Part shown: positions 1-64,000 of the stretch, piece after piece
Layout: each line of letters starts with the position of its first letter
Numbering within the stretch: the first letter of the stretch is position 1
Assembly: GCA_028534125.1 (NCBI GenBank)
Contig: CM052822.1
Location: 63,612,001-63,676,000 of the forward strand
Direction of reading: 5' to 3'
Source of the DNA: Lama glama
Taxonomy: Eukaryota
DNA length: 64,000 nt
Notes under the pieces: generated by a model
The model's input: only the letters and a program-made list of their open reading frames with translations
Told to the model about the DNA's origin: nothing
Databases searched by the model: none
Made by a program: the position numbers and the translations under genes

Positions 1-1034
1 TCTGCACGATGCACACTTGAACTGGTTGTGCACCTTGCTGTTCCAAGTAGCTGGGAGGGTGGGAGAGGGGCTTTGCTGCTGTGCTTTTCTGCCTTACATC
101 TGGTTAAGAACCTTAATGGCCACGTACTTGGCTGGTAACGCATTTTCCAACCTAAGTTTCCAGTGATGGTTTCCTCAACTTGTAAGTTGCTGATGCACCA
201 CGAGGCTTCAGAGGTTTCTCACCCCCACCCCCCCGTTCCTTTACTGGCAGGTGTCAGCAGCATTTTAATGCAGAGTCAACAGCATGCCAGACATGGGGAC
301 CCAGAGAAAGTGGACTCAGTCCTTGGCGGAGACCCCCCAGGAGAGGTTCTCAGGAGGTTTGAGAAGCAGAACAGCAAGTGACTGTTGTTGTCTCGGGCAG
401 CGAGGCCACCCAGTGCAGGCGACCGTGTGGGGAGCCTCGGAAACCGCTTCTTCCAATCGAGGGTGGACCAGCCTCAGACACAAAATCTCCAGGGACATCC
501 TGGAGGCCGAGTGACAGAGAGGACATTCGGGCTTGGCTGCTTCTCCCCATCTCCTGAGCACTGCCTCAGATATTCAGAGTTGATGCTCTGCTTCATTTTT
601 GCAGAATATTTTTCTCTGCCCAACTGCTCAGCAACTCAGGATGGACCTCTGGGTCCTACTTACAAGGGACAGAGGAAATGAGAAAAGAACCCAGTTTCTG
701 GGGCCCATTGACTTCCCTCAGTTTGCAATTATTCCTTCTCTTTGAGCCCCTCCCTCCCCTCCTATCTCCTTAGAGACCCTCATGTTATTTGAAAGGAAGA
801 TAAATTAGAAATAAAAGAAAAAAAAAGCCAGGTGCCAGTTAAGAAGTACCTTTTCTGAAGGAAAGCGTTAATAGGGGCACACTCTGTGCAGACTTTCCAG
901 ACTCGGTGGGTAATGATTAAGGGACTCCTTTCTTTTTAATCTAGGATATATTTTTTCTTTTTGGTCCTTCACCTGGCAGTGTGGAGAATTCGTTACCTGG
1001 GTGACCAAAGGAAGCCCATTGGGGCAATGTGCTT

Positions 1035-1365
1035 ATTATTTTTTTCAAGTAAGGAAAAACTTGAAAGAATGTGTTTCTTGATGTGGCAAAAGGCATTTCT
1101 TTTTTTTAAATCAAAGTAGAGTGATTTACAATGTTGTGTTAATTTCTGGTGTACAGAATAGTGACTCATTTATACATATATATGTATTTCTTTTCATATT
1201 CTTTTTCATTATAGGCCATTACAAGATACTGAATATAGTCCCCTGTGCTACACAGTAGGATCTTGTTGTTTATCTATTTTACATATAGTAGTTAGTATCT
1301 ACAAATCCTGAACTCCCAATTTATCCCTCTCCACCCTTTTTCCCCTCTGGTAACAGTAAGTTATC
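1035..1365 (-). mobile_element. 5'-truncated L1 3' UTR insertion (L1 part ~1100-1362) with a possible 3'-transduced segment
   Basis: Antisense artiodactyl-type L1 3' UTR (gatttacaatgttgtgttaatttctggtgtacag...gtcccctgtgctacacagtagga...ggtaacagtaagtt) after a T-tract at 1100-1107. CAATGTGCTT repeats at 1025-1034 and 1366-1375, which fits a TSD. Confidence 0.85.
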
Positions 1366-1904
1366 CAATGTGCTTTAGAAGGAAAGGAGCTAGGTCCATT
1401 CACTGTTTGATTTGACATTTTGTGAAAAAAAAATTACCCAGATAGATATATTTTGGCTCCTGAAATGGTGAATGGGCAGTGTTGAATGTTCAGTATGATT
1501 TGGGCACTGGGGCTGCTCGGTGAGCCTTGGCCAGGGTGCAACCTTGACCACGCTGTTCTCAAAAAGAGAGTGTCCTCCTCCATTTGTGGAGAAATTCCAT
1601 CTGACTCATATGTCAGATGTCACGGTCATGTGTCCATCCTGAACATGCACAGGAGTAAATAAATCCAGACACGAAACTGGCAGGCTGTGGGCTGTGCTTT
1701 GAGCATTGGGTGGAGGGATGATTTTAATTGCATTCAGTTTGTGTAATTTTTTTTCTGTGAAAATGAATTTGTTTTGAGGATTTTGCTATCAAGCCTTAAT
1801 TTAGGAATGTGTAAAGTTGGATTAAAAGAGTTAATGGGCTTGAATTTTAATGTAAGATACCAAAGCAGGGGAAAATGTGTGGAATATGGGAAAAGTAAAC
1901 ACAT

Positions 1905-2100
1905 ATTTGGAATCAGATGGAACTGGCTTCAAACCTCGACTCTGCTTCTTATCTGGTGTTGTGACCTTATGCAAGTTGTTAACAACCTGCAGCTTAGTTT
2001 CTTCATCTGTAGAAGGGAATAATAGCACATATCTATCATAAACCCGAGAATTCAGTATATTACACAGTAAAGCTCCTGGCACAGGGGATGACTCAATTAA
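1905..2100 (+). mobile_element. MIR SINE
   Basis: tggaatcagatggaactggcttcaaacc...gtgaccttatgcaagttg...agtttcttcatctgtagaagggaataatag matches the MIR 5' region and core. Confidence 0.8.
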
Positions 2101-3214
2101 CTTTAATCTCTTTCTGCCCTCTGTCCACCTTGAAATGCATCAGATGAAACACACAGCCAAGGTTAATGGAGAAGGCTCTGTCTCCTGCATAAGAGAGCTG
2201 TTGCTGAATGTGCCTCCAGATATCCACTCTCACGGTGGCCAGATCAAATCCACAGCCACAGGAAGCTTTGGGGCTCTTAGTAGGGTCTGGGCATCAACTT
2301 CATGTAGAATCCAGATCCTTTAATGCTTCCTTCCTCTTTGGAGATGCGCTATGACTTGGGAAGTCAGCCTGACCCAGGAGTGGGGAGCCTGGATGACCAG
2401 TGATGCAACCAACACACCTTCTTCCGAGCCTGCTGCAGACGTGCATGCCTACCTTGGTGGGCCCCAGAGAAGAGAGAGGCGTGGGGCGCTCACCACGTTC
2501 TCAGAACTCCTGCAGGAAGCTGTGTCCTTGCAGTGATGATGTGGAGTAACCATGGGCTCTGCAGAGGACTGAAATGCAAGCCACTCACACCTCCCTGTGA
2601 CCAGTGACATTTCTTTCCTCCCAGGTGAATGTATTGGAACAGTTACACCCTCCCTGCTCTGGAGGACAGGTGCATTCTGTCTTGCGAAGCAGGGGAGAAC
2701 TTTGCCTTTCACTTTCTCCTCCATCCTTTCAGATTCTCCTGTAGATTTTCTCCTTAAAATCAAGTTTTATTCAGTACAGATGGGAAAAGTCACTTGCCTC
2801 TGGCTAACGGTCTCCACAATCCTTAAAATGCCAATACCCGTCTAGCATGGCTTAAAACCAATTCAGGACACTCTCATAGCAGGCTTCCTGGCTGCAGGAA
2901 AGTGGGCTGGGGTGTGCTGGAGGTGGTTTCAAAGTGAAGAAGAAAGCATGAGAGCCAGGGGGCTCGGACAGAGCAAGGAGGATTTACAAGAAGCAGAGAA
3001 GTGGGGTCTTTGGTTAAGAAGTGGGATGAGGGGAGGGAGAGGAGTGAACAGACTGGCTGGGGAGCCCAGCTCTAAGTTCTCTCTCTGCCTCCTTAAGACA
3101 CTTCCAGGGAGGCATATATTACCTTTCACAGCCTTCTGTGTATTTCTTTGAATGCAGCCCTGCACCGAGACTTGCCTTAAACAAAACAGCCCAGTTAAAT
3201 TCAGGGGTCAGGAG

Positions 3215-3510
3215 TAGTCACTACATGTTTAATGCACCTTGGACACTGGTGATGCTGGTTGAACACTTCCCATTCGTTGGTTCACCTAAAACTCACAACA
3301 GTCTTAGATTTACCCCCATTTCACAGAGAAGAAACCGAAGCTTAGCAGGCTTTAACATTTTTTTTAAATTGAACAACAAACATTTATTTCTCCCAGTTCT
3401 GGTGGCTGGGAAGTCCAAGACAAAGGCACTGGTGGATTTGGTGGTCACCCAGCTGTGAAGCGGTGAGGGCAGGGTTAGAAGTGCATGTGTGTCTGGCTCC
3501 AGAATCAAGG
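3215..3510 (-). mobile_element. MIR interrupted by a short MLT1 LTR fragment (~3365-3440)
   Basis: MIR core cccatttcacagagaagaaaccgaagcttag, then MLT1-like aacaacaaacatttatttctcccagttctggtggctgggaagtccaaga, then the MIR remainder gtgtctggctccagaatc. Confidence 0.7.
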
Positions 3511-5689
3511 CTCTCTGCCTCTCCCTTGCACTCTCTTCCTCCTGGGCTGGAGAAGATGCTGTCTCTGGGCATTTCCCCAGCACCGGGCGCCACATACAGT
3601 GGGTGCTTGGTAGTGTTTGTGGAGCAAGTGAGTTGCTGGAATAGCACGAACCCAGTTAATCCACCCTTTGCACCTGTGCTGAGCAAGATGGCGTGAGTCA
3701 ATCCTCTTTGGCTTTTAAATTCAGCAGGCTTCACAAGAATATGCTTCTGAATTCGTAGTTACCCTCTCAAGCAAAGAATTCCATGGCTTAATTATTTCTC
3801 AGGAGACTTTCAGTGCCTCACAGAAGTGCCCATTCACTCAAAACTTGGAGAGATGAACACGGGAAAGAGAATCAGCAAATCAGCAAACCCAAGAGCTGGT
3901 CAAGTACGGGAACAGATGCTTAATTGTTATTCAGGGACAGAAATAAAAGGACATCAGGTTCCTAGAGTTAGTATGTATCCCAGAGTATGCTTCAGATGTG
4001 TTTTTGATGGATTTACAAGAAGTCCACTGCACCCCATCAATACAATCGGGGCAACAGAGAACACAGGTTGGTGGGGGGGATGGGTGCAATCCATCAAGAC
4101 ATAACTTCACTCATGCTTCTGAAGTTAGAGGGCAGCATTGGGGAGAAACGAATAGGAGCAACTCAGGACCGAAAGGAATTTCGTAAAGTTATCTAATCTG
4201 TCCCCCTAAATCATCTGAGGCAGGTTCATTTTATTTGGAAAGACCCCCCCAGGGAAAGACACTCAGGAACCTCTTTTTGGTAGATTCATGGCAGCATTAA
4301 CAACTCTCGCTTGCTGGAAATTTAATCCCCCTAATTCATCACCTGCCACAGCAAACACAAGCTGACAGAGTCTATCTATTTTCCTAAGGATTTACACCCC
4401 TACCTAATTCCAAAATTACGTGAGGCCACCTGCTGATGGAGTTGGCTCAGAGTTTAGTGAAAAGAGAACGTAAAAAAGCTGAGCACTATGTGATATATTC
4501 CCCTAAAGAAAGATGAAGGATGGTCTCCATGTGTGAAAATCTGGGCTGGACTGAGCATAATTTGAATGGACCAAGTGGCAGAGAGAGTCCCAGGGGCTAC
4601 AGCTGGTGTGGAGTGAAAGAACCATTTGTAAGCTGCTTTGAAACAGTCTAGGGAAAGAGAAAACTGACAATAGGTAAATTCTGACACAGTAGAAGGTTTA
4701 AGGAATGATGACTAGTGTCTTAGTTTATAATCGGTGTCACAGAGGGTCCTTAAGGAATATGTGCATCTGTGTGGGGAAGTTCAAGTGAAGTCTGCCATTA
4801 TTCCAAATCTGGATGGATAAATGATCTGTAAAAAGGCAAGTCCAGGTGATAGCAGGAGGAAGGGACCTACTAGCCAGCATCAGTTAGTGAGAGCACTGGC
4901 ATTGGGCAGGGATGCTGGCTAAGATAGGACGGGCATCAGCTGCAAGGAGAGAAAGAGGCTCACTGTCAGGTGTAGCCCTACAGGAAATAGTCTCATCAGT
5001 CTCTATGGCGGTACTACACTGACCTTTAAGGCATTGCTACAGAAGAGTTTTTCGTGCTGACAAGCTGAAAAAAAATGCAAATGTTGAAAGAAACCAAGTG
5101 AACTGAGAGGAAGAGGAACCTTCAATGGGTGAGAGGCCATCTTGGCTGTGTGAAAACACAGAGTGGGTAATTTGGAAGCTAGAAATATTCCTTCTCTTCA
5201 TTAAGAGGAAGGTGGTTCCAATCATGGTGTTCCTATCATTGCTATGATTACTACTACAAACTCAACATAATTAAACTGGGATCCAAGGTGCTTTACCAAG
5301 GCCAAACACCAGACTGGATATCATTGCTNNNNNNNNNNNNNNNNNNNNNNNNNNNNNNNNNNNNNNNNNNNNNNNNNNNNNNNNNNNNNNNNNNNNNNNN
5401 NNNNNNNNNNNNNNNNNNNNNNNNNNNNNNNNNNNNNNNNNNNNNNNNNNNNNNNNNNNNNNNNNNACTGGATGTTTACAGTTTATAGGTGGAGTTTAGA
5501 GTAAAAAGTTTACCTAGAATAGCTGTAAAACAGGAAGGGGCTAGGAGGAAAGTAGGAATAGTGCTCTCACTAGCTATGTATGACATCTTCTGGGGAACTG
5601 ATGGCCCCACCCCCACACTTAGGCTTTGAACTTGTGTTGGTTTAGGTGACTATGTCAGTAGCCTTTGTTCCAGCTTTCAACTCCCACCG

Positions 5690-7180
5690 CTTCCTTGCTC
5701 TGCGATAGCCCATTCGCCTGGTTTTCCTCCTTCCTCTCTGGCCATTGCCTCTCAGACCTCCTAGATGATTTTCTTCTACCTAAGCTCTAGATGTTAGAGT
5801 TGTCCACTCTCAGTCCTGGGCCCTCTTCTCCTTTCACTCTTCACTTTCTCTTTGGGTGAATTCACCCACTGCCATGATTTAAAAAAAAAAAAAAAACAAC
5901 CAAAAACCTCTTTATCCTGATGCCTCTAAAATGGATCCTTCTCGGCCAGACCCCGCTTCTGAGCACTAGGTGAATATGCACAATGACCTGCTCTTCAACT
6001 CTGATGTTTCAGAGATAGTTGATACTTCATGGGTCCGAAAAGGAGCAGGTTCTCCTGCTCTGTCTGCTTCTGCTCCAGGGCTTCTGGTCTCAATACTGGC
6101 ACCTGCATCCACCCAGCAGCTCAGACCAGAGCAGTCTTGGCTCTACCCTTTATCTCACTCCCCTGCCCCCAATAAAATACATCCCAACATCTGTCATTTC
6201 TGTCTCCCAAATTAATCTGGAATCCTTTTCACTTCATCTCTGTGGTCACAGCCTTGGACTAAGAAGCCAGTGTAGTTTCTCCTCTGGACTCTCAGTCACT
6301 CCTAACTGACCCGCCTGCTTCCACTGTTCCTTCCCAGGTATCAGTTCATGCTCTCACCACAATGATCTTTCAAAAACCAAAAATGATGCATCTGCTTAAA
6401 ACTCGTTCGTTGCTTCCCATGGCCCTGCCAATCAAATGCCACAGTGGGGCTGTGAGACCCAGCCTGTGTGACTCCTGAGACTTATCCCAGTTCATCCTCT
6501 GGCTGCACTGGCATAAAATTTCTCAAATAAACTCAGCTCTTCCCTGCCCTGCGGCTTTGTTCCTGTGGTTGCCTGGTCTGGAATCTTGTTCCTACCTCTT
6601 GCTCAGGGTTCACCTTAAGTGTCACTCCCTCAGGACAGCACTTCCCAGAGCCCCCAATCTATATAACCCCCCAGACTTAGTCTGCTTGGGCTACTCTAAC
6701 AGAATCCCATAGCCTGGGTGGCTTCTTAACAACAGAAATGTATTTTCTCACAGTTTGGGAGGCTGGGCGGCCCAAGACCAAGCTGGCAGATTCTGCGNNN
6801 NNNNNNNNNNNNNNNNNNNNNNNNNNNNNNNNNNNNNNNNNNNNNNNNNNNNNNNNNNNNNNNNNNNNNNNNNNNNNNNNNNNNNNNNNNNNNNNNNNNN
6901 NNNNNNNNNNNNNNNNNNNNNNNNNNNNNNNNNNNNNNNNNNNNNNNNNNNNNNNNNNNNNNNNNNNNNNNNNNNNNNNGGGGTTAGGTTTCAACATACG
7001 CATTTTGGAGGGACTCATACTGACCAGAGTGTCTACAGCACTGCCCCCACCATTCTCCTCTCCCCCGGCGGTCCGTCCTTCTGTGTACCACTGCCTCTCA
7101 CCTTGCAATTTATAAACGTATGTGCCTGTTTTGGTAGTGTCTTTTCCTCTCCATGAAATTATAATTCCATAAAGGCTGGG
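5690..7180 (+). mobile_element. L2 LINE relic (RT region to 3' part), interrupted by an MLT1 LTR
   Basis: ctcagtcctgggccctcttctcctttcactcttcactttctctttgggtgaattcacccactgccatgattt is a degenerate form of L2 RT SVLGPLLFSLYT.SLGDLIHSHGF. Downstream pyrimidine-rich L2 motifs follow (gatctttcaaaaacc, gcctggtctggaatc). Confidence 0.75.
6676..7040 (-). mobile_element. MLT1 (ERVL-MaLR) LTR, MLT1A/B-like, partly N-masked
   Basis: cttagtctgcttgggctactctaacagaatcccatagcctgggtggcttcttaacaacagaaatgtattttctcacagtt...gggttaggtttcaacatacgcattttggaggga. Confidence 0.85.
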
Positions 7181-8425
7181 AGTATTTTTTGTTGTTGTTC
7201 ACAAGTTTCTATTTTCTAGGAATCCGGAATTGAGAATCAGAGATGGTGTCAGTCTCTGCTTGTTGCCTGCATTGAAGACAAGTCCTCCGGGAGCTGTGGG
7301 AATGAATCTCTTGCCAGACAAGAGAAAGCAAGAGGAGAAACACCCACAAAAGGAGGGACATAGGCCTAGAGATGGAGAGACAGGGAGAGACACAGACAGA
7401 GACAGGGACTCAGAGAGATTCAGATACACCCTTGCACGCTCTGGTTTTGTTATTTTATTTTTACTTTATTTTATTTTATTTGTCCTTATGAGATCACAGA
7501 AACCAATCTCCTTTTAACCTGGGCTCGGCTGAGTGAATTTCTATAACCCAAAACCAATACAGGCTGGTTGAAGATGGAGACAGAACAATTGGAAGAAAGT
7601 TCCTTTAGCCATTTAAGCAAAGAATATACATCTTGAATCGATCATTGCAACTGACCCAGTGACAAATTTTAGGAACTGGGCATGAGCTCTCCACATCCCT
7701 GTTTATTTGCCAGTTACCTGTCTCTGGCTTTGGAAGGTGCTTCCCTGGTCTACAATCTTTCAAACTATCTTCACATTGGAGTGTAGCAGTGGCCTGAGGA
7801 AGGCCAAGTTTCTGACCACGCAGACACCAGTCACCTCAAAGCAGAGTCGGATGTGAGCCCTGGAGTTCCTGCTCTTTGCAGAAGCTGTTCAGGGCAGTGA
7901 TGGATTTTGTGTTTCTTCCTTTGAAGGACAGGACCGGGCTAATGTAACATATCCTTCCTGAAAATGATGCATGTCTAGGTTTCCGTGCTTTAGGGTATGT
8001 GATTTCTGAAGAGTAAACATGGCCTTAACGGGGGAACGTTGTTCTGCTTAACTACGCAGAGAATTCCCAGCAGCTCCTTTAATTTGGTTTTCTCCAATAG
8101 GGCACATTTGCATTTACCAACTGCGGCTTTTTAGAATAGCAAATGCATCTCTCTCTTCTCTGTGTTTCACTAAATGATGAGGCGGTCTCCAAGCTGCACT
8201 AACATCAGCCAGTCCCCCTGAGATTTGGAGGCCCTCGATCCAGCTGGCTTGTTCCTTTTCCTCTACCCTCCTTCCCCTATCTATTTATATTTTAAATTCT
8301 TCTTGTCATTGAGGAATGGACCTCAAAAATGAGTGTGTATATGACATGCAGATGCAGTAGGATGGGAAGAGGAGAGGAGAGAAGGAAAAGTATGAAATCT
8401 TGCTTAGGATAAAAAAGATTTCCTT

Positions 8426-9289
8426 CATGAAAGGATGCTCGACATCACTAATTGTCAGAGAAATGCAAATCAAAACTACAGTGAAATCTCACCTCACACC
8501 AGTCACAACGGCCATCATTAAAAAGTCCACAAACCATAACTGCTGGAGAGGGTGTGAAGGAAAAGGAACTTCACTGTCGGTGGGAATGTCAATTGGTGCA
8601 GCCACTTTGGAGGACACTATGGAGGTTCCTTAAAAAACTAAAAATAGACTTACCCTATGATCCAGCAATCCCACTCCTGGGCATACATCCGGAGAAAACT
8701 ACAATTCAAAAAGACACCTGCACCCCAGTGCTCANNNNNNNNNNNNNNNNNNNNNNNNNNNNNNNNNNNNNNNNNNNNNNNNNNNNNNNNNNNNNNNNNN
8801 NNNNNNNNNNNNNNNNNNNNNNNNNNNNNNNNNNNNNNNNNNNNNNNNNNNNNNNNNNNNNNNNNNNNNNNNNNNNNNNNNNNNNNNTGTCATTCTAAGT
8901 GAAGTAAGCCAGAAAAAGAAAGAAAAATACCATATGATAGCACTTATATGTAGAATCTAAAAAAATAAAAAGACAAACAAACTTATTTACAAAAGAGAAA
9001 CAGACTCACAGACATAGGAAACAAACTATGGTTACCGGGGAGAAGAGGGTGGGAAAGGATAAATTGGGAGTTTGAGATCTGCAGATACTAACTACTATAC
9101 ATAAAATAGATAAACAACAAGTTTCTACTGTATAGCACAGGGAACTATATTCAATATCTTGTAGTAACCTATAACGAAAAAGCATATGAAAATGAATATA
9201 TGTATGTATATGTTATGACTGAAGCACTGTGCTGTTCACCAGAAATTGATGTTGTAAACTGACTATGCTTCAATTAAAAAATAAAGGAA
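8426..9289 (+). mobile_element. 5'-truncated L1 (ORF2 C-terminus, 3' UTR, A-tail)
   Basis: Translates to L1 ORF2 motifs (CSTSLIVREMQIKTT; WECQLVQPLWRTLWRFLKKLKIDLPYDPAIPLLGIHP). TSD AAAAAAGATT(T/G)CCTT at 8411-8425 and 9290-9304. Confidence 0.95.
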
Positions 9290-9415
9290 AAAAAAGATTG
9301 CCTTGGTCTACAGCCGAAGTTAGGAAAGGGAAGGGGTGGATGTCTTTATTGTTTTACAATTTAATTTTTATTAGCCCATCACTGTGTGGCACTTAATATT
9401 TGCTGTTAGTGACAC

Positions 9416-9434
9416 ATGCCACCAGGTGGCTCCC
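9416..9434 (+). promoter_or_regulatory. CTCF-like motif
   Basis: ATGCCACCAGGTGGCTCC matches the CCACCAGGTGGCG-type core with one 3' deviation. Confidence 0.45.
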
Positions 9435-9979
9435 CCCATCCAGCAGTGAGCAGGGGCAATTCTGAGAAGAGGGCCCACTACCTCCATGGTCACATGGCCC
9501 TTGGACTCCTGCCTGAGCCTGGGTGAGCACGGGGGACCTGAGACCAGCCAGGCAGGGAACTCACATTCCAAAGCGGCACAGGTGAGTGACAGAGAAGAGA
9601 GAGAATCCTCTATACTCTAGCAGAGAAACCATGATTTTGAGGTTAATCTAACACATTGTCTGTAGCTGCGCGATTTTATTTGCTCCAGTATTTTGCAACT
9701 ACAAATAAGGCAGAGTGGGAATCACTGGTTGGGAATGAATTACAAGTAGAGAGCAAAAGAGTTGAAACTTCCCCCAAGGAATACTGAAATTCTGTCAGAA
9801 TTCCCTAAAAAGGCAAGAAAGGCTACACCACGACCCATGTGATGCACTGAAATTACTAACATGTAAGAGAATAATTTTTAACCAAATAGGGTTCGCATTC
9901 ACATTGTCCTTTTGGTCCATTTCAGTAAGTTTCTAAGGGTTAGATGACTAAATCCATGCCTGGTTGGGGACAACTTGTC

Positions 9980-10142
9980 TTGGAGTCAAATATTCTGGTT
10001 TGGAGACACTCTTTTCCCAACCCAGTCTGGGCAAACTGCAACGTTTCTAAGCCTTTCTTCTATGAAAATAATATCTACTTCACCTGGCTGTTAGAAGGAC
10101 TCGATGAGATAATGTGTGTGAAAGTATTTTGTAAACTGTGAA
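9980..10142 (+). mobile_element. MIR SINE
   Basis: tggagtcaaatattctggttt...ttcttctatgaaaataatatctacttcacctggctgttagaagg...gagataatgtgtgtgaaagtattttgtaaactgt. Confidence 0.7.
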
Positions 10143-11417
10143 CCATGAAGAAATTGTTCTCTCTTCTCTAGGCTACCTGCCTCAGTTTTCAGCCATGGCT
10201 GATGAAACAGTGAAAATTCTTTTGCCACTTGTACAGCATCTTAACAGTACACGATAATTCAACATTTATATGCTTGGTGCTGTGACAACTCTGTTGGCTT
10301 CTCTGGATTCATGCTGAAGCCAGAATCCACCAACTTGTCCCAGGGTGTGTTAGGACTAGGATCCTCCAGGGCTATAAATGCTCTGGGAGTAACTTACCTT
10401 CCCGGAACTGCCAAGTGGAGTTCAAATGATTTCATTTCTCTCACCAATACGCCTCTCCTCTGATCACCTTCAGACTTGTACACTTAGATGGAAGGGTGTA
10501 GTTCACTAATATTTCCTATAGATCCAGTCTTGATCATCACAAGAGATTGCCTTAGGGAGCCTGCCCCTCAAGGGATTCTATAATGTGCTGACTTAAAGCC
10601 CATCCATGATTTAGTGCAACAGGTATGATGCATCTGTTCGGCGTAGGGCACAGTGCTAGGTACTGTGGAATGTAGAATGCAAATAATTACACTCTTCCAG
10701 GTAATAAGCAACCCCAGGAACATGTAAGTATTCACACAAAGTGAGCTGAAGTTTATTTATAAAAAGACTCTTGCATTTTTGCCGGTGACATGCCGGTTTG
10801 GAAGGTGGCACAATCATGTCGCTAAACATTCCAGTGCCACATTAACACAAAAACACAAAAGCAGCGCAGCGTCCAGAAAGGTGCATCTGGCAGGCATTTC
10901 TTCCACATTTGTCATAAAGCTGTTTGGCCCGAGCATTTCTTTTCCTTGACTGTGAGGAGCTTAAGGCAAAGTCAATCTGGCCGATGATAAACCCTTAGGT
11001 TCAGCCCACACTCAAGATGAGACAGGTTGTCAGGAGGACACTGTGGCCAACCTGCTGGTGAAACTGCTGGCACACGAAAGAAGAGGAGACCGATGGTCTG
11101 GGCTGGTGGCTTTTGCAGGGCTGTCTGGCAGTTGTTACTGTGATAACTTCTGCTTTGTCAAAGGATGTTAATTTTGCCAGTTTGTTTTTTCTTTGTCACT
11201 GCATAATATTTACTCTTGGAAGTGATGTTACCACATGGATCTGCTCTTTTCTGACTTAAAATGGGAGGAAGTTGATATAATCAGTGAAGTGGCTATAAGC
11301 TTCTCCAAATAACAGTGGATGTGGCTTTGGTGAGGCAGACCAAGGTCTTCCGATCCAGGCTTGACGAAGCCTGTCCGTGATGACCCGCTGATGGATGCGG
11401 GCACACCTTCCACGGGC

Positions 11418-11443
11418 TGTTTAGACTGTACACAGTCTAAACA
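11418..11443. repeat. Perfect 12-bp inverted repeat with 2-nt spacer
   Basis: TGTTTAGACTGT-AC-ACAGTCTAAACA, read directly. Confidence 0.95.
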
Positions 11444-12296
11444 CAGTCAACGGGCGCCAATCACATAAGCATCACATGCAGCCGGGAACAGACATGATGG
11501 TTCAAAAATGGATCCAATGGTAACCAGGTCGCCCATTTCCACCTTCGTAGTGTTGCTTTCAGAGGTTCATTAAAGTACACTGTATGACTGTTGAAATTTA
11601 AGAAAAATTGCTTCATTCACAGTTTTAAGGTTTCCCGAAGTTTAAAGAGTTTTGAATAACTTTAATTGCCGAAGTAAAAGCAGACCTGGAAAATTCTCTT
11701 GGCAGTAAGAATGCTGCTAATACGACATGCATCCATGCACTGTGGAGACAGGAATACGTTTTTAATGCGCTGAGGTGCCAGGGGTACTCCAAAGGCTGCC
11801 ACATTTGGGGCGAGCAGGGTCTCTGCAGCTTTCTTCCGTACATCAGGGGACGCCACTCCCACTCTGGGCCGGGCAGACTCCTCAGGCACGTGGTTGGACG
11901 CTCAGCCATAACATACAGCAACTGTCCTCCAGTGGTTATCAGCGTAGGTGGATGCAATCGCTCCCTGTGAATACGGCGCACTGCAGGCGGCTGGTTCCTG
12001 GGCTTTCCGAGGTCAAACACGAGGGACGGTCCCGATACACACTCTGGAGGCTAACACAGGGTTGCCACTTTTTTCAATCTGGCCAAGTAAACCTTACGTA
12101 AAAAATGTTTATCTGCCATCCACATTAGCATCATTTTCATAAAGAAAAGATATTTTAATGCCCCTAAAATAAAGCAGAAAGGAAATAATCACAGAACACA
12201 GGACGATTTCATAAAATGGAAAACAGCTTTTTAGAAACTCCCCATATTGGTATTTTTTATCATTTGGCCCTGATAATAGAAAAAAAGGCGGGGATA

Positions 12297-12460
12297 TTTG
12301 GAATTAAAAGATCTGATTCAAGTCCAGTCTCACCCACCCGCTCCGTGGCTGGGGCAAGCTACTTCCTGACTCTCCTTTCCTCAATCACAAAATGGGGATG
12401 AGAAGCCCACCTTTTAGGACTGTTGTGAGGTTCAAGGGAGATTCCACGTGTGAAAGGGCT
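12297..12460 (+). mobile_element. MIR SINE
   Basis: ttggaattaaaagatctgattcaagtcc...tttcctcaatcacaaaatggggatgagaag...ggactgttgtgaggttcaag. Confidence 0.75.
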
Positions 12461-14529
12461 GTGTGAACTGTCAGCAGACAGGCAGAGGTCAACCCCACCC
12501 AGACGCTGGAGTCTGCCGGTCAGATACAGGCACAGAGGCAACACAGGGTCACCTTGGTGATTTTCCCCTTCCTAATATTGAAATGATGTAAGCGATGCTT
12601 CAGCTCCAGCCGTGCAGACAATATGGTTTCTCATCAGAGATTCTTCTATGAGGGGCTAAGCACTCTTTCCCTGACAACAGGGCTGTGGGCCGCAGAAGGG
12701 CTGGGGAGTCACGGAGGCAGGACACTCCGGCTGGTCGGTTTCGGGATGGCACAAGGGGAGAGCGAGCTGTGGTCTGTCCGTCCTGTTAGGTGTTTGTGTT
12801 CTTTTCCTCACTTGTGTTTTGCCCTTGGCTTCCTGCCCGTACGGTGACTCCCTCTTCCTCAGGATGGCTATTCTAGAGAATTCCTGCAGAAGTACCCTAA
12901 AGAGGTTTCTCGAAGTTGCCAGGCTCACCTGAGCCCTCTTCCTCTTCCTCTGGTTCAGTTACTTAAAAAGGGACATAAGAAATCTCTCTCCACACCGTCA
13001 TCTAATTCAAGCTAAATCCTAGTCCAGCCACTGCAGAAGCACCGTGGCTTTCATGAGCGCTCCCCCGCGCAGCAGCATTTTCTGGTACCGCTGTCCTGTA
13101 CCACAGGCCACCTCTAATGGGGGCACACCACGAGCTGTGGGATGTCTCAGGTAGAATTGGGGGAGCTGGCTTTGGGGGGATTCTTCTTAGAATACAAAGC
13201 CACTGTCAGAAGCTGATCCCCAGAAACTTGTTTTCCATTCATGGGGCCTAACCTGCCTTGTACACTTGGCTGACCCTACCCAGGAACGGCCCCATGAGCC
13301 ACATTAAAAGGAGACGAGGCCAACAGCATCTCCTTTAAACAGGGCTGACCCTCCTGTCTCCTCTCATCGTCCTGCTCCTGCCTCCTTGACCCTGGATTCC
13401 TGGTCCTACACTCTGCCTTCTCTTTCTGCTTCTTGTCCCCATGGTTTGTGGGCCTGTAAGCTCCCCCTTCCACCTCCTGGCTTTGTACATTCTGCTCACA
13501 ACTGGGCTCTTGGCTCTGTTTGCTCCTTGGCTTTTGTCATCACCCAGTCCAGCCATGCAGGAACCCCCACCCTGTGGGCTGACTCTCTGCCCCTCCTCTG
13601 GGAGAGCAGGGATCTGAACAAGTGATGACTGTTTAGGATCACCCCTGGCGGGAAGATACTCAGAACCAAGAAGGAAGGGGCGGAGCCTGAGAGGATCGTT
13701 GGCATGGGAACGGGAAGGGGTCTCACTTGCCATGTTCTCCCTGCCCAGGACACTGCTGGAATCTCTGCCACTTTCCCACACATCCCTGGCTCCCTCCCCT
13801 CACAGCTGCTCCCATTTCCCTCCCTTTAGCTTATGTAATCACACCCCCCCCCGCCCCGCCCCTTGGCGGTGCCCCAGGGACACTTAGAGCCTTGGCAAGC
13901 CCTCTCCATCTCTCCTGCTGCTCACATCACCTGCCCTTCTCGCAACGTCTCTTTGGCCCCAGACTTTCTCTCTTCCCTCTCCACCCTCTCCAGAGACATC
14001 TTCTCTTCCTTAAGCAAGTGCAGCTCACACAGTTCATAAGAGCTATGGGCACCAAGGGGAGGGCGGTCGGGGGTGTGGTGTCCTGGGGGTACCTAGTGGG
14101 TCTTCACATCACCCGTGGGGCCTGGCCCGCAGCTGCTTCACGCTGCCCTGCGGAGCTGACCCCCACTGCACAGCCTCTCCCACCTCCTCCTCATTCTGAA
14201 GATGTCTGGCAACCCCTCCCCCAACAATTAAAGTTCAGTCGGCACCCACCCCCACGCTGAGAGCCCAAGCCAGGCAAGCCCTCGAAACGCACTTAACCTT
14301 CTCTGTGAGCCCCACTTAGCCTGGAATGCGCAGGAGGTTCAGAACACGGAAACCGGCAATCCAGTTCCTAGGTGAGCGCGCCAAACGAACAAGGCGGGGC
14401 CTTGACTGCAGGGCAAACTGTGCGGCACAGAAAATTAGGAGAAGAGGCGCAGGCACATAGAAAGGAGGCTCGTCAAGAAACTCCGCCCTGACAGCGGAGC
14501 TGTCAACACTGTGGGAATCAAAATAGCCA

Positions 14530-14728
14530 CCGGGTTTCAAAACTCCAGCTCTGCCTCTATGGAGTGGTGTGATCTTGGGCTAGTTGCTCAACCTTTCAGA
14601 ATTTGTCTCCTTTTCGTAAAACGGGGACGGTAATACTTTGGGTCCTCGTAGGATAAAGCGAGCCCACTCGGGGAGCACTCCCCGCGCACTGCCTGACGCA
14701 GGGTAGGTTCCCAGTAAACGTTTGTTCC
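14530..14728 (+). mobile_element. MIR SINE, unusually CpG-rich
   Basis: ccagctctgcctct...gtgtgatcttgggctagttgctcaacctttcag...cgtaaaacggggacggtaatac...gcactgcctgacgcagggtaggttcccagtaaacgtt is collinear with the MIR consensus. Confidence 0.75.
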
Positions 14729-14760
14729 CGTGGGAACCGAAATAGCAAAACGTGACGTGC

Positions 14761-14793
14761 CGCCGCCACCTGGTGGCAGGTTTCGGAGTTGCA
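14761..14793 (-). promoter_or_regulatory. Strong CTCF site with upstream (U) motif
   Basis: Minus strand reads TGCAACTCC-GAAAC-CTGCCACCAGGTGGCGGCG: a core plus a TGCAxxxCC upstream module about 5 bp away. Confidence 0.7.
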
Positions 14794-16354
14794 AATAAAA
14801 GGTTCTAGAATTAAACAGTTATTAACATGTCTTGCTTTGACTTGCTTAAATAGTATGCTGTATAAAGATGGGTAGAAACTGGGGAAGACTGAATAAAGAT
14901 ATGGGGATGGGAAGGTATCCTATTCAGGGGGGAAGGTATAGCAAAGATATTTAAGAGATTTGGTGCTTCTCATATTGCCACAACCCTGCACAAACAGGCA
15001 ATGGCCTGGGACACTGCTTGACCCCAGGGAGCGGCCTGAGATGACATCACCCCTACATACAGGCTTTAGAAAATCCATGGCTTTTCTGACCCTATACTCA
15101 GTTCCATGGTGAGAGTGCTTTTCTGTGGTTGTTGGAGGGGAATGCTGGAGTAATTCTAGCACTGCTGGGCAAGACCGCACCAAGAGGATGTCTTGAAGGT
15201 CTGTAGACTCTGCAGAGGCTGGTCTGGTCATACAGAGATCTTCAATCCTGACAGCTGAGGAACCATGTTCACCCAGCTTGGACCTTCACCGGCTACTGAC
15301 TCCTCTCACTGGGAACCATGGGGGGACACTGGGAAAATCTTGGGTTTACACAGTGGACATCATCTACAACTTCAAAAAGAGAACCGGGAAATCATGCTGC
15401 TTGAGGCTTACTGAGTTGATGGGAAGTGACTAATATCACATACTGGGTATTTCTGGGGTCCACAGCACCCTCTGGGTGAACGACAGCTTGTGCCATATGC
15501 CAGTTACCCAGGTACCGATGTCCTTCAGCACCACTCACTGCTTGACAAAGGCTTCTGTTTCCCCGAGGGCTTGGGAGTGGCTGGGTGTGCACGGCTTGCT
15601 CAGAGTTATCCTATTCCTTTACCGATCTCCTTGCCAGCTGGCTGTCTGAGGCAAGGGTACTCTCTGTGATGCAGGACAGTTTTCACTGATGATGTTAACT
15701 GGTTCATAACTGGAATTGAACATCCTACCCTCAGCCCATCGTCCCTGTATTGTAAAGACTGAGGTCACCAGCTTAGAGGGAAATGTTAAGTAAAGCACTC
15801 ATGGGTGTGCACACATCACATTCACCTGTACAAACAGACAGTGAACTGTCACAGAGAAACAGGTTACGACAAGTAATGTAGCCTCGTCTTCACCTGAGCA
15901 GAGCTGGTGCCTCCCAGGCTCAGCCGAGGCGCAGGGACAGCCAGAAGGATTTGGCGCCATCCTCATTCCTCCTCCGAGTTCCAGCCCCTTCCTTTTGTCT
16001 TCTTTCCCCCAGAAAGACAGTCCTGCTGATTCTGCAACTGAAGCCAAAAGGGCTTCCGAGGGGCCCCCTTTTGCAGTGTGTTTCTGACTTTTTAGTGAAG
16101 CCCTCTTGGTGAGCTGCGGTGGCAGCCGCCTTGCTGCCAGCTGTCCCCACTCCCATGAAATCCAGGCTGAGCCCAGGGTAATCAAAGCGATGTGCAGCTG
16201 ATCTTCAGCTAATATGTCATGACCTGGCATAAGTTCTGGCAAACAGACCTGGGGGTTTTGTGGGTCCCTGTCAGAGGGTCCTAGCAATCTGGGGACCCTG
16301 CTGACCTTTGCTGTGGTTTGGTCTAAAAGAGCTGAGAACTGCAAACTTGTGAGG

Positions 16355-17075
16355 TTTTCATATTGTGATAAAATATACATAACATAAAAGTTACCATCTT
16401 AACCATTTTCAAGCATGCACTTCAATGGCATTAAGTAGTCACAGTGTTGTACTAGCATCAGCACTACCTGTTTCCAAAACTATTTACCTACTCAAACAGA
16501 AACTCTACCCATTAAACAGACACTCCCCATTCTCCTTTCTCCCAGCCCCTGGCGACCACCATTCTACTTCCTGTGTTTATGCATTTGCATCTTCTAGGTA
16601 CTTCCTGTAAGTGGAATCACACCATCGTTGTCCTTTTGTGTCCGACTTATTTCACTTAGCATTTTCAAGGTTCGCCTGCATTGTAGTACCTATCAGAGTT
16701 TCATTATGTCCCAAGGCTGCGTAATACTCCATGGTACACATATACCACACTTTGTGTACCCATTCTTCTGTTGGCAGACATGTGGGTTGTTTCCATCTAT
16801 TTTGCTATTGTGAGTAATGCTGCTATGAACATTGGTGCACAGGCATCTGTTTGAGTCCCTGCTCTCAGCTCTTTGGGGGNNNNNNNNNNNNNNNNNNNNN
16901 NNNNNNNNNNNNNNNNNNNNNNNNNNNNNNNNNNNNNNNNNNNNNNNNNNNNNNNNNNNNNNNNNNNNNNNNNNNNNNNNNNNNNNNNNNNNNNNNNNNN
17001 NNNNNNNNNNNNNNNNNNNNNNNNNNNNNNNNNNNNNNNNNNNNNNNAAATAACGGTCATCTTAAAGGGTGTGAG
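16355..17075 (-). mobile_element. Old L1 (L1MB-like) 3' end, partly N-masked
   Basis: attgtgataaaatatacataacataaaagttaccatcttaaccatttt...tgtgagtaatgctgctatgaacattggtgcacagg. The minus strand translates to PKELRAGTQTDACAPMFIAALLTIAK (L1 ORF2 C-terminus). Confidence 0.9.
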
Positions 17076-17207
17076 GTTTGTGGGTTTTTACCATTTCCTG
17101 TTTTTTCAGTTCTCCTGTGTCTCAGGTTTGAAGAGCAATGCAGAGAGTCTGAGCCTGGCGAGAACCTGAGGAACATCCTGAGAGGACAGCTGTCCTCCTC
17201 GAAGGAG

Positions 17208-17410
17208 ACTTTCTCAACTGAGGCACTGCTGACATTGTGACCAAATGCTTCTTTCTTGTCCTGTGCACTGTACGATGTTTAAGCAGCATCCTTGGCCTCT
17301 ACCCACTGGATGCCAGTAGCTCCGAGTTGTGTCAATCAAAGATGCCTCCGGACATTGCCAGGTGTGCCTTGGGTTGGGGGGAGCAGAACAGCCCCAGCTG
17401 AGAACCACTG
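17208..17410 (-). mobile_element. MER20 (hAT-Charlie) non-autonomous DNA transposon
   Basis: ttctcaactgaggcactgctgacatt...gcagcatccttggcctctacccactggatgccagtagc...gacattgcca...tgagaaccactg. Confidence 0.85.
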
Positions 17411-17611
17411 CCCTGCATAAGGACTAGCTGGATTCAGCCTCGCACCTCAGGAGGAGAGCAGGAGCGGCCCCAGTTGCCGGGAGCTAAGCGTCTTGAGTTC
17501 CAGTTCCAACTTGCTCATCGTCTCAGTTTAGATTTGTGTTTTTCCCCCATGTAGAAGTTGAGCTCAAATTGAGCTCATGTGTTGCTATGCTACAGAAAAT
17601 TTGTTTCTGAG

Positions 17612-17630
17612 ACGCCACCAGGGGGCCCTG
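17612..17630 (+). promoter_or_regulatory. CTCF motif
   Basis: ACGCCACCAGGGGGCCCTG, close to the consensus CCACCAGGGGGCGC. Confidence 0.65.
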
Positions 17631-18529
17631 TTAATCAAGAAGGGCTCAAGATGTCAGCCAGAGTATGTGGGGTGGATGGAGTTGGTGGTGGGGTGATGGT
17701 AGAGGGCTTGGAGAGGGGACTTTTAATGAGCAGTTGATGCTCAGGAAATGCAGGTTCATAATCTAGAAGCCTGGGGGGGTTCCCAGCCCCACTCCACTGC
17801 ACCCCTGGGGCTCCCAGGGAAGGCTGGTTGCCCTTCCTCTCCACCCACCCTTGTGTCACAGGTTGTCTTTCTTTGACATCGCGTCCCACCAAGGCTGACC
17901 TTGAAGACTGGAAGAAAAGTGCTCAATCTAAAATACCTCAAAAGCATCTGCCTCACTGAGCCTCCTGACACTCCTGGATTCCCAGCCCCGACTGCAGTGT
18001 CTTGATTTCTGAATGATGGCAGCACACGGATACTGTCCATCCATGCGTAGTCCTGCACGTGCTCTGTTCAGAGTCCGTTCCCACCCTTTTCTAGGCTCCC
18101 TTCAATAGTACAAGGCTGAAGAGCTCCCAAACCGCCTTCTCATTATTTGTTAGAGCTAGGGTTCCAGATGCAATTTAGCTTGTGCTAAATAAAGCCAGTG
18201 AGCTGATCTTGAATGAAGAATGGAGAAGTAGGCAGAGGTCATTAGCAATACCAACTTCCTGACCTGTCAATCACAGTTAGAGTAATTTGATCTTAAAACC
18301 AACAGTCTAACCGGTGGCCCCTCACTTCTGCAAGCAAATGCTACCACAGTCACCCAAAGATGGCTACAGAATGGTGAAAAAGGTTAAGAGGAAGTAAAGC
18401 TGAAGATCCCAGAACATGCGGAAATACTACATTCCATTCCTTTCAGCACAAGTGGTTCTGTTTCCTGCCTGACACAGGTAGGTTCACTCACAGATGTGTA
18501 CCTATTTCTGACTGCCTTCCCACGCCACT

Positions 18530-18835
18530 GATTTCTATTTGGGAAGTATTTATTGGTCATTTGCTGAGTAGCAGAATGTGCCAAGCACTGTCAGAGGTTG
18601 ACATCCACAGGAACTGTCTATTGATATTGTCTTAAGAAAACAGACCCTGGAGCTCAGGGACCAACACCCCAGGACAATACAAAGTCAATAAGCGAACACC
18701 ACCAAGTTGTGTAGTTGACCACCACCAAGGGTCTCCACAGTGAGAAGGGGTGGGATCCGTGGAGTTACTTCATTCAAATAAGTTTGAACTAGACTTGAAG
18801 GACAGGTCAACCCTGGGTAGCTGGGAAGAAGGGCA
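18530..18835 (-). mobile_element. L2 3' fragment
   Basis: aagtatttattgg...atgtgccaagcactgt...ggagctca...tttgaactagacttgaaggac. Confidence 0.6.
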
Positions 18836-18874
18836 GGTACAGAAAAGAGACAGACACAGGGAGTGACATCTGTA

Positions 18875-19020
18875 AGGGTCAGAATTCTGGACGGATAGCC
18901 TCACTTTGCCACCTCTTCTAGTTGGGTTGATGATTTGATCCCTTGAGAGCTCACGTTACCTTACTGGAAAAATGTGAACATCCTGCAGGGTTGTTGTGAG
19001 GATCAAATGAGATTATAAAA
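18875..19020 (+). mobile_element. MIR SINE
   Basis: ctggaaaaatgtgaaca...cagggttgttgtgaggatcaaatgagat. Confidence 0.65.
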
Positions 19021-19084
19021 TAGACTTCTATATCCAGATCTGAGTTTCTGTATTTCTGGCTATCATCATGTACTACATAAATGT

Positions 19085-19520
19085 GGACTAGATCGTCTCT
19101 GTGTGCCCCTGCAGACCCAGAACCTCATGTTCCCGCCCTGCTCTGACCCTGGGAAGCTGACTTGAATGGACATTGTCCACAGGCTCTCCTGCTCTCTCAC
19201 TGGGTCTCACGTTGGGTTTAGCCAATGGGAGGCTTTGGCAGGAGACTGGAAGGTGAGAGCTGGGTTACTTCCCTGTTCCCTCCATTCCAGCCACACTGTG
19301 CTCCTCTACCAGAGCCCACAGCTGCCAGCAGGTAGCCACTTGTCTCCTAGAGCTAGAGCTTGGTCCAAGGTACAGTAACCAGTTCGGGTCTCCTGCAGTC
19401 TCCCTTGCCGGTTTCCCTATTCTCCACCCACACCATTGTACTTAGTGTCTTTAATGAACTTTCTTTAAGCACCCACTTGGAACATGCCATTTGTTTCCTG
19501 CCACGATTCTGGCAGATACA
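19085..19520 (+). mobile_element. ERVL LTR (LTR16-like)
   Basis: gttgggtttagccaatgggagg...ggcaggagactgga..., ending tgccatttgtttcctgccacgattctggcagataca. Confidence 0.75.
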
Positions 19521-20783
19521 AAGTATAAGCTGCTATATTCAAGTATTCCCCTCAACTAAGAACCTGTGATCACTCCCTGTTTAATAAGGTCAGATCCAAA
19601 TTCATTTTAATAGCATATGAAAAATGCAATTAATAAAGTGATTCCACATGGCATGATTTACAGATTAGCACACTGCTGCTCCTGGCAGCCATTAGAGTGG
19701 AGACTTGATGCCTGAGATGGACGTGGGGGCCTGTGGGAGTGGCACAGAGGTATTCTGCCATCAGTTTCACTTCAGTTCCCTACTTCCAAGCCAGATAAGT
19801 AATTCCAGGACATCCCTTCTGTCCTTTTCTTTTCTCTCTATTCCTTTCCTCCATTCATTTGCACTCCCTTGATTTATTTACTTATTTTGTCCCCATTGGA
19901 AATCCAAATGCAGACACAGGAGGGGAGGCATGATCTTATGTGAAAGGTGGACATGGTGAACAGTAGGAAAGTTTCCTAGCCATTAAAGCCCCATGGTTCA
20001 GCTAGCAGCTAACCTCCCAGATGAGGGAAGCAGCAGATGACTCATTTGGGTAAAATGAGGCCAAGATGGGGAGAAAAGTGGGTGGAGGGAGAGGTCACAG
20101 AGGAGCTGTGCCACCTAATTCAGACTCAGTGCCTGACTAGCTTTAGTTCACAATCCCTCTCCCCTCCCAGGTGAAGGGTCAAGAGATGAAGACTCTATTT
20201 TCCTGGAAATACTTTTGCAAATATAGGCATGTGTACCTATGCTGAGCTAAAGTGATTTTTAAAAAATTAGTAGTAGTAGTGGTTCCCCAGAGAAAAGCAC
20301 TTAGAGATAGTCTCTGAGTGAGGAATTACAGCCAAGTACAGTGTGAAGTGTAGACTGGACATGAATACAACCTGTCCTTTCCCATCCCGTCCCACAAGCT
20401 TTTCTGAGCACCTGCCCCTCTTAGAGAACCTCTAGGACTCTGATGGAGGGTAAACGTAATAACACTAACACTAGGCTATGACTATGGCTCACCCCAGGGG
20501 CTGTTTCTTGCCAGGGGTCTTTGTTGAATGGTTCATTTCAAGGATCTGCTCAAGCCTCTCCTTTGTCTCCAATAGTGTGGAGGAGGGCATGAACCCTTTA
20601 TTTGGCATTTACACAAATGGGAGAATATATGAACCAATCCAGGTCATCTTTTCTCCCCAAGTTTGCTAAAAGACCGAAATCATGCTTTACATTTAACCAG
20701 TTCCCAACAGTGCCAAGCACAGGGTTATGTAGGAATCAAATTAGAAAAATCTAAGACTTGAAAGGGATCTCAGAAGTGGCCTG

Positions 20784-20911
20784 CTTAGGGGTTGGGGTTT
20801 AACATATACCATTACTATATATAAAATAGATGAACAACAAGGACCTACTGTAAAGCACAGGGAACAATATTCAATTTCTTATGATAACATATAATGGAAA
20901 AGAACCAGAAA
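20784..20911 (+). mobile_element. Short L1 3' UTR fragment truncated at both ends, inserted in an antisense MIR (~20740-21050)
   Basis: tatataaaatagatgaacaacaaggacctactgtaaagcacagggaacaatattcaa. Flanking TSD AGAAGTG(G/A)CCTG at 20772-20783 and 20912-20923. Confidence 0.85.
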
Positions 20912-21719
20912 AGAAGTGACCTGGCCCCAAACACCTCAATTTCCAGGTGAGGGGGCAGATACATAAAGAAATACACAATCAAGTTAATTACAAAACTTGG
21001 ACCAGAATGCAAGTCATTTGATGACCAATTCTGTAGTCTTCCACAGCACTATACATAGCTTTCAGTAGCTTGGAAGCTGGCCAACCCCAAGGTCTTTGTA
21101 CTGACACATCAGCTCGAGGGCGGAAAGAGCATGGGCAGATCACGTAGAAATGAGTCACCATCTCCTCTGAAAATTCTAGAAACTGCTGGAATCTAGAAGC
21201 TCAACTGGATTCCAAGCGATGGGACGAGTTAGGGGGCTGGTTCACAACTGATGGTTAAACATGAGAAGACATTTTCCTTTTGTATCTGGGAGGCAGGGAT
21301 GGCAGGTCTGAGGGTGCCGCCTCTCTAGACCTGGTTGTTTTGGCTCCCAGGCCAGGATGGGATTGTGATCTCCAGACTGTGGCTGGGCTCTTAAAAGCAG
21401 GAATCATTCATCCATCCCTGCACTGCTAATCTGTGCAATGGGAATTTCCAACCTGAAGTCAGCATGTAGGTCTGCTATCTAAACTTACTGTGGGATGAAG
21501 GGTGGATGCCTTTCCCTCCTCTCTCCCTGGTTTCCCAGTAACCGGAGCCTTACACATTTGGCTTTGACTTTCTTGCCATTTCTGCTGAAATGTATCATTT
21601 TCTAAGCAAAAAAAAAAAAGGCAGCTTCTCAAGATCTACAAACACCTAGCGCTTGGGGACTTTCTCTGATTCATTCAATTGGAGCAGCAAACTAATACTT
21701 TAAATATAGATGGTGTCCT

Positions 21720-22240
21720 GTATCTTCAACAAATATCTATTCCCTGCTTACCATATGCCAGATCTGCAAAAGGCACTGAGGACACAACAGGCTCCATGAC
21801 ACAGTTGTCAAGGAGCCTAGTAACTAGTGGGGAAGACTGTTAATTACACTGCAGAGTGATGGATGATGGGGTGGACACTACAAAGCAATGGCGGCATCAG
21901 GTGGGCCAGGTGGCCCAGTCATGGGTTGGGGCACAATGTAGTGACCCTGACACTCCTTAGAATAAAGAATATCAAAGCATAAACTGGAGAGATTAGTTGG
22001 GAGTTACAGAGGTGGTGAAGAAAGTCGTCCCGGCAGGGGAAACTGCACATACAAAGTCCTGGAGACCTTCTGGTACATTCAGGAAATGGTAAGTCACATA
22101 ATGTTGCTTGAGCATGAAGTTCAAGGGTGGAGTAGCAACAGATGAGACAGAGAGGATAAGACAAAGTGAGCTCACGCATGACCTCGTAAACCTCATACAG
22201 GGGACTGAACTTCATCCTAATGGCAGTGAGGGGACCACAA
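21720..22240 (-). mobile_element. L2 3' region
   Basis: ttcaacaaatatctatt...ccatatgccag...ggagcctagtaactagtggggaagac...gaacttcatcctaatggcagtgaggggaccac. Confidence 0.7.
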
Positions 22241-22419
22241 AGGGAATAACCATAATAGTGATGATGATAATTATTAGTATTGGTGGTAACTATACTGAGT
22301 GGAAGGGAAATTTTCCTCACTGAAGAGGTGAGTTGAGAAAGTAATAGTCAGTTTACAGTTCAGATTTATAACATTAGGCGGTTACCAGCAATTGGTCTAA
22401 GAATTTTCTGAAGGACATA

Positions 22420-22720
22420 AAAGCAAACAGAGCTTCAGGCACAAAGATATTTATCAAAGCATTATTTATACAAATGAAAACTTGGAAATATTTGAAATTT
22501 ACAATAGGAAGAGGAAGGTTAAATCAATTATATTACATCCCTAAAATGAAATTTTAAGCAGCCATTAGCATAAAGTCACCAGAGATTTTTTAAATGACAT
22601 GAGAACATCAGTAAAAAAGGCAAGATCTTACCTATGGCAGGAGTATATGGGTGTGTGAATTACATTCAATTTTTATTTTCTTTTTTATGCCTTTAAGTAT
22701 TTTGCAATTTTATCCAATCT
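22420..22720 (+). mobile_element. Ancient L1 (L1ME-like) 3' fragment
   Basis: caaagatatttatcaaagcattatttatacaaatgaaaacttggaaa...ggttaaatcaattatattacatcc...gcagccatta. Confidence 0.65.
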
Positions 22721-23034
22721 ACATTTTTGTCATCAAAAGTATTTGAAATAAAAAATATTTTGATGTCAGTGACCATCCATGTACTCTTCTTCAATCACTC
22801 AGGGAGTTCTGAATCTCGCTTATGGACTGCCGAGGATGGACAGATATTCAGCAGATATGCACCCGTACGATTGTACACATTAATTACTGCTGATTCCCTT
22901 CTGATTGGTCAGTGCCCTGGGGCAGTCTGGTGGCTAAACATTTTGATTGTCACCCTGGAGAAGAATTTATATCAACAGAAACTTTGTCTCCAAACAGGCA
23001 TCTTCTTCAGAATGTGTCTGTAGTTTCAGCAGAA

Positions 23035-23200
23035 AAATCCTAGGTTTGAATGCTGGCCCCAATCCTTACTAGCTGGGGGACCTTAGGCAGGTTGTTCTTC
23101 TCTTCTGAGACTCGTTTATAAAGGGAATTAAAACTACTTCCTACAGAACCTATGCAGCAGGTTGTGAGACAAAATAAACAGGGTGAAGCCTCCGGCCCTA
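23035..23200 (+). mobile_element. MIR SINE
   Basis: cctaggtttgaatgctggccccaatccttactagctgggggaccttaggcaggtt. Confidence 0.75.
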
Positions 23201-24025
23201 ATGAGAGCTTGTTGGTCTCATCTTTGTCCACACAAAGTACACCTGGGGTGCCATATTGCTCACTGGCTAGTCTTGCAGTTATGGGACCTCCAAATACACC
23301 TTCAAGTACATAATTCACAAAGCATCCGTTATGCACGCATACCCTTTTGGACCAAAAGGTGAATTTTCTCGAGGAATTGCTGGTTTCATTAACATTTTCC
23401 TTAGTTCTCCTGGGTTGGACCATTCTTAACATGGAGCATTTTTTAGCTGACTTCACTCAGCTGCAGAAACTTTGCACCAACATTCACTACCAGCAATGAC
23501 TTCTCAGGCTGTCCTGACTGTGCATGTGCAACACCTAAAATACCCGTGAAAATGGAACTTTCCCAGGATTTTCCATCAAAGGAGAACCAGAGTTCTGTCA
23601 GTTCTCCTTCTGCCAGAGCAAACTGTTCTGGTAGGGTTTTGACACTGCAGGAGGGTAGGTGTGATGACTAAGTCCATTAAAACCGAGAAGCCCAATGCCC
23701 ACTAATGATCTAACTTAAAGTTCCCAAGATCCTCAATTACAAACAAACAAAAATAAAAGTTGTTCAGTTAGACAGGCTCTTCTTCTGTGCGCAACAGCAG
23801 GTTGCCAGTACAACCAATATAATTCATTTATAGAAAAGAGATAGCAAACATTTTTAAAATGCCTTGTATGTTGCATTTTTTTGCCCATTGAAATGGGAAC
23901 TTTAATGCTACCATATCACCTCAAGTAGGACACAGGTTGCAGTTAGTTTCTGTGGATCTGGGATGGCTGCCTGAGGTTGCCTATAAAAGATGAGGTTTTC
24001 CAGCCATAGGCCAAAACAAAGTTAA

Positions 24026-24600
24026 TATATCTGTAGAAAACTCTAATTTGAAAAGATGTGTGCACCTCAATGTACACAGCAGNNNNNNNNNNNNNNNNNN
24101 NNNNNNNNNNNNNNNNNNNNNNNNNNNNNNNNNNNNNNNNNNNNNNNNNNNNNNNNNNNNNNNNNNNNNNNNNNNNNNNNNNNNNNNNNNNNNNNNNNNN
24201 NNNNNNNNNNNNNNNNNGTGGATGGGCTTAGAGATTATCATACTAAGTGAAGCTTCTCAAATAAAGACAAATATATCACTTACATGTGGAATCTAAAAAA
24301 ATGACACAAATGAACTTATTTACAAAACAGAAACAGACTTAAAGACATAGAAAACAAACTTATGGTTACCAAAGGGGAAAGGGGAGGACAGGAATAAATT
24401 GGGACTTTGGGATTAGCAGATACACACTACTGTATACAGAATAGATAAACAACAAGATCCTACTGTATAGCATAGGGAACTGTATTCAATAATTTGTAAT
24501 AACCTATAATGAAAAAGAATATATACATACATATAACTGAATTACTATGCTGTATACCAGAAACTAACACAACATTGTAAATCAGCTATACTTCAAAAAA
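24026..24600 (+). mobile_element. 5'-truncated L1 (ORF2 end, 3' UTR, A-tail)
   Basis: Translates to WMGLEIIILSEASQ (ORF2 C-terminus). Complete 3' UTR to cagctatacttcaaaaaa. Short TSD AAAGTTAA at 24018-24025 and 24601-24608. Confidence 0.93.
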
Positions 24601-26212
24601 AAAGTTAACAGAGGGCAGAGCTGGGGAAGGTTGTTCTTCGTGGGCAAAGCTGCTGTTGATCAATAGGTTTTCTGGATTCTGAGGAAGTGAGTTGTCTTAT
24701 TTTTCTTCCAGTTTGCAATCATGGAAAACCAAAGCTAGGAGAGATGTTGCATGAGTCACAGCCATGCATAGGGGTTCTCATGCTGGCTTTTAGGATGTCA
24801 ATGGTTCCTTTCTCTGCATCATTTAATGTTGCCCAGGCATTGCCCAGGCCCACCCAAGACCCTGTGTACACAGGGAGGGAAGCCTTCTGCAACCAACAGC
24901 TCCCGCCTGGAGATGTGAGGGGGACGGTCTCTGAGCACTGGATATGTCCATCACAGAGCTGCAGAACAAAGGACAGACATCTGGTGCCTTCTTCATTCCA
25001 AGCAGAGTCCCAGCTGGGATACTGGATTCCTAGCCTGCAGCAGAGTATAATCCAGGAACTGGGAAAGCACTTGTCATGTGGAAAGAGGAGGCATTTGAGA
25101 TGGGCACCATGGGAGTAGACGAGTTGGTTAAGGAAGAGGAAGACAGAAATCTAAACTCAGTGTAGAAACCTAACAGCGCATGGTGCAATTGCTGAGATCC
25201 AATTCTGCCAACACTTCTCTTAAGAAAGGCAGGGAATTTCGTAATATATTGTAGAAGAGTGTCAACATTTTCATCAATAACAAGAAAAAAATTATTGTTC
25301 TATTTTTAGATGACCGGCAATTATCAGCTCCTGGGAGAAGTACAAGGCAACATGCCTGCCTGGGGAAGCTGGGCTTTTGTGGGTAGAAAAAGGAATTAAA
25401 AATGCAAGATGACTTCTGCTAAGTGCCAAATAAATGATTTAGGCAGTAATTGCCTTGCAATTGAAAGAAAGGAAAATAATCAGGGCTCCCTGAAACACCC
25501 TCTCCCAATAGCATATGACTAACTTCCTAGGAAGGAAAGAAACATTTGTTGAAAGCATGATAGAACTGTCAAAAATCCAAGAAATCAATTACTTAAATTG
25601 TGAAGCATAAGTCACAATTCTATTTGTTCTACGAGAGTGTAAAATTTACCAGTTTTCATTAAGACAGAAAATAAGAACTCACTACAGCTTCTGCCAAGAG
25701 AACCCTGCACATCTATCCCCACTTTTAATCAGGCCATGTCTGTGGGAGTGTTTTTGCTACCAGCATTGGGCATTTGAGGTATATAGAGGTGTCATTAGTC
25801 ATCAGGTTAACTCAAGGGTGGATTTCTTTTTTGCATCTTCTGATAGGATCATTGGCATGGAATTGTATCTAATGAAGCAATGAAACAGAGAGTCATGGGG
25901 AAAAGTGTATGACATGAAGTCGTCAAAAAGTTTACAATGTCAGCAGATCTCTTTGCCAGAAATATCAAGGATTGATCTCCCGGGTCTTGAGGGACACAGG
26001 CAAGGAGAAAGTCTGGGACACTTCCAAGGAGGGGAAGATGGTGATGAAAGATGTGGAGATGGGACGAAGTGGGCATCAGAGAACACTGATGGGAAAGGGA
26101 AGGGGTGTGACCGAAGCAGATGTTTCCCAGTGGGGACTTGTGAGAAACTGATGTAAGGCGGTGGGTCCCATGATGGGTTATGAATGAGCAGTTCCTGTTT
26201 TGAGAAGACGTG

Positions 26213-26960
26213 CTGTCTTGGTTTGTATTCTCTCAAAAGTAAACCCTGAGTAAGGAACTGGGTACAAGTAGTTTCTTTGGGAAGCGATCCCAGGAAGCAT
26301 GGAGAGTGGGAAAGTGAGATGGAAGAGGAAAGCCAGCCAAGTGTGTGTGAATGAGTGGGTGTCACTGTGGGCCACCAGGGCTCGGTTCCACGGGGGTCCT
26401 CGCAGAGACCTGAGGAACACTCGGGATGTTATTTTTCTTGGAATTGATCATTAGGCACAAAATGAACAATTCTGGTTTTTAAGCATGCAGTCACTTTTCT
26501 TCATACTTAGCTGAAAATGAGTAAACAGAATTTCACTCAGACTTTGCAAATACCCTTTAAACTTAGTCTGAGATGAAACAAGAAAAGTTCAACCTGGAGT
26601 TAGACTTCATGGCCCAAACAGTTAAGCTTCTGGAAATAAAGCTGAGAATGAACATGCGTTTATCAAACATCCCAAAGAAGTTTGACAATGAACCGTGAAA
26701 TAGTCGAGTCAGCCTTCGCAGCTGTCCCGCACCGAGGCATAAGGAAGTTATTTTGATCTATCCAGTTTCATATTATTGGCTTGAAGGTTGCTCCTGGGAC
26801 TAACTCCCTGCACTTCTGGCCCTCCACAAGTAAACTGACTGTGCTCCTAGCACAAGGCCAGAGAAAGTCTTCAAGACTAACAGGTGCTTAAGGGAGTTAG
26901 CCATCACCCCGTATAGAAACTTTGCCCTGAGCTGCAGGTGACTTCAGGTGGGCGAAAGAG
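26213..26960 (-). mobile_element. ERVL-type LTR (LTR33/LTR16 group) in two pieces (~26213-26420, ~26710-26960)
   Basis: tgtcttggtttgtattctctcaaaagtaaaccctgagtaaggaactgggtacaagtagtttctttgggaagcgatcccaggaagca...; second piece attggcttgaaggttgctcctgggactaactccctgcacttctggc. Confidence 0.6.
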
Positions 26961-29119
26961 AGACGGGTGGGCCACCATCAGCTTCTGCCATGCATTCTCC
27001 TTGCCTTCAAGGAAAACTCTAAGAAAGGGATGTGTGTTCCCGTATCCGCGCAGCCTCCTCTTTCTTCTTCCTGTGCTTCATGCATTTCCCTCCAATCCCA
27101 CCCCCAGAGTCCTCACTCCCTGTGTCCGTTCCAGGTAATTGGGTGGGAATGGAGGCTCCAAGGGAGCTTCTGCCTTTTAGAAGTGACCAACGAAGGAATT
27201 TTTCATTATGAAATGTCAGCTGATTGAGAAGTATGTTTTGGGAGAGACAGAGATCTACCCAGAGTCTTGAAATAAGTTACCTTCTAGGCCTCTGCCAGGT
27301 GGCAGCCAACTCACCGCCCTGGGGAATCTGTGATGTGTTGCTTGTGAATGCATGTCATCATCTTATTTTCTGCAAGACTACAAACAGAGATATGCTTCTG
27401 TTGACATTTGGGACTGCCACCGCTGTAAAGGGAAAGTGACTTTAGATGGGTGCCAGATATGAGAGTTGAGAATAAGAAAGTAATTAATTAAGTTTTTAAA
27501 ATGTTAATCAGAAGAGTTCTTTTCAACAGATCTTTCTTGCTCTCACAGGAGCAGCTGAAGAGCCAAAGCTATCACAGAAACCATCGGCCAAGGACACAGC
27601 AAGTCATCCTACACCTGAAATGATGAAATTCTCTATTCTTGTCACATGCAGTCATCTCTGCAGTGACTGACTGTCACGTCGTGGAGCAGACAAGAATACG
27701 AACACAGAGAAACAGCACAAGCAGAGAGACAGTGGCTCAGTCTCCATGCAAATGGTCTAAATCAGAAAAATAAAAGGAAGAAAATCTCTTAACATGGAAG
27801 CAGAATTATCTAGGAGTTGATTTTTCCCCCCTCTGGTAGCATTTCTTTTTTAAACAGAATATTTTTTAAGTTGACTTTTTTGCAGGGGGCGGCATATGGG
27901 GAGATGACAAGCCTGTTAGGGACCAGAATAATACAAATCACAAATCTGAAGGAAGTTCAAGGGGTCACCTTGCTCAGATTCTGGTTTCCAGGCGGAAATG
28001 ATCACTAACAATGGCGCTCTGAAAGAGCCTGCAGGAAGGATGATGCTACAGCCTTTTTCAACATCCCAGCTTGCATGTTTTAACCCCTCCAATACGACAG
28101 CCCCTTCTCACATCCGTGTGTCTCTGCCTGAATTTTAAGTCTGCGCTTTATATTCTGTTCTCACTGGCACACTGAGAACAGCTGGTCACTGCGAATGCTC
28201 CCCTCTGCATTTATGATAATAGATTTACCCCTAGTACTCTGGGTTCCCGCTGTTCCTGAACCAGTAGTGTTGGCCTTTCTCAGAATTACCAAGGAGTAGG
28301 GAATAATTGGCTGGGGTGAGCATGGCAGACTGCAATTTGTCCTCCCCTCATATTTGCAACAGTTGCTTTAAAACATTTCTTTTCCTAAATTTCTGCAAGC
28401 TGGGTGGGTGAGGCGATGACTCAGCTTTGGTCATCCAGACCCAATGCACGTTATAGGGTAGTGGGGCAAGAAGGAGGGTGAAGTGCATGGAACAAAGCTG
28501 CCCCCTGCTCTGCTCCACGCCAGGACATTGCACCTGGGACCTAGTGCTCAAGAGAGGAACAAACTCCAACTGAAGTCTGCTGCACATTAGTTTTCCTGCT
28601 GGGGCAGCCTCTGCTGTACCCTGACACACTCATACAACCACTGGTTACACGAGCAAGCCAAATAGGAAACGAGCCACGTAAAGACGGGGGTTCTCAGCTT
28701 TTCCTTTCCCTGCTGCAACACACACAATGATGTTCACATATTCGACACTCCAAGGGCAGACTCAGATTTTGAAGAAACTCCTGGAAATTTGGTGGTGAAA
28801 TAAAGCCTGCGTGTACCCCAGATGCCCACAGTTCTAACAGTCCATCAGCTGGCTGCTTGCCCTGGATTGAATCCAAGGTGAGAACAGTTTTAAGACAGCA
28901 TGACAATCCCAAAGAGAAGCCCCTCCACTTAGGAAAAAAAGAATTTTAACATTTTTGCTCCTCCTCCTCCTAAGAATTCCTCCCTCCAACTCCAGGTCCA
29001 GGAGAGAGTTTTGAAGGAGTCAGCTATTCTCCGCGGAGTGTATAGAAGAGTTGGTGGTGCAAAGAGAAGACATTGAAACTTCACAGAGGTTAATTGGGAC
29101 AGGGCCTCCGCCCCCACCC

Positions 29120-29250
29120 CGCAACAACCCTACGAGGCAGCAGGGAATATTTATTATCGCTATTCTACATATTAGGAAACTGAGGCTCAGAGAGGGGAAG
29201 TGATTTGCCCAAGATCACAAGACAATTTAGAGGCAAAACTAAGAATAGCT
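29120..29250 (-). mobile_element. MIR SINE
   Basis: caacaaccctacgaggcag...aggaaactgaggctcagagaggggaagtgatttgcccaagatcaca. Confidence 0.85.
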
Positions 29251-29368
29251 TAACTTACCTGACTCCCGGTCATGCTTTCTCCCTGTCCACAGCTTCTACA
29301 GGTCTCTCTCCAACTCTCCCAGATTATTAACCTATGCCTAGTGATGTGTGTTGAAACATGAGCCCACC

Positions 29369-29855
29369 TGCCTTGGTTGGAACTGCCCTGGAAGCAGAGC
29401 CTGGACCAGCACTCCGTTGTGGGTGGTCTTTTGGGAGGGGATCCCAAGAAGCAGGAGTAAGAGGGTAGAGTGAGATGAAAAAGGAGAAAGGCTGATTACA
29501 GATGTGGCCAACTGGGGCTCAGTCCTGCTGGGGAGCCTCCAAGAAACCAGGTGGAATGCCCCTCAGATATCCCTCCAAAGGATAGCAGCTGGGGCACTGA
29601 CCTGCCAACTCCTGCCCCCATTGGTTGAGGATCCATCACAAGAGCTTTGACACCTCCCCACCTGCAGATCCCGGCAAAGTGAGATCCTGTGGCTTCGAAA
29701 AATGCCCTAAAGCAGAAAAGTAAAGAGGCATGGCGGTGCTTGAAATGGGATCGGTGGAGGCAGTGTGTGCGCACCGGAACGGTCCTCCACAGCTGCAGCT
29801 GAAATTGGAGGTAGGCTGAGGGGATGCACCTGGACATCAGAGGGTTGCTTCACCA
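29369..29855 (-). mobile_element. ERVL-type LTR (same group as 26.2 kb)
   Basis: tgccttggttggaactgccctggaagcagagcctg...gatcccaagaagcaggagtaagaggg...caactggggctcagtcctgctgggga...cccattggttgagg. Confidence 0.65.
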
Positions 29856-30019
29856 CCCATATGTCGGGGTCAAGGGGAAAAGGATACGAAGAGTGGGAGA
29901 TTTTGAGTGAGCAGTTGGATGAGAGGTGTACAGGGGTGGCAGCTGGGGGTGGGGTGGGAGGCAGTGAACTAGTGGTGGGAGGAGTGTTTGGCTTTTACTC
30001 AGATTCTCTTCCAAGAAAG

Positions 30020-30215
30020 CGTACAGGAGCTGAGGTTAGAAGATTGGGGCTTATGTTGCAGAGCTGCCAGGATCCAGCTGTTTCCCTTAAGACAACTCCT
30101 TGACCTTTCTGTAAATAGGAATAGTACTTCTGTTTGCCTCACATACCTCACTGGGATGCTGTGAAGGCCAAACTGAGCTAATATACACAGAGGGCTTCGT
30201 AGGGTGTGACGTGCT
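30020..30215 (+). mobile_element. MIR SINE
   Basis: ctgtaaataggaatagtac...tacctcactgggatgctgtgaagg. Confidence 0.55.
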
Positions 30216-30489
30216 ACACACACGAGCTGCTGCTGTTGTTACAGAAGGTGGTATAAGGGCTGCTGGGGCTGTAAATTTCATCTTCTCACCTTCTGTGCAA
30301 TCAACACACAACTTTCCCATTTCTAATAAATCATGCAGTTTTAGTCTACAACGTGCCAATGCTCTTCATCCAAGCTCCTGCTTACTTTCATTATTTATCC
30401 TCATTTATTCTTTGTTAAATGGCTTTAAACGTGCTTATCACATTCATAGACACCGCTGCTGGGAGTAGAAAATGGTAGAATTCAAATAA

Positions 30490-31040
30490 AGATAGACTTG
30501 TCAATTTCTATCAAAATGATAAGTATATTGACCCTTTGGGCCAGCAAACCACTTTTAAGGATTTATTCTGATTATCTGCACACATGTGAATTATTTCTGT
30601 ATGAAATTATTTGTTGCAGTATTGTTTGTAAGAGCAAAAGACTGGAAACAGCATAAATGTTTATGGTAGGGTATGAGTTAAATAAACCATAGTACCTTCA
30701 CAGTGGGATCCCATGTAGCTGTTAGAAATAGTAACAATAATAATAATAATTCAGAAACTTTGTACGTTCTAATATGGAAAAACCCTAGGATGTATCATTA
30801 GGTGATAAAAGCAAGGTTCAGAGCACTTTAAAGTATGCTGCCTTGTGTATATGGAAAGGAAAAAAATAAATATATAGGAAAATAACAAAAATGATTACCA
30901 GAGAACGCTAGAGCTGAGGAACAGGGTGGGTGAGGACAGGAGTGAGAATGAGCCTGTTCAATGTATAACTTTTTATTCACTTGGATATTTGACCCAATGA
31001 ATCACCTACCTAAGAATAATAATTAAAAATTAAACAAACA
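30490..31040 (+). mobile_element. Ancient L1 (L1ME-like) 3' end
   Basis: accctttgggccagcaaaccacttttaaggatttattct...gcagtattgtttgtaagagcaaaagactggaaaca...gttaaataaaccatagtac. Confidence 0.75.
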
Positions 31041-31309
31041 AAACCAAGACTAGTTCTGTTCCTGGGTTCCTTTCGGCCAATAAAAACTGGAAAACACACC
31101 AGCTAGGAAATAGAAGCTGACTTGATTTAGCAGACGACTGATGGTGGAAATGAAATTCTAGTAACAAAGGGCCTGGGGACACTCAGTCACTAATATGGCC
31201 CTAGTGCTCTGCCATTACTAGGATCTTTGACAGGAGTGACCAAAATGTGCTCCAGTCAAATCCACTCATCGTGGAAAGGGGGTGGAGAGCTCACTTAAGG
31301 GTTATTATC

Positions 31310-31510
31310 ATTATTATCATAGCATTATGATGATGATTACTTACTGGGAGTTTTGTGTACTTTATCCCATTTGGTCTTCCCAACACAACTGTGGGCTATT
31401 AACCGCCATCACCATCACCTCCACTTTATAGAAGAGAAAACTAATCTTGAAGAGATGAAGTAATTTTCCCAAAGCCACAAAGTGCTGCTGGGGTTTAAAG
31501 CAGGACTGTT
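31310..31510 (-). mobile_element. MIR SINE
   Basis: ctccactttatagaagagaaaactaatcttgaagagatgaagtaattttcccaaagccaca. Confidence 0.7.
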
Positions 31511-32799
31511 TTCATTATGAGGGAGAAAAACAAAATTATCAGATGCAAATCCAATTAACCTGTTCAGCTATTTGTTTTTTAAAAAATGTTTAGTGAGCAT
31601 CTATTAAGTGGCAGACACTATATTAGATACTTGTGGCACATCCAGCAGATTAACTTTCCTTAAATATAGACTAGCTGCCTTTTAGAGATTGTTTCAGGAG
31701 TTTCCTGTCTACTTCCTGTTCTGGAGGGGCTGTGGCTAGGCTAGCTCTCTGTTTACAGCAGGAGAAGGGTCAGGTGAGCCCCCTTTTCTAACAGTTTTTC
31801 GCTTTATTGATGGTTAGGTTAAGCCTCCAAGCATCAGGAGGAGAGATAGTGGAGCACAGGATGCTGGTTGAAGATGCAGATATCTCAATATGCAGATATC
31901 TCTGTGAATGTGCTATACTCTGATCATTTGATCCTTAAGGGGGAGGAGCTAGAAAGAGGAGCAAAAAGAAGAGGTGAACATGTGAGAAGAGAGTGGAGAA
32001 GAGGGGTCCCCCTTACCTCCTCCACCTTGTTCATTCACAAGTCATATCTGAGCAACATTTCCCTGGGACATTAAGGGAAATGTAAACAGTGAAATCTCCC
32101 ACATCTCAGAGAGAACTGATATTACTTTATATTTTTATTAACAATCTAAAAAAAAAGCTTGCCATGGAAACTCAAAGATTTTGGTAAAATGTGATACTGG
32201 TAAGTATCAACTAGAAATAACATTTTTGAAGGGTGTGCCTCAAGATATTGGTTAGAGAAATTCTCCTGCTTGTATAAAGCCCTTAGGAATGACTTTTCCT
32301 GAACAGCTTCTTTGCTCCAAATACTAAGCAATTTGGGGGAAATCTGCCACATTACATTATATCCATTCACAGAACAACTAACAGTGTCCATTGTTTGACA
32401 CCAGGAGAATCCGGAGCAGGCTGGGACATCTGATTTCCTTGAGTATGCTATTCCCAGTGCCCCTCCCAGTCAAGCTACATCCAGTTTCATCTTATCTTTA
32501 CTGTTTCTCTGATTCTATTTTCCATGCAAGGCACTGAGCTCAGGGAATTTGGAGTCACAGGGAAGATAATGGTCAAGGTGGACAACTGTTAAGCTAGGTG
32601 AGCTAATAACTGAAAGGCAGCTCTTTGAAAGTCCACCAAGACAAGAGTCATTATGGGAGTGGTTCTGATTCCCAACTCTTGTTCATTTTATTAAAGTCCT
32701 TGGAGTTCTCTTCAGACCCTCATCAGCAAGACCGGGCAATGCTCTTTAGAACTTTCCAACTTCAAGAGCATATATTGGGTGCATCACGTGTTAGTACGT

Positions 32800-33190
32800 A
32801 TGGCAGGGACGTGCACCCACACCCAGTTCTCCTCTCCTTTGGGGCACGTGAGTGGGTTTCCCGTCCCTGCTTCCCTGGCAGTTAGGCAGACCACATGATC
32901 AGAATCGGCCAATGGGCTGTGAGTGGGGTGTCACATCAAGGCTGAATGTTTGTTTGCTGGGGTGAGAACCTTCAGCCCTCTCTTCTCTGGCCATGGGATG
33001 TTGGAAACCTATATGGGGAGAGTCACAAGAGTATCTGGTGCCACTGAGTCACCATATGGAAGACTGCTGCCCAGAGAGTTTTCTAGATTTGAACTGGATT
33101 TTGTGTGAGTGAGAAGAAAACATTTATTGTTAAGCCCCAGAGATAGTCATGTTGTTACTGCAGCATCACCCAGCATGTCCCATAGTACTG
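32800..33190 (+). mobile_element. MLT1 LTR (old, MLT1I/J-like)
   Basis: ttccctggcagttaggcagaccacatgatcagaatcggccaatggg...gtgtgagtgagaagaaaacatttattgttaagccccagagat...gttactgcagcatcacccagc. Confidence 0.75.
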
Positions 33191-33634
33191 TGTGGGTTTT
33201 CAGCTTGCTAGAGCTATAGTCAACTCTCAAAGTCAACTGAAATCACACAGAATATTACAAGCTAAAATCTCAGCCACCATCCCACAGTGTTCTTAAGAAA
33301 TAATCAAAGTATCTATTGCCATCCTTAATAACTATTTACATAAGGTGAGCGGGGAGGCACTAATCTCCATTTGAGTTAGTGGCATCTCTTTTGGCAGAGA
33401 TGGAAAGAAAATACCAATTTTAGCAAATCTGAAGAATAAAGAACCTTAGTTTATTGTGCTGTAATTAAAATTTTTTGTTTTGTTCAGCAATGGATTCATG
33501 AAATGACTTAAAAACACGTCTTAAATTGTGTTGTTAACTTTTGAATCATTACTTCCCCCTCCTTTTCCCCCTATCTTTTCATTGTATAGTACATTACAAA
33601 AGAGTTCTATCTTTAACTCAAGAAGATAGAACTG

Positions 33635-34030
33635 TGGACAGTTAGGATGTTTTCAGCTACACACAACAAAACCCCCCAGCTGAAACTAGCTGAAACAGTA
33701 AGGACGTGAATTATTACACATTACTGAGAGTCTGGGGGCTTTGTGGGGCTCAGGGTTAGCTCATCCAGCAGCTCCATCATGTCATCAAGGACTCAGATTA
33801 TTTTCCAAAGCTGCTAGCAAGGTAGTAGAGCAGTTCCAGACATCACATCCATATGGGACGATGTCCAGAAGAAGAAAAGAGATCATCCCATCTCGTGTTT
33901 CTCACTTAAAGAGAGGAAATGTTTCCCAGAAGCTACTTCTCATTGGCCAGAAGTGGTTACATGCCAAATTCTGAAGCCATCACCGGTGAGAAGAATAAAA
34001 TTGTAGTGACTGGTTGAGAACTGTTAGTCC
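33635..34030 (-). mobile_element. MLT1 LTR (old, MLT1J/K-like)
   Basis: cagttaggatgttttcagctac...cagcagctccatcatgtcatcaaggactcaga...tctcattggccagaagtggttacatgcc. Confidence 0.7.
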
Positions 34031-36639
34031 AGGGGTAAGATGATAAGCTTTTGGGTGGAATGGATGTTGGGGAGTCCATCACAGACATTATCTCTATTTC
34101 CATTTTGCAGTCACAGAAACAGACATTCTAGGTCAATTTTTCCCTTTGATTCTCCTGGGTTGATTCCTCTTGTCTTAATTCTTTGATCATTACCACAGTC
34201 AAGCTGCTCATGCTTTTATTCCTAGATTTTGCAGTAACTTCTCATCTACCTGCTCTGGCTCACCTTGCCTTTCTCCAGTCCCCACTTTACACACCCCCTG
34301 CTAGACGAAGCTTCTTAAAACCCTCTTCTCACATTGTCACGTCTTTATCCAATTAAGTCAAATGTCTCTCTCTCTTGCCATTGGTTTTAGGTCTGGACAT
34401 CTCTGGGTGGTTTTCCAGATGTGGTTTTAGCACAAGGATCCCATCCACCACTAAGAGGCAACCCACACCCTTCAAACTGCTCTCCACATTGTCTCCCCAA
34501 CTCAGCACATCAGCTCCTGCTTCTGGACTTGTGTGTGGTCTCTTCCAGATTGGACATCCTATTTCATCTTCTCCATCAGTCCAAACTCCTTCCTTTTTTT
34601 TTTAACATTCATCTCAGATTCATCTCCTTCATGCAAGCTTTCTTAACTCACTCCAGCCCATGCTGGTGTCTCTTTACTGAATTTTTTTTCACATAGAGCC
34701 AATACTGTAGCTTAGTATGTGTTGAGCTGCTCAAATCCATGAGGCATGTCTTGAAAATGACTGTTCTGCACGATTTCTGTCCCACCCCATCTTTACACAT
34801 TTGACACACATTATTGATCCTTTAGTCAATCAGCAAGCAAGCACTAAGACCCGCTCCTCGTGGTTACACTGTGACATTAGCACAGATGGAATCCAACAAC
34901 TAGATCCTTTTGGGAAAATGAGCATTAATTGTGCACACTTTGCCACTCATATGAAACAGAGAGGGGTCCCCTATGAGTAAGTTCAGCTTAGAAACAGGGC
35001 TGGGTGTTGAATTTTGTATCTGGAAATTTCTAGCCCACTTCTGAGAACTCAAATCTGTATGCCTGTTTAGAAGGCCATGCTTTTAGAATTGCGTTCCAGA
35101 ATAAATATGGAAAGTTGACAAGCATTTGGGTTCACCCATTCAACAACAAAAGTTCCAGTCATACATATATACTTGGGTAGGCACCATCTTTCACAAAAAA
35201 AGACTTGAACCTCAATTCTTATTGTTTTTTTAATGGGGAAACATTCATAAAGATGTTCATGTCCACTGGCCTCTTTCCCCTTGTGATCAGTAATATGCAT
35301 TTGGTGGCTAGACAGTCTGAACGAGGACTGAGGACAAGCATCACTGAACACAGAGAAGGAAACTGTTCCTTGGAGGAATCAGATTGCTCCTCTACTCTGT
35401 GCTTTGTGCACCAGACCCTGTAAGGCCCTCTGGACATGGGGCTGTTTGCATTGTGTGACTGTGTGTGATGGGAATTCACACCTAATTCTGCATCCCAGCT
35501 TTATTGCTGAGGTCCATAATGAGTCAGTATAATTAAGCACCGTTTGCCTGNNNNNNNNNNNNNNNNNNNNNNNNNNNNNNNNNNNNNNNNNNNNNNNNNN
35601 NNNNNNNNNNNNNNNNNNNNNNNNNNNNNNNNNNNNNNNNNNNNNNNNNNNNNNNNNNNNNNNNNNNNNNNNNNNNNNNNNNNNNNNNNNTGCACCTCTG
35701 AGTTACAGTGTCTCATCCNNNNNNNNNNNNNNNNNNNNNNNNNNNNNNNNNNNNNNNNNNNNNNNNNNNNNNNNNNNNNNNNNNNNNNNNNNNNNNNNNN
35801 NNNNNNNNNNNNNNNNNNNNNNNNNNNNNNNNNNNNNNNNNNNNNNNNNNNNNNNNNNAAGCTTCCATTAACCCCTTGCTGAATTGGCGGGATGCAGAAG
35901 AGGTATCTCAGCACCTGTTTTGGACTCAGGTAAATCCATCATTGTCCCTCCTCTTCAAAAAGTTTACTCTTGCCAGCCCCAGTTGGTGAGTGAATGTGCA
36001 AACTCATGAGACAAGTGTGTCACCTTGGGGTGGCCCTCTTTCTGACTCCAAATAGCTCATTCCTTTAGGTAAATGATGTTAGGAGGTTTGTAGTCAAGGG
36101 CTTTCCTGGCTTTGGGTTTTATATGTGAGCATCTATTGAGATAATGTGTGTGAAGGTCGTTCATTCATTTACTTAGTCAATAATTTTACTGAGTACTTAC
36201 TATGTTCAGGGACTTTGCTGGGTTGCAAAGAACAAAAATATATGTGAAGACAGTTGAGACTTTCAAGAAACTTACATCATTTATAAATCACAAAGTACTC
36301 TACAAATGAATAGGTATGCTTTAATGATGACGATTTGTACTGTTATAAAAATGCATACTAATGGGTTATCCATACCAGAAAAAGTAAGCACAGCTAAACT
36401 TTATCTTTGTAGAACCAGTTACTTCTAACAAAAGACACTAAGGTGGAAATTTCAAACACTGTGGGAGAAGACTGTGGAACACATTCAAAGGAGGCAGATT
36501 CTTTTGGAGTTTTCGAACTCATCCATCACAAGGCGGCTATGTTCCTCTGCACACATTGTAAGACCCCACCAATGGAGCCATCTGCCAAGCTTTTCTACTT
36601 CTACTTTCTACTTCTTCAACTCAGGTCAATAATGTCCTC

Positions 36640-37180
36640 TCTGTTCCTAATCACCATGCAAGGTACAAAGAGAAGGTAGACTTCTCTGTCTTCTGGAGCT
36701 CAGTCTGGTGGAGACAGCAGTAAGAGGACTGTGATGGAGGGTCCCATAGGAGGTTCTCAGACCCCAGAGTGGACGCACTTAGCCTGGGAGGATTCAAGGA
36801 AGGCTTCCTGGAGGAGGAACTGTCTGAACTGGGTTTTAACAAACGCTTAACAGTTATTCCATTATAGAGAGAAGGATGTGTAAGGAGGGCAAGTTAGGGT
36901 ATTCTGCACAACATGAGTAATCTGGCCAAAGTCCCAGAAGAGTGAAACCACAGAGTGTTCTTGGGAAGCCACAAGTGTTTAGTGTTTCTAAATTAAATGC
37001 AATGAGTAGCCGCAGCTAGTACTGGGCAAGGACTACATCATGGAGGGTCTTGCAGGCCAGATGAGGTGCTTGGAACATGATGTTCAGGAGCCACCAGAAC
37101 ATTCTATGCAGGAAAGTAAAAAAGTTGGGGTTTCTAAAAATAGGTCCATCCAGTGATCAACCTGGTAGGAAAGTGGAGAA
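36640..37180 (-). mobile_element. L2 fragment (a further L2 3' tail lies at ~36160-36280)
   Basis: ggagctcagtctggtggagac...caaggaaggcttcctggaggaggaactgtctgaactgggttttaa...catggagggtcttgcaggccag. Confidence 0.75.
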
Positions 37181-37289
37181 TTTATTTATGTTTCTCAACC
37201 TGATATCTTTTAAATGAAAATAAAAAAGATTTTTTGTATACTCCAAGAGCATTTAGTGGACCACGGTCAGTGAAAGTCATGACTCTTTT

Positions 37290-37650
37290 TAAAAACACAT
37301 TTTTATATAATTTACACTTATAGACAAGTTGTAAAAAGTACAAAGAACTCCCAATCACCTTTGCCCAGATTTACCAATTGCTAACAAATTGGTGACATTT
37401 TGCTCCATTTGCTCATTCATCAATCTACTATGCACACACATACATACACACAAACACACACATTCATTGAGCCAAGAAAGGAGCTTGCAGCCTTTATTCA
37501 TATTCATAATTACTCCAATGTCTATTTCCTAAAGACAAGAACTCTCTCTTTTTCTACAACAATAAACATTTATCAAAATCAGGAAATGTGACATTGATAC
37601 AATACTATTATCTAATCCAATCTCACTAATTACGCTAATAATGACTTATG
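37290..37650 (-). mobile_element. Old L1 (L1MC/MD-like) 3' end
   Basis: aatttacacttatagacaagttgtaaaaagtacaaagaactccc...ctttgcccagatttaccaattg...atcaggaaatgtgacattgatacaatactatta. Confidence 0.75.
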
Positions 37651-38789
37651 ATAATTTTAAAAACTATTACGTAAAAAAAAACCCAAAACCCAGTTCTATG
37701 CTAATATCTTTCATTTGGAAATTACTACTGAAACAGAAATTAATCTTTATAAAATAAATGTTTTTAGATTATCATAAAAATAAAAGGACAGAATTTTAAA
37801 ATTCTTCTAGAACTCACGGATTCCTGGATCCACAGTTGAGAAAAATTGTTGGAAGTCAAGGTAGAGACAGAAAGAGGTCTATTTATTGTGCAAGTGGAGA
37901 ATGTCTTTTATTGTCACACTAGTCAGAGCGTCAGAAAAATCAAGCAGAGGGGAAGCAGGGGTCCCATCTCTGTTCAGCAAAGTTAAGTAAGAAAAGCCTG
38001 CAGGACCTAGGAACCAGCACAGGGGTTCTGCACACTGACTTACATGCCAAGTCCAGAGCAGGAAAGGGGCAGAGAGCAGGACCAGTGATACTTCCATGCT
38101 CTGTCTCTTAGTGGGCACCAAGTTTGGGATGAGCATGGAGAAAGAGAGAAAATATGAGGAGAAAGAAGGATGCAATGTCTATGGCTCAGGGTGAGGGCAG
38201 GTCTCTGAAACCAGAGGAAAATTTTAGAGGGTAATTTGATATGGGTAGTAGCATGTAAGAAGATATGGGCTCTACAAGAAAGAAGAAAGTAATGGGGGAA
38301 GTTGAGATGAACAGGCAACGGGGTGAGATAAAAATGGAAACAGTAGAGAGAGGCTTGCAGGGAAACTAAAAAGCAAAAAAATATTTATTACTTTTCAAAA
38401 GAATTTTTAAACATTCCCTTTGGAGGCAATAAAGGACAGAATTGAAATTGTGATAAATAGGCTCAATGATGCAGCAGATCTTTGATAAATTTAAAAGGCT
38501 TAGTTGTTCCAGCGCAAGCAGGAGGAAGGGAGAGAAGCATGGTCACTGAGACTTGTAGAAACCTCTTAGTCTTTGAGGAGGTAGGCAGTGCAGATAAGGA
38601 CAAAGGGGATGCTCACTAACAGATCAACTTCCAAGCTTGTACACTTCAACAGCTTTCTTATCAAGCACCTCTGTTGCACTACCAATGCCAAACTTAAATA
38701 CAGGTCCCAAATGACAACCTCAAGAAATTCAGATGCATGGAAATTATGAGGATTGAAAACAAAAGGCAGAAACTTTGGCGTCACGTTCT

Positions 38790-38930
38790 GGTTTACTAAC
38801 TCAACCTTGGTTTCTTAATCTGTAAAAGAGCTACCTTCTGTGAGTGTTTTGAGGAACAAATGAGTTCTACAGAGTTTATTATAGTCGTTGGTATATAATA
38901 AGCACTCAATACATATTAGCTGCTGCTATT
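38790..38930 (+). mobile_element. MIR SINE
   Basis: ccttggtttcttaatctgtaaaa...gttttgaggaacaaatgag...aataagcactcaatacatattagct. Confidence 0.7.
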
Positions 38931-39134
38931 TTTACTATTGTATTATTTTTTAGTTGCATCCTCTATTACCCCAAAGAATAAAAGTTTAAAGAGGAAAATA
39001 ATAAAATAGATTAGTTATGAAGATATGAAGTCTAATGGAAGGCAACCAAAGCACTACTATAGATAACCTCAGACTCAATTTTCTTATTTCATAAACTATA
39101 TTCTTATTTTGTTAAAAAGAAAAAAGAAAAAAAG

Positions 39135-40880
39135 ATTAATAAAGAATACAAAGAAATGACAAAAAGAAATGGAAAGATATCTTGTGCTCTTGGATTAGAA
39201 CAATTAATATTATTAAAAATGGCCAAAGTAACTAAAGCAATCTACAGATTTAGTGCAATCTCGTTCAAAATACCCATGACATTTTTCACAGAACTAGAAC
39301 AAATAATCCTAAAATTCACATAGAACTACAAAAGATCCCAAATTGCCAAAGCAATCTTGAGGAAAAAGAACAAAGCTGGAGGAATCACCCCCTCCCGGAC
39401 CTCAGACTACACTACAAAGCTATAGTAATCAGAACAGCATGGCACTGGCACAAAAACAGATACATAGATCAATGGAACAGAAGACAGCCCAGAAATAAAC
39501 CCATGCACTTATGGTCACTTAATCTATGACAAAGGAGGCACAATATACAATGAAGAAAAAACAGTCTCTTCAATAAGTGGTGTTGGGAAAACTGGACAGC
39601 AACATGTAAAACAACGAGATTAGAAAATTTCCTCACTCCATATACAAAAATAACTCAAAATGGATTAAAGACCTAAGTGTAAGACATGAAACCATAAAAT
39701 TCCTGTAAGAGAACATAGGTAGGACATTCTTTGACATAAATCATAGCAGTATTTTTTGGATCTTATTTCCCAAGGCAAAAGAAATAAAGCAAAAGTAAAC
39801 AAATGAGACCTAATTAAACTTACAAGCTTTTGAATAACAAAGGAAACCATAAGCAAAACAAGAGAAAATATTTGCAAATGATATAACTGACAAAGGGTTA
39901 ATATCCAAAATATATAAACAGTTCATACAACTCAATATCAAAAAAACCAAACAACTCNNNNNNNNNNNNNNNNNNNNNNNNNNNNNNNNNNNNNNNNNNN
40001 NNNNNNNNNNNNNNNNNNNNNNNNNNNNNNNNNNNNNNNNNNNNNNNNNNNNNNNNNNNNNNNNNNNNNNNNNNNNNNNNNNNNNNNNNNNNNNNNNNNN
40101 CTGTCAGAATCACTAGCATCAAAAAGTCNNNNNNNNNNNNNNNNNNNNNNNNNNNNNNNNNNNNNNNNNNNNNNNNNNNNNNNNNNNNNNNNNNNNNNNN
40201 NNNNNNNNNNNNNNNNNNNNNNNNNNNNNNNNNNNNNNNNNNNNNNNNNNNNNNNNNNNNNNNNNNNNNNNNNNNNNNNNNNNNNNNNNNNNNNNNNNNN
40301 NNNNNNNNAACACTAATTCAAAAAGATATATGCATCCCAATGTTCACNNNNNNNNNNNNNNNNNNNNNNNNNNNNNNNNNNNNNNNNNNNNNNNNNNNNN
40401 NNNNNNNNNNNNNNNNNNNNNNNNNNNNNNNNNNNNNNNNNNNNNNNNNNNNNNNNNNNNNNNNNNNNNNNNNNNNNNNNNNNNNNNNNNNNNNNNNNAC
40501 ATAGGTGGATCTAGAGAATATAATGCTTAATGAAATAAGTCAGAAAGACAAATACTCTATGATATCACTTATACATAGAATCTACAAAGTAAAACAAACT
40601 AACATGTATAGCAAAACAGAAACAGATTTACAGATAGAGACAACAAACTAGTGGTTACTAGCGGGGAGAGGTAAGGGAGGAGGGGCAAGATGGGGTTAAA
40701 AGATACAAACTACTTTGTATAAAATAGATAAGCAACAAGGCTATACTGTGTAGCACAAGGAATAATAGCCATTATCTTATAATAACTTAATGAAGTATAA
40801 TCTGTAAAAATACTGAATCACTATGCTATATATCTAAAACTAATATATTTATAAATTAACTTTACTTCAATTTAAAAAAC
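39135..40880 (+). mobile_element. 5'-truncated, degenerate L1 (3' half of ORF2 plus 3' UTR), with three N-runs
   Basis: aaatggaaagatatcttgtgctcttggattaga (KWKDI.CSWI), gccaaagcaatcttgaggaaaaagaacaaagctggagga ([13 protein letters not shown]), ggcactggcacaaaaacaga; 3' UTR to tttacttcaatttaaaaaa. Confidence 0.95.
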
Positions 40881-40899
40881 AAATAATAGATGAATAGAG

Positions 40900-41250
40900 A
40901 ATAATAAGATTAAAACAAATCTTAGGAAAATAAAAGGAATAAAAAAGCAGAGATTTTTTTTAAAAAATAGCATAAAATTATTATAGTTTGGGAGGTAAAA
41001 CAGCAAAATATACTCGCTACTCATAAATTTAAGTTTTAAAAAGATGGAGACATATGCATACTTCTAGATAACAGGGCTGAATACTGTAAAAATGTAAAAT
41101 TTTCCCAGATTAGTTTATCCATTTATTAAAAACCCAATCAACATGCTGATGGGACTATTTTTTGGAAACTGGCAATATAATTATAAGGTTCATAATTATA
41201 ATTCTGGAGAACAGGTGAAAGTAGCTAAGAACATTTTGAAAACATTCTAA
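40900..41250 (+). mobile_element. Older, highly degraded L1 ORF2 fragment
   Basis: agatggagacatatgcatacttctagataacagggctgaatactgtaaaaatg...ttttcccagattagtttatccattta resembles KWRDIPCSWIGRLNIVKM.ILPKLIY. Confidence 0.6.
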
Positions 41251-42094
41251 TAATATTAAATTCACCAGAGCAGTCTAGATTCAGAAGAAAAGTTATTTTG
41301 AGATCAGACTGACATCAGTGTAAAAAGGACCTTAGTCGACTTGATATATTATTAAAATACTAATTGCTGTCAATCTGTAATTCACACCTACTCAGCCCTA
41401 GCTCCAGATATTTTTGCTTCTCTGATGCACAGACCTCTAAATCAAATAACAGAAACACAAGTTGAAAATAAATTGCTCTGTGTCCTTCAATGAGCCCAGA
41501 AAAACAGTGGAACCCTAAACCAAAAATACCTTTGGATCTTATTCAAGTGGAATCATGTGTGTTTATTGAATTGTGTTATTTATTTCAAAATTCTCTATTT
41601 TAATCACAAAAGGAATTAGGCATGCATGAGCCATTTCAAATTCTTTTGGTTATTTTCAGTCCATAGGTTTTTCTCATCTTCAGGCTCGGAAGGTCATGTT
41701 CAAATTTTAACTTTGTTCACCAAGGACAAACACTACCATTTATAAACAATTTCTAAAGTGACTGCTAGAATGATTCTAAAGTAGGGTTTGTTTTATACTT
41801 AGGGTCTAAAAATAAAGAAGGCTGTTTTTATCTGCCATCTGAGGGAAAAGAGAGGAGTTTTGTTGATGAGGGAATGTGGCTTGGGGACATTGCTGAGTGG
41901 GATGGCCTAGGCTCAGGACACCTGGGGCCAGCAGCATAAAGGTGGGACAGAATGCACAAGGCTTCCCCCATCCTTCCTAAAATTATGAGTATTACACGGA
42001 AAGGTGGGGAGTCCAGAAGTACAGAGGAGTGGTACAGCAATCAAATGTTAGTGTCAGCACTGATTTCAAATTCTCGGTACCAGAACCAGGCCAT

Positions 42095-42225
42095 GAGTTA
42101 AGAAAACATGTTCTAGAGTCAAAAAGACCTTGAAATAGGTCCCAGCTCCACCACGTGCTAGCAGTCTAATGTTAAACAAGTTTCTTAAACAGCAACTCTC
42201 AATTTCCTCATCTCTATACCAGGTA
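42095..42225 (+). mobile_element. MIR SINE
   Basis: gttaagaaaacatgttctagagtcaaaaagacc...cccagctccacc...caatttcctcatctctata. Confidence 0.75.
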
Positions 42226-45200
42226 TTTCACAGATCTAGACAAATGATAGCCAATACTGCTTGGTATAAGAATTTTGTGATCATTGTAAGTCTAAGTCTC
42301 TCATCATAGGGTAGTAGAAAATGAGGCAAAAACGCATCAATGTGTAGGTAAAAAAGCATTCTAACAGGTGAAGTACTGGGTATAGGAGTTTTTACTGTGT
42401 GCATGTGCGTTAGAGTTGGGGGTGCAGGGAAAGAGAATGTAAGAACAAAAAAGACTTAAAATTATATGATGCACACTGTAGGGGAAAACTATAGATATCA
42501 ATGCTGGTTAAACGTACTAATAAACCCACAGAAGAGAAAATCCACAGATGTCGGGTGTAAAGAAGAAAAGGCAGGTAGAGTGGATGGTCCAGAGAAGCAG
42601 TCGTAATTCAGATTTGGGAGAAAGAAAGGATGCTAAAGCCAGAACATCCAGCCTTTGAGAAGCCAATTAGGACCTCATTCCTGTGTGCTAGGGAGGACGC
42701 AGCAGTTGTGAGGATGAGGCTGAAGGTAGCACGAGGTCAGAGGTTCCAGCTGCACCTGGGTGACCGCTGTCTGGAGGTGGCGCTGCATGGGGGAATGCTG
42801 AAATAACCCTGAGCAATGGGAGAGAGTCAGGCATAGACCAAAGGGTGCTACAAGATTTATAACCATGAGCACAAATGTAAGCACTCTTTACACTTATACC
42901 CCATGCAGATCATTAGATGAAACAAACTGGTATTGACACTGAGTAAAGCTTACAACAGCACTGAACTTTCATCTCTCTTCCAGTAGATTTCTTATCTTTC
43001 CCAATTTGTGGCTCATCTATTTACAACTTGAAGAGATTGAAAGGATACTGATGACAACATAATGACTGTGGAGCAAATGGAAGAAAGGGCTCTAGCTCAC
43101 ATTAAAAATTATGATATGATTTAGCAGGTTATAAAGACACTGGTTTTATCTGAGAGTTATAGGAAAAGGACTTTTAACCTTACAGAATCAGCTTTTAGCA
43201 TCCCTTATGCGCAGATACCAAGATCTTAGCTCACGTGTATCAAAAGAATTGAGTGGGAGGAGTGGGAAAGATGGGGGGATAAGGAAGTTGTTAAGACAAT
43301 TCAGGAGTATCTTTAATCAGAGATGGAATTATCTCTGCCCTTTCCTGGATCACGAACGAGAAGTTCTGTCTCCATATTGTGTCCCTCAGAGAGGAAGGAG
43401 AAAGGGAGATAGAAGAGAAAGCAAAAGAGGCCAAGTTAGCCAAGCTCTCTTTCCTCCGCGCTTCGAAATTATCCTTAAATAACCTTGAGCAAGACAAGCC
43501 ACGTTGCCATGTGCCATGGAAGGCAAACTGACAGAGGGTATGTTTGGTTTAATGGATTATTTCCTATTCATGATAGAAATCTAGCAGAGAGACCCCTGTT
43601 ATCCCCTGCTGAGAACCTAGTGCAGTTCATCTGTTTAATGCTCAAATCCCTCCCAGAGCATTCAAGGCGCCCTGGAGTGAGGGTGTCTCCTGTGAGTTCT
43701 ATGCATTGGTTATCTTCGTAACACAGTGCAGTTTTCCTTTTCCTGTTCATTGAATGATGCCAGATTGGGTCAACTCCAAAAGCAACATCCAGGCATGAAT
43801 TTTCTACCTAGGTCCCCACTGCAACTGCAACCAGCTGATGCCTAATTTGAAAGCCTAGATATCAGAGCAAGGGAGTTGTCATGTGGCACTTCTGAAGTCC
43901 CTGGCACTATCTCCCACCACTGCAGAGCTGCTGGGACCAGTAGGTGGTGTCTTGTGTTCTCAGAACCCTGTGGAGATAATGATGAAAAGGTGCTCTGGGA
44001 TTTGACTTGCTCTTTTATTGCAGAACTCAGCCATGAGCACCTGGGGTCCGGGCCAGGAGACCGTCTGTGTGGCAGACGCCTTACTCTACTCAGCTGCAGT
44101 TCCCAGGCACAATGAAATGAAAAATGCTATCCTCTTAGTAGCTGGTACAAGAATTTATCTTAGGAAGAGGCTTGCCTTTTTGAGAAAAATGTCTTGATAA
44201 GCTCACTTGTGTAGTCAATTGCTTTGAAGCATAGCTGTTCTCTGGTGCCAAGGTTTCAGAGAAAGTGCCAAAGTTATTCTGCTTAAGAAGACAAACCTTA
44301 TTTATTTATGTGTTTGTTCTGCCTTGGAGATGAGGAGGAGGAAAGTAAAAAGGAGGAGTAAGATAACAATAGAGTGAGAGATACATTGCACCATGGGATT
44401 CTTCTCCACTAATAGTACTAAAAACCATTAAATGTTTGGTTTGATTGGCTTTCTTATGGGCTGACCTTGTGTTGTGCTGGCTCTGGGAAAACAGAAGCGT
44501 CAGATACAGATAAAGGAAGGCGAGACAGGCCAGCTGCCATCTGTACAGCGAGACCAGGTTCCTTGTCTTTGAAATCAAGCCCGGGCAGCCTAACTGATCC
44601 TTCATTATGCACGTTGAGCCCAAAGGGACGTGCCCCATCAGGGACCAGGATGAGCATAGACAGGTCTATAGCTCAGGGTCAGGGCAGCTTAGGAACTACA
44701 GAACTGTTCAGGACCTGCTGAAAATGGAAGCAAAACTGACCTCGGCCACCACCTCCTCTGGCCTTTCTTGCAACACTATTCCGTCCCCTCTTCTCCAAGG
44801 GGCCTCTGTGGGCTCAGAAGAACCTCAGCACCTGGACATCTGCCAGTAACCAAATCTCCCATTTCCGGTAGGACCTCTGCCTCCATCCCAGTGTTCTCCT
44901 CCATTCCAGTCCCTGCCACCCAACTCTCTACACACGTGTTCAGAGCACCCACTCTGTGCCTGATGCTCCAGCAGGCTCTGGGAAAACTGAGGGAAACAAC
45001 ATACCACCTATGGAAAAGGAGTGCTTAATTTCTCTGCACCATTTGTGGGCTGCACTCCGTGGGACTGACTCCTTGCCTTTTGAGCACATTGCTGAGAATA
45101 CAGCGCTTTTCCCCTGAAGAAGTTTTCATCATTTCCTCGTCTTCAAGATCAGTCCATCACAGAGATCAATTTTGATTCTAGCATTTCTCACACATTTTCA

Positions 45201-45226
45201 TTATTTTCTTATATGCAGGTGCCCCC

Positions 45227-45658
45227 TGTGTTGGTTCTCTACAGCTGCCAAAACAAATTACCACTAGTTTAATGCCTTAAAGCAACACAAAATTTATTAT
45301 CTTACCGTTCTGGAGACCAGCGTGGCTGTGAAACTTCTGGGAGCTTCCGGGCGAATCCATTTTTTTTGCCTTTTCCAGCTTCTGGAAGCTGCCACATTCC
45401 TTGGCTCATGGTCCTGCAACACTCTGACTGCTGCCTCTGTCATCACGTGACCACCTTTCAGCCTCTGACCCTCCTACCTCCCTCATATGTTGACCCTTGT
45501 GGTTATTTAGACCCACGTGACGGATTCTGGCTACTTTCCTTAGGAGCCTTAATTTAACCATATCTGCAAAATCCCTTCTGTCAAGCAAGGCGACATATTC
45601 AGAGGTCCTGGGGATTAGGATGTGGGAATCTTTAGGGGGCTATTATACTTCCCACCAC
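45227..45658 (-). mobile_element. MLT1 LTR (MLT1C/D-like)
   Basis: acaaattaccactagtttaatgccttaaagcaacacaaaatttattatcttaccgttctgga...ttgccttttccagcttctggaagctgccacattccttggctcatgg...ggggattaggatgtgggaatctttaggggg. Confidence 0.88.
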
Positions 45659-45830
45659 CTTTCCCCAAATATAAAAAAAGCTGAGTGTCACTCTGCCCCT
45701 TCTGGAGCTGTGTTTAGTCTCACAATGTCAGGTCCACGATGGTCTGTGGGGGGAAGGCCAGTCTCACAAGATGTTAGGAGGTCATCTTGGACAATGAATG
45801 CAACTGAGAACTAAAAATTATAAAACCCAC

Positions 45831-46176
45831 TGTACTGTAGGTGCTCACTGAGGTCCAGGCTTCGCAGGTTCACGGACTCGGGCAGACAGACGAACACTCG
45901 CAGAGCCGCATCTCAAACGTGCCTTTATTGCGGAGCGGAGTCCCCGAGCTTTGGAGGCGGCGTCGGCGGCGGCGGAAAGTCCCGCCCTCCTTATATCGCG
46001 AGACTGGCAAAAACCGGCAAGCGGCCGACTGACCTACGGGCTGACCTCTGCGCTTGCGCAGCGCAAGTCATCACTATGTAACAATACATGGGTACTGCGC
46101 ATGCGGGGTAATATTGCTAAGTCACTGGGCACCAGACGTCAGGCGAGGGAGCGTGACTGACGCCACCTTCCCTACA
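45831..46176 (-). mobile_element. Young endogenous retrovirus solo LTR (~345 bp)
   Basis: TG...CA ends with a TGTAGG/CCTACA terminal inverted repeat. TSD CCCAC at 45826-45830 and 46177-46181. Minus-strand TATAA (~45991-45995) followed by AATAAA (45924-45929). 32 CpGs counted by eye. No PBS or PPT in the flanks. Confidence 0.88.
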
Positions 46177-46334
46177 CCCACTCTTCTTAAAATGTATTTA
46201 TTTATTTAACAAACACTTATAAAGAGCGGACCTTACATAGATGCTGTTCTGAGGTATGGGGCAGACAGGAATAAATGAAACAGAGGAGTCTCTGATTCCA
46301 TAGGGCTGATGAACTAGGAAAAAAAACACACAAA

Positions 46335-46421
46335 AGCATGATGGACATCATGTGTCATTAGGGAATCACAAATTAAAATGACAAGATACTATACACATCT
46401 TTTAGAATGTTAAAATCCAAA
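46335..46421 (+). mobile_element. L1 ORF2 fragment running into an N-run (antisense L2 tail just upstream, ~46190-46320)
   Basis: gtcattagggaatcacaaattaaaatgacaagatactatacacatcttttagaatgttaaaatccaa resembles VIREMQIKTTMRYH..RM.KI. Confidence 0.7.
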
Positions 46422-49282
46422 NNNNNNNNNNNNNNNNNNNNNNNNNNNNNNNNNNNNNNNNNNNNNNNNNNNNNNNNNNNNNNNNNNNNNNNNNNNNNNN
46501 NNNNNNNNNNNNNNNNNNNNNNNNNNNNNNNNNNNNNNNNNNNNNNNNNNNNNNNNNANNNNNNNNNNNNNNNNNNNNNNNNNNNNNNNNNNNNNNNNNN
46601 NNNNNNNNNNNNNNNNNNNNNNNNNNNNNNNNNNNNNNNNNNNNNNNNNNNNNNNNNNNNNNNNNNNNNNNNNNNNNNNNNNNNNNNNNNNNNNNNNNNN
46701 NNNNNNNNNNNNNNNNNNNNNNNNNNNNACCACCTGATTTATTTTTAAGAAAATTCCTCTCACTATTGGGACAGACTGTAGTAGGGGCATGAATGGGACC
46801 AGGAGACCCGATTTAAGTCCTGCAGGTGCAGTGAGAAGAAATGTCACAGCTAAAGCCAAAAACCAGAATCTTGTCCAAATTTTAACTTATGATCCATTTA
46901 AATGACAGAAGACAGTGGCCCCCAGAGCAGCTGGGAGAACGCAAACTCATGGGGAGAATTTAATTCTCGAGAGAGAGTTAGAAACCTAGGAGTCAGGAGT
47001 ATTGTCTCAAAGTTTCCAGGTTAGAGTTTCCCCTTGGTAAGTCTCATAATTTATATATTCATGATGGGCCTTAATTATTCATTTCCAAGGAGCATGTAAA
47101 TTCCGTGCCCCAGTAATGGTTTGGGTAGATAGCTTGGTGTCTGTCGTGTGACTGAAGACCTGAGATATTCCAACTTCTGTCCATTGCTTCTTTGTATTCA
47201 TTAGCTAAATTTAATCTTCATAATTATCCCGTTATGAGGCCCTATGGACACATGAGGTACTGCAGACCAGAAAGGTTAAAATTGTCCCAAAGTAATCTAG
47301 CATAAATAGAACCCAAATTTACCTGACCCTGAAGCCCAGGCCCTTCCTAAGACATGCAAAGACAGACTAGTAGAAAGAACTGAACATCCCAGCAGACACA
47401 CTCACCACCCAGCCTGGGGCTTTAGTTCCAGAGCGAAAAGAAGGAGGACAAACATTTCCATGTAAAATCTTTTTCTTTCCTTTGGCTGTTTGATAACTTC
47501 TTTCAAAGTGCATTTGAGAGAAGCGGTAGAGAGAGTGGAGGAGGCAGGGTTTGAAGAGGAAAGGTTCAGAGAGCAGGATAGTGAAATGAGTCCACCAGGG
47601 ACTAATTTGGGCATGTTCCTTTGCTTCTCACCCACTGTTTCTAAATGGCTCCCAAGATGCGGAGGCTAATGCCTTACAAGGACAAAGAAAAGCCACTTGC
47701 TCTGAAAAGCTGTGAATCTTGTGGGGTCCTGGTTTCTGCCACCTTGTGGAGTCAGGGAGGAGGAGGGTCTCCAGCAGGTCTGGTTCCCAGAGATTTTTCA
47801 GCCTCGTCCCAGGCTGCTTTTCCCCATTACTGAGTAGAAGATCTTTCCCCAGCCAGATTGGCTGAGCAGATTTGCTGGGGGAAGGTCCCCCATTTTCAGG
47901 TGCCATGGTCTAACGGAAATTTGGCTGGGGAAGGATGTCAGAGAGGCCCCGCTAACTGATGACTCAGGTCGGTAATAATCATCCACAGGCCACTCACCAG
48001 CTGAGTCATAAACTCCAAAAGCAGGAATGCTGGCTGAATTCAAGCTGTATGTTCGTGACAGAGGGCAGTTGGCAGGAAGATGGTGTTTACATTCTTGCTG
48101 TGCCCCAAATCCTGAGGGCCATTTTAATTAGCTTTCAAACAGCTTTCAGACTTCAGGTCTTTGAGTTTGTTCTTACGGCTACACACACACACCCACACAT
48201 AATCCCATTTTAATGAAATCAGGGGAACATCAAAATCACTACATTGTATCAGTGTCTCATTAAAATGGACAGCTTTTGCTGTAGCAGGCGAAAGGACTGC
48301 TTTGTAGTTTATTAATATTTTTAATTATTTGAAGCAAAATTTCCACACACTGATGTGTTGGTGAATAGAGGTCCAGTTTTTGTGGGGTTTTTTTCTTTTT
48401 TGGTTCTTTTTTTTAATTGAAGCATAATTGATTTACAGTGTTGTGGTATATGTATATACACAAATTTTTTTTTTTAATAAACAAAGAAAGGTGGTTTTTC
48501 AGTTTTCAAAGTAAGCTGCCGAGGAAGGAAAGGCTGTGACTAGCTTTGAATATAATATCAGATTCCTGTTATAATTGGATGTATTTTTCAAAACATACTG
48601 CTAACATTTGGAGTGGAGTTATAAATATTTATGGGGGCAAGGGGTGGTGGGAGCCACGCTAGAGACTAGTGGGGAAATGAAAGGATATCCAATTAGCTCT
48701 CAATGGAAATTAATTGTGTAGTCCTGCAGAAATGGCCAAACTGTTGAATACCACATCTAAAAGAAAAATGACAATAGCGACTTACATAACCAAAGTATTT
48801 TTTTGGCATGTGTGTTGGGGGGAGGCTGAACTGGAGGCTGTCATTAGGCACTGATGGGGACTCTCTGGCCTTGACTGAGCTGGCTTCAGAGGCTGTGGGC
48901 TAGCTGGTCCCAAAGGGAGTAAGGCTCAGAGGCTGGAGAAAGAGGAGGCAGGGGCACGGAAGGAATGAGGTGAAGAGGTACTGTGAGAAAGGGAAGGAGC
49001 TGGTTCTCCTTCCTCCCAAGATGCAGTAAAGGGTCAAGGGCAGACTTAAGGGACCTGAGCAAGTCCCGCTCCCAGTAGAGAACACCTTTGGAGAGGGAGT
49101 GAGTGGAGGACGCACTAGTTGAGGTTCTCAGAGAGCTGTAGAGCTTGGAACATGGCCGTCTGGGAACTCCGGAAAAGTGATACTGATGAGCACCTGAAGT
49201 TTTCCTAATGGAATTCTTAGTGAATTTGTTTAATCCACATAACTAGCATGTGACTCTCCATTAAACTGCTTTCTCTAGCATC

Positions 49283-49620
49283 TGTATCACTCGGGGTCCC
49301 TGTGAGAAATAGGTGGCACGCTCAAACTGGGTAACTGAGAAGAGGTTAATAAAGGGACTATCAGCAAAGGTGTGGGCACAGCATGAGGAGACCACAGGGT
49401 TAGTGCCTGGGGCTGGGAACAATGTGGAGAGAGCACTGTCACCCCATCACCTCTAGGGGAGGGGAGGAAGTGGTACTGAACCTGGGCAGTGGAGAGGACC
49501 ACTTGGGAAGAGCAGCTTAGTACAACCTACCAGGAAAAAGTCAAGGGAATAAATACCCCAGCCTCTCTCTTCCTCCATCTTCAGATTGCCTGCAGTGGAT
49601 TCTCATTGGCGAATCCCACC
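49283..49620 (-). mobile_element. ERVL LTR (LTR16-like)
   Basis: tgtatcactcggggtccctgtgagaaataggtggcacgctcaaactgggtaactgagaagaggttaataaagggacta. Confidence 0.75.
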
Positions 49621-49639
49621 CAGTTTGAAGCCAGACATG

Positions 49640-49984
49640 ACTGTGAGTCTGGCAAGTCCAAACTCCATTGTCAAGTGGCAGGCTGAAAATTTGAGTGAGT
49701 TGACATTGCAGCCTTTAATCCAAAGGCTGAAAAATCAGGCAGAATTTCTGTGCTACAACCTGGAGGCAGAATTTCTTCTTTGGGGGGAAACCTCAGTCTT
49801 CTCTGAAGATCTTCAACTGATTGGACGAGACCCCCCATATCATGGAGGCTGGTCTGCTTTACTTAAAGTCATCTGATTGTAAATGTTAACCACACCTTAA
49901 GAATACTTTTACAGCAACATCTAGACTGGTATTTGACCAAGTAACTGGTCACCATTGCCTCGCCATATGAAAATAACCATTACA
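49640..49984 (-). mobile_element. MLT2 (ERVL) LTR
   Basis: gaggcagaatttcttctttggggggaaacctcagtctt...cttcaactgattggacgagacccc...ctgctttacttaaagtc...acagcaacatctagactggtatttgacca...aaataaccattaca. Confidence 0.85.
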
Positions 49985-50044
49985 GTTCTCATGGTGGAGT
50001 AAGATGGAAGTAGACTTACACTGAGGTTCAATCAAGACCGTACA

Positions 50045-50225
50045 GTTTAGAAATTACTCTTACATGTGTTGACTTAGCTCATCCTCAAAAGCTACAGGGT
50101 GAAACAGGTATTATCCATGATTTACAGATGTTGCAACTGAGGCTCAGAGAAGTTATTGCCCAAGGACACAGCTGGAAAATTGTAGAGGCAAGGCTCAAAC
50201 TCAAGTCTCCTGATTTCATTTCTAG
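50045..50225 (-). mobile_element. MIR SINE
   Basis: tttacagatgttgcaactgaggctcagagaagttattgcccaaggacacagct. Confidence 0.8.
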
Positions 50226-50699
50226 ACAGATTCTAAGTGAGTAATACAATATTTTAAAGTCCCATTATGAAATCACACAATGTCAGGAGTTTACTTAAAA
50301 ATAATAAAGGGGGTAGTGAGTGAGCATAAGAATAAAATGTGATTGGCCACATGTTGGTAATTGTTGGCACTGGGTGAGGGGGTCTATGGAGGTTCACTGT
50401 GTTTTTCTCTACACTTTTGAATATTTTTGAGGATTTCCACTATAAAACATTAAATATAATCTCACAACTTTGTCAGCAGTTTTCCATCTCACAAGGTAAA
50501 ACTGTCCACTCAAGTGCATTATTCATGGCTACAGGAACCCAAGCCTTTGGAATCTAAATCTGCTTTTTCCTACTTTGCTTTTGAAGGTCATTACTTGCCA
50601 CAGAATGAGTGAGGTCATGGCAGGTGTCTTTGCTGTCAGGTTACACTGAGTATCTTCTGATGACAAGACCCTTTTCCGATGTGAGTCGACACGCAGGTC

Positions 50700-50930
50700 A
50701 TGCCGCGGCGTGGTGCTCCCTGGCACAGACTGCAGCCAAGACTGTCTGGGTTTGACCCTTGCCCCTGCCACTTACCAGCTACATTCCCTCTACAGGCCAG
50801 TTAACCTCTCTGTCCCTCAGCTCCACCATGCAGAAAGTAGGACAATGGTAGCACCTTCCTCCTAGGTTTTATTCAAAGACTGAATGAGCTAATATCGCTC
50901 AAAGACTTATGTCTGCATACAGTCAGTGCT
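50700..50930 (+). mobile_element. MIR SINE
   Basis: gcagccaagactgtctgggtttgacccttgcccctgccacttaccagct...ttaacctctctgtccctcag. Confidence 0.75.
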
Positions 50931-52199
50931 GTGTAGCTGTATATTGAATAAAACCTACCAGACTCTCTTTCTATGAGAAAGAATCAGCTTTTGGCTGCAT
51001 GTGGTTTTCTGGTTTCTTTGTCTTCCAATGCTGGAAGAGAAAGCAATAAGTAAATCCTTCATTCATTCAATAATCATTGAATCCCTGTTTCATATCTATG
51101 ATGATGATGATGATGATCATAAAGATGAGAGTCTTCAGCATCAAGGAACACAGTTTAGTTAGGAGATGTAGACCATTAACTAAATCAGTCGTTATTAAAA
51201 TTTACAAAGACATGGACCTTCAGAGAATTGTATGAAGGTTATGAATCTTCTCCACAAAATACTCATATGCATAAATTATTGGGTGTAATTTAACCCTAAG
51301 GATCCCTAAGATAAACAATTATAAACAGTACAATCAGTGCTATGATAGAGATGCTTACCTCTCTAGACTAATCTCTCTCCTCTACTCGCCAGTTCTACCA
51401 TCTTGTCTTCTTTCAGTTCTTGAATGAAATGATTTCCAAAATTTGGGTTATACACCTCAATTAGAAAACAACAAATGAAGATGCAAAAACCTTCTAGGCT
51501 TCTGTATATATACACACATGTATGAGTATATACTCTAAGGGATGCATATTTATTTATAAATTGTGCACATGCCTTGTTACCATTAACTAATGTATCAAGG
51601 TGAGAACCATAAACAGCAAAGTTCAACCTTAACAACAGAGGGCGCAAATCCACATTTCGAGCAGACTTGGTGACAATTTTGTATTCTTTTGGCAGTCTTC
51701 TTGTCAGGTCTGATTAAACCATTGTTTTCATCTCATAATGTGGTTGACATTGTATGAACTTGTATGAGGCAGTGTCAGATTAGAAGGAGATAATCTCATT
51801 CACTTGTACTTATATTATTAGCATTACCTTCACTCTGTGACTTCTTGGCAGGACCCCCTTTAAGCCATGTTTCATTTTGTGAGGGTCACGTTAGGCTAAG
51901 TAATACGCTCCGTGAGTTCATGTAACAGACACACATAAGCTGCATGGGAGGGCACAGCTGTTGCTCCTTCAGATACGTCATGGACTTTGGACTTTGTATG
52001 GCACGTGACCTTCTAACACTAAGGGAGTAGCTGGCTTCAGCCTGTTTATTAGATAATAGGAGAGCTTAATTTCTTTCTTATTCAGTTAGATTAAAAATTC
52101 AGCATAAGTAAATGAATATTTTCTTCCTGCTTCCTAAAGGGTTCTCTTGTGCACCCCTTGGGGAATAAGTTCCCTACTCTGGAAACAAGTGCTTAAAAA

Positions 52200-52895
52200 C
52201 ACCAGCCTTCCAGCTACAGAGTCTTTCCAATGCTGTGTTTGCTGCCTGGAACGCTTTTACTGCCCACTTGCTCTTGGCCTAATTCCTGCACTCTCTTCAG
52301 GATGTCTGATTTATCAATTCCTCTGGGCAGCTTTGCCTAACCCCCTGAAAAAGCAGATGGGAGACTGCTGTTCACTTCCCTAGCATTTCATCGTACAACA
52401 AATACCTGGTATGTGTCTGTCATGCCAGGTTTATCATGGTGAGCAAACTGTGCCTGGCCCAGCATTTCCAAGGCTTACAGGCTAGAGGAGTTAGTCGCCA
52501 TTAATCAAGCAGTGATACAAATACATATACAATTATAATTGTGTTAAATGCTTTTATGAAGTACAAAATGTGACAAAAGCATAAAGGAGAGGAATTTGAT
52601 CTAGCCTAGGGGAACTAATTGAGTTTAACCTGGAGGAGTACTAGACAAAGGGGAGAGAGAGTTTACCAGGGGGTGGGAATAGCATATAAAAGGCCCTGTG
52701 GTAGATGGGGGCATTCATTCTAACAGTTACTATATTTTTTATACTTCCTTGTAAAATTGTCTTTGCCCCTCATTAGATGCTCAGCTCTGTGAAAACAGAG
52801 ACCATCAGTCCTGTTCACTATTCTATCACCCTTGCCTAATAAAATGCCTGTTACATAGTAGCTGCTCAAGAAATGTTTGTTGAATGAATGAATGA
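52200..52895. mobile_element. L2 fragments in both orientations (plus ~52200-52390, minus ~52400-52710, plus 3' end ~52740-52895)
   Basis: tgcctggaacgcttt; agcatataaaaggccctgtggtag; terminal gctcaagaaatgtttgttgaatgaatgaatga (L2 tail). Confidence 0.7.
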
Positions 52896-53777
52896 GCACA
52901 TAGGAAAAGCAATTGCTATGTGCTCATTCATTCATTCTTGTAATGAAATATTTCACTACAAGAAGAAGCTGGAAGAAGTGAGGACAAGGAAGAGTGGGAG
53001 GTAATCAGAGGACAGCAGGAGTTATCCGGGTGTGCAAAGGACCTACAGGGACCCCCACCTGGTAGTGGCTCCAGCTTGGCACACACAGGACAGAAGGTGG
53101 CACAAAGGTGAGGCTGGAGAGGAAATTGCGCAGGGACAGGGAGAGCCCTGCACACTGGCCTTTGAAAGGTGTGACCAGTTGGAAAGTGTTGTTATACAGA
53201 TGCAGCAGTGAGGGCCCCAATATGGTGGGTGCAGTGAGGATGAAGAGAAGTGGGTATCGCCAGGTTGGGTGGGAGCAGGGCGACTAACTGAGAGGGGACA
53301 TGGAGGAGTGGCTGTGTGTGACAGGGCTGGAGATGATGGCTGCAGGGCTGGCCATGCCAAATTTGAGGTGCTTGGGACGTAGCCCCAGGTGTAAACTGTA
53401 GTGGATAAGATTGCTGGGTCTGAGGTCACTGTGTTTTCCCTACTCAGGGAGAGGAGCTCCTAGTCAGAGTACCGGATGGGATGCAAAAATGGGTAAGACT
53501 CTGCCCCTGTCCCCAGGTGGGTCCCAGTCTATGAGGGGCGAGATACACAAGTAGAATTACACATAAGGTGAAAAGTGTTAAGTAAGAGAGGACTGGATGG
53601 AAATTCAGAGGGGAGGGAGTCAAAATTGCTTCTGGAGGGGCCAGAGGAGGTGGGAATCTGCTTAGAAATGCCACACAGGGTAAAAGTCACGAGTCATCCA
53701 TACTTTGTGGCAGTGGCAGCTGGAAAATGTGGGTGTCTTGCTGGCGTTAACCTCAAAAAGCGAGTCCTTTAAAACCC

Positions 53778-53940
53778 AGATTCCATGGTGACTTTTAAAA
53801 ATAGCCCTTAGCGTGGAGCCTTTTTGAAAGTCTAAATAAATTACAATCATTGGTTTCCCCTTGTCCACACATTAATCTTCTCAAAGGCTGCGGCGCATTA
53901 ATCAGCCCTGCACTCTCCTTCTGGAATTGCTTCTCCCTGT
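53778..53940 (-). mobile_element. L3/CR1 LINE reverse-transcriptase relic
   Basis: Minus-strand translation VDKGKPMIVIYLDFQK...KSHHGI matches the CR1 RT motif VDxGxxVDxIYLDFxKAFDxVPH...KLxxHGI. Confidence 0.75.
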
Positions 53941-56319
53941 TAAGCTCTGCCGGTCTGCGGGCACCATCGATCCCATGCCCTGCCTGTGCCACGGTGGGGA
54001 GGAGCGGGCTCTGCCTGTGGTTCTCAGGGGGCCCTGTGGAGTCTCCCCCATGCTTGGGGTCCCATTGGAGTTTTCTGGCCCCCAGACATCAGGGCTCTCT
54101 GTGCTGACAGTCCACACACTGGCTGAGACTTGCACAATTTCACTGCCCCCTCTCCCAACCCCTCTAAAAGTGTCTGATGAGCCCCATGCCTTCCCAGGGA
54201 GATATTTACCTCTAGCTGAACAACAAGTAATTTGACACTACTTGGCTAGATAGCTCCAAACTACCTGCTTCGATAAATATTCTAGAAGAGATCCGGCCAA
54301 AGCATATGAGTCGTGTGGTTCTGCATCTCCCTCCCTCAGCCCAGGCACTGCCACCACCGTTACCTACTGCACCCTTGACTGGCCAGGTCAAATGACTTTG
54401 GTGCAGTCAAGTAGCATCCCATGCAAGGCTTGGGGGCTCCCAGCAGGGCATCCTTTGAATTATTTTTGCCTCTGTTGATCCCATTTTGCCCCATATCTGC
54501 CACATTTTCTGGGCCTCCTGGATTTAGTTGATCAGGCTTTCGCCAAATCTACAAAACGCACGATGCCCACACCCCCAGCCTCCCCGAAAGTGTTTGGCAT
54601 CTAGCCTGTCGGGGGTCCTGTGGGCTGGCTGGGCTGTCAGGGTGCAATTTCAGACGAATACAGACCAGGACTGCGTCAAGGACCGGTGTTGAGCGACATG
54701 ACGGGACAGAGATGGCCAGCCTTCCTTTACCCATTAGCCAGACACTTTTCCAAGCAATCTGAAAACTGCATCCCTAGACCCTGGTCCTTGGCGTTAGAGA
54801 GAAAATTTTTGAATTGACTCTAAGTCATTCTTATTCATCGTGACAAGGGGAGAGCTCTGAATATGAGGCATTGTTTGAATAGTTTCCTGAGTTTATTGTC
54901 ACCAAGACATGTTGGAATGGTCGAACCAGATGACGCGTACAGTCCCTTCCAGCTGTGAATACCGTGTTCCTTACAAGTGGTCTGACAAATGAGGGGCACA
55001 GCGGAAAGACCACCAGCCTTGACCTGGGAAGAGTCAGGGTTCCAACAAACCCAAGTTCCAGGTCTGGAACAAGTAGACACCAGGGCAGACTACCGCCAGG
55101 TAGAAGGCAAAATTTACCTTCAGGAATTTGGACTCAGAAATGGAACATCAATCTTCAGAGGATGAAGGATAAAGTGTTATCCTACTCTTGGAGAAGATTC
55201 CTTGGAACCACGGCTAATAGCCAGCTGGAACTGGGGCTCATGGCAAAGGCTTGGCCAGTTATTGTAAACGAGGGATCAAGATCAGGTAGGGACTAGTAAC
55301 CAAGGTTATTTGATGCCAGCTACTGGCTTTATGCTCTTAAATTTTTCCTACTTGGGTACAGGATGAAAAAGGTTGAATCTCAAATCTGGATTGGTGGCCT
55401 CCGTTGAAAAAAAAACAAGTGAGTTTCATTTGGTTATTAATGTTAATTTTGCAGCATGAACTTTGAAAATGCAGAGAGTGATTGAATCTCTGGAAACATC
55501 TGCACAGGCAGCAAAGCCAGCAGAGTGGTATTCAGGGCTGGCTTCTCTATCAGTATCTGGAATCATTCTCTGAGAACCTGTAAAGTGTGACTTTTCACAC
55601 AGATAGCACGAGGAAGACAGTGCTCAGCTGGCCGTGCCTGAGAGAGTTCTCTGAAGTCAACGCCAAAGATGTGCCATCAACCAGAGAGGAAAGAGGGACC
55701 TCAGATCACAGTTAAGCAATTCAGCATCTGAAGATCACCTCACCATGGGGTGATTCTGTGTCCCTTGTTTTGCAGAACACCTTGGAAGCTTAAAGCAAGA
55801 CAGGCGCCATGCTGCCCTAGAAACTTCTCTATTACTCCTTTTCTGCCTCCAGCTCTTACTACCCCTCATCCCAAGCTTGCTAAGCATCTCCCGCCCCATC
55901 CCCCTCTTGCTGTATCACTGCTTCCCGAGGGGAGCTTCAGGGAGGGTTGAAGAAGAGGTTGGATCCTCAGTTGGCTTCTGCTGGACCAGCCACTCATGAA
56001 CAGTATTCCTGATAGGAATTCCTGTTCTCACTGCAAGAATGCCAGTTTTGGTATCCCCCTCGAGCGCGCCCTTCCCTGGCTTGCCTACGTGGTGAGAGCT
56101 TCCCTTCTCACAGTGTGCTTTGGGGGAAGTGTGCATGTGTGTGCGTGGACATCCAGGTTCAGACATGCACACTCCAGTTTTAGCCTGCAGTGGATGGGGA
56201 GGGAGAGAGCAGACTGAAATCACAGCCAGATTATCTTTCTTCTCCCTCCTTCCTGACACATGCTCGTATAATGCCGTGAAGCTGGGAGCTGGGCTGGGGG
56301 TGGAAGCGTCCTGGACGAC

Positions 56320-56738
56320 CTGCTGGGAACTACCCACCAGGTGCCTCCTCCACACCTGGGCCTGACTTAGAGGACGAGGTTCTGAATTGGATGTTGGCAC
56401 TGTCATGGGCTGAGACATTTGCAGATTTGGGGAGAGGGGGAATACATTTTGCAACTGGGATGAATGCACATCCCAGGGGCCAGAGGGTGACAGCGCTAGG
56501 CAGCCTCCAAGAAGGCCCGTGACGATCCCTGCCTCCTGGAATGCACATCCTTGTAGAGCTCTCGCCCACGCTGTACCACATTTGGGCTGTTTGACCAGAG
56601 AATACATCAAAGGGATCCCTGTCCCTGTAATTTCTGACCCACAGAAACTGAGATAATAAATATTTGTTTAACATTTTGGGGTAACTTTAGGGTAAATTTT
56701 GGGGTGATTTTTTAGATGCAGCAATAGACACTGAATAC
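56320..56738 (+). mobile_element. MLT1 internal 3' end plus internally deleted MLT1E/F-like LTR
   Basis: Internal part ccacacctgggcctgacttaga...ggggccagaggg; LTR taggcagcctccaagaaggccc...gatccctgcctcctgg...ctgacccacagaaactgagataataaat...gcagcaatagacactgaataca. Confidence 0.75.
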
Positions 56739-57257
56739 ACTCAACATGGGGGTCTCTTGGTCACCAGCCTCCCATCCTCATCCCAGCAGGGAAGACAAAG
56801 AAGGGACCAACAGGCAAGTGGGGAGATGCCTTTACAAGAGAAGTTGCCAATCCCCGTTTCTCTCCACTGAGCAGGAACCGTGTGCATGGCTCTCCTGGCT
56901 GCACAGGAGGCTGGGGAATGTTGGAGGTTGATTTTGTTTTGTTTTTCAGCTCAGAAAATTACTGCCTGGAATTAAAATCAGGGTTCAGTCAGTAAGGGAG
57001 AGACGGAACGGATATTGGAAAGGCAATGATACTGTGTTAAAATAGATTTATTTCTGAGCGTGCTTCCCAGCCCTTTTCTCATCATGGGACCTAGAAAATA
57101 ATGCTTGTTTGGCAACCTTGGGTAAATGGAGAATGCTGCTTGTGGCCAAGGCAACTTTCTGGGGGACATGAGTTGACACGGGACCCACTGAGCTTCTCCA
57201 AGGGCTGAGAGCATCAATCCCTGTGGACCAGTAACCCATTCACCATAAAACGGAGCG

Positions 57258-57630
57258 GTCTCCTATGTGGAGCTTCTCAGAGAGCAGGACGCAGGACCTT
57301 TATTGAGTAGTGATTTCAAGAACATCACCTGTGAAGGGTGAGGGACAGAGGACCAGGCAAAGGGAGAAGTTGGGTGGCAATAAAATTGAGTCTGAGCTTT
57401 CAGCAGATCCTCTGGGGAGCTTTGGAGCGGGGATGGCTCTTCACAGTTGTCCCACTTTGAGATAGGATAGCCAGGACTTTATCGCCACCCTTCCCTGCCG
57501 CTGACTAATCACCAGATATGGGAGGGGATGTGGCCTTGGAAAGGGGGCTCTCTTATCTCTTAGGCTGAGGGCAGTCCCCAGATTGGGCTCCACTGAGAGC
57601 CATCCGCTTCATGACTCGCAGCATCTGGGG
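57258..57630 (-). mobile_element. ERVL-type LTR (LTR33-like)
   Basis: ctttattgagtagtg...atcacctgtgaaggg...cagcagatcctctggggagctttggagcggggatggctcttcacagttgtccc. Confidence 0.6.
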
Positions 57631-58077
57631 GAAGTGGTCCCTCAGTCCCAGAGTGGGCAGAGGGTCAGGGCAAAGCTCCCTGAATTTCACTTCTGCAGAC
57701 TTTGCAAGTTCTACGATCATGGAGAACTACCACGCCCTCCTGCAGAACCACCCTCGCTGGCTTGGTGAAAGCAGAAAACAGGAATGCGAGAAACGAAAGG
57801 TCTCACCCAGGGTGGCGTCCGTGGTGTTCTCATGTGAACTGGTGCCTCCACCAGTGATGAGTCCCAGAGACCAGCAGGAGTATCCTGCCCAATTTCGGCA
57901 GAGCTAGAGGGTTGACAAATGTGTTTCACCTGCTGTTTATCTGAATTCAGCCAGGCTCTCCTGCAGCATTAATTGTCATGAGCGTCAGGGAGCAAGAGGA
58001 AGCTGAGAGCCTGAAATGAGCTCCCAATTTGTCTTTGGAAAATTTTCTCCATTATGAGAATAGAAAGATTAAAGGGA

Positions 58078-58230
58078 TAATAATGCCTTACACCCGTATC
58101 ATGCTTTCCCACTAGCAAGGATCTTTCAGATGCATATTATCTTATTTGAGCCTCATGATAGCCCTGCGAGGTAGTTAGAATAGGAAGTATTATTCATCTT
58201 GGAGGTGAGAAAATTGTAACTTTGGAAACT
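58078..58230 (-). mobile_element. MIR SINE
   Basis: attatcttatttgagcctcatgatagccctgcgaggtag...tattattcatcttggaggtgagaaaattg. Confidence 0.65.
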
Positions 58231-58444
58231 TATGCCTCCACCTTCTATTACAAGACCGGGTTGTGCTTCTTGATTTTTTTTTTTCTTTTGACCAAAATCC
58301 TTTCCTTTCTCTCAAAATCCCAGAAGGCTAAAGCATGAAGGTAAGTGAGAAAAAGAATTTCCCTTCCCTGTGCATATCTGGTTTATAAAAACTTTCTCCC
58401 ATCTCTGAAGCTATAATATGAAGAAGCAGAAACTACCAACAAAT

Positions 58445-59450
58445 AAATATGGCGGCCGCCAACTTCTGTGAGTGCGTGGCTTACTTATTGTGCCTCTGCT
58501 GTATGCCATGGGGGTGGTAAAAAGGGTGAGTTAAAATCAGAGTTCTTGTGGTACTAACAGTCCAACACGGGACAGAGAGTAGGCAGAGGACTAAAACATT
58601 GGGAAAAAGGAGTGAAGCCCAACTTGGCAGGACTTTGGAGACGGCACAGATGCCGGAAAGCTTTACCAGAAGAGACAGCGTGAGAGCTGATCCCTAGGGA
58701 TGGGTCGTGTTTCCTCGACAGGGGATGAAACAGCAACAACGACCCCGGGGACCAGCGATAATCCCGGGCGGACTGAGTGCCGGGCTCGGGGCTGAAACGA
58801 AGGCAGTTCCATTCACCGTGTTCCTGAGGAATTCAGGTCCGTGTTTAGCCCGCCGCTCACCGGTCACCACCAGCCAGCCAACTGCACAGCCCATGCCCGC
58901 TTGCCTTCCCGTCGGCTTATTTATTCAGCCGTATTTTGTCTTTTCAACACTTCCTGTCGCATTTGATACGGCTATCACCGGAATTCTAAAGAAATGTTTG
59001 GCGGCAGCTTCCCTTAGGCTGGGATATCGCAGGATCTTGGGGGTTTTCAGGAGACACTCAGCCACAGATGTTCCCGTATCTGCACCAAGTCAGACGTCCT
59101 CTTTGCACAGAGGTGATCTATAAGCTTGTGCCCAGGAGAAACAGCAGGCCTTTGAATGGAGGTCCCCCCCCAAGAGTTGCCCATTTGTCTTGCTTTTTTG
59201 TTCCACCTTTATTCTACTCCTGGAGGGAACATTCCTAATAGGATTAATAAATGAAAAATGTAAATAATGTGACTACTGAAATATAGATTTTTCCAGGAAT
59301 GCATTTTGTTACTGGCTTTGTAGAAGCTAAGGCACAGGCTGCCACCTGTTCCATGGTTACTTCGCACACCGCCAGCGGGAGAGGAGTTCACAAAGTCAGA
59401 GCCAGAGCTCCCAGGAGTCACCGCCCTTAGGGGAAGCTGGCGGGAGAAGA
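58445..59450. promoter_or_regulatory. CpG-enriched candidate promoter/enhancer with YY1 motif
   Basis: AAATATGGCGGC (YY1) at 58445-58456; roughly two dozen CpGs in 58690-59000; ETS motif ACTTCCTG near 58949; no recognisable repeat. Confidence 0.4.
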
Positions 59451-60720
59451 GGTGCTGACTCTGGGAGCAGAAATAATCTCCAGCCATAAACTGGTGTCAC
59501 ATGGACACAAGTCTTGTATTGGTCCGAATGAGGACCCGATGACTAAACTCTAAATAGTCATTTGGAAACTGGGCAGGGGTGTGGGGGGTTGGACTTGAAA
59601 AGAGTAGGTGGGGAATGAAGGGGAGAGAAAGAGGATGATAATTGGTAAATGTGGCCGACCCTTAACAACTTTGGCTAATAGAGTACGCTTGCAGACTTGA
59701 TCACTTCGGGGAATTATGTGCAAGGCTGAATGAACCTGCGTACATTTTGGAAACGAGACTCCCTGGTGGAGAGAATCTCTCTTTGCATCATCGCAGTGGT
59801 CCTGCAGAGCTGGGCTAGGCAGCGGGGCAGGAGATTTCAAGTCTTAGCTGCCCATCACCTGCTCTGTGACCATTAGCATCTCTGTGCCTCTGTTTCCTCA
59901 TCAGTCAACTAAAAAGACTAGGTTTTCTGGTCTCCACAGTTGCTCAATCTTTTATGAATGATTCCACTTCAGAATCAAAAACTTTATAAAAGACTCCTTT
60001 GCTAGATTCATTCAGTGGCACAGTGGACATCACCTGGAGGAGAAGGACGTAGAGTCTGGTGTCCTTGCCTTCATCAGGAACATCCTCAGAAAGGGAAACC
60101 TGGAGACTCAGAGAGGAAACCTGAACAGTGAAGGGGTTCCAGCAGGAGCTGTCCCCTCCCCCAGGGAGGCCGTGGAGTGTGACTCCACCTCCTTTGCTGG
60201 AAAAGGAAAAATCCTGCGTCCGGTAGGGGCAGCCAGTCTCCACACGATGTCCCTCTGGTCTGTCCTTCCCTCTCTCCCGCCCTTCCATCCCAGGCTCTTC
60301 CTCCTCATTGTCAGAGATTTACATTTAGAGCAAGGCTGTCCGGGAGAGAGGCGTGTTTCTGGGAGCTGATCTTGACCTGAACCCAAGCAGGAGCTGGGAA
60401 GCAGCTCCCTGGCCAGGTGCTGGTGGGGGGAGGGGGTGGAGAGCTGGGTGGAGGTGGGATGGTTTCAGAATCACATGACATCTGCTGCAGGTTGGCATTC
60501 AGGGACGGGGCTTCCCAGGTGACTCTGAGCGGTGGATTTTGTAGGGACATTCTGAGGAGATGAACAGGGCCATTAGCCCAGAGTTTCCCATCACAGCCAG
60601 GGAGCCAAGAATGTCTGAGGCTATTTCTCTCCAAAAAGGCTCAAATTTCTTTGAACCTATTGTATCTCATTGGGAGAATGAACCCCTGCACCTCATTCAT
60701 TCATCACTCATTTATTCAGT

Positions 60721-60884
60721 GGGGAAGGTTATATAGCTCAGTGGTAGAGGGCGTGCTTAGCATGTGTGAGGTCTTGGGTTCAATCCCCAGGTCCGCCATT
60801 AAATAAATAAGCAAATAAATAAGCCTAATTACCTCCTCACCATCACCAAAAAAAAAAAAAAAAAAAACCTTGAGAAGAAAAAAA
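60721..60884 (+). mobile_element. Camelid tRNA-derived SINE (Vic-type), inserted in an antisense L2 tail
   Basis: ggggaaggttatatagctcagtggtagag (A box)...gggttcaatcccc (B box)...aaataaataagcctaattacctcc plus A-tail; flanked by (TCAT)n L2 tail sequence. Confidence 0.88.
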
Positions 60885-62149
60885 CTTCATTCATTCAACA
60901 AGCAGGAATTGTGTCTGCAGTGTACTAGGCGCTGTGGACCCCCATGGATTCCCTGAGATTCTATATAAAAATCCCTGCTCTCAAGAAGCTTATGTTCCAG
61001 TGGAAGAGTCCACAGGATGCCAATGCATCTGGATTTGACTGTTAACCAATCCAGGGCAGCAAACGCCCAGCTGGTGAGTGGCCGTGGGGAAGCCACACAG
61101 TGCAACCCTTCCAGGCTGCAGTTACGTGACCTTGACATCCACAGTTTAGTATTAAGCAAATCAATCAAATTGTTCCTCAGCAGCATGCCACCCAAACTGG
61201 TCATCAGTTAACTGAGTTTTCCTTGCTAAGGTGGATCTGGAGTCCTGAGAGAGGTCTGCTGTGAGGCAGAGGAAGGGGGCGTGAACAGCACTGGTCTCAG
61301 ATGCTACCCACGGTGGGGTCAGGTGTCCAGCTGGTGGCTCATGAAGACCAGTGAGGTGAAAGAGCCCAGCAGGCATTTTAAATAAACTAGGCTGCCCACC
61401 CGAAAGGACCACGTGCCTACTGTCTCCACCCCCTGCCGGGGAGGGGGGCAGACTGAGTTCAGCAGCCTCTACACCTCACTTCTCACAGTTTTGCTCATTC
61501 TCCTTCCTCCCAGATCAGACCTACTTAATTGTCCTCCTAGTGACGCTAAGCACTTCCTAAATGTGGCCCCTTTTAAGTTCTTTTTGTCCCTTAGTTAACC
61601 TGGAACCACCCTGCCTGTGCCTGCATTAGATATAAGAGATGGGTCAAGACAGCTAGGACATAGATACTGTGCGTACCCCATGTAGCTCCTGTTGGATGCC
61701 CCCTCCAGTGTCTTTGGGGCGGTAGCAGGGGTGAGGGGCACAGGTGATGAGTCCGCAGGTGTGAGAGAGACGGAAGACGTCCTAAGGACACTGAAGGAGG
61801 TGTGGGCCTCTGGGCCTTCGTCCTGGTTGGCTCAGATATCGTCTGTTGTTGCTTCATTGATTTTAGCCGCTGATGGGGCTATGTTTGCCATTCATTGAAA
61901 AGCACTACATTTCCCTTCCTCTCATTTATGTTTTAATCTGCTCTGCCCTTGGCAGTAGAAGTGAATCTCTGTGTCCCTGGCTTGGCAGCTGGGGGCTCAA
62001 TATTTTCCTTCCCGAATGCAGGGGGAGGCGCACCTACTCATCTATTTGTCCAAAACAGAATCGCTGGCAAATCTGCATTGTTATCCCTGTTTGATCAGTG
62101 AGTGAGCAGAGATGCTGCTGTGTGCAGAAAGAGTGCGGGATCTGGCGAG

Positions 62150-62280
62150 ATCTCTCTGAGCCTCATTTTCCTCCAGCCTGCCATCTTCCCTCATAGGAGA
62201 CATAAAATACAGGATTATGGTGAGGATTCAATGTGAGGACGTCAGGTGTGTGGCACATGGGAGGTCATCAACAAATTTTC
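62150..62280 (+). mobile_element. MIR SINE
   Basis: ctctctgagcctcattttcctc...caggattatggtgaggattcaatg...tggcacatgggaggtcatcaacaaat. Confidence 0.6.
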
Positions 62281-62653
62281 GGTCTCTTTCTTCCACGGGT
62301 GTGTAAACTCTGCCTTAGGGCCTAAAGAGAGGCAGAAAAATGACTCCCTGTGACGCTGAGGTGTGTGTCCCCCCTCCCTCCCAACTAGATTGTCACTGGT
62401 CCCAGTCTTTGTTGGGGCTTGGGACCGTCTTTATCCAAAATGTGTCCCCGAAACCAGTGGTGAGGGTGAGAATTTCGAAATGCAATCCCCTTTCCAGGCT
62501 CCTCATTGTGTCACTGTCTACCTGAATCAGAGATTATAACAGAGGATGAAAAACATATCAGAACGGCAACAAATATTCACTCTAAACCATCAGCAAAATT
62601 GAATAGGGACTTTCAGGATCCCAGCAAACTGACCAGAAATGAAGAGTGGAGCA

Positions 62654-62672
62654 ATGGCGCCACCACGTGGTG
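62654..62672 (-). promoter_or_regulatory. CTCF motif
   Basis: Minus strand CACCACGTGGTGGCGCCAT. Confidence 0.55.
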
Positions 62673-62944
62673 AAACTGCAAACGACAGCTCTGACTTCTG
62701 GTTTTACATTAACCCCCTTATCCAGACTCCACCTGATGCAAGGCCTGGCTCATCAGAGCACAGGGTTGATTCATCTGGCTCACAAGGACTGGTCACACTA
62801 ACACAGAAGAAACACCAAACCACTGCGTTAGTGAGAGTGACAAACAGACAGTGGGAATGGAGTAGCAGAAATGAATCCTCTCTAGAGGGAAAAACAAAAA
62901 ACACACTATTATTTATAGCTTGTCAGTGACACAAGGAAGTATTT

Positions 62945-63110
62945 GGCTGTTCTTATACCACCTGCCCCAGAATCACCTGGAGAGCCTGGTACAGGTGCAG
63001 ATTCCTGCCCCAGACCCACTGCATCAGAACCTCTGTGGATGGGGGCTGGGAGTCTGCATGTTTCACAGGTACCCAGGGCAAGCTGGGGGAGTGTTAAAAT
63101 TTGGGACCAG
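62945..63110 (+). mobile_element. MER5-type (hAT-Charlie) MITE
   Basis: cagaatcacctggagagcc...gcagattcctgccccagacccactgcatcagaacctctg...gagtctgcatgtttcacagg. Confidence 0.8.
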
Positions 63111-63252
63111 AAAGTGACCAGAGCCATGAATGAGGAACCATGAAAGCTCACTGAGCTCATTCTATAAAAAGAGGAAGTGAAGACAAGAGCAGAAGGAGGA
63201 ATGATCACAGTTCAAAGAGACAGAAACGTGAAGGGACAGAGACTCCCGAATA

Positions 63253-63556
63253 CACGTGGATCTCGGAGATATCATGGGTTTGGCACCAGACCACTGCAAT
63301 AAAGCAAATATCACAATAAAGCAAGTCATAGGAATTTTTTGGCTTCCCAGTGCATATAAAAGTGAAGGTTACACTATACTGTAGTCCACTGAGTGTGCAA
63401 TAGCATTATGTCTACAAAGACAATGTGCATACCTTAATTCAAAAATGCTTTATTGCAAAAAAGATAGTAACCATCTTCTGACACTAGGTTGCCACAAACC
63501 TCCAATTTAAAAAAAAATGCAATATCTATGAATTGTGATAAAATGAGGTTTGCCTG
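63253..63556 (-). mobile_element. Tigger1 internal-deletion derivative (MITE)
   Basis: Both Tigger1 ends are present (ctcggagatatcatgggtttggcaccagaccactgcaataaagc...; ggttgccacaaacctccaattt...aaatgaggtttgcctg), flanked by TA at 63251-63252 and 63557-63558. Confidence 0.88.
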
Positions 63557-63566
63557 TACTAGATTG

Positions 63567-63568
<2 letters not shown>

Positions 63569-63599
<31 letters not shown>
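63569..63599. repeat. (AC)15 microsatellite
   Basis: Read directly. Confidence 0.97.
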
Positions 63600-63603
<4 letters not shown>

Positions 63604-63677
63604 CCAATATATATGTATAGCTGGCTGAATAAGTGACTGGGTTGGATGGGTATTCTTGTTTGCTGGAAAAAGAAACT

Positions 63678-64000
63678 TTTGGTGGCTGGTAAATGTAAAA
63701 ACGAAAAACCAAACCATTTGTAGCAGGGGTCCATTTCCAAGGTATAAATATCCCCACCATAGCCTATTTCCAGCCACAACATGACATCACTGAACACAGA
63801 AGAGATGTACAATCTTACAGTATTTCATAGAAATAGAGTCATAAATCACCCCAAGAGCACAGGTAATAAAAAATGTAATAAAATGATTAGGAAGTGATGA
63901 GTTTTGAGTATTACCTTTGTTTCTGATGTAAGTTATTTAGCTATAAGTTTATATTATTTAATTTTTAAAATAAGTTGTATTTCTGCAAGATTCCTGAAAA
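63678..64000 (+). mobile_element. MER63-type (hAT-Blackjack) DNA transposon, runs off the window end
   Basis: gctggtaaatgt...cccaccatagcctatttccagc...tgacatcactgaacac...attaggaagtgatgagttttgagtattacctttg...caagattcctgaaaa. Confidence 0.75.

What the first reader, a model, noticed from the sequence alone, without database searches (positions are those of the whole stretch)
45826..46181. Very young, CpG-intact solo LTR; possibly an uncharacterised camelid ERV family
Seen: a ~345-bp element with TGTAGG...CCTACA inverted ends, a perfect 5-bp TSD (CCCAC), TATA then AATAAA on the minus strand, and 32 CpGs in a CpG-depleted background. Established: solo LTRs arise by LTR-LTR recombination, and CpG retention marks recent insertion. 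Inference: its size and motif set (AAGGTGGCG, TGACGTC, GCATGCGCA) recall IAP-type class II LTRs, but those typically have 6-bp TSDs, so the 5-bp TSD leaves the class open. It may be insertionally polymorphic and point to an intact provirus elsewhere. I cannot tell whether it is already in Repbase/Dfam.
Basis: partly seen in the sequence, partly recalled or inferred. Interest (0 to 1): 0.7.

Follow-up and report, generated by a model that had tools for sequence, protein, structure and literature searches.

The report
Old virus remnant that kept CpGs
A 346-base end-piece (solo LTR) of a broken, tens-of-millions-of-years-old retrovirus family has kept the CG pairs that methylation usually erases, likely because it stayed unmethylated in germ cells rather than because it is young, which is a known behaviour in a known kind of element.

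Summary
The solo LTR is real: 45831-46176, minus strand, TGTA...TACA ends, perfect 5-bp TSD, 32 CpG (O/E 1.03; window 0.25). It is not IAP-like. Proviruses with related LTRs carry a tRNA-Ser primer site, YIDD reverse transcriptase and gamma-type env remnants: the class III ERV-S (HERV18/LTR18-like) layout. 'Very young' is not supported. The closest of 40 scored copies is 76% identical. Four proviral LTR pairs differ by 14-16%. Perfect TSDs occur in 10 of 27 other solo copies. Copies with eroded TSDs reach O/E 1.08. One public contig about 5.5% diverged crosses this element's end into its TSD and flank (only 13 flank bases). CpG content follows form: solo median 0.64, proviral 0.29. Best reading: an old solo LTR that likely escaped germline methylation as a mini CpG island; methylation and transcription were not measured. 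A lone recent insertion stays possible (about 10%). Dfam/Repbase could not be searched. The scan earlier noted similar CpG-keeping old repeats elsewhere in this genome, but no sequence look-alike.

The parts
45826..45830 (.). Target-site duplication CCCAC (at the LTR's 3' end)
   Evidence: sequence
45831..46176 (-). Solo LTR, 346 bp, class III ERV-S-like family; 32 CpG, O/E 1.03
46177..46181 (.). Target-site duplication CCCAC (at the LTR's 5' end)
   Evidence: sequence
46135..46141 (-). CRE-like site TGACGTC (7 of 8 letters of the CRE; half-site in 14 of 32 other copies)
   Evidence: CRE sequence from PMC9729108 passage
46097..46105 (-). NRF1-like site CGCATGCGC (in 19 of 32 other copies)
   Evidence: motif recalled
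46050..46059 (-). Second NRF1-like palindrome (loose match; in 7 of 32 other copies)
   Evidence: motif recalled
45994..46003 (-). BANP-type CGCG element, found only in this copy (0 of 32 others), overlapping the TATA box
   Evidence: 10-mer form recalled, CGCG core from PMC11514455 passages
45991..45995 (-). TATA box (TATAA)
45982..45987 (-). GC box GGGCGG
45924..45929 (-). Polyadenylation signal AATAAA

Best explanation
This is a solo LTR of a class III, ERV-S-type retrovirus family whose proviruses are old and broken, and this copy likely inserted in the same old wave and likely kept its CpGs by staying unmethylated in the germ line. Steps. (1) Shown: an LTR with 5-bp TSD and no internal sequence; LTR-LTR recombination as its origin is established knowledge. 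(2) Shown in related copies: tRNA-Ser PBS, YIDD RT, gamma-type env remnants, LTR pairs 14-16% apart. (3) Inferred: this copy is old, from its 22% distance to the nearest copy and from one 5.5%-diverged contig that shares its junction. (4) Shown: CpG content differs widely among equally diverged copies and is higher in solo than in proviral LTRs. (5) Inferred: losing the PBS and internal sequence would remove silencing targets, so the CpG-dense promoter (CRE-like, NRF1-like, GC-box and here BANP-type sites) would hold itself unmethylated in germ cells and escape CpG decay. No host function is claimed.
For: No near-identical sister: best 76% among 40 scored of 114 candidates; two 24-26-mers specific to this copy hit only the window at up to 2 mismatches. 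Star-like tree: end branch 0.19, median 0.14, other CpG-rich copies up to 0.25. LTR pairs p = 0.137, 0.155, 0.145, 0.153, and 0.10-0.15 without CpG sites. Perfect TSD in 10 of 27 solo copies and 2 of 4 LTR-paired proviruses. O/E at least 0.9 in 5 of 49 other LTRs, 3 of them solo copies with a TSD mismatch; copies with eroded TSD are not CpG-poorer (median 0.66, n=17, against 0.56, n=10; p=0.11). Solo 0.64 (n=27) against proviral 0.29 (n=12), p=0.001; per locus p=0.012; using only copies found by a CpG-poor query, 0.61 (n=17) against 0.20 (6 loci), p=0.010. Run X19 record 21 lies on 46045-46189 with 8 other letters in 145, crossing LTR end, TSD and 8 flank bases; the best paralog over the LTR part of that stretch is 88%. 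20 of the 32 CpGs sit at places where most copies have CG or its decay product, and only 2 common family CpGs have decayed here. Literature: hypomethylated LTRs in cattle sperm were associated with old age (PMC5928411, passages); CpG-dense elements without KZFP binding are hypomethylated and CFP1-bound (PMC8555987, passages); no TE family under 1% divergence in the alpaca draft (PMC3183009, passages).
Against: Methylation and transcription of this locus were not measured. The diverged contig is a single record at depth 3.4 from a run with no organism label, with 13 letters on the flank side where the tool asks for 31. No RNA contig of this locus was laid (a filter drops records). The flanks have no CpG shore (O/E 0.15 within 250 bp, median of solo copies 0.28), which a long-lived unmethylated patch might be expected to leave (PMC4509998, abstract). 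This copy is among the most distant from its family (nearest p = 0.22), and 11 of its 32 CpGs are nearly private, which also fits a separate viral strain. A perfect TSD plus intact CpGs is what a young insertion would show. The genome search scores only the best 40 candidates. LTR boundaries were set by script; 10 of 49 copies could not be classed as solo or proviral. No RT tree with labelled HERV-S sequences was built.
Confidence: 0.72

Rival explanations
1. A lone, recent germline insertion (a few million years or less) by a diverged ERV-S strain that left no other copy; the CpGs have had no time to decay.
For: Perfect TSD, O/E 1.03, intact TATA and poly(A) signal; long branch and 11 nearly private CpGs; CpG-poor flanks; a horse ERV-S with open frames is reported (PMC5682256, passages).
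Against: The 5.5%-diverged contig sharing the junction (P = 0.0001 for 8 of 145 if true divergence were 1%); the filled site under 6 organism labels (12 of the 14 runs are flagged as possible sources); old CpG-rich copies are common; no young provirus found.
Confidence: 0.1
2. An old LTR co-opted as a host promoter or enhancer and kept by selection, with a gained BANP-type site.
For: Full set of CpG-island factor motifs and intact TATA; NRF1, BANP and CREB1 are methylation-sensitive activators (PMC9729108, passages).
Against: No transcript of this locus was laid; no host gene was identified (0 Pfam hits in 30 of 152 window ORFs scanned); the diverged contig differs at 5.5% and has lost a CpG at 46153, so no strong conservation is visible.
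Confidence: 0.12
3. An old LTR whose CpGs were partly created anew by GC-biased gene conversion at an unmethylated recombination hotspot.
For: 11 of 32 CpGs are nearly private; CpG-rich copies tend to have more private non-CpG changes (rho 0.32, p = 0.07).
Against: GC 0.60 equals other CpG-rich copies; the flanks are not GC-rich (0.37 and 0.47); the weak-to-strong excess is shared by many copies and is confounded by CpG decay on opposite strands.
Confidence: 0.05
4. Assembly artefact or contamination.
For: The assembly is fragmented and holds duplicated small contigs.
Against: 14 DNA runs from 6 studies hold 95-100% of the sampled words of element plus flanks; clean TSD.
Confidence: 0.01

Closest known systems
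HERV18/HERVL18 (HERVS group, ERV3; LTR18A-C), Kojima 2018, PMC5753468 (passages)
   Same: Class III lineage without recognisable dUTPase and with an ERV1-like env; serine PBS (the naming rule is in PMC5682256, passages). LTR18A copies average 16.1% from their consensus (PMC9712623, passages), an age of the same order.
   Different: Primate family. Sequence identity of this LTR to LTR18 was not testable. The camelid family is probably an independent invasion (inference).
XtERV-S of Xenopus, Yedavalli et al. 2021, PMC8278194 (passages)
   Same: TGT...ACA termini, 5-bp TSD, tRNA-Ser(AGA/TGA) PBS, YIDD, RT-tether-RNase H-IN order, CWIC motif and gamma-type TM.
   Different: XtERV-S is intact and young; every camelid provirus seen here is broken and old.
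EqERV-S1 of horse, PMC5682256 (passages)
   Same: Serine-PBS ERV in a hoofed mammal.
ERV-S-like pol proteins in mole (P0001), pheasant (P0004) and bat (P0006)
   Same: 68%, 47% and 61% identity to a family RT fragment; the mole protein has the same domain order and no dUTPase hit.
   Different: Unnamed predicted proteins; their LTRs were not seen.
CpG-dense, hypomethylated LTRs: human LTR12C, variably methylated IAPs (PMC8555987, passages); old hypomethylated LTRs in cattle sperm (PMC5928411, passages)
   Same: CpG-island-like LTR that likely escapes methylation when silencing targets are absent.
   Different: Here the state is inferred from CpG decay only, and the element is far older than IAP or LTR12C.
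IAP-type class II LTRs
   Same: Similar length and a CRE-like site.
   Different: 5-bp TSD, serine PBS, YIDD and gamma-type env; pol is far closer to gamma and foamy enzymes than to beta-type ones.

Membership tests
Solo LTR | TG...CA ends with a flush TSD and no internal sequence | tested here: met
Solo LTR | Homologous sequence occurs as paired LTRs around gag-pol-env | tested here: met
   four pairs: L031, L032, L106, L125; RT, RNase H and integrase Pfam hits
Class III ERV-S (ERVS/HERVS lineage) | 5-bp TSD and TGT...ACA termini | tested here: met
   this copy; 10 of 27 solo copies perfect, 17 with 1-2 mismatches; feature from PMC8278194
Class III ERV-S (ERVS/HERVS lineage) | tRNA-Ser primer binding site | tested here: met
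   in related proviruses, since a solo LTR has none: 6 of 6 5' LTRs with internal sequence; the pattern hits the genome's tRNA-Ser(AGA) genes in 5 of 8 loci scanned
Class III ERV-S (ERVS/HERVS lineage) | YIDD reverse-transcriptase motif | tested here: met
   readable in 3 of 6 proviral loci (L032, L124, L125); the others are deleted or decayed there
Class III ERV-S (ERVS/HERVS lineage) | Gamma-type (ERV1-like) env: CWIC, immunosuppressive domain, CX6CC | tested here: met
   remnants: CWIC in 2 of 6 loci, LQNxMALD in 4 of 6, CX6CC in several; no Pfam env hit in the short fragments
Class III ERV-S (ERVS/HERVS lineage) | No dUTPase | tested here: inconclusive
   no dUTPase hit in 65 fragments or in the mole relative at E up to 1; the fragments are decayed, and a 100-residue tail after integrase has no assigned family
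Class III ERV-S (ERVS/HERVS lineage) | RT groups with HERV-S in a phylogeny | not tested
   no labelled HERV-S sequence was returned
Class II / IAP-like | 6-bp TSD (recalled) | tested here: not met
   TSD is 5 bp here and across the family
Class II / IAP-like | Betaretrovirus-type pol and Lys/Phe PBS (recalled) | tested here: not met
   serine PBS; the mole relative scores 1e-36 to 1e-31 with MLV-type and foamy RTs, 7e-8 with chain 7sr6 (HERV-K RT, identity recalled)
ERV-L / MaLR | Env-less; leucine PBS (recalled) | tested here: not met
   env remnants and serine PBS
Named Dfam/Repbase family | Over 80% identity to a curated LTR consensus | not testable with these tools
   no repeat library is held
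Young, active ERV family | Near-identical copies and LTR pairs under 2% apart | tested here: not met
Germline-unmethylated LTR-derived CpG island | At least 200 bp, GC over 50%, CpG O/E over 0.6 | tested here: met
   346 bp, 0.60, 1.03; thresholds recalled
Germline-unmethylated LTR-derived CpG island | Low methylation in sperm or oocytes | not testable with these tools
   no methylome available

The most novel reading that the evidence does not exclude
This LTR is the single footprint of a diverged env-bearing class III (ERV-S) retrovirus that still entered the camelid germ line within the last few million years, long after the main family died, so an infectious mammalian ERV-S lineage survived to near the present. 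A less bold and likelier novelty (about 0.4): recombination from provirus to solo LTR switches germline methylation fate in this family and seeds dozens of mini CpG islands.
Probability: 0.08. Interest if true: 0.65.

Novelty: new member of a known kind. Interest (0 to 1): 0.27.

Why it matters
Alone it is an ordinary old LTR. Its use is as a caution and a small natural experiment. CpG content and a perfect TSD do not date an LTR in this family. About 50 equally old copies span O/E 0.0-1.08, with solo copies keeping about twice the CpG of proviral ones, so one sperm methylome could test whether losing the primer site and internal sequence lets an LTR become a CpG island. It also records an ERV-S family in camelids that my 10 paper searches did not find described, though it may be in Repbase or Dfam.

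Tried and rejected
Near-identical sisters: none. Intact provirus: none among 8 proviral loci fetched or 77 RT matches; the best family hits are 67-69% identical. First protein search with an RT fragment: 0 hits among 21 candidates. Triplet substitution spectrum as a test of viral against neutral evolution: dropped, because opposite-strand CpG decay mimics a weak-to-strong excess in most copies. RNA runs X15 and X17: only pieces of related LTRs under 95% alike were laid and no flank, so they say nothing on transcription of this locus; the DNA run X13, which holds 95% of the words, also had its own contig missing from the lay, so holes prove nothing. Transcripts running beyond the 730-base stretch were not examined. 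Host gene context: 0 Pfam hits in 30 of 152 ORFs, no Atlas hit for one ORF, no Rfam or tRNA hit in the window. CpG shore in flanks: weak trend across copies (rho 0.33, p = 0.09), absent here. Molaro et al. 2011 was not held and is not used. Rows dropped before counts: 18 pattern loci without a full LTR, 2 without a qualifying hit, 2 duplicates (L016, L027). Lentiviral and deltaretroviral origins were considered because of the TSD and rejected on the PBS, YIDD and env type.

Full report
Observation. The element spans 45831-46176 (346 bp), reads TGTAGGG...CAGTACA on the minus strand and is flanked directly by CCCAC on both sides. It has 32 CpG (O/E 1.03, GC 0.60) against O/E 0.25 for the window; no other 346-bp window exceeds 25 CpG and the median is 3. 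TATAA (45995) precedes AATAAA (45929) on the minus strand.

Family. A search of the own genome (2.35 Gb; chromosome-sized contigs numbered up to 37, in line with the camelid 2n=74 in PMC6598621, passage) gave 114 candidates, 40 scored: the window itself, then 68-80% identity, 76% at best over near-full length. A CpG-poor copy as query gave 143 candidates, 40 scored. Two words specific to this copy hit only the window at up to 2 mismatches. I analysed 49 distinct other LTRs after dropping 18 truncated loci, 2 without a qualifying hit and 2 duplicates.

Class. Four loci hold paired LTRs around 4.4-5.8 kb of internal sequence. All 6 5' LTRs with internal sequence are followed by the same decayed primer site. 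A pattern written from it hit 14 places (control 5), and 5 of the 8 loci scanned are tRNA-Ser(AGA) genes. The internal remnants show a protease DTG motif, YIDD (3 of 6 loci), RT, tether, RNase H and integrase (Pfam), CWIC (2 of 6), LQNxMALD (4 of 6) and CX6CC. No dUTPase was detected, but the pieces are decayed. PMC8278194 (passages) gives TGT/ACA ends, a 5-bp TSD, a serine PBS, YIDD and a gamma-type TM for a class III element. PMC5753468 (passages) defines the ERVS lineage as ERV3 without dUTPase and with ERV1-like env (HERV18, LTR18A-C). The closest proteins are unnamed mole, bird and bat pol sequences (6 hits among 535 candidates). The mole protein scores far better with MLV-type and foamy enzymes than with beta-type ones. 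So the family has the ERV-S layout and is not IAP-like. A tree with labelled HERV-S was not built, and the link of this solo LTR to those proviruses rests on 69-75% LTR identity.

Age of the family. LTR pairs differ by p = 0.137, 0.155, 0.145 and 0.153 (K2P 0.157-0.176; 0.10-0.15 without CpG sites). With 1.3-2.1 x 10^-9 changes per site per year (range from PMC5682256, passage, read here as a per-LTR rate) three of the pairs give 37-68 million years; CpG changes inflate this, so 25-60 million years is my rough range. Camel ancestors left North America 11-16 million years ago (PMC6946651, passage). The LTR tree is star-like with a median end branch of 0.14 and almost no supported structure. All proviral frames seen are broken by stops, shifts and deletions. 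Jurka et al. list no family under 1% divergence in the alpaca draft (PMC3183009, passages).

The two youth markers fail in this family. Perfect TSDs survive in 10 of 27 solo copies with a recognisable TSD and in 2 of 4 proviruses whose LTRs are 14-16% apart. CpG O/E runs from 0.00 to 1.08. Five of 49 copies reach 0.9, three of them solo copies with a TSD mismatch, and eroded-TSD copies are not CpG-poorer (0.66 against 0.56, p = 0.11). CpG content follows form instead: solo 0.64 (n = 27), proviral 0.29 (n = 12), p = 0.001; per locus p = 0.012; with only copies found by the CpG-poor query, 0.61 against 0.20, p = 0.010. Ten copies could not be classed, and one 3' LTR is an exception at 0.82.

Age of this copy. 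Element plus flanks are held at 95-100% of 87 words by 14 DNA runs under 6 organism labels; 12 are flagged as possible sources, and empty alleles would rank lower and go unseen. In the lay on 45670-46400, run X19 record 21 covers 46045-46189 with 8 other letters in 145 and runs through the LTR end, the TSD and 8 flank bases; it shows a CpG decay at 46153. The best paralog over the LTR part is 88%, so this is probably an ortholog about 5.5% diverged (95% interval 2.4-10.6%), which would put the insertion well before any recent split. It is one contig at depth 3.4, from a run without an organism label, with 13 flank-side letters where 31 are asked, so it is a strong hint and not proof. Against old age: the copy is an outlier (nearest p = 0.22, end branch 0.19), 11 of its CpGs are nearly private, and its flanks have no CpG shore (0.15).

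Mechanism. Shown: solo structure, family layout, family age, decoupling of CpG from age, the solo-provirus contrast, and a promoter with CRE-like, two NRF1-like, GC-box and BANP-type motifs (the NRF1 and 10-mer BANP forms are recalled). Inferred: after recombination removed the primer site and internal sequence, silencing targets were lost and methylation-sensitive factors or CxxC proteins kept the LTR unmethylated in germ cells, so CpGs did not decay. Support from print: CpG-dense elements without KZFP binding are hypomethylated and bind CFP1 (PMC8555987, passages); NRF1, BANP and CREB1 are methylation-sensitive and a CRE drives IAP LTRs (PMC9729108, passages); hypomethylated LTRs in cattle sperm were associated with old age (PMC5928411, passages); CpG O/E records germline methylation history (PMC5793779, passages); new CpG islands can be unmethylated in male germ cells (PMC4509998, abstract and outline). 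Motif retention in CpG-rich copies is partly circular, since the motifs contain CpG. No methylation, transcript or host gene was shown.

Novelty. Ten paper searches listed no description of a camelid ERV-S family. The camelid repeat survey PMC8605555 (passages) counts ERVL-class elements by superfamily only; its supplements and those of the other papers were not read and may list the family, as may Repbase or Dfam. PMC9712623, PMC10536682 and PMC11514455 were seen as passages. Earlier scan notes report CpG-keeping old repeats of other families in this genome and no look-alike of this sequence; they are unchecked and are not counted as support. Verdict: a new member of a known kind, interest 0.27.

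Noticed in passing
L032:7694-8993 (G000:C24): The 5' LTR of one family provirus lies about 600 bp from a TMEM101 coding exon on the opposite strand (Pfam E 1e-26); it keeps 13 CpG against 6 in its 3' twin.
   Followed up: partly
L106:2448-2908, L031:5443-5895, L107:4545-5004: A tail of about 100 residues after integrase is conserved with the mole protein P0001 and deleted in L032; by eye its spacing recalls a decayed dUTPase, but Pfam finds nothing.
   Followed up: partly
L033:2231-5907 (G000:C27): Two family solo LTRs 3 kb apart in opposite orientation, each with its own TSD, 17% apart.
   Followed up: partly
L015 and L016 (G000:C1039020): Identical LTR copies with identical flanks 240 kb apart in opposite orientation on one scaffold: a palindrome, a recent duplication or an assembly copy.
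   Followed up: no
L032:7200-7270: A CAG-type triplet run inside the broken gag of one provirus.
   Followed up: no
window:14050-14950 and window:58450-59150: Two other CpG-rich patches (up to 21 and 25 CpG per 346 bp), the second with a YY1-like ATGGCGGC motif near 58450 (motif recalled); possible small promoters or enhancers.
   Followed up: no
window:11650-12100: CpG-rich patch (up to 18 per 346 bp) with three overlapping ORFs of 104-141 codons and no Pfam hit.
   Followed up: partly
window:45300-45660: Sequence that looks like an older MLT1-type (MaLR) LTR end, 170 bp from the element; resemblance recalled, not tested.
   Followed up: no
window:59962-60366: A 135-codon open frame with an exon-like look; no Pfam or Atlas hit.
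   Followed up: partly
runs X15, X17 on window:45910-46158: RNA libraries, one labelled reproductive system, hold several contigs with related LTR pieces at depth up to 91; family copies may be transcribed, but DNA in the library is not excluded.
   Followed up: partly
G000:C17:17953454-18295476: A cluster of 9 matches to the tRNA-Ser end; 3 of 3 checked are tRNA-Ser(AGA) genes.
   Followed up: partly
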